Assembly: GCA_051294905.1 (NCBI GenBank)
Contig: CM119371.1
Span: forward strand, 20,462,001-20,526,000
Direction of reading: 5' to 3'
From: Botryllus schlosseri
Taxonomy: Eukaryota
DNA length: 64,000 nt
The stretch's first letter is position 1. Each line of letters begins with the position of its first letter. This document shows, piece after piece, positions 1-64,000 of the stretch. The notes beneath the pieces are model-generated. The model saw nothing but the letters and a program-made list of their open reading frames with translations. It was not told the origin of the DNA and searched no databases. Made by a program: the position numbers and the translations under genes.

Positions 1-278
1 AATCAATTACCACTCAATCTATAATTCAGACAGCTAGCGAAATGCAATGATGTAATCACGCTTCATGCTTCGAAAAGGCAACTTGACTTGAATTGTGACT
101 TGACTCGTGACTTGACTTGACTTGACTCGACTTGACTCGAGTCACCTCCAAAAATCGAGTGACTTGACTTGACTCGAGTCACCTTTGAAAATCGATTGAC
201 TTGACTTGACTTGAGTCAAAATGTGCAATGACTCGAAATGACTCGTGACTCGAAGGTAGTGACTTGATCCCAACACTG
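1..278. mobile_element. hAT MITE 3' part (50943-51884 family), truncated by the window start
   Basis: Matches 51607-51884 and ends in GATCCCAACACTG. Confidence 0.88.
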
Positions 279-1442
279 CCTTATATAGGCGATGACCAGC
301 GTCACTGCTGTGTGTGAATGAAACACCACAAAAAATGGAACAAATCTATTTTAAAAACTCTTTGCATTTCCCATACCCATCAAAATTGACATTGTTTTGT
401 GAGCTGCAGAAATTTTCTGTACGGGTGGCATGAATGCACATAGCACACCCCTGTTAAATCATTGTCGACTAAATGTATTTCATAACAATGATTTTGCAGT
501 AGATGATGATACAAGTGCAATGTTCTATACTGTTCAACGATCGTGACTATTGTAAATTGTTTGTCACACCTGAGCTAGTATTTGTACTGCATGCGACACA
601 GTATTCTTTCCAATTGCGCGAGTCACGTAGTTTTACCCATCGTTACCAATAGTTACCAATAAATAAGCGATGGCAGTCCTCGGACCCGTTAAACATTAAT
701 ACCGTTGTAAAATATAGAGATTTGAAGAGCTATTCTTTTTATGTGGACCAAAGGTGTTTGCGACCATGAAAACCTTTTTCAGTAGCCAATTTTATAACTA
801 TTTGAAATCAATGAGTTTTTACGACATTTAGCAGTAAAAATGTACTGTCGCCAATAATTCTACAAGTAGGCCTACATACTATATCGATATATAATCGTGG
901 AGAATTTTGCACAATCACAGTCAATCATTGAACTCCATATATTGAAGATATTAACAAAACTTTTAGATTGGTGTATAATTTATTTCAAGATGTAGGTATA
1001 TTTTTAACAAAATTCCATGGGAAATATGGGGATATTATACCAATAGCGTGCCAGTAATATCGAGACGGTAAATATAGGCGTAGCAGAATGAAACGTTCGA
1101 ATGCTTGAACGTAAATTGATGTGGCGGACTTCGGTGGTTTGTTTTTTATGACATCACTTCACATTTTTCATGACGTCACTTCACATTTCATTGTGACGTA
1201 GAGAACATAGGTAATTTTAAGCAAATCGCGCATTATACGCCACTGGCCACTGGCTGCGTGACAGTCTTATACTCTGGTGGTACAACTGGAGTGGTTGAAA
1301 CTGAGATTGGTTCGAGGTATACTTTCAATTTTAAGTACATCCTGTGATCTATCATTACTCTGTTTTCCGTAAAGATTGGAGTCATTTGTATTTAATTTTT
1401 AACATCGCTCACTCATGATCCGTGTGACTCATTATCTCAACC

Positions 1443-1757
1443 CAGTGGTTCCCAACCTTGGGTCAGACACGCCACCCTTTATGATATCGAAAAAGTTCGT
1501 GCCCCTCATTGTCATATCACAGTATCCATCCTGGATGCTAGCAATTCCAACAGATTGTTTGATGGCGTGGAAGGTTATAACTGTTGATGAGAGAATTAAA
1601 AAATATGAAATTTGCTGTATATATAAAGAAGCACGAGTGAATTGGGGGTATATCGCGCAAAGCGCGAACGTATTTTGACCACTTCTTCGCGGTCACCGTT
1701 CAGAGCTTTCGCGTCCCCCTAAGAGGGGGGGCGTGCCCATCAGGTTTAAAACCACTG
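1443..1757. mobile_element. hAT-type MITE (TIR CAGTGGTT)
   Basis: Flanking direct repeat ATCTCAAC(C) at 1434-1442 and 1758-1766; related fragment at about 16478-16660. Confidence 0.82.
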
Positions 1758-2010
1758 ATCTCAACCAATTATGCTGAGCCCGTAATATAACACACGGAAC
1801 GAATCGGTAATCGTTTGAACTTTAATTTAATTTGATACCGCATCAAATTAAACGCGCATTGCCCCTTCAACATTGAAACATCGCGTCATCATATCTGATT
1901 GGTACACGTCAATGCGATATTTCAATGATATATGCTACAAGTATTGATCATCTGACAAATTAGGGTTCCTTATGGGTACGGTAATTAATAAATCAGTATG
2001 AATGAACTTG

Positions 2011-5000
2011 TCATTTCCGCCCCTCGCGATATTTTATCTCTCGGTCTAGCTGACACATCGCGCATGTCTGACAGCAGCAAAGCAGACAGCAGTCATCGCA
2101 AATAGACCCCTGCAACAGAATGAAATTGCTTTGTATGTGACTCAATAATTTTCGAATGAGCATTTTCAATGTTTCGTACCTGAATACCATGCTTCGCTCT
2201 GAATGCGGAACGCATTGCCAGGTGTCCGCCTGGGACACACCCATACTGATCCCCGCTGCAACCAATGCAATAGTTTTCCCCCATTCTGGTTGCAATGCAC
2301 CCGTAATAAAAGCAACGACAGAAGAATACGCACAGACCTGTGAAATACCCACGAGCTGTAAAATCGACCGATCACTTATATCCTCTGTTGTAAGAGCAGT
2401 TTCGTAATCCTGCATCGCTTCATGTAGGCCTACTTCAGATAGAACATATAGTTTCTCGGGTTCGTTGATTGTCGAGGAAAGTTATTAGCTTCATTTACTT
2501 TGGATAGCAAGTTTTCTCTGATATCATATTCCGTAACGTATTTTGTGTTTCATTTCGCTTTATACCAGTGGTCGGGAACCTTTTTCGTCCGAAGAGCCAT
2601 ATTGGCCCATTTTATTCATTTTAACTCTCAAAGAGCCATACATGTCAATCAAAGAGTCATACATGTCAATCAACTTCTATGTCACATTTGAAAATTCGTG
2701 ACGTCACGGTACCACTTTAACTCACAACATGGGATTCGTCGTGTGCACCTCCTTTTCTTCGTAAAAACTAGCACTAATCATGCTTGTAGCCTAATTCGAG
2801 CATGAGACAACGCATGATCAGATGCGTAAGTGGAGCCAAGCATGATCACTGCAGCAGTATATACCCAATGTAAGGTGTGCTGATGCATCAGTGACATGGG
2901 GTCCGGGGAGGCAAGCGAGGCAGTTTGTCACCTGCTACTAGGATGAGTGAACGAAAGTTGTGAAAATCTCAATTGCTATTGGTATTTTCTATGGATGTTC
3001 ATCTATGACTTAATTTTGAACATTTTCCTCCCAAAATTAGGCGATTTGCATATTCATTATTCGAAAATACAGCCCGAAGCGAGCGGTAAGACACATTACC
3101 GGCCAAACTTCGCCATTGATAGCGCAATTCATCGTAAATAGCTTAAAATTTATACCAACTGATATGAATTGAATATAGCTGTGGCACTGATTCCGCAAAT
3201 CGAAATACTGATCGAATTCTCAATTCTCAAAGTATTCGGAAGGAACATAACGTTACGCTACATGCCTACATTTTATCGCTGTTGTAAGAAAGCGACTTAC
3301 CAATCAAGAACGTGGATAGCGATGGCGTTGTTTGTAATTGTGAATGTCACATCCATGGCAGTTCATTTCGTGCCATAGATCAAAAAGACGTATATGATAA
3401 CTTCGTTGTCATATGGCCATCGCCATGTCTGCTATTCTCTTTGATAAATCAACGTATCGTGCAATCCAAGATTTCGAGTCGGATACATCGAATTCGCGAG
3501 TGATATTGGTCGCCGGAACGACAGCAACTTCAATTTGGGGATTTTCAAAAGGCCTGTCTGGACCCCTAACCCTGAAGACGGCGTTGTCTTTACTACCTTT
3601 CAAAGACATGTTTATACCCTCACAAGAATAATTATTTTGGTCGTGATGAAACTTTACAAACAAATAGGGCTGGGCAAAATCGAGTACCTGAGTGATTCGA
3701 TTCTGAATCACGTAATATGCTTCGAGTCTAGTCGAGTAATCGAGTATCACTCGCCTTATGACGTCATAGCAGAATGCGATACGTTAAAGATCAAATTTGT
3801 ACCGTTTATGCCACAACAAAGAATGCAATGCCTTTTATTCCTCTCATAAAAGATACTTTGCTATTTTTTCGACCATACCGATTTCATTCCACTTGGTGAT
3901 AACGTTTTGGGATAATCATGACTTCGGAAATGTGTTGCGTCCAGTAACTTTCGTAGCTTTGTAATAATGTTTCGTATGCTACGATACCGCCAATCAAGGT
4001 TTGAAGGCTTTACCAGTGGAACGTAGTAACGAAACTATAATTCTCGTTGATAAATTACCTATCAGTGGCGAGAAGCGTATAATGCCAGTACTCGAAAAAA
4101 TAGTATTTTACTACTCGACTCGAATCATTAAAATTAATACTCGATTCAGATTCGAGTACTCGAATAATTGTGCCCAGCCCTACTGACAAATTTTTGCAAT
4201 ATTGATCAATTTAGTAAAAAAATAAATCTTTGGCAAAGAGCCATATCTTATACCCAAAAGAGCCATATATGGCTCGCGAGCCATAAGTCCCCGATCGCTG
4301 ATTTATATCTTACGCCTGTAGAGACTCATTACCGTAGAAATGAAGGAAATACAGAATATAGTTACGTATTCGGTATAGTGTTACACACATTATACATTTT
4401 TGTCAAATCACATTTGTTACCACGGTTGTGCATAATATTGGTATATTCATTTATTCATTTTATTCTGTTCTACGGTGTCCATACAGCACCGTTTTTCGAC
4501 GACAGTTTTATTCGTGATGTTTATGACGATTGAAACTGAGTATGGAGCGTGGAGCTATCAGTAACTTTTTTCTTTGTTTTTTGTTGAATTCCACTGGATG
4601 CTTTCACCATGAGGAAGAAAGGGAGTAATTACAAATTGCAATTCCAGTGATCCCGATCAAAGATGTTGAGATTACTGTAACATTATGCTATTCCATTAAT
4701 ATTTTCGCGGTGTAGGATATTCCAAGTGTTTTTTGCGAGCAAGAGCCTCATAAACTTTCCAATCTGGTGTACCAATGTCAAAATCACAAAGGAGACATGA
4801 GGAACACACGCTCCGCCTAAACATGGGCATGCTTACACGATGGAATGTCATCACAGCAGTCACATATGTTGCTGCTCCAGATTTCCATTGTGGGACGTTG
4901 GTTCATAACCGTCACATGTTGCGGCATCATCATTGCGGGCTGCTGTGTATACACCGTGGGTTGCTGCTGTGTATACACTGTGGGTTGCTGCTGTGTATAC

Positions 5001-8000
5001 ATCGTGGGTTGCTGCGTCACCACCACCCCAGGGCTATCCAGAGTTGGATATTCTTTTAGATCATAAGTCTGAAATCGAATAAAGATACCATCAGACGTAT
5101 TCCACAAGGACATCAATGACTGGAATAAAATACGGATTAACCATTGGGTATTTTTAGGAGCCGACCGATTCAAATTACTTAGCTTTTAAATGCGCTTTAA
5201 GGATATTCACCACCGAATTAAAATAAGCGGTAAAAGTCCCATTAAGCATGGTTTACCAGTGGAATCAGAACAATTTTCTCATTACCAATTAGAGGGTTCC
5301 GAGTTTGGTATCCGAAATTGCGCTCAGTTTTGCATATCGCTAATGTAATAGAAGCTTCTATTTTGTACTCAAACCAGACTTGCCTGCGATCAACTCTACG
5401 TGACTAAATAAGATCTTTATTACTAGGAATAGCACACTATTACCGGGCTTAAACCAGTCATGTCAGTTGCAATGCGATACCGATATCAGAAGGTAAAAAG
5501 TACCAGTTCTCAACGCTTACTGACAAAACTTGTGGAACACTTACGCTGACCTGCAAGTCTTCTCAGCACCCAAAATTTTTCGCTGTGTCACGGAATAAAA
5601 AAACTACCGCAATACCGCATACATATAGTTACTATAAGTTAGTGGTGCACAATATTCGCAGTGCATTAACGGAGTATCAAAAAAGCGAATTCAACAAAAC
5701 ACACTTTTCAAACAAAACCAAAACCTCATGGCGATTATTCATCGCGAATCAGACGTGATTTATGCTGTTAGCTTTCAGATGGCAGTTCGAAAAGGCAGGG
5801 TTTGTTTCACCTTTGAGATGATCATAGCATTGTTCGGTGGAAATTCAAAAGAGCGATGCCTATTCCTCATTTACAAATGAACGGCGCATCCGAGTAAGCG
5901 GTGTCTTATAAAAGCCAGGAATTGAATAGTATATTCATATTAAAATGAACCCGAATATTTTCGGCTGACAATCGTCAGGGGTAATCGTCAGCAACTAGTA
6001 GAGAATTCGAAAGAACAGCGTATATCAACAATCGTAACACAAAATATGACGTCACCAGCACGAAATGTCGAATACGAGAGCGTTCAATGTACTATTTTTA
6101 GATGATACACGAAGTCTTTTTGTTGACACAGCCTTGGCTGGTGTTTTTTGATAAAAGTCGACTCCAAGGCGCACAAATGAAAGTGTGAGCGACCCTTTCC
6201 GAGTATGCGAAATCTGTCGTCTCGATAATTTTTCGCACAGGCGGGATTATCCAACAAGTGTTTGCCAATTGCAGAATTTATGGCCTTTGATTGGTCCGCA
6301 TCAATCTTGAGCGGGTGAGTTAAGGGTGAGCTTTACATCGAGCGTGTTCTAATGAATCTAGGGACATGCTGATTTATGCGTTCCTGCAAGCGCTTTGACG
6401 TTCTTCCCACGTAGCCACAATCACAGTGGCACTTAAATTCGTAAACTACATTGCTTTGCTGAAGTGCGGGTAGCACGTCTTTACGTGTTGCGGGGAGCAG
6501 TTGCGTTGTCGTGAAAATCACGTTGGTCTTCACTGTGTCGTTGGTCTTCACTGTGTCTTCACGACAACGCAACTGCTCCCCGCAACACGTAAAGACGTGC
6601 TACCCGCACTTCAGCAAAGCAATGTAGTTTACGAATTTAAGTGCCACTGTGATTGTGGCTACGTGGGAAGAACGTCAAAGCGCTTGCAGGAACGCATAAA
6701 TCAGCATATCCCTAGATTCATTAGAACACGCTCGATGAAAAGCTCACCCTTAACTCACCCGCTCAAGATTGATGCGGACCAATCAAAGGCCATAAATTCT
6801 GCAATTGGCAAACACTTGTTGGATAATCCCGCCTGTGCGAAAAATTATCGAGACGACAGATTTCGCATACTCGGAAAGGGTCGCTCACACTTTCATTTGT
6901 GCGCCTTGGAGTCGACTTTTATCAAAATACACCAGCCAAGGCTGTGTCAACAAAAAGAGTTCGTGTATCATCTAAAAATAGTACATTGAACGCTCTCGTA
7001 TTCGACATTTCGTGCTGGTGACGTCATATTTTGTGTTACGATTGTTGATATACGCTGTTCTTTCGAATTCTCTACTAGTTGCTGACGATTACCCCTGACG
7101 AGTGTCAGCCGAAAATATTCGGGTTCATTTTAATATGAATATACTATTCAATTGTATATTGAAGTTCTGTAACTCAAAGAAGCTGTTCAAAAGCCAGGAA
7201 GTGGACAGTGCTACAAGTCGGCAGTAACTGAATAAAAACGAAGAAAAGTGGTCCATGTGTAAATGACAACATGCAACGGTATAGTCAACAAATACCCTGA
7301 CTACCCCAATCAAACATACAAGAATGGCCTAGACTAGGCTTACCATATTCTGGAAATCTAAAAAGAGGACACATTTTCAGGAATTTGAGACTTGCAAAAC
7401 CGGAGAACAATTCTCAAAAATGGGTGAATTTTTCCCACTTTGTCATCGGTTAACTAAAAAACAAGGTCAACTTTCGCTCGGAGTTCAAAATATCGTTTTT
7501 CTCTCCACATTGCTAGGTGGTTGACTAAAAAAAAGGTCAACTTTTCGCTCAAAGCTCAAACCACCGTCTCTCACTCCGAAATACCCGCCGGAGCGTCACT
7601 TCTGTGTACGGCATATCACTCGCATTTTGCTCTAAATGTGCCCTAAATTTTCAAAGAAGAGGACAAAATCTCAAAAAAGAGGACAAAAGGCCGTCCTCCG
7701 AGGACACTTTCAAAAAAGTCAAAAAAGAGGACAAACCCTCTTAAAAGAGGACGAATGGTAACCCTAGCCTAGACGGGCGTATCGCTACGAATCATACGTA
7801 TATATTGTACAGTGGTCCCTAATCTTTACGAACCCGCGGAACACTTACGATAATCTTCAGACCTTCGCGGATCCCCAAATTTACCACAATACACATTTAC
7901 CTACACATCTGATCTACAATACTATAGATTACAGTGTGTGGCATAGGGTGTTAAACGAGTTCAACCATTAAAATATATTTTAAAAACATATAAAAATGAA

Positions 8001-9383
8001 ATGAAAATCAGGGTGACGTCTGCTAATTCCTTTCAGATACTATATCAGAAATGTGTAGCTGTACCTTATAAGATGTGGTCTTATCGTTTGGTGTTCAACG
8101 TAACAGCGTGATACCAATTGCTTAATTATAAATGAGCTTGTAAATATCAGAGACTCGACTCGACTCGTGTTCAACTCGGGTCACGATTTTCTGATGATTC
8201 GACTTGACTCGAGTTATTTTCTCAAAATACGGAAATGACTCGACTCGAGTCTAGTTAATCAGTCTATTGACTCGAATTGGACTCGAGTCATTGGGTATGA
8301 CTCGAACCAAGTCATATGACTCGACACTCATACGGCCAAGACCGACATTCCATTGTAATTTAGAAGAATAGTACAGTAACCACACTATTGGGATTTGAAA
8401 TATTGGTACTGGTACTTGAAAATGCGACCCAAAACTGATAAAAATGAGGGAATTAGTATATTATAAATGTGAACCATTCGTTATCACCAAAATGAGTTAT
8501 AAAAGTGGAGTTAACAAGACTGTAACTGCAGACTGAACAGTCAACACAATGACTTAGACTTGGACTCGAGTCATAATACCATGACTCGGACTCAACCCTC
8601 TGCTACCTGACTTGGACTATGACTTGAGTCGTTGGTGAGTTGAAGATGACACGACTTGACTCGACTCAAAACTATAAGAGTGAGATTGACTTGTGACTCG
8701 AAGCCTTGTGACTTCATTACAACCCCACTCAAAAGTAACGATTCAGCCAATGCTCGGGCCGAATTTCCTTCAACTCATGATGGCCAAGTCCAGCGCACAA
8801 TCACAAATCGCATGTATAAGTAGAATGTGTCTCTTGAACTCCGCGGAACCGCTACTGTGGCGTGGAACACCGATTAGGACCCAATGGCCTTGAGTATGTG
8901 ATTTGACATCTAAGGAACCATTCAGACATGGCTCAGCAAACCCCAGGTGTTCCGTGTACCACGTTTTGTGTACCACAGCTCTGAGCATTTGGTAGTAAGT
9001 CTACCTACTGTGATTATAGCCATAAGTCAAACAGCGATTGGACTTTCGTATGGGAAGAGTTTCGGTGTGCTAGATTCTGATATGAACACCAACAAATCTA
9101 TATAAAAACATCGATCTTTCTGAGACAAACAGAGGTGCGAGCAATGAGCATGCAATTTGATGGCCTAAGTCAGATTTAAATTCATGGCTTGATTTTATTT
9201 CATCCATATCTGGATTTGATCATGGGGGCACTTTTAATATTTGTTCAGTCTATATTCGGCGCGGATTAACGAATTGGAATTAGAATAATATAAATTTAGT
9301 AGTACGAAACGAAGTTGCAAATAATTACACCAAGGCCTCTAGGCTATATAAAATATTGCAGATGTTATACTCACTTCCGCCAT
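2011..9383 (-). CDS. PLAC8/cornifelin-family cysteine-rich protein, paralog 1 (165 aa). Exons 9375-9383, 4837-5068, 2180-2337, 2011-2109
   Basis: GT-AG introns join in phases 0/1/0 to give MAE|TYDLKEYP...QQPTVYTQ...WSSNICDCCDDIPSC|LCVFFCRCFYYGCIATRMGENYC...AMRSAFRAKHGIQ|GSICDDCCLLCCCQTCAMCQLDREIKYREGRK*. The WS..CDC.DD..SC, R...R..HGIQGSICDDC and C.MCQ..RE motifs are typical of the PLAC8 domain. The exon structure matches paralog 2. The 9-bp first exon (ATGGCGGAA|gtgagt) is the least certain part. Confidence 0.88.
2566..4300. mobile_element. hAT non-autonomous element (TIR CAGTGGTCGGG, AAGAGCCATA motifs) in PLAC8-1 intron 2
   Basis: Inverted termini CAGTGGTCGGGAAC / GTCCCCGATCGCTG; degenerate TSD CTTTATAC/ATTTATAT. 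Confidence 0.7.
3665..4182. mobile_element. MITE (TIR TAGGGCTGGGCA) with TCGAGT motifs, nested in 2566-4300
   Basis: Perfect 12-bp TIRs. Confidence 0.78.
4943..5014 (-). repeat. Coding 24-bp tandem repeat x3 (QQPT[M/V]YTQ) in PLAC8-1 exon 2
   Basis: Units 4943-4966, 4967-4990 and 4991-5014 are nearly identical. Confidence 0.9.
5949..5982 (-). ncRNA. Minimal hammerhead ribozyme motif in the PLE pseudo-LTR (left arm), helix II base mutated
   Basis: Mirror of 7091-7124 but with T instead of G at position 10.1 (base 5971). Confidence 0.55.
6558..6989 (+). pseudogene. 5'-truncated Penelope-like GIY-YIG endonuclease domain (right arm, open to its stop codon)
   Basis: Part of ORF 6501..6989. The mirror copy on the minus strand (6084-6515) has a premature TAA at 6333-6335. 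Confidence 0.85.
7091..7124 (+). ncRNA. Minimal type-I hammerhead ribozyme motif in the PLE pseudo-LTR (right arm)
   Basis: accc-CTGACGA-g tgtcagc c-GAAA-atat-TC-gggt. Complete core, helix I accc/gggt, 1-bp helix II (G7102:C7110), palindromic helix III (AATATT), predicted cleavage after C7120. Confidence 0.7.
7335..7766. mobile_element. hAT MITE (TIR TAGGGTTACC) with AGAGGAC motifs
   Basis: 8-bp TSD GCCTAGAC (7327-7334, 7767-7774). Confidence 0.88.
8148..8726. mobile_element. hAT MITE, inverted and eroded copy of 27908-28476
   Basis: The internal sequence is the reverse complement of the 27908 element and ends in ATTACAACCCC. Confidence 0.82.
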
Positions 9384-12378
9384 CTGTATTCAGTCTAAAT
9401 ACCAGTTGTTCTATGCTGCTAATTAAGCAATATCGTCAAAAATGAAAAAAATAGACCACGCCTCAACAGAAGATATTACAGAAAACCATGGTGCAGTTCC
9501 TACGCTCAATTCTTAAAGATTCCAAAATAAATGGAATCGTAGAATGAGAACCGTCTATTTTTCCCGGTCGCTTCACATAGGCGGTACTGTCAGGTAGACA
9601 CGTCAGCTCTGCCACCCATACTGATTGGCGTAAATGAGTCGCATACAATCGCATGTATGAAGACATACACAACTAAACTGATTTCCAGTGGCAATGTCCT
9701 AATTCTGCATGACGCCTGCATTTATCTTCGAGTATCGAGGAATCAAAGTCCTACTTGTTATATATACTACGAGATGTAATAGTTGGTCATGAAATGATTA
9801 TCGACATCATGTCCGGCAGAATTCAATGGAAATTATCTAGCTTCACTACCGAACTGAGATTATTATATTGGAAGTTTATTTCACGCTGATACGTGAGCCC
9901 GCACCTTACTAAAGATGGGTCATAACATACAACTGCGGCCTCATAAATTGGATAGTGGAGTTGTCTGACGCATTCCAATCCTACGTACGTCGTAAACCCC
10001 TGTATTACAATGCGGCAACAATGGCTGACGGTGGCGGTTTCCAAGAACTATTCGTTTCATTGTGATGCTCACAAATATGTGCAATGTAAATATGCAGTAA
10101 AATATCATGGTCAAAGATGTGGAAGAACTCTTGACTACCTGGTTTTTCGGTGACAAAAATAGAAACCCTCAATATAATTGTATCGGGTTGTTAACTTGAT
10201 GTTGCTGAAGCATCTTTTAGAAGCGAAAGGTTTGTGAGTTTTTTTTTACAATAAATTATGCCCGAGATTCCAGACATGAATGCATTGTTGATCTGCTAAG
10301 GGTATAACCAAACGGCCTAGAAGAAGTTTTCTATATTGGCTGATAATGGACTTCGGTTGACGAACAAATTCGCAAGCCGGATAGCGGTACAACCGGGTGG
10401 TGTCAATATCGAGCATTGAACTCACTTTCTCGTAGTTCACGTATTTGGCATTACGCAGGAGAATTTTTCACCGAGGTATAGTAGGTTATATGCAAACTAC
10501 TCCCACTTCTTTCAACTGGCACCCTGCCAAATTATTAGGCTTAAAAAATCCGTTTCATCTTCAGTAGCAATCTTCGATATTCAGAGTCAAAGAGTAGTTG
10601 GCTATAAAACACATTGCTATCACTTCATAGGATTTCTATTTCGAGATGATGATTGGTAACAAACTTGAATGTTGTTGTGAAAATGATAGGCTACAACTAC
10701 AATCAGGATGTGGCGCACGCGACTGACCTTATTATGCACGTGACATACGACTCTCCATAGCATACGGGCGCTATCCATTTGTGCACGTAGCTACTGTCCA
10801 TACTGTAATAACCGTTCATGTTGAAACATCATCAGATTTAGGATCTTGATCCGTAATTGGATGTAGAATTCCAATGTTGACACGAGAAAGTAAATATGAC
10901 ATTTTTAAAAGTAAAGGATTTTTTAAAGATTTTACTCTTACTTAAGATGGTAAGTAACACTGTAATTCGAAATCTAGCAAAATATTCGTATTTGTGAGAG
11001 CAATGACGGTATTTTCACGAATCGAATGTCATTATTATGCAGGTGACTGTCCCTACTGTGCAGTCAATCGCACTAAACCTCGGTGTCGGAATAAGATCAG
11101 TATACTTCGGCATGAAATTTTTATATTAGTTTACTTGTCCCTGCACGAGGGATATATTGTAAACCAGTGGTTTGCAAAGTATGCGCCAGCGCCCCCTTGG
11201 GGCGTTCGCCAGCGTGAAGCGAGCTCTGGCCATGAAATGGGTGATCAGGGTCGCTAGATATAACATTGGTCGGTAGGGATCGCTGAGTGCAAATCGGGCA
11301 ACAAATAGGTTTGGAATGCAACTGCTGCGTAGTTTTGAAAGGATTGATCAACAGAGCAGCTGAATACCCAGTGAAAATGTAAATAGATCCAGTCAGGGCA
11401 ATGTAAGATCACCCGTCTATCAGCTGTACCGCAAAGTCCATTGGTATATGACAATGTTAATCTTGTCATCAATGGACTAATTCAGCAGTCAGCAGAATTA
11501 CTAAAATTCGTGGTTCATCCTGTGCCGTGAGAACTACGAAGTAATTAAACAATTATTTCTCACTGTAAGGTGTGATGGCTTTTTTCAGAGAAAATGTCTT
11601 GCGGGATTTTAATCTCTGTGTCAAACGATCGTGTATTTTACGCAGTGCTGCTACCGTTGCATCCGAGACACGGAGTTCAGGTTGTGAGAAACGATATCGC
11701 TTCCACTTGACGGGCATATTTACCAAAATTTATGAGTAGGAAATATATATTCTTAGTAATGACGAAACTTAATAAAAGTGAAAATGTCACGGTCTGGATT
11801 CAATAATAAGCCTGTGATATTTCACCGTTAGCTTGCATGAGCTAAACCGGTCCTACTCGAAAATCCGATTTTGATGAAGAAACATTATTAAATCATCGCA
11901 GAAAATTACACGAGCATATGGGGATTATATAACAGAATATATGTCCCAATTAGAATTTCCTCGCCGGATAATCAATTCATTGTGTACAGTTTCCGATCAT
12001 GAAATGATTGAAGAGCTGATTGTTTCCTGATTTGGAACAATTTAGAGTTCAACCCAAAGTGTCAATATGTCCAATCAGCGTTTTGGATATGCCATTGAAT
12101 CAAATTGAAATTCTGTGACTGGAGTCGGGTTAACTTTTCTCTCGTTGACGGTCTGCGCTCAATGTTTGAGAGAACGTGTTTTCAGAGTCATAACAAAGTT
12201 CCTGAATCACAGCAGATATAGCGTCGGTTGAACCTCCCTCAAAATTAATATGACAGTGTTGAACGTGAAGTCTGCAAATCTTAGAATGAGAATGTTCTTA
12301 TCAAAACAAAAACCAAATATGACAAGGATTATGATATTAATACACCACCTTAATCATTATTAGCTGTAATAAATGCGC

Positions 12379-13279
12379 AAGTGTTGGGATGACTCGAGTC
12401 ACCTTTTGTATGACTTGACTTGACTCGAGACACTTTACTAAAATAGCTTGACTTGACTTCACCAGACGTATCAGAAATGTGGATTGACTCGTGACTAGGA
12501 GCAAAATTCACTAGTAAATTTCAAGTCATCAAGTAATCAATGTCGATAAAAATCATTGTATCTTGGATATGTTCGGATTTTTCGCGAAACGCTGGTGTAA
12601 CCCGTGAAAGCGACCAATCATTCAATGATCATGCGTTTCACTGACCCTCCATTGTTCTCTCACAAATAAATTGACCGGAAACGCGGTGAGCGAAGCTTAC
12701 AGCGTATGTTGTCGTAAACGATAGTACTAAAGTAATAAAATCGCAACAAATCTATTTCTGTTCTCTGTTCTTACCTTAACCAAACCTCTTGTTTTATTGA
12801 AATTGAATTCGAATATAGTTTATATAGTCGTTAACCATTGGCGCAGGCTCGAATTGTATCATATCAATAAATAAATGTGTAATATATTGCATCTTATCAA
12901 TTCGTTTTTTTATTCTCTATTCCGTATTTGGCCGGTAACTATGAAAACTGAGGCTATGCAATTACTTACGTAGTTGAATATTTATACGTATATGTGAGCG
13001 ATCTATGGCTTTCTTGCGTGTATATTTAACTCTATATCCTCTGATCAGTTCGGAATCAATGACCACTCATTATGTATTTCAGACAGCTTGAAAAATGAAA
13101 TTACGTAATCATGCCTCATATTTCGAAAATGCAACTTGACTTTAATTGCGACTTGACTCGTGACTTGACTTGACTCGAGTCACCTTCGAAAATTGATTGA
13201 CTTGACTTGACTCGAGTCAAAGTGTGCAATGACTCGAAATGACTGGTGACTCGAAGATTGTGACTTGATCCCAACACCG
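12379..13279. mobile_element. hAT MITE, copy of the 50943-51884 family
   Basis: Colinear with 50943-51884 over its full length; TIRs slightly degenerate. Confidence 0.88.
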
Positions 13280-13577
13280 GGAAGGGCTGACATGATAATC
13301 GTTACCTTGGTGGTGATATAGCTCGAAAAGGTTTGACATAAATTGTTGTAAACGACGTCAAAAATATATATCTTCGTGAATATCACCTTGTAAGTGAGCG
13401 ATCCCATTCATGTATTTTGTGGGTGTGAAAAGATGTAGTTATATGGTATGGCCGTATCATAATATACTTTGGGCTTGGGGATGTATTGATGTAATGCAGG
13501 GGCTTTGGTAAAAGTTCGAAAACGAAAGGATTGTGATTGATCATGTAGGGTTTTGCAAACCCAATTTGATTCGCGGA

Positions 13578-15413
13578 CCGTAGGGGAGACTGGGGAAATT
13601 GTAACACTTTTTGTATTGTCGAACATTACATGTTTTTAACGTGGATATTTCACAGCCAAACTTTTATATAAAGAAGCCAACAACTCGATAGTTAATGTAA
13701 AAACTAATATGGAATTCAATACATAATAATCAATCATTGAAATTTTTGGTCGCGAAAATCGTCGCGAAAATGCTTCAATCGCCCCGTACCCCGGGGAAAT
13801 TGTAACGCCCATGCGGGGTAGATGTAATAAATGTAATGTTTATAACTAAAAATAAACGAAATGAACAACAATAATAGGAACACATATTGTACTATTGAAT
13901 TAAACTAAAAATATAAAAGTTTGAACGCTTTTAGGCTACGCCTTACCGTATTTTTGGCATCTGAATAAATTATCATCGCTCGTGCCTTCTGCATGAGCTC
14001 AAAGTGTACAAGAGCCATATTCATTCCATCATCTCCCTACACATATTAACCCTCTTCTACCAAGGTGCTGTAGTTCAGAGTACATAATGGGTTGCGCATT
14101 CGGTTCTCTGCGAATGGTGCGGAATTGACCTGGCTAAAATAGCTTTGTTGAATGGGCCAATGATAGTGTAGCAAAACGAGGACACGACATTGTGTTGCAT
14201 CAAAGCTAATGGTATTCTTCTGTTCCGTACAAAATTAACATAAATTGTTCACACCAAATGACGAAATGTAAGTGGGCCATGCTCAAAGTCAGGGGATGAA
14301 GATTCCGTCGTTGGCAACTTCTTAAGTCACCATTGAAGATCGACACACAAAAAATCGACCAACATGAGATAGGGTAGTGGAATCACGGAAATAACCGGAC
14401 CCTAAGATTCGCATCACCAGTTCTGTGTGGCCGTTCCAACAGAGGATCATGTTAGAATTGGTATGACCAGGTAGAGTCTGTTCTGGTATTGGACTTATGG
14501 CTGTTGCAGGATTCCTCTGCAGTAGGGTTATACCAGCATATGAACACAGATATTCAGAACTCAAAAGATATTGTAACGGGCAAAAGTAACAGAGTCTTAC
14601 AATTGCGCCTGACACGCTCGACCATGATTAATGTCTCAGGATGGTGCATTCCCGGCGACGCAAGTCCTAGTCTCCCTATGATCCAGAGATGAGCATGGAT
14701 TAGGATTAGGTTTTGAAAAAACAGGATTTGTGAAATTTTGTCGGATTTGGATTGGATTTGGATTAGGCATTTTTTTCTGCACGGATTAGGATTTGGATTG
14801 GATTTACCTATTTTATGGGAGATTGAAATGTCGTGTGGCGAATGGCGACAAACTTTATTCAGATCAGTTATTAATGTACTTATGGTTACTAGGTTATCTT
14901 GAATCAAATGAATCGTTGGTTGTGAAAGAAAATTTTCGAATCCCTCCATTGCATAAATTAGTTTTTTTCTGAATTTCCAGTTGGAACTGGATTAGGATTG
15001 GACATGGACTTAAATATGAAAAAGTTATGGATTAGGATTTGGATTTGGATTTGAAGGTTCGGATATGGATTGGATAAGGACATAGAAATTTCAAATCCGC
15101 TCATCTCTGCTATGATCACGCTAGACTATGGTAATATTGTTCCAGCTACATATATTGCATTGTAACCACTTGAGGTTTTATTCTTCAGAACAAATTATTA
15201 CATATCAGAAAATATTTACTAAAGGGTCCTTAATTTCGTTTTTTTTTTAATTATTCCGGGGTTTCGTGTCGTAGCTCAACATGACTTCAGGTATATTAGA
15301 AGACATACCTACCGCATGTGCACTCAAAATATGAAGGCTATTTCATCCTATACTAGCGGGGAGGTCGATTCTTACATTTGCCCCGTGTTACATTTGTTCC
15401 CGGTCTCCTACCG
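13578..15413. mobile_element. Old TIR DNA transposon (TIR about TAGGGGAGACTGGGGAAATTGTAACA), possibly pogo/Tc1-mariner
   Basis: Imperfect inverted termini and repeated GGGG(A/T)A(A/G)..GTAA motifs. The superfamily assignment is tentative. Confidence 0.5.
14684..15109. mobile_element. hAT MITE (TIR CAGAGATGAGC) with (GGATTT/GGATTA)n arrays
   Basis: 8-bp TSD CTATGATC (14676-14683, 15110-15117). Confidence 0.9.
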
Positions 15414-16026
15414 GTAAACCATTGGAAATATTCCACAATATTATTTCCAAATATATATATATACCTGTAATTTCAAGTGCTATAGGCCTACTTCGTCGTC
15501 AAGCATCTGAAGATATATAATTTATATTCGCTCGGATTCATTCTAGCAACACCTTACATTCCAAGTAATGTAATTGACAGGAATAAAGTGAGTAACAGAT
15601 TAAATACAGCTATCAGAAACTGTCAAATGTGATCCTTGGCCACAGTTCACGAGTATAGATGTGAAAAAATTGCGCATATTACTTCGGTATTGCTTTTGTG
15701 CAATATTTCTGTAAATAAGCGTTACTTTATCTAAATTATTAACCCATACGACTTATAGTATTTATTTAGCATGCATTATAGGCCTACTCGGTGAGCAATA
15801 TTTTCAGCGACATGCCACAATAACCAGTTATGGATTCTTTTAGTGTTTCAGACAGGAGCATCGAAGCAAGTTTAGAGAGCATGTATAATGCAATAAATAT
15901 TTGTATCCACGGATTAAATCCAACGACACAAACTGAAAACACGAATATAAGCGTGATTCTTTGTTGTATGAGAGCTTGTAATTTCCTTGTTGGATAGTCT
16001 ACGTTAACTTGGTAAAGTTGTGCTTT

Positions 16027-19000
16027 TCATTGACGTCCCTCGCGATAGTTTATCTCCCGATCTAGCTGACACATTGTACAAGGCTGACAGAAGAAAAGTA
16101 GGCAGCAGTCATCGCAAATAGATCCCTGAAACGAAAAAAATAGATATTTCGTTTTATGCGACTAAAGAACTTTTTACGGGGTGTATCCATAGTGACGCAC
16201 CTGAATTCCATGTTTGGCTCGGAATGAGGCGCGCATAGCCAGGTGACCGCCCGGAACACACCCAGATGGGTCTCCACTGCATCCGACGCAACAGTCCTCT
16301 CCCATTCTCTTTGCGATGCACCCGTAATAAAAACAACGGCAGAAATATACGCATAAACCTGTTAATATTTGTGCGGCTTTATAGATTCGATCAAAATATA
16401 ATAGCGACTATGTTGTGGTGACTGCATACGGTTAATCGATTGACGGTATATCGCCCCGTCTTACATATGCAATAGGCCAGTAGTTCTCAACCTTCTTTTA
16501 GACACATGATAATTATGACTGTTGATGAGAGAATTCAAAATATGAAATTCGGTCTATTCAGAGAATAACACAGAATCACGCTTGAATTGGAGGTAAATCG
16601 CGCGGAGCGAATTTTTTTTTCTGTTGATCACTTCTTCGCGCCGCCATACAGATGCTTTGACGCTTGAAAATACTCAATAAATTTCAATTTTGTCACACTT
16701 TAGGTAGGTTTATCAGCTGCCATGCTTTGGAAGATCTACTATTACGTTGCATTACCTGTTCATTACAATAAATGAAAATTGTGATTTTGGATCATGCGCG
16801 ATTGTTCGTAGAATTGCACGAACTCGGACTGACCGGGTGATAAAATGAAAATGACTCAAGTTACGTCGGTTCAAACTTTAAAATAAGAGAAGGAGTTGCG
16901 ACAGGAAACGTGGTGGGTTGGTAAACAAACTATCAAACAGACAAACTCATGAGAAATAGTAACTCATAAAAAGGTACGGGCTTTGCGTAGCGTTGCGGAT
17001 TTCGCTATCTGAGAAAGTAGTAATAGCAACCATTGTCAGTATGTTGCCTCCATGATGCATAGTTAATTACATCATGGGTTAATTCAGCCATGTTAGTATC
17101 GCCAATTAAAGTAGACGAGTAACAAAGTGTTACAACTATATATTTTAGGGATTGGACATGTTTCAAATAGAGTGTCTTAAAACACCGCTTGTTATAAATG
17201 CAACCTTACTTACACGACGGAATATCATCAAAGCAAGCCCATATGCTACTGCTCCAGTCTGCCATTCCAGGCTGGTTCACAACTGCTGCATCTTGCTGCA
17301 TAACCACACCCTGCTGATAAGTAACCATGGTTGGTTCCTGTTTAACTACCGTATCATCATCCAGCATTGGCTGTAGCGTCTAAAATTCAATAAAGTCAAT
17401 TAACCATTCAATCACATTTTCTGAAGAAATCGTGGTCTGCCTTCAAGTATGATTGGACTGTGGTACTAGTTGTTTACTACCGTGCAGACCAGGGCTATTC
17501 CATAATTTATCTTGTTTAAAGATTGTTAATACAGACTTGAAATACTTCGAAAGTCAGAATTCGCAGGATGTTTTATAGGACTTGAGGATACATAGAAATA
17601 CCATTTGTTTCTCTATACTCAGGAAGTTCATTATGAACTCTGCCCATAGCCATTACACTATACGCCAGACCTCGAAAACGTATTCCTTTTAGGATCCTGA
17701 ACCAGATTTAATAAACCAGAAAAAAGGGACCGAAGGAATTCTAAATCAAATGTAAATGAACTAAATTTTGATCTCTGAGCTTTTAACAACTTCTAAACAC
17801 GTGTCTCTATAAACATCTAATATTTCTCGAACCTTTTGAGCGCGATAGAAATCCGAGTGTTATTATTATCTTGCAAACCAAGCCTGTCACATGGAATGCA
17901 ATGCATCTAAGGTTATAAAGAACATTTCCATGCCCTGTGAAGTGTGAACATTGGATAAACATACGATACCTATAGTTCTTGAAAGCATGATTCATTACAA
18001 AAAATCATTGATTCTGTGTGGTTGTTATGACGGAAATTTATTTTTCATAGATTTAAAGCAAGGCGCTTTTGTATTCGGCTATTCGCTTACACCGATTATC
18101 GCCTTCAATCGATCGTCTCCAGCCGTTGTGTAGCAGGGTTGTAATGACTCGAGTCACGATTTTTTTGTGATTCGACTTGACTCGAGTCATTTTCTTGAAA
18201 TTTGAAAATGATTCGACTCGAGTCAATATTTGAATTGACTCGACTTGTACTGGAGTCATTACGCATGACTCGATTCAAGTCATTGACTCGGCTTATTTTT
18301 ACATGACTTGAAGATTAAGAAATTTACGAATCGTAATGGCTAAATCAACGCCTCTGACGAATTCTGCCGATATCGCTATTTGTTACCTCTGCTTCATTTG
18401 CACTCGTCTGATTTCATATATGCCGCCGTAAAAACCACAGACAATGTTAAATAGTAGCAGTGCATTGTACAAAATCCTCCAGTGATGAAGAGGTAATAGA
18501 TCCTCCGCAATCAGAGTACTCAAGACTTTTCAATTATGCTCGCAAACAATCGATGCAAAGTTCAATTAAAGTCAATGAAATGACTCAGATGGTGAAGTAG
18601 GCTACTTGGAAGAGACTGATAAGCTCATGTGTAGATTTGAAGGCGATGATTCTTTGCATTTTTGGGCGACTAGAAAGAATAGGTATCCAATGCTCTTCAG
18701 TGAGGTTAAATATGCTTGTCTATTCCTGCATCCAGTGCACCAGTGGAACGTGTATTCAGTAGATGTGGATTAATTCTAAGGCCATACCGCTTTAATGTGT
18801 CTAAGGATCTACTCTCCACTTTGGCATTTTTGAAGTGTAAATCATTGATTTGATCTGCTGTCTGTCAAAACACACAATACCCTCCGTCCATTTGATGTTT
18901 TGTTACGTATGTGCATTGTGCACGTGAGTAATAATGAATGGCTAATGTTGTGTGATGTTTGTACAATGGGGCTGTTCAAAAATAACTTATTTTTATTTTA

Positions 19001-21023
19001 CTGGGTGGCTACTTGATAAAATCGTTATGTTGCATAAAACGAACACTGAATCTCGCTTAATTTAAAACAGTAGAATCAATGATATGAGAGGATCAAATTT
19101 TGGATTTGAAAATCAATGGAGCATTTTTAGTGAGAAATTCTTTCATAAATATAATTACATACTAGTAGTAAGCCAACTATTTTTTCATATCCAAAATATT
19201 CCACTCTTATAACTTCGCTTATTCTAGTTGGAATTGAACCAAATTTGCTGTGAATCATATTTTTACGCAATCTCACAATATCATGAAATAGCCGGTTAAA
19301 TTCGAAAATCTCTATTTGTAATCATCAAAAATTATCTCTCATAGCATTGCTTTCGAGTGGTTGGCATTGAGCTAAATTTGAGTTCTTTTAGGCAATCTAA
19401 CAATTATAAGAATTAGCCGGACAGTTGAAAAAATGTTTCTGAACAGCCTCAATGTACAATTATTTCTCCAATGATGTAACCGCGATGTAGTCTGTAATGC
19501 AATCGGGAAAACCTTTAGTAATATCAACAGGTATATCTTCTTTTGTCACTGCACATTGCTGCATGCACGCTTTTGCGGCATTCTGACCTGGTGAAAATAT
19601 AGCGTTACCATACGTCCTCCTTTAGCAGAATTTGTCCTTCGAGGACGTCTAAATGTCATCCTTTTTTAGATTGTGTCCTCTTTTTTGAGAATTATTGTTA
19701 AATGTAGGGCAAATTCGACGAAGATACAGTAAAATAGCACTGAAGTAACGCTCCGGTGGCTATTTCGGGAGCTGAGCAGGAAAGTTGACCTTTTTTAAGT
19801 CAACCATCTGATAATGTGAAAGAAAACTGTGCCTCTACATTAACATGAATCTGTTGATTCTCTATCAGCTGGTATCTAGACGTGAATTCGTTGGTTCTCT
19901 ATCAGATAGTATGTAGACGTGGATTCGTTGGTTCTCTATGAGCTATTTGTGAGTTGTCGTCGATGTGCTCGTAATAAAAACTGAATGCTTGTATTTGTGA
20001 TGTATAAGACTGACAAGATAGATATTTGATTTAAAGTTCTAAAATTTGTAAAGTTATCATATTGGCTGCGTGTCTCGTCCATTAGCATCGGTAAATGAGG
20101 CCAGGAACTGTCCGTTATATTCCTAAATAAACCTGCTGTGCCAAGACTCTGATAGGGACAAAATAAGTATGTTTGGCAGGCAAGGAATTCGATATCACCC
20201 ATAAGCAGGATTGAAAACAAAAGTGAAAAACAATACTGTGACTTGGAATCGGACTCGAGTCATAACACTATGACGCGGACTTGACCCTTTAAACGGTGAC
20301 TTGGACTCGGACTCGACTCGGTGATGTATTGAAAATGACTCGACTTGACTCGAGTCAAAACCACAAAAGTAAGATTGACTCGTGACTCGGAACCATGTCA
20401 CTTGGTTACAACCCTGTTGTGTAGTCATAACTGCTTACACGCAATTTAAGCTCATGACTCCTGAACTTCCAATTTGAATGTTCACCCCTATTTCACACTA
20501 ATGACAAGATAATTGGCAAACGTTAGTGTGATAACCGTGGTTTATCCTGAGCAAATCAGAGACCATCTGGCTCTTCTTATTCTACAATACCAGCTTATTA
20601 TCTTACAGCATTATGGAGAATCCACATGTCAGACAAATCTTACAATGATATATAACCCTTTTAGATCAGGCAGGTGCATTCATTATGATTGAGCAATATA
20701 TTCGCGACAACTTTGTGGGCGCGTCAGTCATTATCATCTTAACTGTGAATGCAGACTTGGTAATGGTGAAAGCATCGAAACAAATATTACAATCATCAAA
20801 CGACAGTGGACTTTCATTTGGAACAAACGTAGGCCTAATTTGATTGGGATTCGATTAATAACTTGATTTTATTTGCATTCGATAAAATAGTGTTGGTAGT
20901 ACGTTTAATTAATTCTGTGAATTCTAAGTATTTGAAATATATATTGAAGAGGGCTTGGTACAAAACGATTTTGTAAGTTGATAATTTCGTAATATATTAA
21001 ATAGTCTATTTACTCACATTCAT
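16027..21023 (-). CDS. PLAC8/cornifelin-family cysteine-rich protein, paralog 2 (142 aa). Exons 21018-21023, 17214-17379, 16201-16358, 16027-16125
   Basis: Spliced product MN|TLQPMLDDDTVVKQEPTMVTYQQGVVMQQ...WSSSIWACFDDIPSC|LCVYFCRCFYYGCIAKRMGEDCCVGC...AMRASFRAKHGIQ|GSICDDCCLLFFCQPCTMCQLDREINYREGRQ*. Exons 3 and 4 have the same lengths as in paralog 1 (158, 99 bp) and canonical splice sites. The first exon ATGAAT|gtgagt is inferred by analogy with paralog 1. Confidence 0.87.
18134..20416 (+). mobile_element. Internally deleted hAT transposon (TIR CAGGGTTGTAA) with transposase C-terminal remnant
   Basis: 8-bp TSD TTGTGTAG (18126-18133, 20417-20424) and GACTCGAGTC-rich subterminal arrays. 18648-18853 translates, with a frameshift, to DSLHFW...RYPML...LSIPASSAPVERVFSRCGLILRPYR...LAFLKCK, the hAT dimerization domain. 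Confidence 0.92.
19858..19944 (+). repeat. 37-bp tandem repeat (about 2.4 units)
   Basis: ttctctatcag...tagacgtg.attcgttgg units start at 19858, 19895 and 19932. Confidence 0.8.
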
Positions 21024-22989
21024 CCTTTTTTATCTGCAAACACTGAAAATACCAATCAATCCCTCGCACTATTGCTATACAACGATAAAATATATTCACT
21101 GCAAGTAACACAAACACTCTTGTTCTTGGAATAATTGGGCAGATGCATATTTTTAAGGATACCGCTATAATCGATTGCCGTTGTCCAATTCCAGTTCACA
21201 TTCTATTCCAACTCGAATCAGTGTGCATAAATAAATTGATGAAGCTATTTCGAGAGCATACCAATATTATACCCTACTTATATATTAGCTAATTTGACAA
21301 TGTACATGTACATTGTATATAAATGGGCGAAGTCAGCATAAGCGTAAATCTTCACGAATATCACCATGTACTTTGGCGATATCATCCCTTGCTATTTGCG
21401 ATGTCTTTTTTATAACCGAATGGCTTAGCCATGCCATTTTGACGATATCTGGATATATATTGCTAGTTGTTTGTAACGATAACTTAGCTTGAAAACAGGC
21501 TTTGGTTTGGTTAGACTTAAGGAAGGTTTAGGGTTGTGATAGGTCAGGGTTAGGGTGGCGCCTCTCACTCAATATGGGTCGTGGAACGTATTCAGAGAAT
21601 TTTTATCGCTTGCGAACCGAACCATAGTTGAGAAATTCCAAATGATTACTTCTAAATCCAGGCCCCTATTTTTGGTGCGACACTTCATCATCAAGTATAT
21701 GCAGACAGAATTTATAATATTGCGAATCATAAGATATTTGTTTTAGCATCATCTTTATTCGCAATAATTGAATTGTCCAGGATATAATGACAAGCCTGAG
21801 CTTCTGTAACATTAATCCTCAACCCACCGGTCACTGCTATATATAACTGACAATACTCCTTTTCCATATGAGTTATTCACTGCCTGAAGCCTTCGCGCAA
21901 TATTTCTATAAACAAACGTCACTTGAACTGAATTATTATCCCATACGATCATAGAATTGAGAATCGAGCATACCCTGTGATCAGCATTCTCATTGACATA
22001 CTAACTGAACCAGTGATGTGAGATTTTGATCTATGAGCTTTGGGCATATGCGATCCTTGTGTCTCTATAAACATTTGTTGATGAGGGTGTTTATCAAACC
22101 TTTTGAGCGCGAATCATATCCTAGTTTTGTTATTAACATACGAACCAAAGCCGTACACGCGGAATGAAATGCAGCTAAGGCTATAATAACATTTTCATGG
22201 CCTGCGAGAAGGTGGGGACAAACATACGCTTCCTAGTATTACGAAGCATGATTCATTACTAAAAGTCATTGGTTCATTGAGGCTGATGTAACTGAAATTT
22301 ATTGTTCATAAATGTATAATCACGAATCTTTTGTCTTCTGCTATATATGTTACAGCAATCGCTTCCTTCCGTCATTAGTTTCCATCCGCTGTCCAGTCAC
22401 AGATGCTCACTCGCAATTTAAGCTCATGACCCCTGAATCATTGAAATTGGATTTTAATGGTGAGTCCCCTTTCACACTAAATACAATGTAATTGAAGAAA
22501 GTTACTGCGATATCTGCGATTTGATCTGAGCAAGTCGGAAACTACTTCTGTCGCCCTCCTCTACAATACCTGCTCATTAACTCAATCCTAACCATTTTGA
22601 AAATGTGACAGCTCTTTAGTTAGCAACAACATGCATCATATGCAGATATTTGAGCATAGTTGTGAATATTCTCAAATTGCCTTGCGCAAATGTGAGCCGT
22701 ATTTCCTTTAGACAGATATCCGGTTATGAACGGATAACATCGGGTTAACCTTGTTAACTTTTCCTGATAGATTACTATCATTATAACCATCGCATTCCCA
22801 CACCATCCTTAGGATTTTTAAAGTCATCCTATACCTTTCACAAGCTTTGTACTCTGTTCATCCTCGCGAATGCAAATACCAGTTACAGGAATGAACGTTT
22901 ACCATTTTTGCCACTCCATCGCATCCATTAGGTATTTTTGCCCACTAGTTTCTCTAAATCACCAACGTTGGGAAACACTGATTTATATG

Positions 22990-23026
22990 ACACCTGGTGA
23001 AGGAGCTGCGCTCCGAAAGCTCGCGT
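22990..23026 (+). ncRNA. Degenerate hammerhead ribozyme motif, probably from a second PLE family's pseudo-LTR
   Basis: acac-CTGGTGA-a ggagc tgc gctcc-GAAA-gc-TC-gcgt. Helix II ggagc/gctcc and palindromic helix III (AGCT), with a core A6->G change and one helix I mismatch; followed by AATAAA. Confidence 0.55.
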
Positions 23027-23598
23027 AACTAATAAAGTTATATTCATTCGCAAGTGGGTGTTAAATAGAGTGTGAAAGCTACAAAGGTATTACGTTTATG
23101 TATATCGTCTGCTAACGGGCAACAAAGTATGGCAAACCATGTAATAGGAAATCTGATATGCTAAATTAGTGCTGATAAATATTTTTCAATATAAATGGGT
23201 CAGAGATTAGAGATTTGAGACTATTGCAGGCGTCGAAGTTTCTGGTGATGAAAACCTGTCATAGTCACTAATAAGGCCTACTCCTGAAAACACATGCGAC
23301 AAACATGTTGAATCGACCATGTATGTTTCGATCGTAAATAACCGCCATCGGAAACTATACCGTTTTAGTCACTTTGAACCCACCGCCATCAAATACTTTA
23401 GTTATTTGAATATCATATCTAAGCACGTCCTCGTGGGATAGCCCAGAAAATTTTGAGGTATCGTCGGTTGAATAAAAAGCGTATCATAAATGTTCTATGA
23501 GCTGTTCGATGGTTTTTGAGTTCATTTTTGAAAGAAATTATTGAAATGTTTTTAAAATTGTCGCCCCTGCTTCATCATAGGTCATATCAGGATATAAT

Positions 23599-26036
23599 TA
23601 GAGCTGCATTTAAAACAAACGGCATTTTGAAATCCTTTGTAAAAGACATGTTTTAAATTAAAATGTGTTTTGAACTAATGACATTAATTTTTTTAGCGTC
23701 TAATTATGCTATAATTGTATAATTACGTCCTGAAAAACATTTGTTCTGAGCCGACACACGATTTGCACCCACAATAGTCGAAGTATACAATGTGTGGAGG
23801 GTGGAACCCTCGAAATCGTCGTCTTTTAAACAGTTTTTGCCCGTAGATATATATCATTGGTGCAGAATGGGTGATCTGGTCATGATGATCTGTGGGTGAT
23901 CTGGTCACGACCATAAAAATGCTGCATAACGATGCAGTCTTGGTTGAAAATATTGTCGGTCTGTTTATGACAGTTATCGGAGTCCCTTCTCGTCGGAGGA
24001 GCCATATTTACCGTACATTTTCAATTGTCAATAATAATCCACTGTGACATCACAATCAAATATATTCGTAACGTCAAGGCTAAAAAAAGCATTGTTTTGA
24101 ACAGGTCGGTTTTGAATTGGTTTTTCTTTGAAATGCAATCTAGATATGATTCGTTACAGTGGTTCGTTTGTGATCGCGAACCCATGACCAAGGCTAATAT
24201 ACCAAACGCTAACGTGAAGGGAACGTTGGAGCCATTGTTACATCTCAAGTTCCTAGCAATGGTCCGCTTAAAGCCTTAAACATATACGTCTTATTGTAAA
24301 CCTACCCAATGAACAACGGCGACCCAGACAAAGTCATCGATATTTACAGTAGAATTCCTACCTTTCGGTTACTTGCAACTAGTATGTAGACAAGTGGTTC
24401 CCAACTTTTTTCGACTCATCGCCCCCCCCCCCTTTGAAGCTCCATACCGACCATCGCCCCAAAATATTGGGAACCAAAAAATGGGTATACAAACTGGGAT
24501 CACCGGCGAGTTGACTAATAAGAAAAGGTCAAGTTTTTAGCTTGACCTCGATATTACAATTTTACTTTTACACCTAAACGTGCAAAGCGCGATAAGTATA
24601 TATAATTCATGTTTGAATCGGTCAATATGGCTGGGAATTGCATATATATTGGTATCATTTTTTATCCTCTCTCTGCTCACGTAATCAGATATACCGATAG
24701 AGCTGAGTGTGCTGTGATGGAAAAGGTAGGACCCCTAAATAATAATGAAACATCTTCGGGCGGACCCGTTGTTGTATTGACTTCGTTGCAAGATGCTTTT
24801 TCGTGACCTCCTATATGTGCTATGTCAAAATACATGGAAATCGGCAAAATGTATCACATTGGTATTTCCTAACTGGCAAATATTGCTTCTCTGCGAGATG
24901 GCATTTGTCCTGTATGGTTCAGATCGCCAGGACAGGAACATTAGACGCCAGCCATTGATGCGTCTATGGACAATTAAACATTTATGTATATCGAAGAGTT
25001 CGGTCTGTACAAGGGCATTCCTTTTCGGCCAAGATCTTCTCGCTGCCAATCGTTCTCGCATACTTCTCGGAGTCGTTTATTACAGACCCTATAACTTCAC
25101 ATGTCTTGTTGCGTCGTGGCGCAGTAATGGTCGACGCCGAAGTCACCATTTCCATATATCATGCGTATTTTTGTAGGGGGAAGGGTACCCCAAAACCAAG
25201 ACATATGATAATATTCAATCGCGCCCAGCGTGCAAAATCTTTGAAAAAGTTGCAGGAATTTCTAAAAGATTTCTCTATAATTTGTGTTAATTCACGAAAT
25301 AATTTTTGGCCATATCCGAATTCGGTTTGGGGTGCGGCAGTTGCGGTCCTGACTCCATATTGACGTTTTAACGCGCCATCGCCTTCTATCTTTCCCTTCG
25401 TCCATTTTCACCCGCCCTATCGCCCCTTTCATTCTTTTCGCCCCCTAGACCGCCGAACCGCCCCCCCGGGGGCGATATCACTCACGTTGCGAACCACGGA
25501 CGTAGAGACATGTTGAAGGTGAACATGGTGACGTTGTCTTGGTCGTCGTTGTTTATTGTGTAGGTCACTAATAGGTTGCATATACCGGCTAACTTGAAAG
25601 GCAAGTTAGCAGTTGTAAGCAACCTTCATTATTCTAACACTAACATGCGTATTTTTATCAGCGTCACCGAACAGCGGCATGACAATACATCTAAGGGCTC
25701 ATTGCTATCACCTCATAGCTTTTGAAACTGATAAACACCTCACCTTGGGTTACATTTAAAACAGAAAATCAATTTAAGACAAACATGTTTAAAACATGGC
25801 CCTTTTTATTGTTTTTTATTCAAGGCCATGACGTCACGAATATTGATTTGTGACGTCAAAATGGATTGAAATTGGTGGTTATATCGGGTGGTAATTGTAA
25901 GTAGGCTCATACAACATGATTTTTGAAAGCATTTACACAATTATGGTATCATTTTGCAAATTGAAAAAAAAGCCATTTGCTTGAAATACTGTTTAAAAGA
26001 TGTTTTAAATCACCGTTTGTTTTAAATGCAGCCCTA
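23599..26036. mobile_element. TIR element (TAGGGCTGCATTTAAAACAAACGG) hosting nested MITEs
   Basis: About 24-bp terminal inverted repeats at 23599 and 26013-26036 and TTTAAAAC subterminal motifs; no clear TSD. Confidence 0.65.
24392..25499. mobile_element. Copy of the 44264-45675 element
   Basis: Colinear with 44264-45675; degenerate TSD ATGTAGAC/ACGTAGAG. Confidence 0.85.
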
Positions 26037-26072
26037 ACCTCAACTATGGTCATAAAAGCCTTCTGTCTCTGA

Positions 26073-27264
26073 CAGAGGTCTCAAAGTCAAATGTTCTCGC
26101 GGGCCAGTTTTCCAGTTTTGACGACACCGCGAGCGGCAGCATTTATAGGGGTATTCTATGCCTTTCCAAGTAGGCCTTATTTGGTGGGAATGAATTGTCC
26201 TATTGAAAGTGAGCCGATTCAGCAGACTGGCAGTAAACACACATCGGCAAAATGTGATTTAGTCTTGTATCAATTTAGGCCTGGCACGAAAAGAATCATC
26301 GCACTTATACCTATTTGAATAGAATTGTTGTTGTACTTGATATATATTAATTATAAGATATAGACACCATATGGGTGGACAAATGTATGATGATATCATA
26401 AAAGCTATCGGGTTATAATTTTGAAGCTACTATGAATTTTTCGAATTTAACAGATTGATAATAGAGGCTGATCTGATATCAAAACATTTTTAGGTTTAGC
26501 TTTGTAATTCCAATCCAGGATTCGGGTATACTTCTGATAAGTAGGCCTAGGCTATTTATTAATCTCATGGCCAAATATCTTCAAATAATATAAATATATT
26601 AATGAATGTGCCCCAGTGATTGAAATGTCGGAACGCCGAACGGCTCATTATTGTTGTTACATTATTGGAGCGTACCACTACGTTTAATAGACCTTATATA
26701 ATAACATGGCTTAGCGACCAAAATGTGTAACTAACAGATTGCCAATGGTTGCCATAACTACTTGCTTAGATAGCGAAATACCAAGCTGCGACCTTCTGAT
26801 CTATTACTGATCACCTGATACTCGATTAGTTGTCTTGCGTCCATGTTTCTAACAAATTCACGGCATTCCGAGTCACTCCAAATCCACCCGAGTAATTTTC
26901 ATTTCGCCATCGAGTTAGCCCGAGTCTGAGCAATTCTAAGAAAGCTCGCGTCCGAGTCCAAATCACAAATTTCAGTCAAGAATCGTCTAATGGTCAGGGC
27001 TGTCATCATGAATTGGAAATGTGACGAAATAGTGAATCATCCACCGCATTGGTAGCGTTTGCATTTGATTTGATAGTGAAGTTTGATGAATAGTTTCAGG
27101 CTTTCGGAGCAATTCAAGAGGGAATTTTCACTTTATAACCTGAAAAGATATATGTGTCACTTAAATATTGCCAAAATAATAAAAATCTAAAATGTCGTCG
27201 CGGGCCGCACAAAACGCTTTGGCGGGCCGCATGTGGCCCGCGGGCCGCGTGTTTGAGACCTCTG
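26073..27264. mobile_element. hAT non-autonomous element (TIR CAGAGGTCTCAAA)
   Basis: TSD GTCTCTGA/GTCTATGA and GCGGGCCGC subterminal motifs. Confidence 0.8.
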
Positions 27265-27907
27265 GTCTATGACAACCTGATTTGTAACCAAAATTGATTA
27301 CGTTGATTCAATAATGGCTCAATGTCTGGCACACAGCATTCAGTTGTTCATCGGGCTCCAATTATGATTAATTTCCCGAGTTCATAGAGTACGCTGGCGT
27401 AATGACTGTTTGCATTCAAGTTAAAATTCCTTCAGATAGCAAGCTGCAAATAATCAATTCTTCAGAGAGTTAAAATAAACAAAAACTACAATTTCGATTC
27501 AAATATCAAATAAGGCTCACATGGTAGTTAGTCCTGTATAATAGAATAAATCACGAAAATCAAGCTACTGGTAGCATGAAGCGCTATCATGTGATGAATA
27601 GAGATAACCTTCAACAGCGAACACCCAATAGCTATTACCAAGCGTTTCGGATGAAGAACATTCGCTTTTGAAAATATTCAGTTAGCGCCATCGTAACGGA
27701 AATCCATCTTCCGTCGCACATATAGCTTTTCTCCAACACGAGTTCGATGCTGAGACCGACGTCAAATGCATTTTCTACGATCCCGCAGCAGACCAATTTA
27801 TTTAAACCACGATCTATTATATCTTAATATCAATATAGCTAGGCCCATTAGTCAGACCGTTTCCTCGGATATAAGTTCAATTTTCTGATAGTGATAATGG
27901 TTTCTGC

Positions 27908-28476
27908 CAGGGTTGTAACGAAGTCACAAGGCTCCGAGTCACAAGTCAATTTCACTTTTATAATTTTGACTCGAGTCAAGTCGAGTCATTTTCAACTCAC
28001 CACCGAGTCAAGTCCGAGTCCGAGTCATCGATCAGAGGGTCGAGTCCGAGTCATGGCATTATGACTCAAGTCGAGTCCAAGTCAATACGTTGACTGCTCA
28101 GTTCCCAGCTAAAATCAAGTTAAATTCACTTTTTATAACTCTGTTTGGTGATTTTGAATGGTTCGCATTTATAATATAGTAATTTTCCTTACTTTTAGCA
28201 GGTTCTGATCGCATTCTCGCGTGCTAGTACCAATAAACGAAATCCCAATAAGGTGGTTACTTTACTATTCTTCGAAATTATGATAAAATATCGGTCTTGG
28301 CCGTCTGCGTCTCGAGTCATATGACTTGGTTCGAGTCATGCGCAATGACTCGAGTCCAAGTCGAGTCGAGTCCTTTCTGTATTTTGAGAAAATGACTCGA
28401 GTCAAGTCGAGTCATCAGAAAATAGTGACTCGTATCTGACTCGAGTCGAGTCATGACTCGAGTTATTACAACCCTG
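27908..28476. mobile_element. hAT MITE (TIR CAGGGTTGTAA), same family as 18134-20416
   Basis: 8-bp TSD GTTTCTGC (27900-27907, 28477-28484) and GACTC/GAGTC subterminal arrays. Confidence 0.92.
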
Positions 28477-28614
28477 GTTTCTGCTCCTGAAGATCTTTTC
28501 TTGGAATTGTTCCGAGGATTCAGTTGATCCTGATTTTCCTTCTGTTTCATGAATTCCCAAATGCAGTACTGGAAAGGGTTTTTCAGCAACGATTTATCAA
28601 TATATAGTGCAACA

Positions 28615-29559
28615 TCACTCCGTATTATCCACGTGAATTTTGATGTGTTTTTTCATATTTGATTTTACATTGAATGCTTTCCCACATATTTTGCAATGGT
28701 AATTCACTGCCGCATGAACGGAATAGTGTTGTTTCAGGTGAGACTTTCTCATGAAGCGTTTCCTGCATATATCGCATTCATACTTGCTCTCTTTTAAGTG
28801 GATCATCTTCGCGTGTACCTTAACGTACGACTTCGAGCGAAATGTTTTACCGCAAATGTCGCACTGATGCTGGTTTTCTCCCGTGTGAATCAGGCAGTGA
28901 TATGTTAGATGAGATTTTTGACCGAAACTTTTTCCGCATATATCACACTCGTGTGCTTTTACTCCAAAATGAATTAAATAATGTGTTTTCAAATGACTTT
29001 TAGTAGTGAAGTCTTTTCCGCATATATGACACACATATTGTTTCGCTCTGGTGTGAATCATATAATGCCTTTTCAATTCACTTTCCCGTCCAAACCCCTT
29101 TCCGCATATACTGCAGTCATAATATTTCATTCCGGTATGAAACAGATAATGGGTCTTCAAATTGGTGTTTGTAACGAAAGCCTTACCGCATACTTCGCAT
29201 TTATAGTCTTTGATTCCCATGTGTGTAGCATAATGATTTGTAAGTTGAAACTTTCGCGAAAAGGTTTTCGCACATACATTGCACTCAAACTCTTTCAGTG
29301 CGGCGTGGATTTTCATGTGCGTTCTCATGTCAAATTTCTTGATGAAAGGTTTCCCGCATATGTCGCACTCGAACTCTTTAATTCCGGTATGAATTTTCAA
29401 ATGGACTTTCATGGCATGCTTCCGGGTGAATGCCATTCCGCAGACCTCACAAATATGTTCACTGCCCTCGTCAAGATGTCCCGAATTGACACTGTCCTTC
29501 CTCACTATGCAAGGAGACTTCGATTCTATGACTTTCATCTGATTCAATACGCCAGCCAT
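28615..29559 (-). CDS. Tandem C2H2 zinc-finger protein (10 fingers, 314 aa ORF), no recognisable effector domain
   Basis: Ten canonical CxxC-x12-Hx3-4H fingers with TG(I/M/E)K-type linkers. The frame stays open upstream to a candidate acceptor (ttgcag at about 29609), so an upstream exon is possible. Confidence 0.9.
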   Translation of the reverse strand: MAGVLNQMKVIESKSPCIVRKDSVNSGHLDEGSEHICEVCGMAFTRKHAMKVHLKIHTGIKEFECDICGKPFIKKFDMRTHMKIHAALKEFECNVCAKTFSRKFQLTNHYATHMGIKDYKCEVCGKAFVTNTNLKTHYLFHTGMKYYDCSICGKGFGRESELKRHYMIHTRAKQYVCHICGKDFTTKSHLKTHYLIHFGVKAHECDICGKSFGQKSHLTYHCLIHTGENQHQCDICGKTFRSKSYVKVHAKMIHLKESKYECDICRKRFMRKSHLKQHYSVHAAVNYHCKICGKAFNVKSNMKKHIKIHVDNTE

Positions 29560-30474
29560 TCTTTGAATATCGTCGCGTTTACTTTTGCCCTTAATATATA
29601 GTTCAGTACTGCAATCTCAAAAGATGACCGGAAGATTACATCTTTATATATCACAGAGGATCGCAATGTAAAATATTACACAGTCATGGGAGGTCGAATT
29701 TGTTATTTCGGGCTGAATTATAGGTAGAATTATTCCAGTACGTTTCTGGTCAATTTCATGTAGAATTTTTCGAGCATGCCCAAACTAAGTGAAGTAGACT
29801 TGAAGTAGTATGTGAAGTAGTATTCAAAAGTATTCAAGTATAAGCACATTTAAGAAAGTAACACTAACATCAAGGAGTAACGTGAGTATCGTAGGTATGT
29901 AAAGTCAGATCATAGCAAATCTCAAGAAAGCGAGTCGTCAGTCAAGTATTGGTACATCACGACCATAATATCTGATCACCTACCTATTTGCTTCAAGCCC
30001 GGCACCACCGTCGATTAACATCCTTGGTTAGTTATATCATTAATAATATTACTATAAACACTACCGCCTGATGAAAAATCTATAGCTTAGGGTTATTAAC
30101 CATACCGATCAAATCCCATTTTGCGAGGCTTTTCGAACTACCTCCCAATTGATATCTGGTATGAATGTTTGACACCGCATAAAATTCATTCGGAATGACT
30201 ACCGATATGCATGTGAAGTCATAGACACATCATATGAGCATGATCCCATATTCCCTGGTGATATGCGGACGTGCACACAACATGACGAATTCTCGATGTC
30301 AGATCTCAGCCAATACTATGTATCAGCCAAATATTGTATATACCTATGCACAATGTTGCGTGTCATTCAGCGCTGTGAATTTAGAGTGATAGTACGTTCA
30401 GGAATATACATGAATGACTAAAATCAATACATGTCAATATCGCTGCCAAATATTTTGATGCTGGTCATATACAC

Positions 30475-30856
30475 CAGTGGTTCCCAACCTCTTTCTACTC
30501 ATCGCCCTCCTTCAATCTCGAGACGAGTTTTCACCCCCTCTATTTACGGATCCCGAAAAGAGGACATACAAACAGTAAATTTATGCACTCAACTCTGATC
30601 GATAGTGAATTTATTAAAAACGGTCATTTTTCCAAGGTGCATGTGCTCGGAAAACCGGTTTCCGCATCCGCTATCCGTTGAGTTGACCTATTTTTGCATC
30701 ATAATCAGAATGAGCCGCCTTCGCGTGATTTTTTAGGCCTTGTTTTTAATATATCCCACTAAAAATCGTAGCATTGTCGCCCCAATCGCCCCTACGTCAC
30801 CCTCTTTGGTATTTTCACCCTTGGTTCTCCAAATCGCCCACGTTGGAATCCAGTTC
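30475..30856. mobile_element. hAT MITE (TIR CAGTGGTTCCCAAC); inverted relative at 36081-36400
   Basis: Terminal motifs, TSD-like ATATACAC/CTATACAC, and shared internal sequence with 36081-36400. Confidence 0.7.
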
Positions 30857-30967
30857 TATACACAGTATATATGTCACACATATAATTGCATGCGATTTTG
30901 CTCATGATGGGGAACGAGATAAATTTTATTGCCACTTTGGACTTGGCGAAATTTACAAAGCGAAAGA

Positions 30968-31238
30968 AGTGGCGAGATAGCGCAGTGGTATAATCCGCGG
31001 CTGCAACACCAATTGGTGTGGGTTCGAGTCCGACCGAGGTCGACTTTCGAATTCCGATGGAGGTTTACCTAGGCTCCTCCTCGCCACCTCATCCGCGTCA
31101 GCGGTGTCTTACAAAAGCCTAGAGGTGGGCCGTCCTATAAGTCGGCAGTTACGGAAAATATGAAGAATATCGGCCTGGTGTAAATGACCATAGCAGTCGA
31201 CAAACACCATGAATACCCCAAAACAACCAAACAAACAA
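30968..31238 (+). mobile_element. Full-length tRNA-derived SINE with (CAAA)n tail
   Basis: A box TAGCGCAGTGG (30978-30988), B box GGTTCGAGTCC (31021-31031), (CAAA)n tail and a 13-bp TSD ACAAAGCGAAAGA (30955-30967, 31239-31251). Confidence 0.88.
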
Positions 31239-33290
31239 ACAAAGCGAAAGATATCTGGAAGAAGTCAGATAGACTAATAAGAGTGAAGGAGAAGTGCAAA
31301 AATTAGATCGTATATTCGTCAAGATTTAAAAGAGGATTTTCTGAACCATTCGTTCTCGAAATCGCGGTATACCACCAGCACAAAAATATTGGTCCGAATT
31401 TCGTATTTGCAAAGTGTCTGAACACCCCTAACACATTCCGTGCCACCAAGCAATGCGTTGGCATTGTGAGCATTCTGCACAATGATTGCGTATTTTTAAT
31501 ATATTATTTTGATATGACGAGAAGGGGCGCAAATATTTTCACCTATCATCAAGGGGATGCGTCGTAAAAAGTTTGAGAAATGCTATCCTAATCGGTCCAT
31601 TGATCACTGTATAATAAAAAAGGAACTCATGTTCGAGTTCTCTAAATTCCATATAGCCTTAAAATGCGATTCATTCTCGTTTCAACGCAATAGCTGGTTG
31701 TATTATTGTTGTAAGTAGACCGGGTTCATGTAGACAGAGATGCATTGTAGACGGTACTCACTTATCAGTGTTTGAATAATAAATATAGCTCAATTATCCA
31801 TTAAATACTACATGTCAATGGCGACTGTTAAACCTACATCAATAACACTGCCGACCTCTCAAATGTTTCATGCATAGGTATTAGTTAATCCCATAGCAAT
31901 CGGATAAGTGTCCGTCATTGATAGCTTTGTTCCATAATAATTCCTTTCTAGTACAGTGCCTAATACCTGGGTCATATGCATGTGACAAACCCACTATATT
32001 AAACATCGTCTTTTGTTGTATATTGACTACCAATCATATTTTGAACTATAAACACTAGATCACAAATTCGTCATCGCTATAACTTGTATTTACTGTCAGC
32101 GGTACGTTTTGAAATGACCTGTAGGCCTATTATCAACTTAATCGCCTACGTAATTATAATAAAAGAAATCTAAAGTTTCATTTTAATTATGGTCTATTAC
32201 ATTATAAGTGGTTCTCGTTGATGAAATTCCCACCATGACACGATGCTCTGTATCGAAATCATCCCATCGAGATTGGATGTATTTTGACCGAAGACGAATT
32301 TTAGATGATCATCAGCTTCTATATTATTGTTAAATATAGCTCTTCTGAAGAGAATTCCCTCCGAAGTTGAAGTGAGACAAACAACAGAAAATGTCTTCAT
32401 CTTGATAACTAGTTACAACTTATCAGAAATTTTTTCATTTTTTGTTCCGAAAAGAAACAAAGCAAACAGAATTACAGTAACGACAATAATGTTGAATCTC
32501 TATGCAACAATCACAGAAAGCGGCTAGCAAAAATGAGCAGAAGATGAGTAATTTATCAGCAGCTTTTCCTAGTTTTTCTCAGTTTACTAATCATCCATTA
32601 CACGGAAATCGTGGGCACACCTGGTGGTTGCTATTAACTTGCGTCGACACAGCAACAACTAGTTTACCCCAGGCAGTAAACCAAATATTCAGTGACCCTT
32701 TCACATTCATTGCGTAATAAATCGAATGAAACCTAAGTAACCGGCCCACATTGATAAGGAATAAGAATGGCTAGCATCAGAATTTGAAAATGCCCGACAG
32801 AGAAAATAGAATATTCCCACAAACGTAGTTATGCTGCCCCCTGAGCGAAGGTGTTCACAGCTATCAAAAGAACACGATCGTCGAAATTACAGCTATGGTG
32901 CAACACAAATCTGAACTAATTCTTTTCACAATGTGAAATCAAAACTACAAAGCTAATGCGCACCATTCTAACATACAAAGACAACGACATACGTCTCGAA
33001 AAAAACTGGTCGTGCGTCATCTTCTCAACTAGGTTTGTTTTAAACTAGATGCACACCAGTAATGCTGGGCGACTCACGCGCATCTCGAATAGCTAACTAA
33101 GGAACTTCTCATTTACGTTGAAATGAAGCGAGAGGAATATTAATAATGACGGACGACTCTTGCGCTTTCGCCGAAGGAGAGCGACACGTAGTTTGCGAGA
33201 AAATGGCAAAGCTGCGGCCTTTTTTATTGCTCTTATCTTTGCTACACGAGTATTGAGCACAACATGAGCTCGATATTAACTGATGCCGCC

Positions 33291-33512
33291 GTTGGTGAGC
33301 CGCGCAAAAGAAGTCGGCAGCACAGACGAAGATATACGGGCGCATGAAAATCGAGGGAGAACGATGGTGAAAGAGTGCGAACGTGAAAAGTCGCCCGGAA
33401 GATGACGAAAAATCAAAGACAATGAAATGTTACACTTGTTACTGTCGTGGCGCACATAGCCTGCAAAGGCGATAAGCGCCACTGTGCTGTGCAAATAATA
33501 ATAATAATAATA
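33291..33512 (+). mobile_element. 5'-truncated SINE related to 63126-63480, with (AAT)n tail
   Basis: Perfect 18-bp TSD ATATTAACTGATGCCGCC (33273-33290, 33513-33530). Shares ggtgagcc...agaagtcggcagc...ggcgcatg and gcgata.gc.ccactgtg with the 63126 element. Confidence 0.8.
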
Positions 33513-33567
33513 ATATTAACTGATGCCGCCAAGATACCATACTCGATTTTCCATGGGGACTATTTAC

Positions 33568-33900
33568 CAGTGTTTGGATGACTCAAGGCATGACTTGACA
33601 GGAATCAGACTCCAGACAAGTTTTTCGTATGACTCTAGTTGACTCCAGTCTCTTTGCAGAAATGATTTGACTTGACTCTGCACCTCACAAATGTGGCTTG
33701 ACTCGTGACCCGAAGCAACATTTACGGGTCAATTTCAAGTCATTTAGTAAGTGGTGTCGAATGAATCACCCTGTCTTATGTATTCCCAAATTGTTCGCGA
33801 TCGTCGGTGATACTTGTCAGAGCAACGAGTCATTCACTGATTGTATATTACACTGATCCTCCATGGTTACATCACAAATCAATCGACCGCAAACGAAAGG
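33568..33900. mobile_element. Old degenerate 5' part of the CAGTGTTGGGAT MITE family
   Basis: CAGTGTTTGGATGACTC start and by-eye similarity to 50943-51250. Confidence 0.65.
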
Positions 33901-34893
33901 ATCACAACTTCCGTTGTTGTAGTTGAAGTAAATTATTCTAATAACAACGTTTCCTTGTTTCGTATGCGGCTCAACTCCTACATTACGCTGTGCTCACCTT
34001 TAACAACACTCACGCACAGATTCGATTGCCACCGTCGTTATTACGACGGCAAACGAGGCCTAGAAAAGAGACCCGTCAAAGAAATAAAAACAAATAGCTT
34101 CCAACAAAGGACCGAAGAAAAACAATGAAATCAGAGAAGGTTAGTAGTTCAGGCATCCCCAATCATGTGTCGAGAACATTTTTTTGATAAAAATAAGTCA
34201 AGATTGACCCCGTACGCCTGCTAGATTTTTTACAACAAACAACGGTATCAATTTCATTGTTTGGTTGAATAAGTATCATTCGCTGACTACTACATGTACT
34301 GTATTTCGCTCTTGATGTTGTGTGATTGCGGGTCAAGCTCACAGCAGAGAGTCACTAAATATTCACAAACGGAAAGCTGGATATTTCGAGCAAACGCTTG
34401 TAACAAAACAAGTAAAATTTTTGAGATTGTAAAGATGCATGCTCGTTTAGTGTTCATATTGTTTATGCTGCCGTGGCCATTCATTGAGTGGCCTGCAGTT
34501 GAAATGAAGGAAATTTCAACCAAATATGTTAAAATGACGTGAAAATTATAACATATGAAAAATATTCACAGTGCAGAACCTACCAAGGTTCGTTTGTGAA
34601 CGTGAACCTCTACATTTCTCAGGTTCACACACAGAACGCGAACGTGAACCTCACGTTCACACCATCCCTAGTAATTAACCATTGAGTGATCAATAACAAT
34701 TCAGACTATATAGTGGCCCAATATTTTCAAACGTAGTTTTAATGCATCAAGATTTCCAACTTGTTGAATGGATTTGGGGTCACATTGTTGCTTGTGTTGT
34801 TTCGAGTACAAATACAACGGCGCCTAGAAGTAAGGAAGCTTTAAAAATTGCCTGAAACCTGAGATGGTATCGTTAACATTGAAAGATCTAGCA

Positions 34894-35745
34894 CGGGAGT
34901 TGCCAACCTTTTCAGCTAAAGGGCCACACGAGATTTACGAACCACTGCGTGGGACACTTGACCGTTGATGACCTTTTGTAATCGTCCGATAAAGCGAACC
35001 GAATTAGGTAACGTTGAAAACAATACTGTATTACCATACGCATTAAAACTAATAACGTATATATAGCCTATGTTCATGTCTTAGACGCGTCAGGCGCGAA
35101 ATTTTTTCAAAGGTAATGAATGAATTCGATCAATAATAATGTTTGTTACATATATTGCGGGTCGCCTCAGTATAACACTGTAATCATTGGGCAAGGACAG
35201 GATTATTGGGCGCTAAGAAATATCAATAACGAAGATTTCGGTGAAACTCTGTCGATCATTTTCTACAATGATTTCATCCGTGACGATCTTACTTACTGCG
35301 ATCACACACATGAATTTGCATGTTGGGAGACAAGTTCTCTAGTTACGAATATAGTTAGACTCCATTCAGTAAATTATGCGCATTTTTAATTATCAGGAGG
35401 ACTCCAATACTAAAAGCGAGGAATAGGATGGCAATAATTGCGCGAAATGCTAAGAAACATTTCAAGTCGAATAAATCTGCTACAAAATATGCTACTTTAT
35501 TGTCAATCGGTCATATACGAACATCTACGAAAACTGTGGCTGGCCCATTGCTACGCCAATGCGTCGGAACTGATGTTTCAGTCGGTCGTCAACATCCGAA
35601 ATTTCGATGTCAGGCTAATCAAATTTGGGTAGGCCTTGCAACTTTACCTGGGTAATTAATTGTTTTGATGCTATAACTGTAATTTCGAGAATTACCTCGT
35701 GGGCCACACAAAACGTTCTCGCGGGGTGAAGGTTTCCCGCCGCTG
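34894..35745. mobile_element. Old hAT non-autonomous element with GGGCCACAC motifs
   Basis: 8-bp TSD ATCTAGCA (34886-34893, 35746-35753); eroded TIRs. Confidence 0.7.
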
Positions 35746-37651
35746 ATCTAGCATGATGTTATTGTGGTAATCCGTTGAGATGATCTACTGTCCTATTTTG
35801 CTTACTGCATGTCTCGTACTCGTAACCGACAATATCAGCGCATATCTGTACATACCCTAAATCCCCTGTGACGAAATACGCAAGCTGCTATCTTTGAAGA
35901 TGGGATGGAAGCACTAACCGAGTGTATATTCATAATCAAATTTGACTGAAGAAAAAATATCAATTTTTTTCGCACAATCACTATATGAACTATATCGATG
36001 CCCAAGTATCCCCATATTAACTGAAAGGAAGGTCTACACCCCCAAATTACATTTAAAAAGTAAACATCATCCATCTAAAACAGTGTTTTCCAAAGTAGGC
36101 GATATTGCCCCTTTGTTGGCGATTTTGAGAACAGGGGGTGAAAATACCAAATAGGGGCGACTGGGGGCGATACGGGAAGAAAATATTGGAACTTCTTGTG
36201 AGATTTATTTATTCAACACGACCAAAAATGCGCGTGAAGGCGGATTATTCTGCATGGGACGCGAAAAAGAGGTTAACTCAACGGAAATATCAATAAATGT
36301 CCTGATTTTATGCCCTCTTTTACGGATTTCGCAATGTGGGGGGGGGGGGAATTTGGGTCAAACTTGATAATTAGCAGACGAGTCGAAAAAAGTCGGGATT
36401 CTAAAACATCGACATTCTGGTATTTGTATTTGTGTGTTGTATGGATGAAACCAATATATTGTGAGTGTATTTCAGAGTTGTTTTAATTGAGTTCAAAAAT
36501 AGTCGGTGCCCTTGAATCGCATTTTATTGAATGAAATTTCGTTTTGTTGGCCCTGTACGCGTCGGACGCACGACGCCGAATGCATTTCCATCGAGCCTGT
36601 CACGTCAATTCACTGTAAATCAAAGTTTATCAACACGCAGCCCGATGACCACACGCGACCTGCGATCTAATTTCAACTTTCAGAAGAAAGCAAAGTAAAG
36701 CATTTTGAAATCCTGAATTTAATTTGAGTTTCAAAATATTGTTGTTGTTGTTTCAAGCTATACTCATGTGCCTAATGTAACTAATCCCCAAAGACGGAAA
36801 CGGCTTCGGGGATCGCAGCAGCATTCTGAGCAAAATCAGCGGATAAGAAAGTGCAATGGGCATATTACCTTAATGTGCAATTGCCAAGACACTGTCAAAA
36901 CTGAGACGCTTAGAAAGCGGCTTGGGACATCACCACAGGAATAAGCTTTTCAGGTGGGGTAGTTTTTCAGCTAGTACCGTGTCTCGTGAGTGCTAATATC
37001 GAATGCTTAGTTGCCGAAAATCGTTGTTAGGTATCGCGCGCAGCCCGTAGTTCAAAATAAAACAAAATTGATGATCATGATATTTTTTGTCGAATTGCAT
37101 TTCATTATTAAAATAATACTTTTTCTGGTAACTATTCCCGCCTCCCATGTCAGAGAGAACAGCGTTTCACTGACGTAAAGATTTAAAATCGTGGTTGCGA
37201 GAAGTGTGGCATATTGTTTTGTGTCTCGATATCTTGATTCGTGCAGCCCGCGGTCTCTACGAAATTGCAAACGTGACCCGCAACCCGCTTTGAGTTGACG
37301 AACCCTGCTGTAAATGCATTTTCCTCAAACCTTTAGCACGCCAATTCTTTGTTAACATAATGTGACCAGACATGTAGAAGTTGTATTGATAAAAACATTT
37401 CCTCGAATTATGTGAAAGACACACTTTCCAATAGCGATGATAATTTATGGTACGAGATCCATCTCAACTGAATTTTTCAGTAAATTGTCGCCACCATATT
37501 TTTGTCATTACTCGACACAGGTGAATGTTTTTCAACGAAATTCTTCGCACGTATATATATCGCACTCATACTCTTTCACTTCATCATGACTCTTGCTTTG
37601 TCTTGGATTCGGCATTGAATGCTGTCGCACGTACCTCACACATCCGCATGC

Positions 37652-38797
37652 CTACTGTCGGTATTTCATTTTCGTATGGGCGGAATAGTGTCTTATAAGG
37701 GTAGACTTTTTCGTGAAGCCCTTTCCACATATCTCGCACTCATATTCATTTGTTTTTAGGTGTACCGCCGCCATGTGTGATTTAATGTACGATCTCAAAC
37801 GAAACGCTTTACCGCAAATTTCACACCTATGTTCCTTCTCTCCGGTGTGAACCGAATAGTGGGCTTTGAGTAGGTATTGAGTACTGAATCCTCTTCCGCA
37901 GACATGACAAACAAAATTTTTCGCGCCAGTGTGGGTCAAATGATGTTTTCTTAAATTGACCTTTCCTGCGAAATCTTTCCCGCAGATACGGCAATAGTAA
38001 TCCTTCGTCCCGGCGTGATTCAAATAATGACGTTCAAGTTGAGCATTTTGTCGGAAACGTCTTCCGCATATACGACACTCATGATTTTTGGCTAGTGCAT
38101 GAATCAACGAGTGTGTTTTCAAATTACTCTTTAAAACGAACCCTCTCCCGCATATCGAACATACGTGATCTTTCAAACCGCCGTGAATCACATAATGGTG
38201 GTTCAATTGACCTTTTCGTCCGAAACCTTTCCCGCATATATCACACTCGTAATTCGTTGATCCGACATGCATAAAATAATGTGTTTTCAAATGACTCTTA
38301 GCTGTGAAACCTTTACCACATATATCGCACTCGAACTCTTTATATCTGTCGTAACGTTTCATGTGGCTTCGCATCTCGCATATAGTGGTGAATCGTTTCG
38401 CACATACATCGCATCTGAACTCTTTAAATCTGTCGTGACGTTTCATGTGGTTTTTCATCTCGTATATAGTGGTGAATCGTTTCGCACATACATCGCACTC
38501 GAACTCTTTCAATCCGAGGTGAACTTTCATGTGTGTTTTCAAATTTGATTTCCTGATAAATACTTTCCCACATATATCGCAATCGTGGTTTTTCATTTCC
38601 TTCCGGAATGAATGATGAGATAATGGGGCACAACTTCTCACAAATCTTTTTCCGCATATGTCACCATCAAGCTCCTTGGCTCCGGTGTGAATTTTCATAT
38701 GGACTATCATGTAAGACTTGCTCTTGAAGCATTTTCCACAGACCTCGCAAACATTGCCATTGCAGCCTTGACGATGTTGAAAATGGGGCTGCATCAT
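37652..38797 (-). CDS. Tandem C2H2 zinc-finger protein (13 finger positions, 11 canonical; 381 aa)
   Basis: Intact ORF of C2H2 repeats with HTGAK/HTGEK linkers. Finger 2 and finger 5 lack zinc ligands. An in-frame TGA lies shortly upstream of the ATG. Confidence 0.88.
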   Translation of the reverse strand: MMQPHFQHRQGCNGNVCEVCGKCFKSKSYMIVHMKIHTGAKELDGDICGKRFVRSCAPLSHHSFRKEMKNHDCDICGKVFIRKSNLKTHMKVHLGLKEFECDVCAKRFTTIYEMKNHMKRHDRFKEFRCDVCAKRFTTICEMRSHMKRYDRYKEFECDICGKGFTAKSHLKTHYFMHVGSTNYECDICGKGFGRKGQLNHHYVIHGGLKDHVCSICGRGFVLKSNLKTHSLIHALAKNHECRICGRRFRQNAQLERHYLNHAGTKDYYCRICGKDFAGKVNLRKHHLTHTGAKNFVCHVCGRGFSTQYLLKAHYSVHTGEKEHRCEICGKAFRLRSYIKSHMAAVHLKTNEYECEICGKGFTKKSTLIRHYSAHTKMKYRQ

Positions 38798-38936
38798 TTT
38801 TAACTCGGTAGGAATACTTTGTTGCGGGGACGCTCCTGCGATTCAATGCAGAACCTCTCCTTCAATGTACACAACTAATATCGCGAATAATATGGTTTTA
38901 TGCTGCGTGTTAAAATCTAAAAAATATAACTGCATG

Positions 38937-39770
38937 CAGACTTGGACAACTAGAAAATTTTCAGCTTTTCTGAATTAGATTAGAATTAGAATTAGAGCTC
39001 CACAATTTTTCATAATTAGATTAGAATTAGAATTAGAGCTACACAGCTTTTTTCAAATTAGATTAGAATTAGGATTAGAGCGTCTAAGCTTTTTCCAGAT
39101 TAGATAAGAATTAGAATTAGAGCTACTTAGTTCGCAAAAACTTGGAAATTGAATGAAATTGTATATGGGAAATAAATACAGCAAAATGCAGTTCACATCA
39201 AATCACAGTGCGTAGTGCAAAAGGCCGTGAGGCGATAAGCGCCACATATTTTTGTTTAATAAACAACAACAACATTGCATTCCCACAAACATGAGACTGG
39301 TTAACTTCTGCACACCAAGCTTGGCTCGATTTTTACTATGCTTCAATAAAATATTACTTCTTTTATGGTAACCGTGGGCATCGCCCATGTTAGTCAGAAT
39401 GGCGATGTACTAACGTAAAGTTTTAGAAACTAGAATGTTGTTCGCAGACTACAAGCTACTCTAGCAGGCTATAATCGTCATAATATCTACTATGACTGCA
39501 CGGTGTAAGTAGGGCGATGGCGGGTTGGCACTGGATTCCCTGCGCAAGCGGGATATTCTTTTTAACTCACTGCAATAGTGCAATATGCCTCGGACAAAGA
39601 GGGATTTTCAGGAAAACAATAATTAGATTAGAACTAGAATTAGAGAATACGGACATTTCACAAATTAGATTAGAATTAGAATTAGAACATTAGATTAGAA
39701 TTAGATTACTGGCATTTCGCTCTAATTTAGTGAAATTAGACAACTAGAATTATCTAGTTGTCCAAGTCTT
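38937..39770. mobile_element. hAT MITE (TIR CAGACTTGGACAACTAGA) with (ATTAG/AATTAG)n arrays
   Basis: 8-bp TSD ACTGCATG (38929-38936, 39771-39778); single-copy empty site at about 49046-49053 in the duplicated segment. Confidence 0.92.
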
Positions 39771-42700
39771 ACTGCATGGAATGCGGCACTTCTAATCTCA
39801 GAATATCACTGCTTTGCACAAAACATGACAAGAACAGGTAACAATAGTCATGACGTCATACAGAGTCTAACATCGCATGGTCAGCATAGCCTGCACATCT
39901 TCTCGCGTGAAAGATGCGGATTTATTTAAATGCTATTTTCAACTTGTCGACACCACAAGTCAGTGAACTTCTAAAAGGTGTGAAATGAAAGTGGAAGTAA
40001 TCTATCAACGTGACAATCCGAGGGCTTATCACACGAAGCATTGCTAGCGCTGCGATAAAGTTGGCTTCATGAGAGGGGCATTACAGCGTATTGTATCAAA
40101 GACAGTCGCCAGGATTTGATTACCAACGCCGAGCTAGTATATAAATTCACATACTTGGATAGCACTCGTATCAGTATGTATTGAATTGTGTCACATAAAA
40201 CAGAACGATGTAATTACTACGCAGTTTTACGGAGTTTTGACCTGATTAAAATAATAATAAGATGATAACGATACTGACGTAATAACCACAAAGTTATTGA
40301 ATATTAACGAAGTCCTCCGAGTATCTTTGCTACCCAATTGTAATTTGATAAGCTTGTTTGGCACTGTGCTAGACCTCTACCTCCATAGCGAAACCGGACC
40401 ATTTCAAGAATGTATAGGACGATGTTCTATCGGGCTACTCCCGCAGCCATGATCAACAGTGCCGCTAACTCGAGTCTTCAGCATCTTTTGATTCAATATT
40501 TTGTTAATAAGGGATGTTAAATCCACTTTTTGTCGCGCGATGGAAAAGCGATAATAAATGTTAAACTCATTTTTGTCATGTACCGGAAATGCGAATAGGT
40601 TTTTCGGATTGACGCTAATCGTACGTACGTTTTAGTCGTCTCACCGTTTCTCTATATTAATGTTAATCTATCCCATATACGAGTTTGACGCTGTGACCGA
40701 AAATTCTGCAGCAGATCAAAATGAATTGTTACCACGATGTTATAAGACAAGAATTGGTAGATATGCTTCATGCATGAACCGCATATCTAAAGTCTTTGTT
40801 TTAACTGAGCCGCAACACAAAAATTTAAAAATGAGAATCAAATCCGTCACAATGAAATGTAGGCTATCGAATAAAGTTTATAACTGTGTCGTGACACAGT
40901 GTGTCTTCGATTAGGCTGCAAGGTGTTCGCTGTTTGAACTCAGGCTGGCATGAAATCAACGCAGTGCGGAGCAGTATCTAGTGCTTATGAGCGACTTAGG
41001 GAAGAATGAAGCTCAGTAATATTATTACTCTTTAAATCTGTCTCCGGTGGGTAACTCGTTGCAAAGTTTTAGTATTTGCTTTCGTAATGAGGTTTACGCT
41101 TAGTAGCTTTTTAATTATTGAACTGGCCTTGACAGATATGAACCGTGGCTTATATCCGCTATAACTGAATGCAAACTCTTCTCATATTCTGCTTTGTAAG
41201 GGCTATATTCGTGTTCATACTATCCTTTCCTGCAATTATCGCTCAACGACATTATCTTGACCTAACTCGACCTTTATTGCTAGCCTTTACAATACTAATG
41301 GGAGAGGTGTACTCACAATCAGCCAGGCATTGATCGTGGCCTGCGCTACCGTGATTACTCAATTATCAGGCACATTGTTAAACGCCGTGATTTATCATTG
41401 ATGACCATGTTCCATCACTAATGACCATCTACCATTTTTACGGGTGAAATGTTTATGTGCACTCGGTTCAAGAATTCTATTGCAAAGTTCGAACCATGTA
41501 GTGTAGTGTAGCGTCACCATCCAAGAAATTTCACAGTAGTCTTACGTAAACCATAAGGAAAGAAACAACACAATACACATGTTGATAAGACGAGATGAAA
41601 CGCGTAAATTTATAATCAGGTTGCACCTCTCAAGGAAAATAGTGAAACGCATGTGCAATCAGTAAAGAGCTGCAATCAAAGACTCGAAGAGCCGTATTAT
41701 CGCCATAGGTCTGAATGTGCAAACGATAGCTGGTTACTAATCCTCACTGACACAGTCAAAATTATATGATACTCGTAGGCACGGTGGAATCGCTAGACTA
41801 GTAAAATGTGACATAATGAATTAACAGACCGTGAATTTCGTGCTTCAGCGCAAACTCGTGAGAATATGAATTAATAGCACATAGCATCTGCCTAATTACT
41901 GATAAGTTTTGAAACTGCAACTGCGAATCGTCTGTGACACCCCATATAGAAACTCTTGATATCAAAATACGAACAAATAAATCCTCTCATGCATCAATAA
42001 TCATAGTAGTATAGTAATATAATATATACTATTAGCTCAACGTCATAATTGCTTGTTGCGATGTTATCTAAAAAAGGCATATATTGAATATGATACAAAA
42101 TAGATCTTTAGGATTATCATAAATGAAACCAAATTAACTTACAGTAAATCTTGGCTTGGTATAATACATGCACCTTTATTTGGCATGTGGTGCTCACACA
42201 CATTCTTTGCGTCATGTTGACATGCTGCGTTCACATTTAAAACGCAACAATGGCGACTTGCAAATCTAAACTTATACATGGCAGAAAGATCAATGCATAA
42301 TTTGACGAGGCCGCTAATTTTCCTCGCATACAGCGAGAACGGCACGTCTCTCTGATCATCCTATCAACTAAGTATTGTTAGAAGAGACCAATCATTTTGA
42401 TAACAGAAGCTATCGGATTTATAGGGTATTTAGACTGCGCAATCGTAGTCGGCAATACGTCAGTCTAGGGGCGATGTTTATGACTACAATAATCGAATCT
42501 AATCGACGAATTATTGTAATCACGCTAGCAAGTTACTTTTATTGTTGGTTGTAATATCATTTTTATCCCAGCTCCAGTGCGAGCCCACTCTAGACATTTA
42601 GGATAAAAAAAACGAGTTAATTCAATTTCAAAGTCTCTTACTCGTGGCTCATGCGAGTCCACCAAACACTAATGAATATTAATTGTTTGAGTTTATTATT

Positions 42701-43377
42701 TTTACATTATAGATAGCCTTCATTAATTTCTGACAGCTACTTCCTTAAGTTGTGAGTCAGAAAATGAGAAATTGTTAACACACAGAATGTAGCAACGTAG
42801 CGCGTAGCGTATCGTGAGGGGGCGAGCTTATGTAACAACTCACCTTTGATACTTATAAAGCTTATTTTAAGCTATCAGGCAGAATCGCCAAAATAAAGTT
42901 AGGTACGCACTCCTGGTCCGAACCGTATATCAGACTGGTGCAACAAATAAATGAATCCACCTGGGACCACTCGTACTACTTGCATGCCTCCTAAAGAGGA
43001 ATTAGACTTCCAGCAGCAATACATTTTCATCGTGAATTATGAATGAATATACAGCTTGTCCCAATGTCGTTTTGAGAGCGCGAAGAAACTTTTGCGGTAT
43101 TTTAGCATCGCGTTACTTTGGGATAGGTAGCGGATGTACATGAATTTACAAGCTGACATGTAGTCTGATTTACAAGGACAACATGTAGGGTTGTAGGTAG
43201 GCCTACTAGGTAGACTGTAAAATTACTGTCTCGGGCCTAAATGGACAGGAGAAAATGTAGATTTAATGTACCAGAGGTGACTGTAACATTACGGTCTGGC
43301 GTGTAAAGCTAGATTACCTGGCGGGTGTAAGGTTAATTTACATTGAAACATTGCCCAGTGTTATCCATCTACTAAAG

Positions 43378-46300
43378 CAGTGCTTTTCAACCTTTTTGAG
43401 CTCCATTCGCACTTTATTTGTGAAATAAATTTCATTCGCACAGGCTAATCGAAAATTGTTATACACTAAGAAGATGAAGATACTTAACAACATTTTGTTC
43501 AGATGTTAAACAAGTTTGCTTCTACGTAGATTAAGCTATCAAGTGTCTCATTAAAAAGGCAACTTTTTCGCTCGTTTTGATTTTGACTATATTACTAAAA
43601 CCCTTCCCGGCCAAACAAGTTGTTTGAATTTGTACAAGAACGTCTACCAGTGCTTGGATGGCAGGTCTGAAAAACTGTTCTGCGATCTTATCCAAAATAC
43701 AGCGTATTTTTCGCGAGCGAAAATACTTGCTGGCAGAAATTGATTTTGAGAGGTGACACAAAGGTCACGGAGGCTCCAGTTATTCGAAAGGGTGAAAAGC
43801 CCATATGTTTGTGTTGAGGCTTTTGCTTTATGTCTTGGAGCATAAGGTGAAAAACGATCAAGGATAGTACAGGCACATTAGAGCTCGCTACCTTATGATA
43901 CGTTGCTCCAACTTCTGTCTCGCGGGTATATGAAAAGAGGAATCACCTCATTATGCTGTGTGTTATGCTCTTTATCTCAATCTAATTTGAGAATTCATAT
44001 ATCGGTTCAATGCCAGTAAAGTAGCTTTTAAAGTTCCACCAAAATCTGGGTTTTTGTGGCATCTCGCGACCCGAGCCTTCCCAAAAAAAACGAATTCATT
44101 TTTACTATTACAGTTGTTTGCTACGATTCTACGGACACAATTCTACCCAACACCACAATTCTACCCAACACAGCTCTATACAAAACATGTCTGACGCACG
44201 CGATTTCAAATCAAGGCAAATTAAACACATCTGTGTGCCATAGTTGTACTACTGCGTCTATACCAGTGGTTCCCAACCTTTTCCGACTGATCGCCCACTT
44301 TTTAAGCTCCACACCGATCATCGCCCCCCAAATATTGGGAACCGAAAAATGGGCATACAAACTGGGATCACCGGCGAGTGGACTAATAAGAAAAAAGGTC
44401 AACTTTTCGGCTTGACCTCGAAATTACGATTTTACAGCTAAATTTCCGTGATTTGACTAAAAAAAGGCCATTACTCTGACTTCACTCCAATCAGGATCGA
44501 AACAGCACTTCGTCAGCCCCCCCCCCCAAAAAAATCAACGTTGGTCTTGGGCCCCCAAAGGGTGATAAACGAAACCCCAGACCCTCACAGTGGGCTTTAC
44601 GTTGCTACATATCAGCTATACTTTATTTCATGTGCAGTTTGGAGAGTCACCGTATTTCGCCTAAACGCGCAAAGCGCGACAAATATCTATAATTCATGTT
44701 TGAATCGGTCAATATGATTGGAAATTGCAAATATATTGCTATCAATTTGTTATCCTCTCTCAGCTCACGTAAGCAGATTTACCGGTACAGCTGAGCGTTG
44801 TGTGTTGGAAAAGGTAGGACCCCTAAATAATAACTAAACATCTTCGGGCGGACCCGTTGCTATATTGACTTCGTTACATGATGCTATTTCGTGGACCTCC
44901 TATATCTGCTATGTCAAAAGATATGGAAATCGCCAAAACGTACCAAACTAAAAGACGCACATGATTTCAATTTGGTATATTTCTTTACTGGTAAAAAAAT
45001 TTCCCTGCAGAGATGGCATTTGTCCTATAGGGTTCAGATCGTCAGGACAGGAACATGTGACGCCAGCCAATAAGGCGCCTATGGACAATTAAACATATAT
45101 GTATATATATCGGAGTTTTCCGTCAGCACAAGGGCATTCCTTTTCGGCTTCTCGCTTTCTCGCCCTTCTTTCTTCTCGCTGCTGATCGTCCTGGCACACT
45201 TCTTGGAGTCGCATGTTACATGGCCTATAACTTCATATGTCTTGGTGCGTCGTGGCGCAGTAATAGCCGACGCCGAAGTCTCTATTCCGATAAATCATGG
45301 GTATCTTTGTTGGGGGAAGGGTACCCAACATCAAGATATATGACAATATGATATCGCGACCAGCGCAAAAAATTTTGAAAAGTTGAATGAATTTCCATAA
45401 AATTACTCTATAATTTATGTTAATTCACGAAATAATTTTAGGCCACCTTCGAGTTCGGCCCAGAATTGAAGGTTTGGGGTGCAGCAGTTTGGGTCCTGAC
45501 TCTAATATAGCCATTTTAACGCACTATCGCCCCCTAACGCTCCTTCGTTGCTTTCGCCCCCTATCGCCCCTTTCGTCCGCTTTCCGCCTCCCTGTCGCCC
45601 CTTTCGGTATTTCCGACCCCCTAGACCGCTAAATCTCCCCCTGGGGTGCGATATCGCCCACGTTGGGACCCACTGGTCTATACTCAGATTGCAAGCACGG
45701 GAATCTTCCGTGCCGACAATGGAGCATATCCATATCGAAAGGTTTGGCCATATATCATCTGTCCATTTTAGACCAAAGTTTTATGGCTGCTTATGTTTTC
45801 TCACCGCATTTTATCAGCGGTTTGTTGGCCAAAACTTTGCAACTTCATGTGCCCCGACGCAAAAGGGGTGGGCCTCGAAATGAATGAGTCTCATAGACCT
45901 GAACTCGCTCGTTGCACACCCCCACACTAGCTCATCGCAAGAGTCTTCTACCAGTTTTTTCAGAAAAATCAGTCGGACAAATCTCATCACGAATTCTCAT
46001 GATAATGCCATTATTTTATGCGTGTCTCGCTCATTGGCTACAGTACCCAACACAGTCACCTTGGATATGTAAAAACTATCGCAAAATTGTTTGCATTAAA
46101 TTCAACAAATATATAAACAGATAGCTCTGGCACTGTGTCGACTCAAATTATACACTTTGCGGTCCATACTTTAATAACCCTTGAACGGGTAAAAGCTTGC
46201 AAATGTTAGTCTGTAAAGTGTAATGATGGTATATTTACTACTATCCTCGTGCCTCGCGCTAATCGAGCAGTTATTACGAAACTATGATGGTTGTTTAGCG

Positions 46301-46765
46301 AAATATAGCAGAAAGCCAATTTGACATAATTTTTTCAGCCTGTCGCGGGCACAGGCGGGCTGATATAATGTATATCTGCCACTACACCAGCTTCCAAACC
46401 AGACTTTTGATTACGTTATAATTTTAGTGCGAAAATATCAATCCACTACGGCTTGTGAAAGCTATTATCAATGGTGCTTCGTTAGTTGAACAAGCTTTTA
46501 CAACTACGTCGCCACTACAAAAGTTACACAGACCTTACATTTCCTATTAGGTATATTTGAATTATTCCACATCAGAAAAATTAGAAATTATTCATGAATT
46601 TCATTCGCCCTTGAATCGGATTTTCATTCGCAGTATTCGCACCATCATCGTCATTCGTACTTGATCCGGATTTTCATTCGCAATATTCGCACCACCTTCA
46701 TCATTCGCACTGCAATTATTTTAATTCGCACAAGTGCGAACCGTCACACAGGCTGAAAAGCACTG
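43378..46765. mobile_element. Deleted Buster/Charlie-type hAT element (TIR CAGTGCTTTTCA)
   Basis: TIRs, imperfect TSD TACTAAAG/TACTAAGC and CATTCGCAC motifs at both ends. The minus-strand remnant IAEQFFRPA...QTTCLAGKGFSNIVKIKT resembles Buster transposase motifs. Confidence 0.75.
44264..45675. mobile_element. Non-autonomous hAT element (TIR CAGTGGTTCCCAAC), ATCGCCC subterminal motifs
   Basis: 8-bp TSD GTCTATAC (44256-44263, 45676-45683); nested in 43378-46765. Confidence 0.9.
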
Positions 46766-47851
46766 TACTAAGCATCGATATTCTGTTCTTCCGATATTCT
46801 GATTTGCGTGTTGTATAAAACCAATATATTTATTTAGGTGTTTTAGAGTCGTTTTGAATGAGTTCAGAAATAGTAGGCACGCTTGCGTCGGATTTCATTG
46901 AATGATATTTAATTTTGTTGGCCCCATACGCATTCGTCGATGTGTACGAAGTCACATGTATTCCGTCAAACCTACCACACCAATGACCTATTCCCTTTAA
47001 CACGCAACCCGAGGGTCGGATCAGCTGAAACGGCTTCGAGGATGGCAGCAGCATTCCGAGGGAAATTGGCAGGTACAAATGAGCATATCCCATCGACGTG
47101 CAAATGCCAAGACACTGTCAAGACTGAGCCGCTTACAAAACAGCATGGTGTATCACCACAAGAATAAGCTTTTCGTTGGGGTTCATCTATTACAGTGTCT
47201 CCCTAACCCCAATATCGATGCCTTGGTGGCCGGAAATCGTTGTTACGTATCGTGCGCAGTTCACAGTTCAAAATAAAATGAAATTGATGATCACGATAAT
47301 TTTCGGTCGAAAAGTATTTCTTTAATAAAAAATACTTTGTGTAGATATTCCCGTAACCCTTGTTAAACAGAACAGCGTTGGACTGAAATACAGAGTTACA
47401 AACGTGGTTGTTAAACAAAGTGTGACCTATTTTGTCTCAATATTGCGATTCATGCGACCGGCGATATCGACCAAATTTCATGTGACCCGCGACCCGTTTC
47501 AAATTGGCGGCCCTTGCTGCAAATGCATTTTCATTAAACCTACGGAAAACCAATCTTCTGTACAAGTTGTATTAATCCAAACGTTTTCTCAAATTATGTA
47601 AAACACACATTTTCTGGCAGCGATGATATTTTCTAGTACGAAGATCAATCTCCACTGGATTGTTCATTGAATTGTCGTCTTAATATTTTTGCCGTGTCCA
47701 TAATTTCTGAAATGGCGCGCAAGTCGATGTATTACAACGAAATTCTTCGCGCGTATACATCTCACTCATATTGTTCCACTTCATCATGAATCTTGTTTTG
47801 TGTTGGATTCGACATTGAATGGTGTCACACGTACCTCACACATACGGATGC

Positions 47852-48912
47852 TTACTGTCGGTATTTCCTTTGCGTGTGGACGGAATAGTGACTTATGAGA
47901 TGAGACGTTTTCGTAAACCCCTTTACGCATATCTCGCACTCGTATTCCTTTGTTTTCAGGTGTACCGTCTTCATGTGTAATTTAAGGTACGATCTTAAAC
48001 GAAATGCTTTACCGCAAATGTCACACTCATGTTCCTTCTCTCCGGTGTGAATCGAATAGTGGTCTCTAAATAGGCATTGTTTACCGAAACTCTTTCCGCA
48101 TACATGACACACATAATCTTTCGCGCCCGTGTGGATCGAATGATGTTTTTTCAAATCACCCTTTGCTACGAAATCCTTTCCGCAGACATGATATCCGTAA
48201 TCCTTCGTCCCGGCGTGAATGAAATAATGACGTTTCATGTCAGCATTGTGTCGAAAACGTTTTCGGTATACATGGCATTCGTGATCTTTGGCTAATGTAT
48301 GAATCAACGAGTGTGTTTTCAAATTACTCTTTAAAACGAAACCTCTCCCGCATATCGAACATATGTGATCTTTCACGCCAGCGTGAATCACATAATGGTA
48401 GTTCAATTGCCCTTTTCGTCCGAAACCTTTCCCGCATATATCACTCTCGTAATTCGTTAATCCGGCATGCTTAAAATAATGTGTTTTCAAATAAGCCTTT
48501 GCTATGAAACCTTTACCACATATATCGCACATGAACTCTTTAAATCTGTCGTGACGTTTCATGTGGTTTTCATCTCGTGTTCGGTGATGAATCGTTGGGC
48601 ACATACACCGCACTCAAACTCGTTCGAGCCGAGATGTCTTTTCATGTGTGCTTTCAAATTTGATTTCTTGGTAAATAGTTTTCCACATATATCCCACTTG
48701 TGGTTTTTCATATTCTTATGGCATGAAGTATGAAATAATTGGGTACTCCTTTGCAAAAATCTTTTTCTGCATATGTCGCACTCAAACTCCTTAGCTCCGG
48801 TATGAATATTCATATGGACTTTTATGCAAGACGTGGTCTTGAAGCATTTTCCACAGACCTCGCAGACATTACCATTGCTGCCTTCGATATGTTGAAAATG
48901 GGGCTCCATCAT
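47852..48912 (-). pseudogene. Frameshifted paralog of the 37652-38797 zinc-finger gene (12 finger positions)
   Basis: Two overlapping ORFs (48559-48912, 47852-48613) are separated by a 1-bp deletion (T4 at 48567-48570 vs T5 at 38451-38455 in the paralog). Four fingers have also lost a Cys ligand (C->W, C->S, C->Y, C->Y). Confidence 0.8.
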
Positions 48913-49197
48913 TTAATACTCGCTAGGAATACTTTGTTGCGGCGATGCACATCCCATTTAATGCAGAGGCCTTTCCTTCAATGCGGTCGCAACTAATGCC
49001 GCGAATAATAGGTTTGATGCTGCGTGTTAAAATCTAGAAAATATAACTGCATGTAATGCGGGTTTTCGAATTTCAGAATATCACTATCTTGCACACAGCA
49101 TTGCTAGAACAAGTTACAATAGTCATGACTTCATACACAGTCTAACATCGCATGGTCGCCATGCAAATCTTCTCGTGGCAATCCTGTAGATCTATGT

Positions 49198-50531
49198 CAG
49201 GGGTTCTCAACCCGCGGCCCGCGGGCCGCATGCGGTCCGCAGACGTTTATTTTGCGGCCCGCGACATCTTTCATTATAAACGCAATTGCCACTGGCACGA
49301 TGTTGCTGGTCTCTAGTTCAAGAGAATTCCATTGTATAGTACACTCTTAAAGAGTGTTTAACTCAGATACAAGAACAAGGAACGGGAAATTAAACGGCGG
49401 GAACTGGGTTTGTAACTATGTTTGGATAAATCAATTTGCTTTGTCAGATATAAATGGAAAACCGATGTGACATATTTGTCGAATAACTATTTTCGTAACG
49501 AAGCGTAGAAGCTTAAAATTATACCACGACACTTTCTTCTGAAGTTACAGGTATCGTCCGATGTTAGAAAAGTCATTGATAGCTAGGTGTCAGGCCCACC
49601 AATCTATATTTCGAGGCATTGTTAAAATTGTCGACTATGTTGCAGACGCATGGTTTAAAATTGCTTGGAATATCGCTAAACCCATGAAATTGGCCAGAGA
49701 AGGTGTGATTTCAATAAAACGAATATTCACTGCTTCCGATACTTAACAGCAAGGACAACATCACTTGACAAATTTCGAAGTTACAGTTGTCTGATTTAAC
49801 CGTGACCAGAAGAGTAACAGCAATTTCAGTCGATCTTTCCTCGCATGTTCTGAAATACGTTGACGCGTAGACTGCTTTAGCCTAGCATCGGACGAATCCA
49901 CTGACTTCACAGACATTACAGAGCTAATTAATTATCTGGTCGCTTTTTATCAGAGTGGACATGCTGGCAGGGCAAACGCGGGTAAGGACCAGCGAAAAAC
50001 ATCAACTTAATAAAGCCGAATTCTCTCTGTATTGGTGCAGGGCTACATCCATGGAAGGAAAGGAGTAGGGTTGATTGGTTTGTTCAGAAATACCCGGACG
50101 CCAAACTTCTTCTCATATCACTGAGAGCTCAAAGTGATAATGACCTCTGTAGCGAAAAAGTTAGGCTACCGTAATTTTAGACTTGCTCGCTCACGCATTG
50201 AAACAGAGACTTCGGCTCTCTGGTGGCTGGGTTTGAAGGTGCAGCATATACCGACTTGGCAACTAATGAAATGCCGGCTCAATGACGGGATATGCGTGCG
50301 CCGCTGGAAGATAATATTCTCACAAAAAAAACTGCAATCTTGCGAACTCTGTCCATTAATGCTTCAGAATGCATAAAAATGTATTAAACGCCCGTATACG
50401 ACTGGAAAATAGGCTATAGTAGTCTAAATTGAATAATAGCCCACTAATACATGGGAATAATGTTCTGCGGCCCGCAGTGTCTTTCGCTGTTAAAATGCGG
50501 CCCGTTATACGAGGGAAGTTGAGAACCCCTG
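49198..50531 (+). mobile_element. Deleted Buster-type hAT element (TIR CAGGGGTTCTCAAC)
   Basis: 8-bp TSD ATCTATGT (49190-49197, 50532-50539). Remnants AWFKIAWNIAKP and FSLASDESTDFTDITEL (first catalytic Asp motif). The empty site is seen in the paralogous segment near 39920. Confidence 0.9.
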
Positions 50532-50892
50532 ATCTATGTAAATGCTATTTTGAACTTGCCGGCATCACAAGTAAGTGATTTTACTTCTAAAACCTTCGAA
50601 ATGAAAATCGAAATATTATCTAAACGTGAATAGCAGAGGGCTGCTTACAAGTAGCATTGCTAGCGCTCTGCTAATTGGCTTCATAGCAGGGGCATTGTTC
50701 CGTGTTGTATCAGAGACACTCGCAAGGATTTGATTACCAACGCAAAGCTCTCTAGTAGTCCAACTCAGTGGTTCTCAACCGCCGGTTCAGTTCAAAATGA
50801 AAGAAGATGAAGGCTTCTCCACTTATTAGTGAAATAAAACATCAGCATATAAATAGATACGGACGTATTTTCAACATTATGTCGCAATAGAG

Positions 50893-52676
50893 CAGTGGTT
50901 CTGAAGTCGGCGGCGTGAAAGCATCTTAAGTTGGGCGCTAAGCAGTGTTGGGATGACTCGAGTCACTTTTTTCGTATGACTTGACTTGACTCGAGTCACT
51001 TTGCTAAAATGACTTGACTTGACTTGACTCGGCGTATCAGAAATGTGGATTGACTCGTGACTCGAAGCAAAATTCACGAGTCAATTTCAAGTCATCAAGC
51101 AATCGATGTCGATGAAAATCACTGTATCTTGCTATCGGATTGTTCGCGAAATGCTGGTGTAATCCGTGAGTGCGACCAATAATCCAGTGATCGTGCGTTT
51201 TACTGAGCCTCCATTGTCCCCTCACACATAAATTGACCGCTAACGAAGTGATCGAAGCTTATAGCTTATGCTGTCGTAAACTAGCGTAGTAAAGTAATTT
51301 AAGAGCAAAATGCTATTACTGTTCTCTGTTATTACCTGAACAAAACTTCTTATTTTATTGAAATTGAATTCGAAGATAGTTTATACAGTCCTAAACCATT
51401 GGGGCATGCTCGAAATATATCATATCAATTTGTAAATGAGTGATTTATTGCATCCTACCAACTCGTTTCTCTATCCTCTACTTTGGCTGGTAACTATAAG
51501 CTGACGCTACACTATTACTTGCGTAGTTTAACATTTCTACGTATATGTGAGCGACGAAGCGCCTTCTTGCGTGTATATTTAACTTCATATTCTTTTATCG
51601 GTTCAAAATCAATGACCACTCAATCTATATTTCAGACAGCTAGTAAAATGCAATGACGTAAGCATGCCTCATAGTTCGAAAAGGCAACTTGACTTGAAAT
51701 GTGACTCGACTAGTGACTTGCCTTGACTTCACTTGACTTGACTCGAGTCACCTCCAAAAATCTACTGACTTCACTTGACTCGAGTCACCGTCGAAAATCG
51801 ATTGACTTGACTTGACTCGAGTCAAAATGTGCAATGACTCGAAATGACTCGTGACTCGAAGGTAGTGACTTGATCCCAACACTGGCGCTAAGTCGCCAGA
51901 GAGAAATGATGTTTCTTGAATTCGGAATGATTAAATTTTACGCTGAAACTTACAACTTCCAACAACGACAATAATCGTAATTATATCCTAACTTTAAATG
52001 TAATAGTTACGTTGTACCATCCATACAACTAGGGTAGGATTTAAAACAAAATTTAATTTAAAACAAACATGTTAAAACATGTCTTTTTTAAAACAGGTAT
52101 CTCATTTATTCAAATCGAAGTAGCTTTCATGGTCTAACTCCTGGTATACTAAACTAGGACACATTTTGCAGAATGCCACTTCAAATATGCGCATTTTATG
52201 CAGCCCGAAAGTACTCAATTAAATTATTCTCTTGCCGAACACCTGCGATCCGTTGAGAAAAATGGTTTGTAAGATAAAGAAGTGACATGTTTGAATGGTG
52301 TGCGGCCCGCGCTATTGGTTTTCTACTTGGCTTATGATCATGTACCTTGGTGCCAAGCTCAAGTCGGATTAAAGATGGTATCAGATAGGATCGATAAAAT
52401 ATGTATATGCTACTTGCTACCATCGCACACGATTACATTTGTCAACTCATAAAACTGAATATTTTTCATTCAGCTAATAATTATTGCCCTGTGCACAGTC
52501 CGAATATCATATTTGAGAAGTTTTTTAACAGTCATAACCGTCCACGACATCAAACTATGTGTTGGGATTGCCATCATCGTGGTTGCTCTTTTCTATATAA
52601 TTTTCATATCACAAGGGGCCTGCGAAATCTTTTAGTATCGTTACGGGTGCGTGTCTAAAAGGTTTCAGAACCACTG
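50893..52676. mobile_element. hAT non-autonomous element (TIR CAGTGGTTCTGAA) hosting 50943-51884
   Basis: TSD CAATAGAG/CAAGAGAG. Confidence 0.78.
50943..51884. mobile_element. hAT MITE (TIR CAGTGTTGGGAT) with (GACTT)n/GACTCGAGTC subterminal arrays
   Basis: 8-bp TSD GCGCTAAG (50935-50942, 51885-51892). Confidence 0.92.
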
Positions 52677-54919
52677 CAAGAGAGAGCTCATAGTCTACTT
52701 TGGTCGTAACCTACAATGATGCAACAGCTTTATGAAACTGTGTAAATATAGGAGAAGTTATTTGTGAAAGCCGCTGATTTTCAAAACGCGTCACTAAATT
52801 TTGACAGTACGATTAAGCGACACTATAATAGAGTTCTATAATAAACAGAATCGAGTTTACTTTCAGGGGATCGAGACATCATGATCAAGTTAGTGTACTT
52901 GATGGTCTCTGACATGACTTCGCAAGCTTCGCCTTCCGTAAACTTGAATGGAATCACTCATTTATAGCTACTAATAGGCAGGTCCGTAACAGCACTTCGT
53001 CATCCCCCAAACCGTTGGTATTGGGCCTCCCACAGGGTGATAAACCGGACTTCTGAGGGCTTCACATTTACCGGGAGAGCTGAGTGAGATGTATTTAAGA
53101 AGGTAAAACCCCTCAATAATATTCAACATCTTCGGGTGTATACCCGTTTGCAGGAACGAAACAGCACTTCGTAAGGCCCCAAAAAAACTTGGGTCGCGAC
53201 CCCACCTCCCAGCATGTTGTTCACTTTTGCCACAAAATTAGCTGTACCGCTTAGTGGGCCAGCGCCAGGCGCGAAAATCTTCGGTATTTCATGATAAAAT
53301 CAGTCAATGAGATTGGGAATTGCATAAATATTGCTATCAATTGCGTGTCCTCTCTGCTCACGTTATCATATTTACCGGTAGAGCTGGGTGAGGTGTCTTG
53401 AAAACTTTAGGTCCCGTAAATAATATTTGAACATCTTCGGGCGGACGGAGCCATTGGTATGACTTCGTTACATGATGTTATTTCGTGACCTCATGTATGC
53501 TGTATCAAAAATATAGAATCGGCCAAACGTACTAAACTCAAAGACGCACGCGATTTCAAATTGGTATTTCTTCACTGGCATATAATTTTTCCCTGCAGCA
53601 TGGAATTCGTCTTCTAAGGTTCAGATTGCTAAGACAGGAATATTCGGCGCCAGTCATTTTCGGTCAGTGTAAGGGCAGTGCTTTTTGGTCAAGGTTTTTG
53701 CCCACGGGTCCGACCGTCCGCATATGTTTAATTATTATTTACGGGCCCTACAGTTTCCACCACACCTCACTTAGCTCCACCGGTAAATCTAATTACGTGA
53801 GCAGAGAGGACAAGTAATTAATAGGAATATATAGGCCTATTCAATTCCCGATCTTATTGATCTATTTTATTTTGAAATATCGAATATTTTCGCACTCCAT
53901 GCTGGCTCACTAAACCGTGATGCTGATTTCGTGGCAGAAGCGAACAACGGGGCAGGGGATCGGTTTATCACCCAATGGGAGCTCAAGATCTTAGTGTTTT
54001 GAGGTGCTTGACGAAGTGCTGTTTCGTTCCTGCCAACGGGTATACGCCCGAAGATGTTTAATTATTATTGAGTGTTCCTACCTTTTCAAACACAACTCAC
54101 TCGGCTCAACCGGTCAATCTGATTACGTGAGGTGAGAGAGGATAGAAGTTGATACCAATATATTTTCATTTCCCGATAATATTGAACGATTCAATCATGA
54201 ATCATAGATTTCCGATTTCCCGATTTCGATGATAAATAGCGGTAAACAGCCATCTAGCGTGAGGGGTCAAGAGCAACGTTTTTTTTGGGGGGGGGAGGGG
54301 GGCTGACGCAGTGCTTTTAAGGCCCTGGGTACTGATAACTAATTTACGGATAGATGTGCAACAAGTGACTCACGATTGAATATGCCGAGATGCGTACTGA
54401 TTAGCGGGCAAAAAACAACATAATTGGCAGTCCTATAGCTCGCGACCCAATCGTTCGAATAATTTGATATGACGGTGTTTATCGAAAGGAGGTGTCGCAC
54501 TGATTCCAAAAACACGAATTGAAATCTCGCCAGGGCAATAAACCTACTCCGAAATAGCCAGCAAAGGTTGATTGTTCTGAACAACGGTAGCGCGGCAACA
54601 TAATCGCTGCCAATCTTTATGGCACTTTTCTTGAAGTCGCATGTAATATGTCCTAAATCGTTATAAGTCTTGGTGCGTCGTGTCGCTAGTGACCAACGCC
54701 GATATTTCCATTTCTATAAATTTCGCGTGTTTTTTTTTCTTGGGGGAAGAGTACCAAATAATTCAAATATTTGACACCTAGAAATTACGCCAAGCGCGAA
54801 AATTTTTTGAAAAATTCCATAAATTTACGAAAAAGACTCCATAATTTATGCTAATACACAAAAATCACTTTAGGCCCACTTCGAGCGGGGTTGGGGTGCG
54901 GAAGTTACGGTCCGGCTAC

Positions 54920-55764
54920 TAGGGATGGTGTGAACGTGAGGTTCATTGCGGACCACGCTATTAGGCATGACGTTAACTGCATAAAAATCAACACTAAACG
55001 AGCATGCACCTTGACAATCTAAAATAGTTTTCTCGCTTTGTTACAAAAGTTCGCTCGAAATACCGTGCTTTCAGTTTGTCCATATTTAGTGATCTTGATC
55101 GACGATCACATAATATCAAGAGCGATTTACACTACACAGGCTATAGGTAGTCAGCAAATGATGCTTATCCAATCAATCAATGAAATTGATATCGTTGTCT
55201 GACGTTACAGATTTACCTAGCGTACGGGGTCATTCTTGATTTCACATGTATATTGTATCATAAAAACCAAATCCTTGCGATTGGGCGGTTTATCACTGGT
55301 GTATAACTTGTTAATGGGAAATTTTTGGCAGCAAGTATTGAAACCCGTTTTACACTCTGCTCAATATCAACGTATAGCCATGCTCAGACTACGAATATAT
55401 TGTCGGGTCTGGCATACACCGTGCGTAGCCTATTTTCCCTTGCAAGTCCTCGTCGAAATTATTGGCAAAGCGACGGAAGATATTGATTTATGGGATTATT
55501 ATATCATTTGATTACCCAAGTTCATACATTTGCCGACGATTAAACGCCATTATGTACTGTAGGGTTGTGGCACTATCTGGCCTTAGTCGTCGCTAGGTAT
55601 CGTCAACATTAATATAGGGTATAAGTTCACTTAAATGTTGGGTTGGAACTAGCAATATCACGTCATGTGACATCATATGGTTCACGATCACGTTCACACA
55701 GAACCTTTCAAAAAGGTTCGCGTTCACACGAACCTGAATTTTCAAGAGGTTCAGACCATCTCTA
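54920..55764. mobile_element. MITE (TIR TAGGGATGGT) with GTGAAC/GTTCAC motifs; inverted partial copy at about 34200-34670
   Basis: Termini TAGGGATGGTGTGAAC / GTTCAGACCATCTCTA; shared internal sequence with 34200-34670. Confidence 0.75.
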
Positions 55765-58700
55765 GCTACTACCAATAATGACGCATAAATAAAGTTAGGA
55801 ATAAATATTTGAGTTAGAAACATTTGTCGTAATTACACTTTAAGTTAATTTAACATTTTCAAGGTTCACCAGTCCGAGATATTTGTTTCGAAGTTTTACC
55901 CATCGGCGAGGTCTAAATGGTCGGAAAACACTGGTCTGGCTAGTACACAAGCTTAAATACTTGGATAGCATTCATATCAGTATATATTGAATGATATCAC
56001 ATAACACTGTACGATGCAATACACGCAATATCCAGTGTCGTGGTGTTCTGAAATGATTAAAATAATAACAAACTGATACTGATACTGACACTAACGTAAT
56101 AACCACTAAGTTATTGAATATTTACGAATTCGTCTTGTGTATATTTGCCACCCAATCTTTCTTTTAGAAGCCTTTTGGCGTTCTGCTAGACCTCTACCTG
56201 CCATGACAAAACCGTACCATTTCAAGAATTTCAACGATGTTCTATCATGCTAGCTAGGCTCTTAGCTGCGATCAGCATTGCTTTAAAACCTGATTTTTCA
56301 GCATCTTCTGATTCAATATTCTGTGAATAAGGGATGTTAAATCTAATTTATGTCGCGGGATGGAAAAGCGATAATGAGTGTTAAACTCATTTGGGTCTTG
56401 GAGTGTGAAGGCGATTATGTTTTTCGGATTAGCGGGAATTGCACTTACGCTTCAGTCGTCTTAACATTTAGCTGTGTTCATGTTTATCCATCCCATACGG
56501 CAAACGACATTAATGCTGTGACCGAAAGATCTGCAGCAAATCAAAATCGATTGTTACCACGGTCATATATGGCAAGGATGAGCAGACCTTCTTCATGCGC
56601 GAGCCGCGTATCTAAAATCTTAGTTTAATAAGAGCGACAACACAAAAATTTAAATAGGCGAATTCATTTCGTCGCAACGGAATGTAGGCTATCGAATAAA
56701 GTTGACTACTGTGTTGTGATACTGTGCGGATCCACTTGGGTTGCAAGGTATTTGAACTCAGGCTGGCATGACCTCAAAGCAGTTCGGAGCAGTTCCTTCA
56801 AGTACTGATGTGCAATTAAGGAAAGAATCGAGCTACGCAATATTATTAGTTTCTAAATCTGTCTTGGGTGCGTAACTCGTGGCAATGTTTTAGTGTTTGC
56901 TTTCGTAATGACGTTTCAGGTTAGTAGCTTTGGAATTATTGTACTGACCTTGAGAGATAGGGACAGTGGCTTACCTCCATTATCACTGAATGCAAACTCG
57001 TCACCCATTCTGCTTTAAAAGTTTTATTTCCTGTTCATACTTTCCTTTCTTGCAATTATAACTCAACGACATTTTCTTGGCCAAACTCCACAGTTATTGC
57101 TAGCCTTTACAATACAAATGGGAGAGCCGTACTAGACATTGTCAGCCACAAAATTATCGTAGCCTGTACTGCCGTGATTAATTATCAGGTTCATTGATAA
57201 ATTTTGTGATGTATGATTGATTGATGGCCAATGAACATTTACCCTTTTTGCGAGTGAAACGTTTATGTGCACTCGATTCAAGAATTATATTGCAAAGCTC
57301 TAACCCTGTAGTGTAGCGCCACCATCCACTAACTTTACAAGTGTTACGTAAACCACAAGGAAAGAAACAGCACAAAAACAATACACATGCTGATAATACC
57401 AGATAAAACCCATCCATTTATAATCAGGTTGCGCCTCTCCAGCAAAATTGTGAAACGCATGTGCATTGTGCATTGCAATCAGTAAAGAGCCGCATTATCG
57501 CTATATGTCTGAACGTGGAAACGATAGCTGGTTACTAATCCTCCCTGACACAGTCCACATTACGTGATATTCGAATTTTGATGGAATGGCAAGACTAGTA
57601 TAGTGTTCTCATTCATAATGAACTGAGCGCGAGTTTCGTGGATCCGCGCGAGCTCGCGAGAACATGAATTTACAGCGCATATCAACTGACTAACAACTGA
57701 AAAGTTTTTATACTGCAACTGTTAAATCCTCTGCAATACCGCACAGAAACTTTATACGCTTGAGCAGTAATAAATGATATCAAAATATGAACAAATAAAT
57801 CCGTTCGTGCCTCAATAATAATCATAGTAGTTTAGTAATATAGTATATACTACTAGGTCAACGTCATGATTGCTTGTTGCGATGTTATCTAACAAAGTGA
57901 TATATTGAATATGATACAAAATATATCTTTAGGAATATCATAAATATGACCCGATGTAATGTTAACAGTAAATCTTGGCTTTGTTATACTACATGAAGCC
58001 TCATTCATAATGTGGTGGTCTAATACGTTCTAAGCGTCATCGTGACGTGCTGCGTCTACGTCAAAATGCAACTATATGGCGACTTGCAAATATCAACTTA
58101 TGCATGGCAGAAAGAGCAGTGAAGCATCGAACGAAGACGCTAATTTTCCTCACATACAGCGAGAACGGCACGCATCTCTGATCATCCTCTCAACTAAGTT
58201 TGAATGAACTAGATTCGTCCTAGCAAGGATGAACATTGACAACCTGCGCTTTCAGAGAAAAGCCGCTACCGCGAAGAGAATGCACCGGTGTGGTTTTAAC
58301 CATGAAGTGTCAACTGATTGGACACCCGTCGTGATTATACCTCAACCAACATCGAAATTTGAGTCATGTAGAAATATCACCGACATCACTCATTATGTCT
58401 ATGAACCGATTTGTTTTGGCGATATCGAAAATTGCATAGTTCATGTGGAAATTGTAAATTAGTTGCTGTCAAATCTTTTTGGACCGCGACCTGAATGTTG
58501 AGTTTTATTACAATCTCGTGACCAGGGCCTCGCAAATAGAAATGAATGCATTTGTAACAGAGGTAGACCGATATTGATTTTACAGGCCGATACCAATACC
58601 GATATATCGGCACACTCACAAGGCTGATACCGATATCATAGGCCTATATTAATATGGAAGGAGCAGAGAACAATTTCACCAAAAATATTATATATTAGGC

Positions 58701-58914
58701 AAGATGGCACTTGTTCATGCCACAGAAAGCTGAACAACAAACGAGAAAACTGAAATTGAAAATAATTATTGCTGAATTATAGACATTCGATGAAATTTGG
58801 GATAATCCAAAAAGCAAAATATAATACAGAATTGCAGATCAGTCCAGAAAAGGTAGATTGTAATGCAGGAAGCATAGTTTATCTGCATAATCACCCAGTT
58901 AAACTCGTCCTGCA

Positions 58915-60090
58915 ATGGTAAATCTGTACACTCGAACATTGGGGCTAATTTGGGATGTTAAGAATGATTGTTTCAGATTCAACATCAAATTGTCCGATCG
59001 TGCGGTGAGCAGGCGTTCAATCTTATCCTTCGTCAACTCCGTATATGATCCGTTGGGTTTCATATCGCCAGCGGTGCTGGAAGGGAAACTCATTCTGCAA
59101 TTTCTTTGCAAAGCTGGGACGGACTGGGATGATGAAGTACCAGACGAGCTGAAGCACCGATGGGTTGCGTGGTGTTCAACGTTATCATCGATCGAGTCTT
59201 TGCGCATTGACCGCTATTTCAAGCCGCCGAGTTTTGGTAAGATCGTGCTTGTTGAATATCATCATTTTTCGGACAGCAGCTCGTATGCTTATGGTAAATG
59301 CTCTTACGTACGCTTGATTAACGAAAGACGAAATGCCCATGTTTCGTTGGTAATCGGCAAGGCCAGAGTTGCCCCTCTGAAGCGACAGGTATCTATTCCG
59401 CGTTTGGAGTTGAATGCTGCTGTTGTTTCTGCTCGGATGAGTAAGTTCCTGAGAAATGAATTGAAGTTCGAAACGGTGAACAAGTATTTCTGGGTTGATA
59501 GCATGGTTGTCTTGTGCTATATCATGACCTCACCGAACCTAGCTCGTGGCATCATATCAGCTCGGCGATGAACCCCAGCGACGATGCGAGTCGTTTCATC
59601 GATGGAAAGACCTCACAGATGATTGTCGTTGGCTGAAAGGTCCCGAATTTTTGTGGAAATCAGGACCATTTGTTGTTGCTAGTGATCACGACTATACGAC
59701 AACCGAACGAGATGCATTGGAAGTTGATGCTGAACTGCGAAAAGCGACTGCGTTTCAGGTCAAAACGGACGTGGAAGTTAGTGGTCTCCAATTCATCGAC
59801 ATTAAACTGTTGGAGTCCATTCCGAAATGGAAAAGAACGGTGAAAGCGGTAGCGAACTGCCTCAGGTACATGAACATATTGAGAAACAACCCTACACTTT
59901 GTCCAGCGAGTTAATGATGATTTCTGAAAAAAATAATTATCCGTTCTCTCCAGAGAGAAGTGTTTTCACAGGAGATCAATGCCCTAAAAGAACATGGCGC
60001 TGAAAGTCGTTCGGCTGGAAAGAAACCAACAGGTGGAAGTTTGGCAAGCTTGAATCCGTTCTTCGACGCTGACGGGATACTACGTCGGTA
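58915..60090 (+). mobile_element. BEL/Pao LTR-retrotransposon pol fragment (RT end / RNase H, Peptidase_A17 region), degraded
   Basis: RTLGLIWD...SVYDPLGFISP...WDD...HHFSDSSSYAYG...GKARVAPLK..SIPRLEL.AA...FWVDSMVVL, then RWLKGPEFLW and LNPFFDADGILR across deletions and frameshifts. No LTRs seen. Confidence 0.92.
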
Positions 60091-60524
60091 TCGACACACC
60101 AAGACATATGAAGTTTCGGCCAACATGCGACTCCGCGAATAGTGCAGCCAAAAAGGTCGACAGTGAGAAAACCTCAGCCGCAAAGGATCGAAACCTTCGG
60201 TATATGTATGCCGAATCGTCCATGGACTATATATACGGTAGGCGCCTAAATGGCTGTCTCCAAATATCACTGTCGCCAAAAATTCATGGTAGTATATGTA
60301 ATTTGCAATATCATTGACCGAATGCCATCATGAATTACAGAAAATATCCACGCTAGGCGCGACCATATAACTGTAACACACTGACAACATAAAAACTGGC
60401 ACCCACGAGCAGTGGTTTGAACGTTAATCGCGTAAGGGCGTCTAGTAGGTCGCGCAATGAAATTTGAATGAAAAGTGGGCCGCGAGCTGAAAAAGGTTGA
60501 GAAGCACTGGTAGAGAGTATAGAA

Positions 60525-61773
60525 CAGTGATCTTCAACCTTTTTCGACGTGGTACACCCTTTTAACGTCTGCTCAAAACTCGTACACCCCTGTTCATTAG
60601 GGGTCTTCAAAAATGACTTTTTTTCTCAAATCGTACTGGCTACTTGATAAAATTGTTAGGTTACCTAACTGAAGCCTACACACAAAATTTGGTTCAATTC
60701 CAACCAGTAGCCACCTTGCTACGGGAGAAGGAAGTTTCTATTTATTATATAAAAATAAATAACGAAAAATTTTAAATTTTTCTGTTCACCCCATGAAAGT
60801 ATTAGGTTGTCTATAAAAATGATGTTCTTCAAATTTGGTTTGATTCCGACCAGTAGAAGCGGAGTTATTGCCGTCCAAAAATTAGATTTGAATAAAATAC
60901 TATTTGGTCACACAGTCTATTCGCAGCCCCCACCACGCAAAATATAATTAATTTTGTGTCAGAGCAAAAACAGCATGATATTACGAACGATAATCAACCT
61001 AAATGTAACAGTATTGGGGAGAGAGTAGGTAAAGCTACTGCTGCAGAAGTGGTAATTCAGATCAGCGATGATAGCAGGCACACCAGCCTACTGCGTATCA
61101 GGCCTGCCCCACACACATTCGATAGTAGCACATGGGCTGTAAGAGATGTCAGTAACCTCACATCGTATGCTGCTATACACAGTCTATTGTCGCTAATTTA
61201 CATCACTAATAACAAAATACTAAATTGCAAATGTATGGCGAAATATTGGACATACAATCGGCATTTTAAAACAAAAGGGTTTCGATTTCAACATAGAAGC
61301 TGTTTCGACCCTGGCTGGCTACGTCACTTCATTTATGTGCATTGTGGTATTTATTAACGTCGGGTAGGAAGTACAGATTCAAAAGTCTGAGCTATCGCGG
61401 CGATTTCCACAAAAATCACTAAAAGACAAATGACTGTAGCTGAACACATGTTTTGTTTGTTAACTGCATACTATCCAACACCAAACGGAACCATTGGTCT
61501 ATTGCCGACGGCTAAATGAATAGGCGAAATATTTGCTTATGACATCACAATCAAGCGGTGTACAGTATTACACTTGAGATAACATCGTACCATATTGCTC
61601 ATTAACCTGTGCGTCAACCTGCGTTGACCCATAACCCTGCCTTTGTGATAGCTAGCCATCGTCTCATTGTAATTCGGATCTGGTACACCCCTGTACACCC
61701 CGTCCGAGGGGTACACCCTTTGCAAATTCTGGTACACCTTAGGGTGTACGACAACCCCGGTTGAAGAGCACTG
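60525..61773. mobile_element. hAT non-autonomous element (TIR CAGTG.TCTTCAACC) with GTACACCC motifs
   Basis: 8-bp TSD GTATAGAA (60517-60524, 61774-61781). Confidence 0.88.
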
Positions 61774-61902
61774 GTATAGAACACCGTTGTGTGCTGTAAG
61801 CTTCCAGATTTCGATTCGCAGTGTGCTGCAAGATACAATATCTAGGGCGAAACATTTTGTCGGGAAAATCCTTTTCTATATTGTGATGGTATACTGTTAA
61901 AT

Positions 61903-62211
61903 TAGGGCTATCATATTTTGGAAACGAGAAAGGAGAACACTTTTCAAACTTTTCAAAGGGAATTTTTTTCCACTTCGTGGTCGGTTGACTATAAAAAGGT
62001 CAACTTTCCACTCAGCTCCCGAAATACCCGTCTGAGCGTCAATTCGGTGCTGATTTGCGGCATCTCAGTCTAATTTTGCTATGAATTTGACCAAAATTTC
62101 GCAAAAATATGACAAAATCTCAAAGAGGATGACATTTAGGCGTCCTCGGAGGACATTTTCAAAAACCCGAAAAAGGATGACAAATCCTCTTAAAGGAGTA
62201 CGGTAACCCTA
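61903..62211. mobile_element. hAT MITE, copy of the 7335-7766 family (another partial inverted copy at about 19599-19830)
   Basis: Similar termini and body; TSD TGTTAAAT/TGTTAATT. Confidence 0.8.
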
Positions 62212-63125
62212 TGTTAATTGAGACTTCAAAATATAAAAGGAGACGCATGAAACATTAAATATTCATTCTACATGAATTGTAGCAACCACTCAAACTTTGA
62301 AATACAACGTCGGCATATTTTGCGAAGCGACAAAAATTGGGATATTTGACGAAGTCCCTACAAAAGTAAACTTTGACGAAACACCAGGAATATATATATA
62401 TAACTATAGTTCTATAGTAGGCGTATACAACTTTGTATTCCTATTGGTTATCAAAGGAATACAGAGTTGTATACGCCTACTATACAACTAACCCCCTTGC
62501 AATTGCAAATCGCCCCCAGGGGCGCTGGCGACTTGGTTTAAGAAACCATTGGTCGAAACACGTCGTCATTTTGGTTTATGATCAATATTATTACACCGTT
62601 GTCATGCGGTCGGCTTGCTTAGAAGCTTTGAAACATTATATTTCAACATCGGTGTGGAATGTTAATGCATCAACAGAATAAATAAAACGATATTGGCAGA
62701 ACCTGTCCGTGATGACATTTCTTGTTTGCTGGTTGGGTCCATATTTTGCGGTTGCTGTTGCAAGTCTGGGCTCGGGGTTACTTAAACACGATGTGATACA
62801 TCGACCTCGCCTACCGATACATGCCACCTCATTTCTATCGCTTGTCTTTTTATCTCATTATCTATTACTCTATTCTTAAATCAGTGTGCAAGGTCCTTAT
62901 TCTCATCGTCTCTAGTCCCATATGCGTGTCTGATTTCAAAGACTACTCCAAATCGTTTCGACACCACCACATCTTTTCATTGTATCGCAATCCTGTGGTG
63001 CTCTGATCTGATGAAGTTATTAATAGACGGAAACTGTCTGAAACGGATTACCTATTTTTGGCAATTTACGTTCCAATTTACCTACAGCTGTATGCTATAC
63101 AGCTGCGATGCTATAATATTCGGCT

Positions 63126-63480
63126 AGGGAATCGAGTGGTGCAGTTGGTTACGCACTGCAGTCACGACACCAATGAAAGTGGGTTCGAATCGAGACTCTG
63201 ACCAACTTCTACGTGCCGGAGGTTTCTCTGGCATCCTTATCGCCAAACTCACTACTGCGGTAGTGCATTGAAGAGCCCAACAATGAAGGTGAGCCCTGCT
63301 AGAAGTCGGCAGCTGAGTCCACGATGGAGGCGCATGCTAGTGAGAGACTGAAGATTGACTGGAGGAAGAGAATGAAAACCATACCCATGACTACGAAAAA
63401 AGTAAAGATTTGAAGAACATGATCCACACTTGAAAAAAGCGATACGCACCACTGTGTACCAATAAAAATATTATTATAAT
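63126..63480 (+). mobile_element. Full-length tRNA-derived SINE with AT-rich tail
   Basis: A box TGGTGCAGTTGG, B box GGTTCGAATC, central domain shared with the 30968 SINE, and TSD ATATTCGGCT (63116-63125, 63481-63490). Confidence 0.82.
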
Positions 63481-63857
63481 ATATTCGGCTGCATAAATGG
63501 CACTCGAATTTCATATGTTTATTGAGCGAGGACTTGGTGGCTTGTGCGGGAATCAAAGGCAATTTGTTTGAACTGTTGGTCAGGAGTGACTATCGACAAG
63601 TCAGGTCACTATTCCCTTCATCAACGATTTTCAATATCCACGTTGACAATCATCGATGCACTGGGCGAGTCTAACATAGCTGTGCAAATAATTTCTCTGC
63701 GTTGCGCTATATGTTTCCACAACGGAAAGAGGGTCTTGCTACCGAGTGTTTACACGTCACGATCAGACATCGCGTTAACTGTGAAACACTAAAGCCGATT
63801 CAGTTTTATGAACAGTGACCTTTAAACGTTACCACTGCCATCGTCGATATAAATGGT

Positions 63858-64000
63858 CAGGGTTGTAACCAAGTCACAATGCTCCGAGTCGCAAGTCAAT
63901 CTCACTTTTATAGTTTTGACTCGAGTCAAGTCGAGTCATTTAAACTCACCACCGAGTCAAGTCCGAGTCCAAGTCAGTTAGCAGAGGGGCGAGTCCGAGT
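63858..64000. mobile_element. hAT MITE (TIR CAGGGTTGTAA), runs off the window end
   Basis: The start matches 27908-28050. Confidence 0.85.

Follow-up and report, generated by a model that had tools for sequence, protein, structure and literature searches.

The palindrome at positions 5910-7200 of the 64,000-nt stretch of Botryllus schlosseri DNA analyzed here (contig CM119371.1; hereafter the window) is almost certainly one recent insertion of an abundant, endonuclease-bearing Penelope-like element (PLE), in head-to-head inverted form and with no known host function. We lean toward an origin by priming on both target strands, followed by snap-back of one long cDNA.

Results

Anatomy of the palindrome and of its target site

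Self-comparison delimited two arms of 596 nt each, at 5920-6515 and 6558-7153, which are 99% complementary and have 42 nt between them. They mismatch at exactly five places (5971/7102, 6114/6959, 6145/6928, 6335/6738 and 6365/6708), which confirms the arms and the approximate mismatch count reported in the first-pass annotation of this DNA. The arms lie head to head, with their truncated 5' ends meeting in the middle of the palindrome and their 3' ends pointing outward. The 35-nt tail previously noticed on one arm is likewise present, at 7154-7188 (plus strand), and belongs to the right arm only.

The insertion is bracketed by a 12-bp direct repeat (5910-5921 and 7189-7200, plus strand), for which we estimate a chance probability of roughly 1e-4 and which had been interpreted as a target site duplication (TSD). 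After deletion of the insertion and of one TSD copy, the flanks were colinear with 31090-31234 (116 of 157 positions identical, E 9e-20); the alignment scored 88.7 bits with one TSD copy versus 62.6 bits, with a 12-nt gap, when both were retained. The proposal that the flanks rejoin into one SINE, whose relative carries the site once, thus holds. The left SINE piece (5887-5921, plus strand) is 5'-truncated, includes the first TSD copy and is identical to 31090-31119 at 27 of 30 positions, and the right piece (7189-7321, plus strand) is 72% identical to 31112-31234. The interrupted SINE corresponds to the 3' half of its relative only (131-275 in a comparison over 291 nt). That SINE-like relative is full-length and has a 13-bp TSD of its own (30955 and 31239), an A box at 30978, a B box at 31021 and a CAAA-repeat 3' end, a combination of A/B boxes, simple-repeat 3' end and TSD that defines tRNA-derived SINEs; ARAGORN called no tRNA. 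At the relative's site, 9 of the 12 TSD bases are matched, as judged by eye.

The ends of the insertion had been described as exact. We found them slightly fuzzy: the last 2 nt of the left TSD copy and the first 3-4 nt of the right one fit both the target and the element. The true lengths of the arms are about 617 nt (left) and 631 nt (right), the 'spacer' being no separate sequence. The left arm (5922-6538, sense on the minus strand) is a 5'-truncated PLE 3' end devoid of the tail.

The arms derive from a Penelope-like element

The coding part of the right arm (6558-6989, plus strand) consists of the last 143 codons and the stop of a PLE open reading frame. These codons match the GIY-YIG endonuclease family PF01541 with an E-value of 3.7e-4 and 21.2 bits, just under the curated cut-off of 22.6, and the corresponding peptide has 34 homologues among 128 candidates. 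The best of them, P0001, is 63% identical over 100% of the query. It is an 841-residue protein combining RVT_1 with a C-terminal GIY-YIG domain; the arm fragment matches its residues 697-841, and the reverse transcriptase (RT) has been truncated away in the insertion.

Downstream of the stop, a pseudo-LTR (6990-7153, plus strand) re-enters the start of the ORF at its 3' end: it ends 6 codons after an ATG at 7135, and the frame extends to 18-19 codons when the tail is included. Residues 1-19 from this ATG align to residues 1-19 of P0001 with 10 of 19 identical, and they match the N-termini of P0001, P0011 and P0018 with E-values of 0.005-0.05 in a search against 34 proteins. The family is settled as PLE by two features absent from the first-pass annotation: the 3' end re-enters the ORF start, and a type I hammerhead is present (see below). 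Our locus displays the hallmarks of PLEs with a C-terminal endonuclease, namely a C-terminal GIY-YIG domain, a pseudo-LTR with the ORF start and a tail of 30-40 nt, together with an inverted 5'-truncated arrangement with a short TSD and, by sequence and structure, a minimal type I hammerhead in the pseudo-LTR. The original reading of a young Penelope-like insertion that integrated once is therefore upheld, endonuclease homology, pseudo-LTR, hammerhead, tail and single TSD being in agreement.

Neither tblastn nor self-comparison revealed other copies or a full-length parent of the element elsewhere in the 64-kb window, and an exact 28-nt pattern gave 0 matches in metagenome contigs. A protein scan yielded three relatives (L001, L002 and L003) among 239 candidate stretches. 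An inverted element copy was found at none of the three, of which only L002 is a fair test (the L003 contig starts inside the ORF and the L001 contig inside the RT).

A minimal hammerhead in the pseudo-LTR

A minimal type I hammerhead at 7081-7124 (plus strand) is the only match of our descriptor on both strands of the window, 0.07 being expected per shuffled window. The hammerhead proper spans 7091-7124, with a 4-bp stem I, an intact core, a 1-bp stem II and a palindromic helix III. In the derived structure, loop II pairs over 6 bp with 7081-7086, the strand 5' of stem I, and cleavage is predicted after 7120. The descriptor matches two of the three related loci, the third (L002) carrying U in place of C as its first core base. 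Hammerheads whose stem II is 1 bp long and whose loop II forms a 6-bp pseudoknot could be placed at 1269-1321 in L001, 4611-4662 in L002 and 558-609 in L003, as at 7081-7124 in the window. In a five-row alignment, 64 of 65 cells pair and 7 of the 13 pairs change on both sides, the rows amounting to about three independent lineages (two are the arms and two are close relatives). Five of the seven two-sided changes fall in the 6-bp pseudoknot helix, where they affect 5 of its 6 pairs. These counts lean toward the structure, because the latter was derived from the same sequences. The Rfam scan missed the hammerhead. It also returned two sub-threshold microRNA-like matches on the centre of the palindrome, which we took as chance.

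The left-arm copy lies on the strand of the neighbouring gene (5949-5992, minus strand). According to descriptor and alignment, its G10.1-C11.1 pair is broken by a change of G10.1 to T at 5971, a pair that is kept in all three relatives. We considered, and set aside, that an inactive hammerhead had been selected for on the strand of the host gene, since this is one post hoc change among five.

Abundance and age of the family

Three contig sets and one RNA run were aligned to 1900-6557, a region that includes the left arm only. In X1, summed depth reached about 845,000 on the 3' end of the element versus about 17 on unique DNA, and fell to 14,500 near the centre, these values being summed contig depth and not copy number. 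They show that the element family is very abundant and steeply 5'-truncated. At 500-630 nt from the 3' end, summed depth was 0.017, 0.040 and 0.029 of the 3'-end depth in the three runs. Records running past 5920 numbered 203, 171 and 217 contigs and 206 RNA reads, with a consensus agreement of 0.47-0.65. The tail (7154-7188) is native element sequence continuing the ORF start, because in all four runs the consensus beyond 5920 ends in the reverse complement of the tail.

Similarity to the copy in the window is 90-99% for most family pieces, and the two arms are 99.2% alike. Allelic divergence nearby amounts to 2.8%, 4.9% and 4.9% per run (24 pieces, among the matches listed), compared with 0.84% between the arms, so that the insertion probably postdates typical alleles; any conversion of one arm by the other could bias this estimate. 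The data thus suggest a young, probably unfixed allele. The sequenced runs come from other individuals, since they show homozygous differences from the window at 1934-2509.

All four coding differences between the arms are non-synonymous (p 0.37 under neutrality), and one of them creates a stop (6335, left arm). At least three of the five arm changes are derived on the left arm: the stop, an E-to-D replacement at a site where 21 of 28 aligned homologue residues are E, and G10.1. These differences are compatible with decay after insertion.

One haplotype each in X3 and X5 departs from the window at 5885, 2 nt before the SINE homology begins: the pieces align up to this position and continue with 123 and 176 letters unlike the window. 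This suggests haplotypes without the SINE piece or the insertion, and the presence of the truncated SINE may be polymorphic as well.

The centre of the palindrome

On the minus strand, the coding sequence of the left arm extends into the centre by 7 further codons, which score 12.0 against the matching columns of the 34 homologues. Only 2 of 5000 random peptides reach this score (a fraction of 0.0004), and the plus-strand reading scores 3.0. We relied on this column score because local-alignment extension was unspecific, plus-strand read-through being also extended in 22 of the 34 homologues. Native coding sequence therefore runs to about 6536-6538.

The remainder of the centre (6539-6557, plus strand) is non-native. 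It is made of an exact 18-nt tandem duplicate (6539-6556) of 6521-6538 and one additional base, and its junctions fit microhomology slips. For the first slip, a 6-nt match is available a short way upstream, 6507-6512 being identical to 6536-6541. At the last junction, a native 5-nt inverted pair identified by sequence comparison is used again, 6511-6515 with 6529-6533 (plus strand), which matches the fold-back junction; such a pair occurs at 18 of 578 arm positions, a background of about 3%. The snap-back pair does not belong to the predicted minimum-energy fold, and no stable hairpin was predicted for it, the folding of the region being no better than that of shuffled sequences (z -0.08 to -0.36). 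Such a pattern is left when a 3' end stalls and, after two realignments, primes on its own or an identical strand. Hence, of the 42-bp spacer annotated earlier, the 42-nt gap between the aligned arms stands, and its status as a separate sequence does not: it is 23 nt more of the left arm followed by the 18-nt slip-duplication, with a 5-nt fold-back microhomology.

The neighbouring PLAC8-family gene and a possible hairpin RNA

Three exons of a PLAC8-family gene lie on the minus strand next to the insertion. The first identified one (4837-5068) has an AG acceptor at its 5' side; the second (2180-2337) has AG/GT ends and RNA depth; the last coding exon (2011-2109) matches PF04749 with an E-value of 6.3e-5. 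Read in the order 5068-4837, 2337-2180 and 2109-2011, they form a single open spliced frame covered by RNA reads. A second PLAC8-family gene (16027-17379, minus strand) shows the same three-exon layout and AG acceptor, and its upstream exon was not found either.

The first-pass annotation placed the palindrome in intron 1 of this gene, PLAC8-1, and supposed that the pre-mRNA could fold into a hairpin. Exon 1, on which the first statement depends, was not found: a donor scan gave candidates at 5544, 7848, 9374, 10425, 12774 and 12969, and two inside the arm, none of them supported; the DNA upstream of the paralogue gave repeats only, among the matches listed; and a protein search with the first identified exon retained 0 of 11 candidates. 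RNA depth was zero in the unique intronic bins at 5176-5799 (one RNA run, about 6% of it sampled), a result that goes against the pre-mRNA hairpin. Given the AG acceptor and this zero depth, an upstream exon or a trans-spliced leader is likely, and probably does not lie between the gene and the insertion. A position in intron 1 is plausible.

One could imagine that the locus works as a source of hairpin RNA, host transcription through the insertion giving dsRNA that would be diced or edited and would silence the family in trans. The minus strand is indeed predicted to form a near-perfect duplex of -1164 kcal/mol, a trivial outcome for a repeat of this kind; the neighbouring gene is expressed, with its acceptor facing the insertion; and in transgenic Drosophila melanogaster Penelope siRNAs are reported to map to inverted regions (PMC3681739). 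We consider this role improbable at the locus, with exon 1 not located and RNA depth at zero over 5176-5799. Nor did we see an excess of editing, with A-to-G/T-to-C changes at 31 and 37 places versus G-to-A/C-to-T changes at 39 and 34, a comparison of little weight that other copies dominate. RNA reads on the arm stem mostly from such copies, 98% of the aligned reads running on into sequence unlike the window. In addition, the RNA donor may lack the insertion, and the low divergence between the arms suggests a young, probably unfixed allele. A silencing role would matter more if true, and finds no support at this locus.

Other features of the window

A non-autonomous DNA-transposon-like element at 7335-7766 has 14-bp imperfect terminal inverted repeats, an 8-bp TSD (7327-7334 and 7767-7774) and relatives at 19600-19826 and 61983-62211; we take it to be hAT-like from the length of its TSD. 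A MITE-like element of very high copy number, which has short terminal inverted repeats and is bordered by TA, occupies 3665-4182, in the next intron of the PLAC8-family gene. Three long ORFs on the minus strand (28615-29616, 37652-38842 and 47852-48613) contain tandem C2H2 zinc-finger-like repeats, recognized by eye, in duplicated blocks. Broken ORFs at 58903-59914 look similar to the RNase H part of BEL/Pao-type LTR retrotransposons, and self-comparison revealed an 84-nt imperfect palindrome (89%) at 62407-62490. On the strand opposite to the PLAC8-family genes, an ATG immediately followed by a consensus donor (10940-10956, plus strand) is preceded by a pyrimidine-rich acceptor-like stretch; it was noticed by eye and may be due to chance.

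Discussion

Formation of the inverted insertion

Both target strands must have been primed, at sites 35 nt apart: the left arm, which lacks the tail, could not have served as its template. We propose the following scheme. The GIY-YIG endonuclease would nick each strand, with a 12-nt stagger, and expose two 3' ends. That of the top strand would prime reverse transcription at an inner start site through a 2-nt match and yield a cDNA of about 617 nt, the left arm, and the bottom-strand end would prime at an outer start site 35 nt further 3', through a 3-4-nt match, and yield the tail. The long cDNA would then stall, slip back once, producing the 18-nt duplicate, and slip again, its end pairing with the 5-nt complement just upstream on its own strand. 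It would copy itself into the sense strand until it meets the tail-bearing cDNA, and the joint would be sealed, the five differences between the arms arising after insertion. This scheme builds on observations of the anatomy, of a tail and a stretch of the centre that are both native to the element, and of microhomologies at the junctions; from these we infer the order of the strands, the self-priming and the polymerase involved.

A snap-back is favoured over two long cDNAs because the arms end about 23 nt apart, in a region where family depth is 1.7-4% of that at the 3' end. The alternative is that two long cDNAs were made, one per target strand, by a dimeric enzyme copying either two RNAs or two repeats within a tandem RNA; microhomology between their 3' ends, with flap removal, would then have joined them. 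That both target ends must have primed, with the tail on one arm only, suits this idea equally, as do the extension of both strands and the predicted dimer described in PMC11167929 for another PLE. Moreover, the derived changes lean toward the left arm, and a decayed second template would have the same effect. However, the second cDNA would have to reach at least 631 nt, a length attained by few family matches (ratios of 0.017-0.040), and arms that are 99.2% alike in a family of 90-99% similarity would require templates from one source lineage. We consequently regard two long cDNAs as rather unlikely. Of the two cDNA syntheses in opposite orientation envisaged at the outset, the priming of both strands is retained and the two long independent cDNAs are not, the centre reading better as a snap-back. 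The evidence for the snap-back nevertheless comes from one locus, which cannot decide between the two: an identical sequence would result if a second cDNA, 631 nt long or more, had annealed at that 5-nt match.

One would also wonder whether the palindrome could be a fold-back artefact of assembly or library. Among the listed reads and contigs, which come from other individuals and cover the left arm, none bridges either junction or the centre, and both S1 and S2 differ from the window at homozygous sites. An artefact would be expected to mirror one flank or to lose it, and no such sign is present: both flanks are unique and unmirrored, and they rejoin into one SINE with the site once. Besides, the arms differ at five sites, one of them bears a native tail, and the layout is that of the published PLE pattern. 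An artefact is thus highly improbable.

Comparison with known systems

Published descriptions of PLEs give as typical features a short TSD, a one-sided tail of 30-40 nt and, beside the 5' end, a 5'-truncated copy in inverted orientation (PMC8557442, PMC3846280). Self-priming on an antisense template has been proposed for head-to-head junctions (PMC3846280), and such inverted repeats have been suggested to yield siRNA (PMC3681739). Both the head-to-head structure and the siRNA idea are therefore already in print for PLEs, and the structure reported here is an ordinary one.

The closest parallel is with Pen2/Pen2a of A. vaga, as described in PMC3846280, which share with our element the C-terminal GIY-YIG domain, the pseudo-LTR with the first ORF codons, the 30-40-nt tail at one end, the head-to-head inversion, the short TSD and the self-complementary junction. 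Unlike in Pen2/Pen2a, the Botryllus copies are cut at nearly the same point, which leaves no unique body and makes the whole insertion palindromic; its arms hold 430-450 nt of coding sequence and its junction has the 18-nt slip-duplication.

The Poseidon element PAc of Anolis carolinensis was reported to cut and extend both strands in vitro, with two start sites bounding the tail and a predicted dimer (PMC11167929). In the same way, the ends of the Botryllus insertion lie 35 nt apart in the ORF start, which fits two start sites, and both target strands appear to have been extended. The positions are different: in Botryllus, reverse transcription would start about 18 and 54-57 nt downstream of the ATG, which the predicted hammerhead cut precedes, whereas PAc is cut 26 nt after the ATG and initiates at 111-118 (PMC11167929). 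Inverted copies are left unexplained in the main text of that study.

With the minimal type I hammerheads of PLEs (PMC4209133), ours has in common the intact core, the G10.1-C11.1 pair, the short stem I and the palindromic helix III. The former have a helix II of 6-8 bp and, in the main text of that paper, no pseudoknot, whereas the Botryllus stem II is 1 bp long and its loop pairs 5' of stem I. For a type II ribozyme, a stem II of 1 bp combined with a 6-bp pseudoknot has been described, and pseudoknots are reported in all three types (PMC3088659).

A parallel can also be drawn with twin priming of LINE-1, in which both target ends prime, microhomology is found at the internal junction and the TSD is kept (PMC11702581). 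The LINE-1 arms, as described there, are adjacent and nearly non-overlapping parts of the RNA, whereas those of Botryllus overlap over 596 nt.

Implications

The locus offers a clean case for how PLEs form inverted repeats, its ends and centre being readable nearly base by base. A possible generalization, which we put forward tentatively, is that both strands prime at the start sites bounding the tail and that the 'antisense template' of PMC3846280 would be the first-strand cDNA itself, snapping back at native microhomology and serving as its own template. We found no paper spelling out a first-strand snap-back for PLE inverted copies in a literature search whose coverage of older PLE work is incomplete. 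If the snap-back is true, coincident truncation, a self-complementary junction and arms identical in source should be the rule across the family. In a genome harbouring a very large young family, the two models of inverted insertion could be separated by counting junctions.
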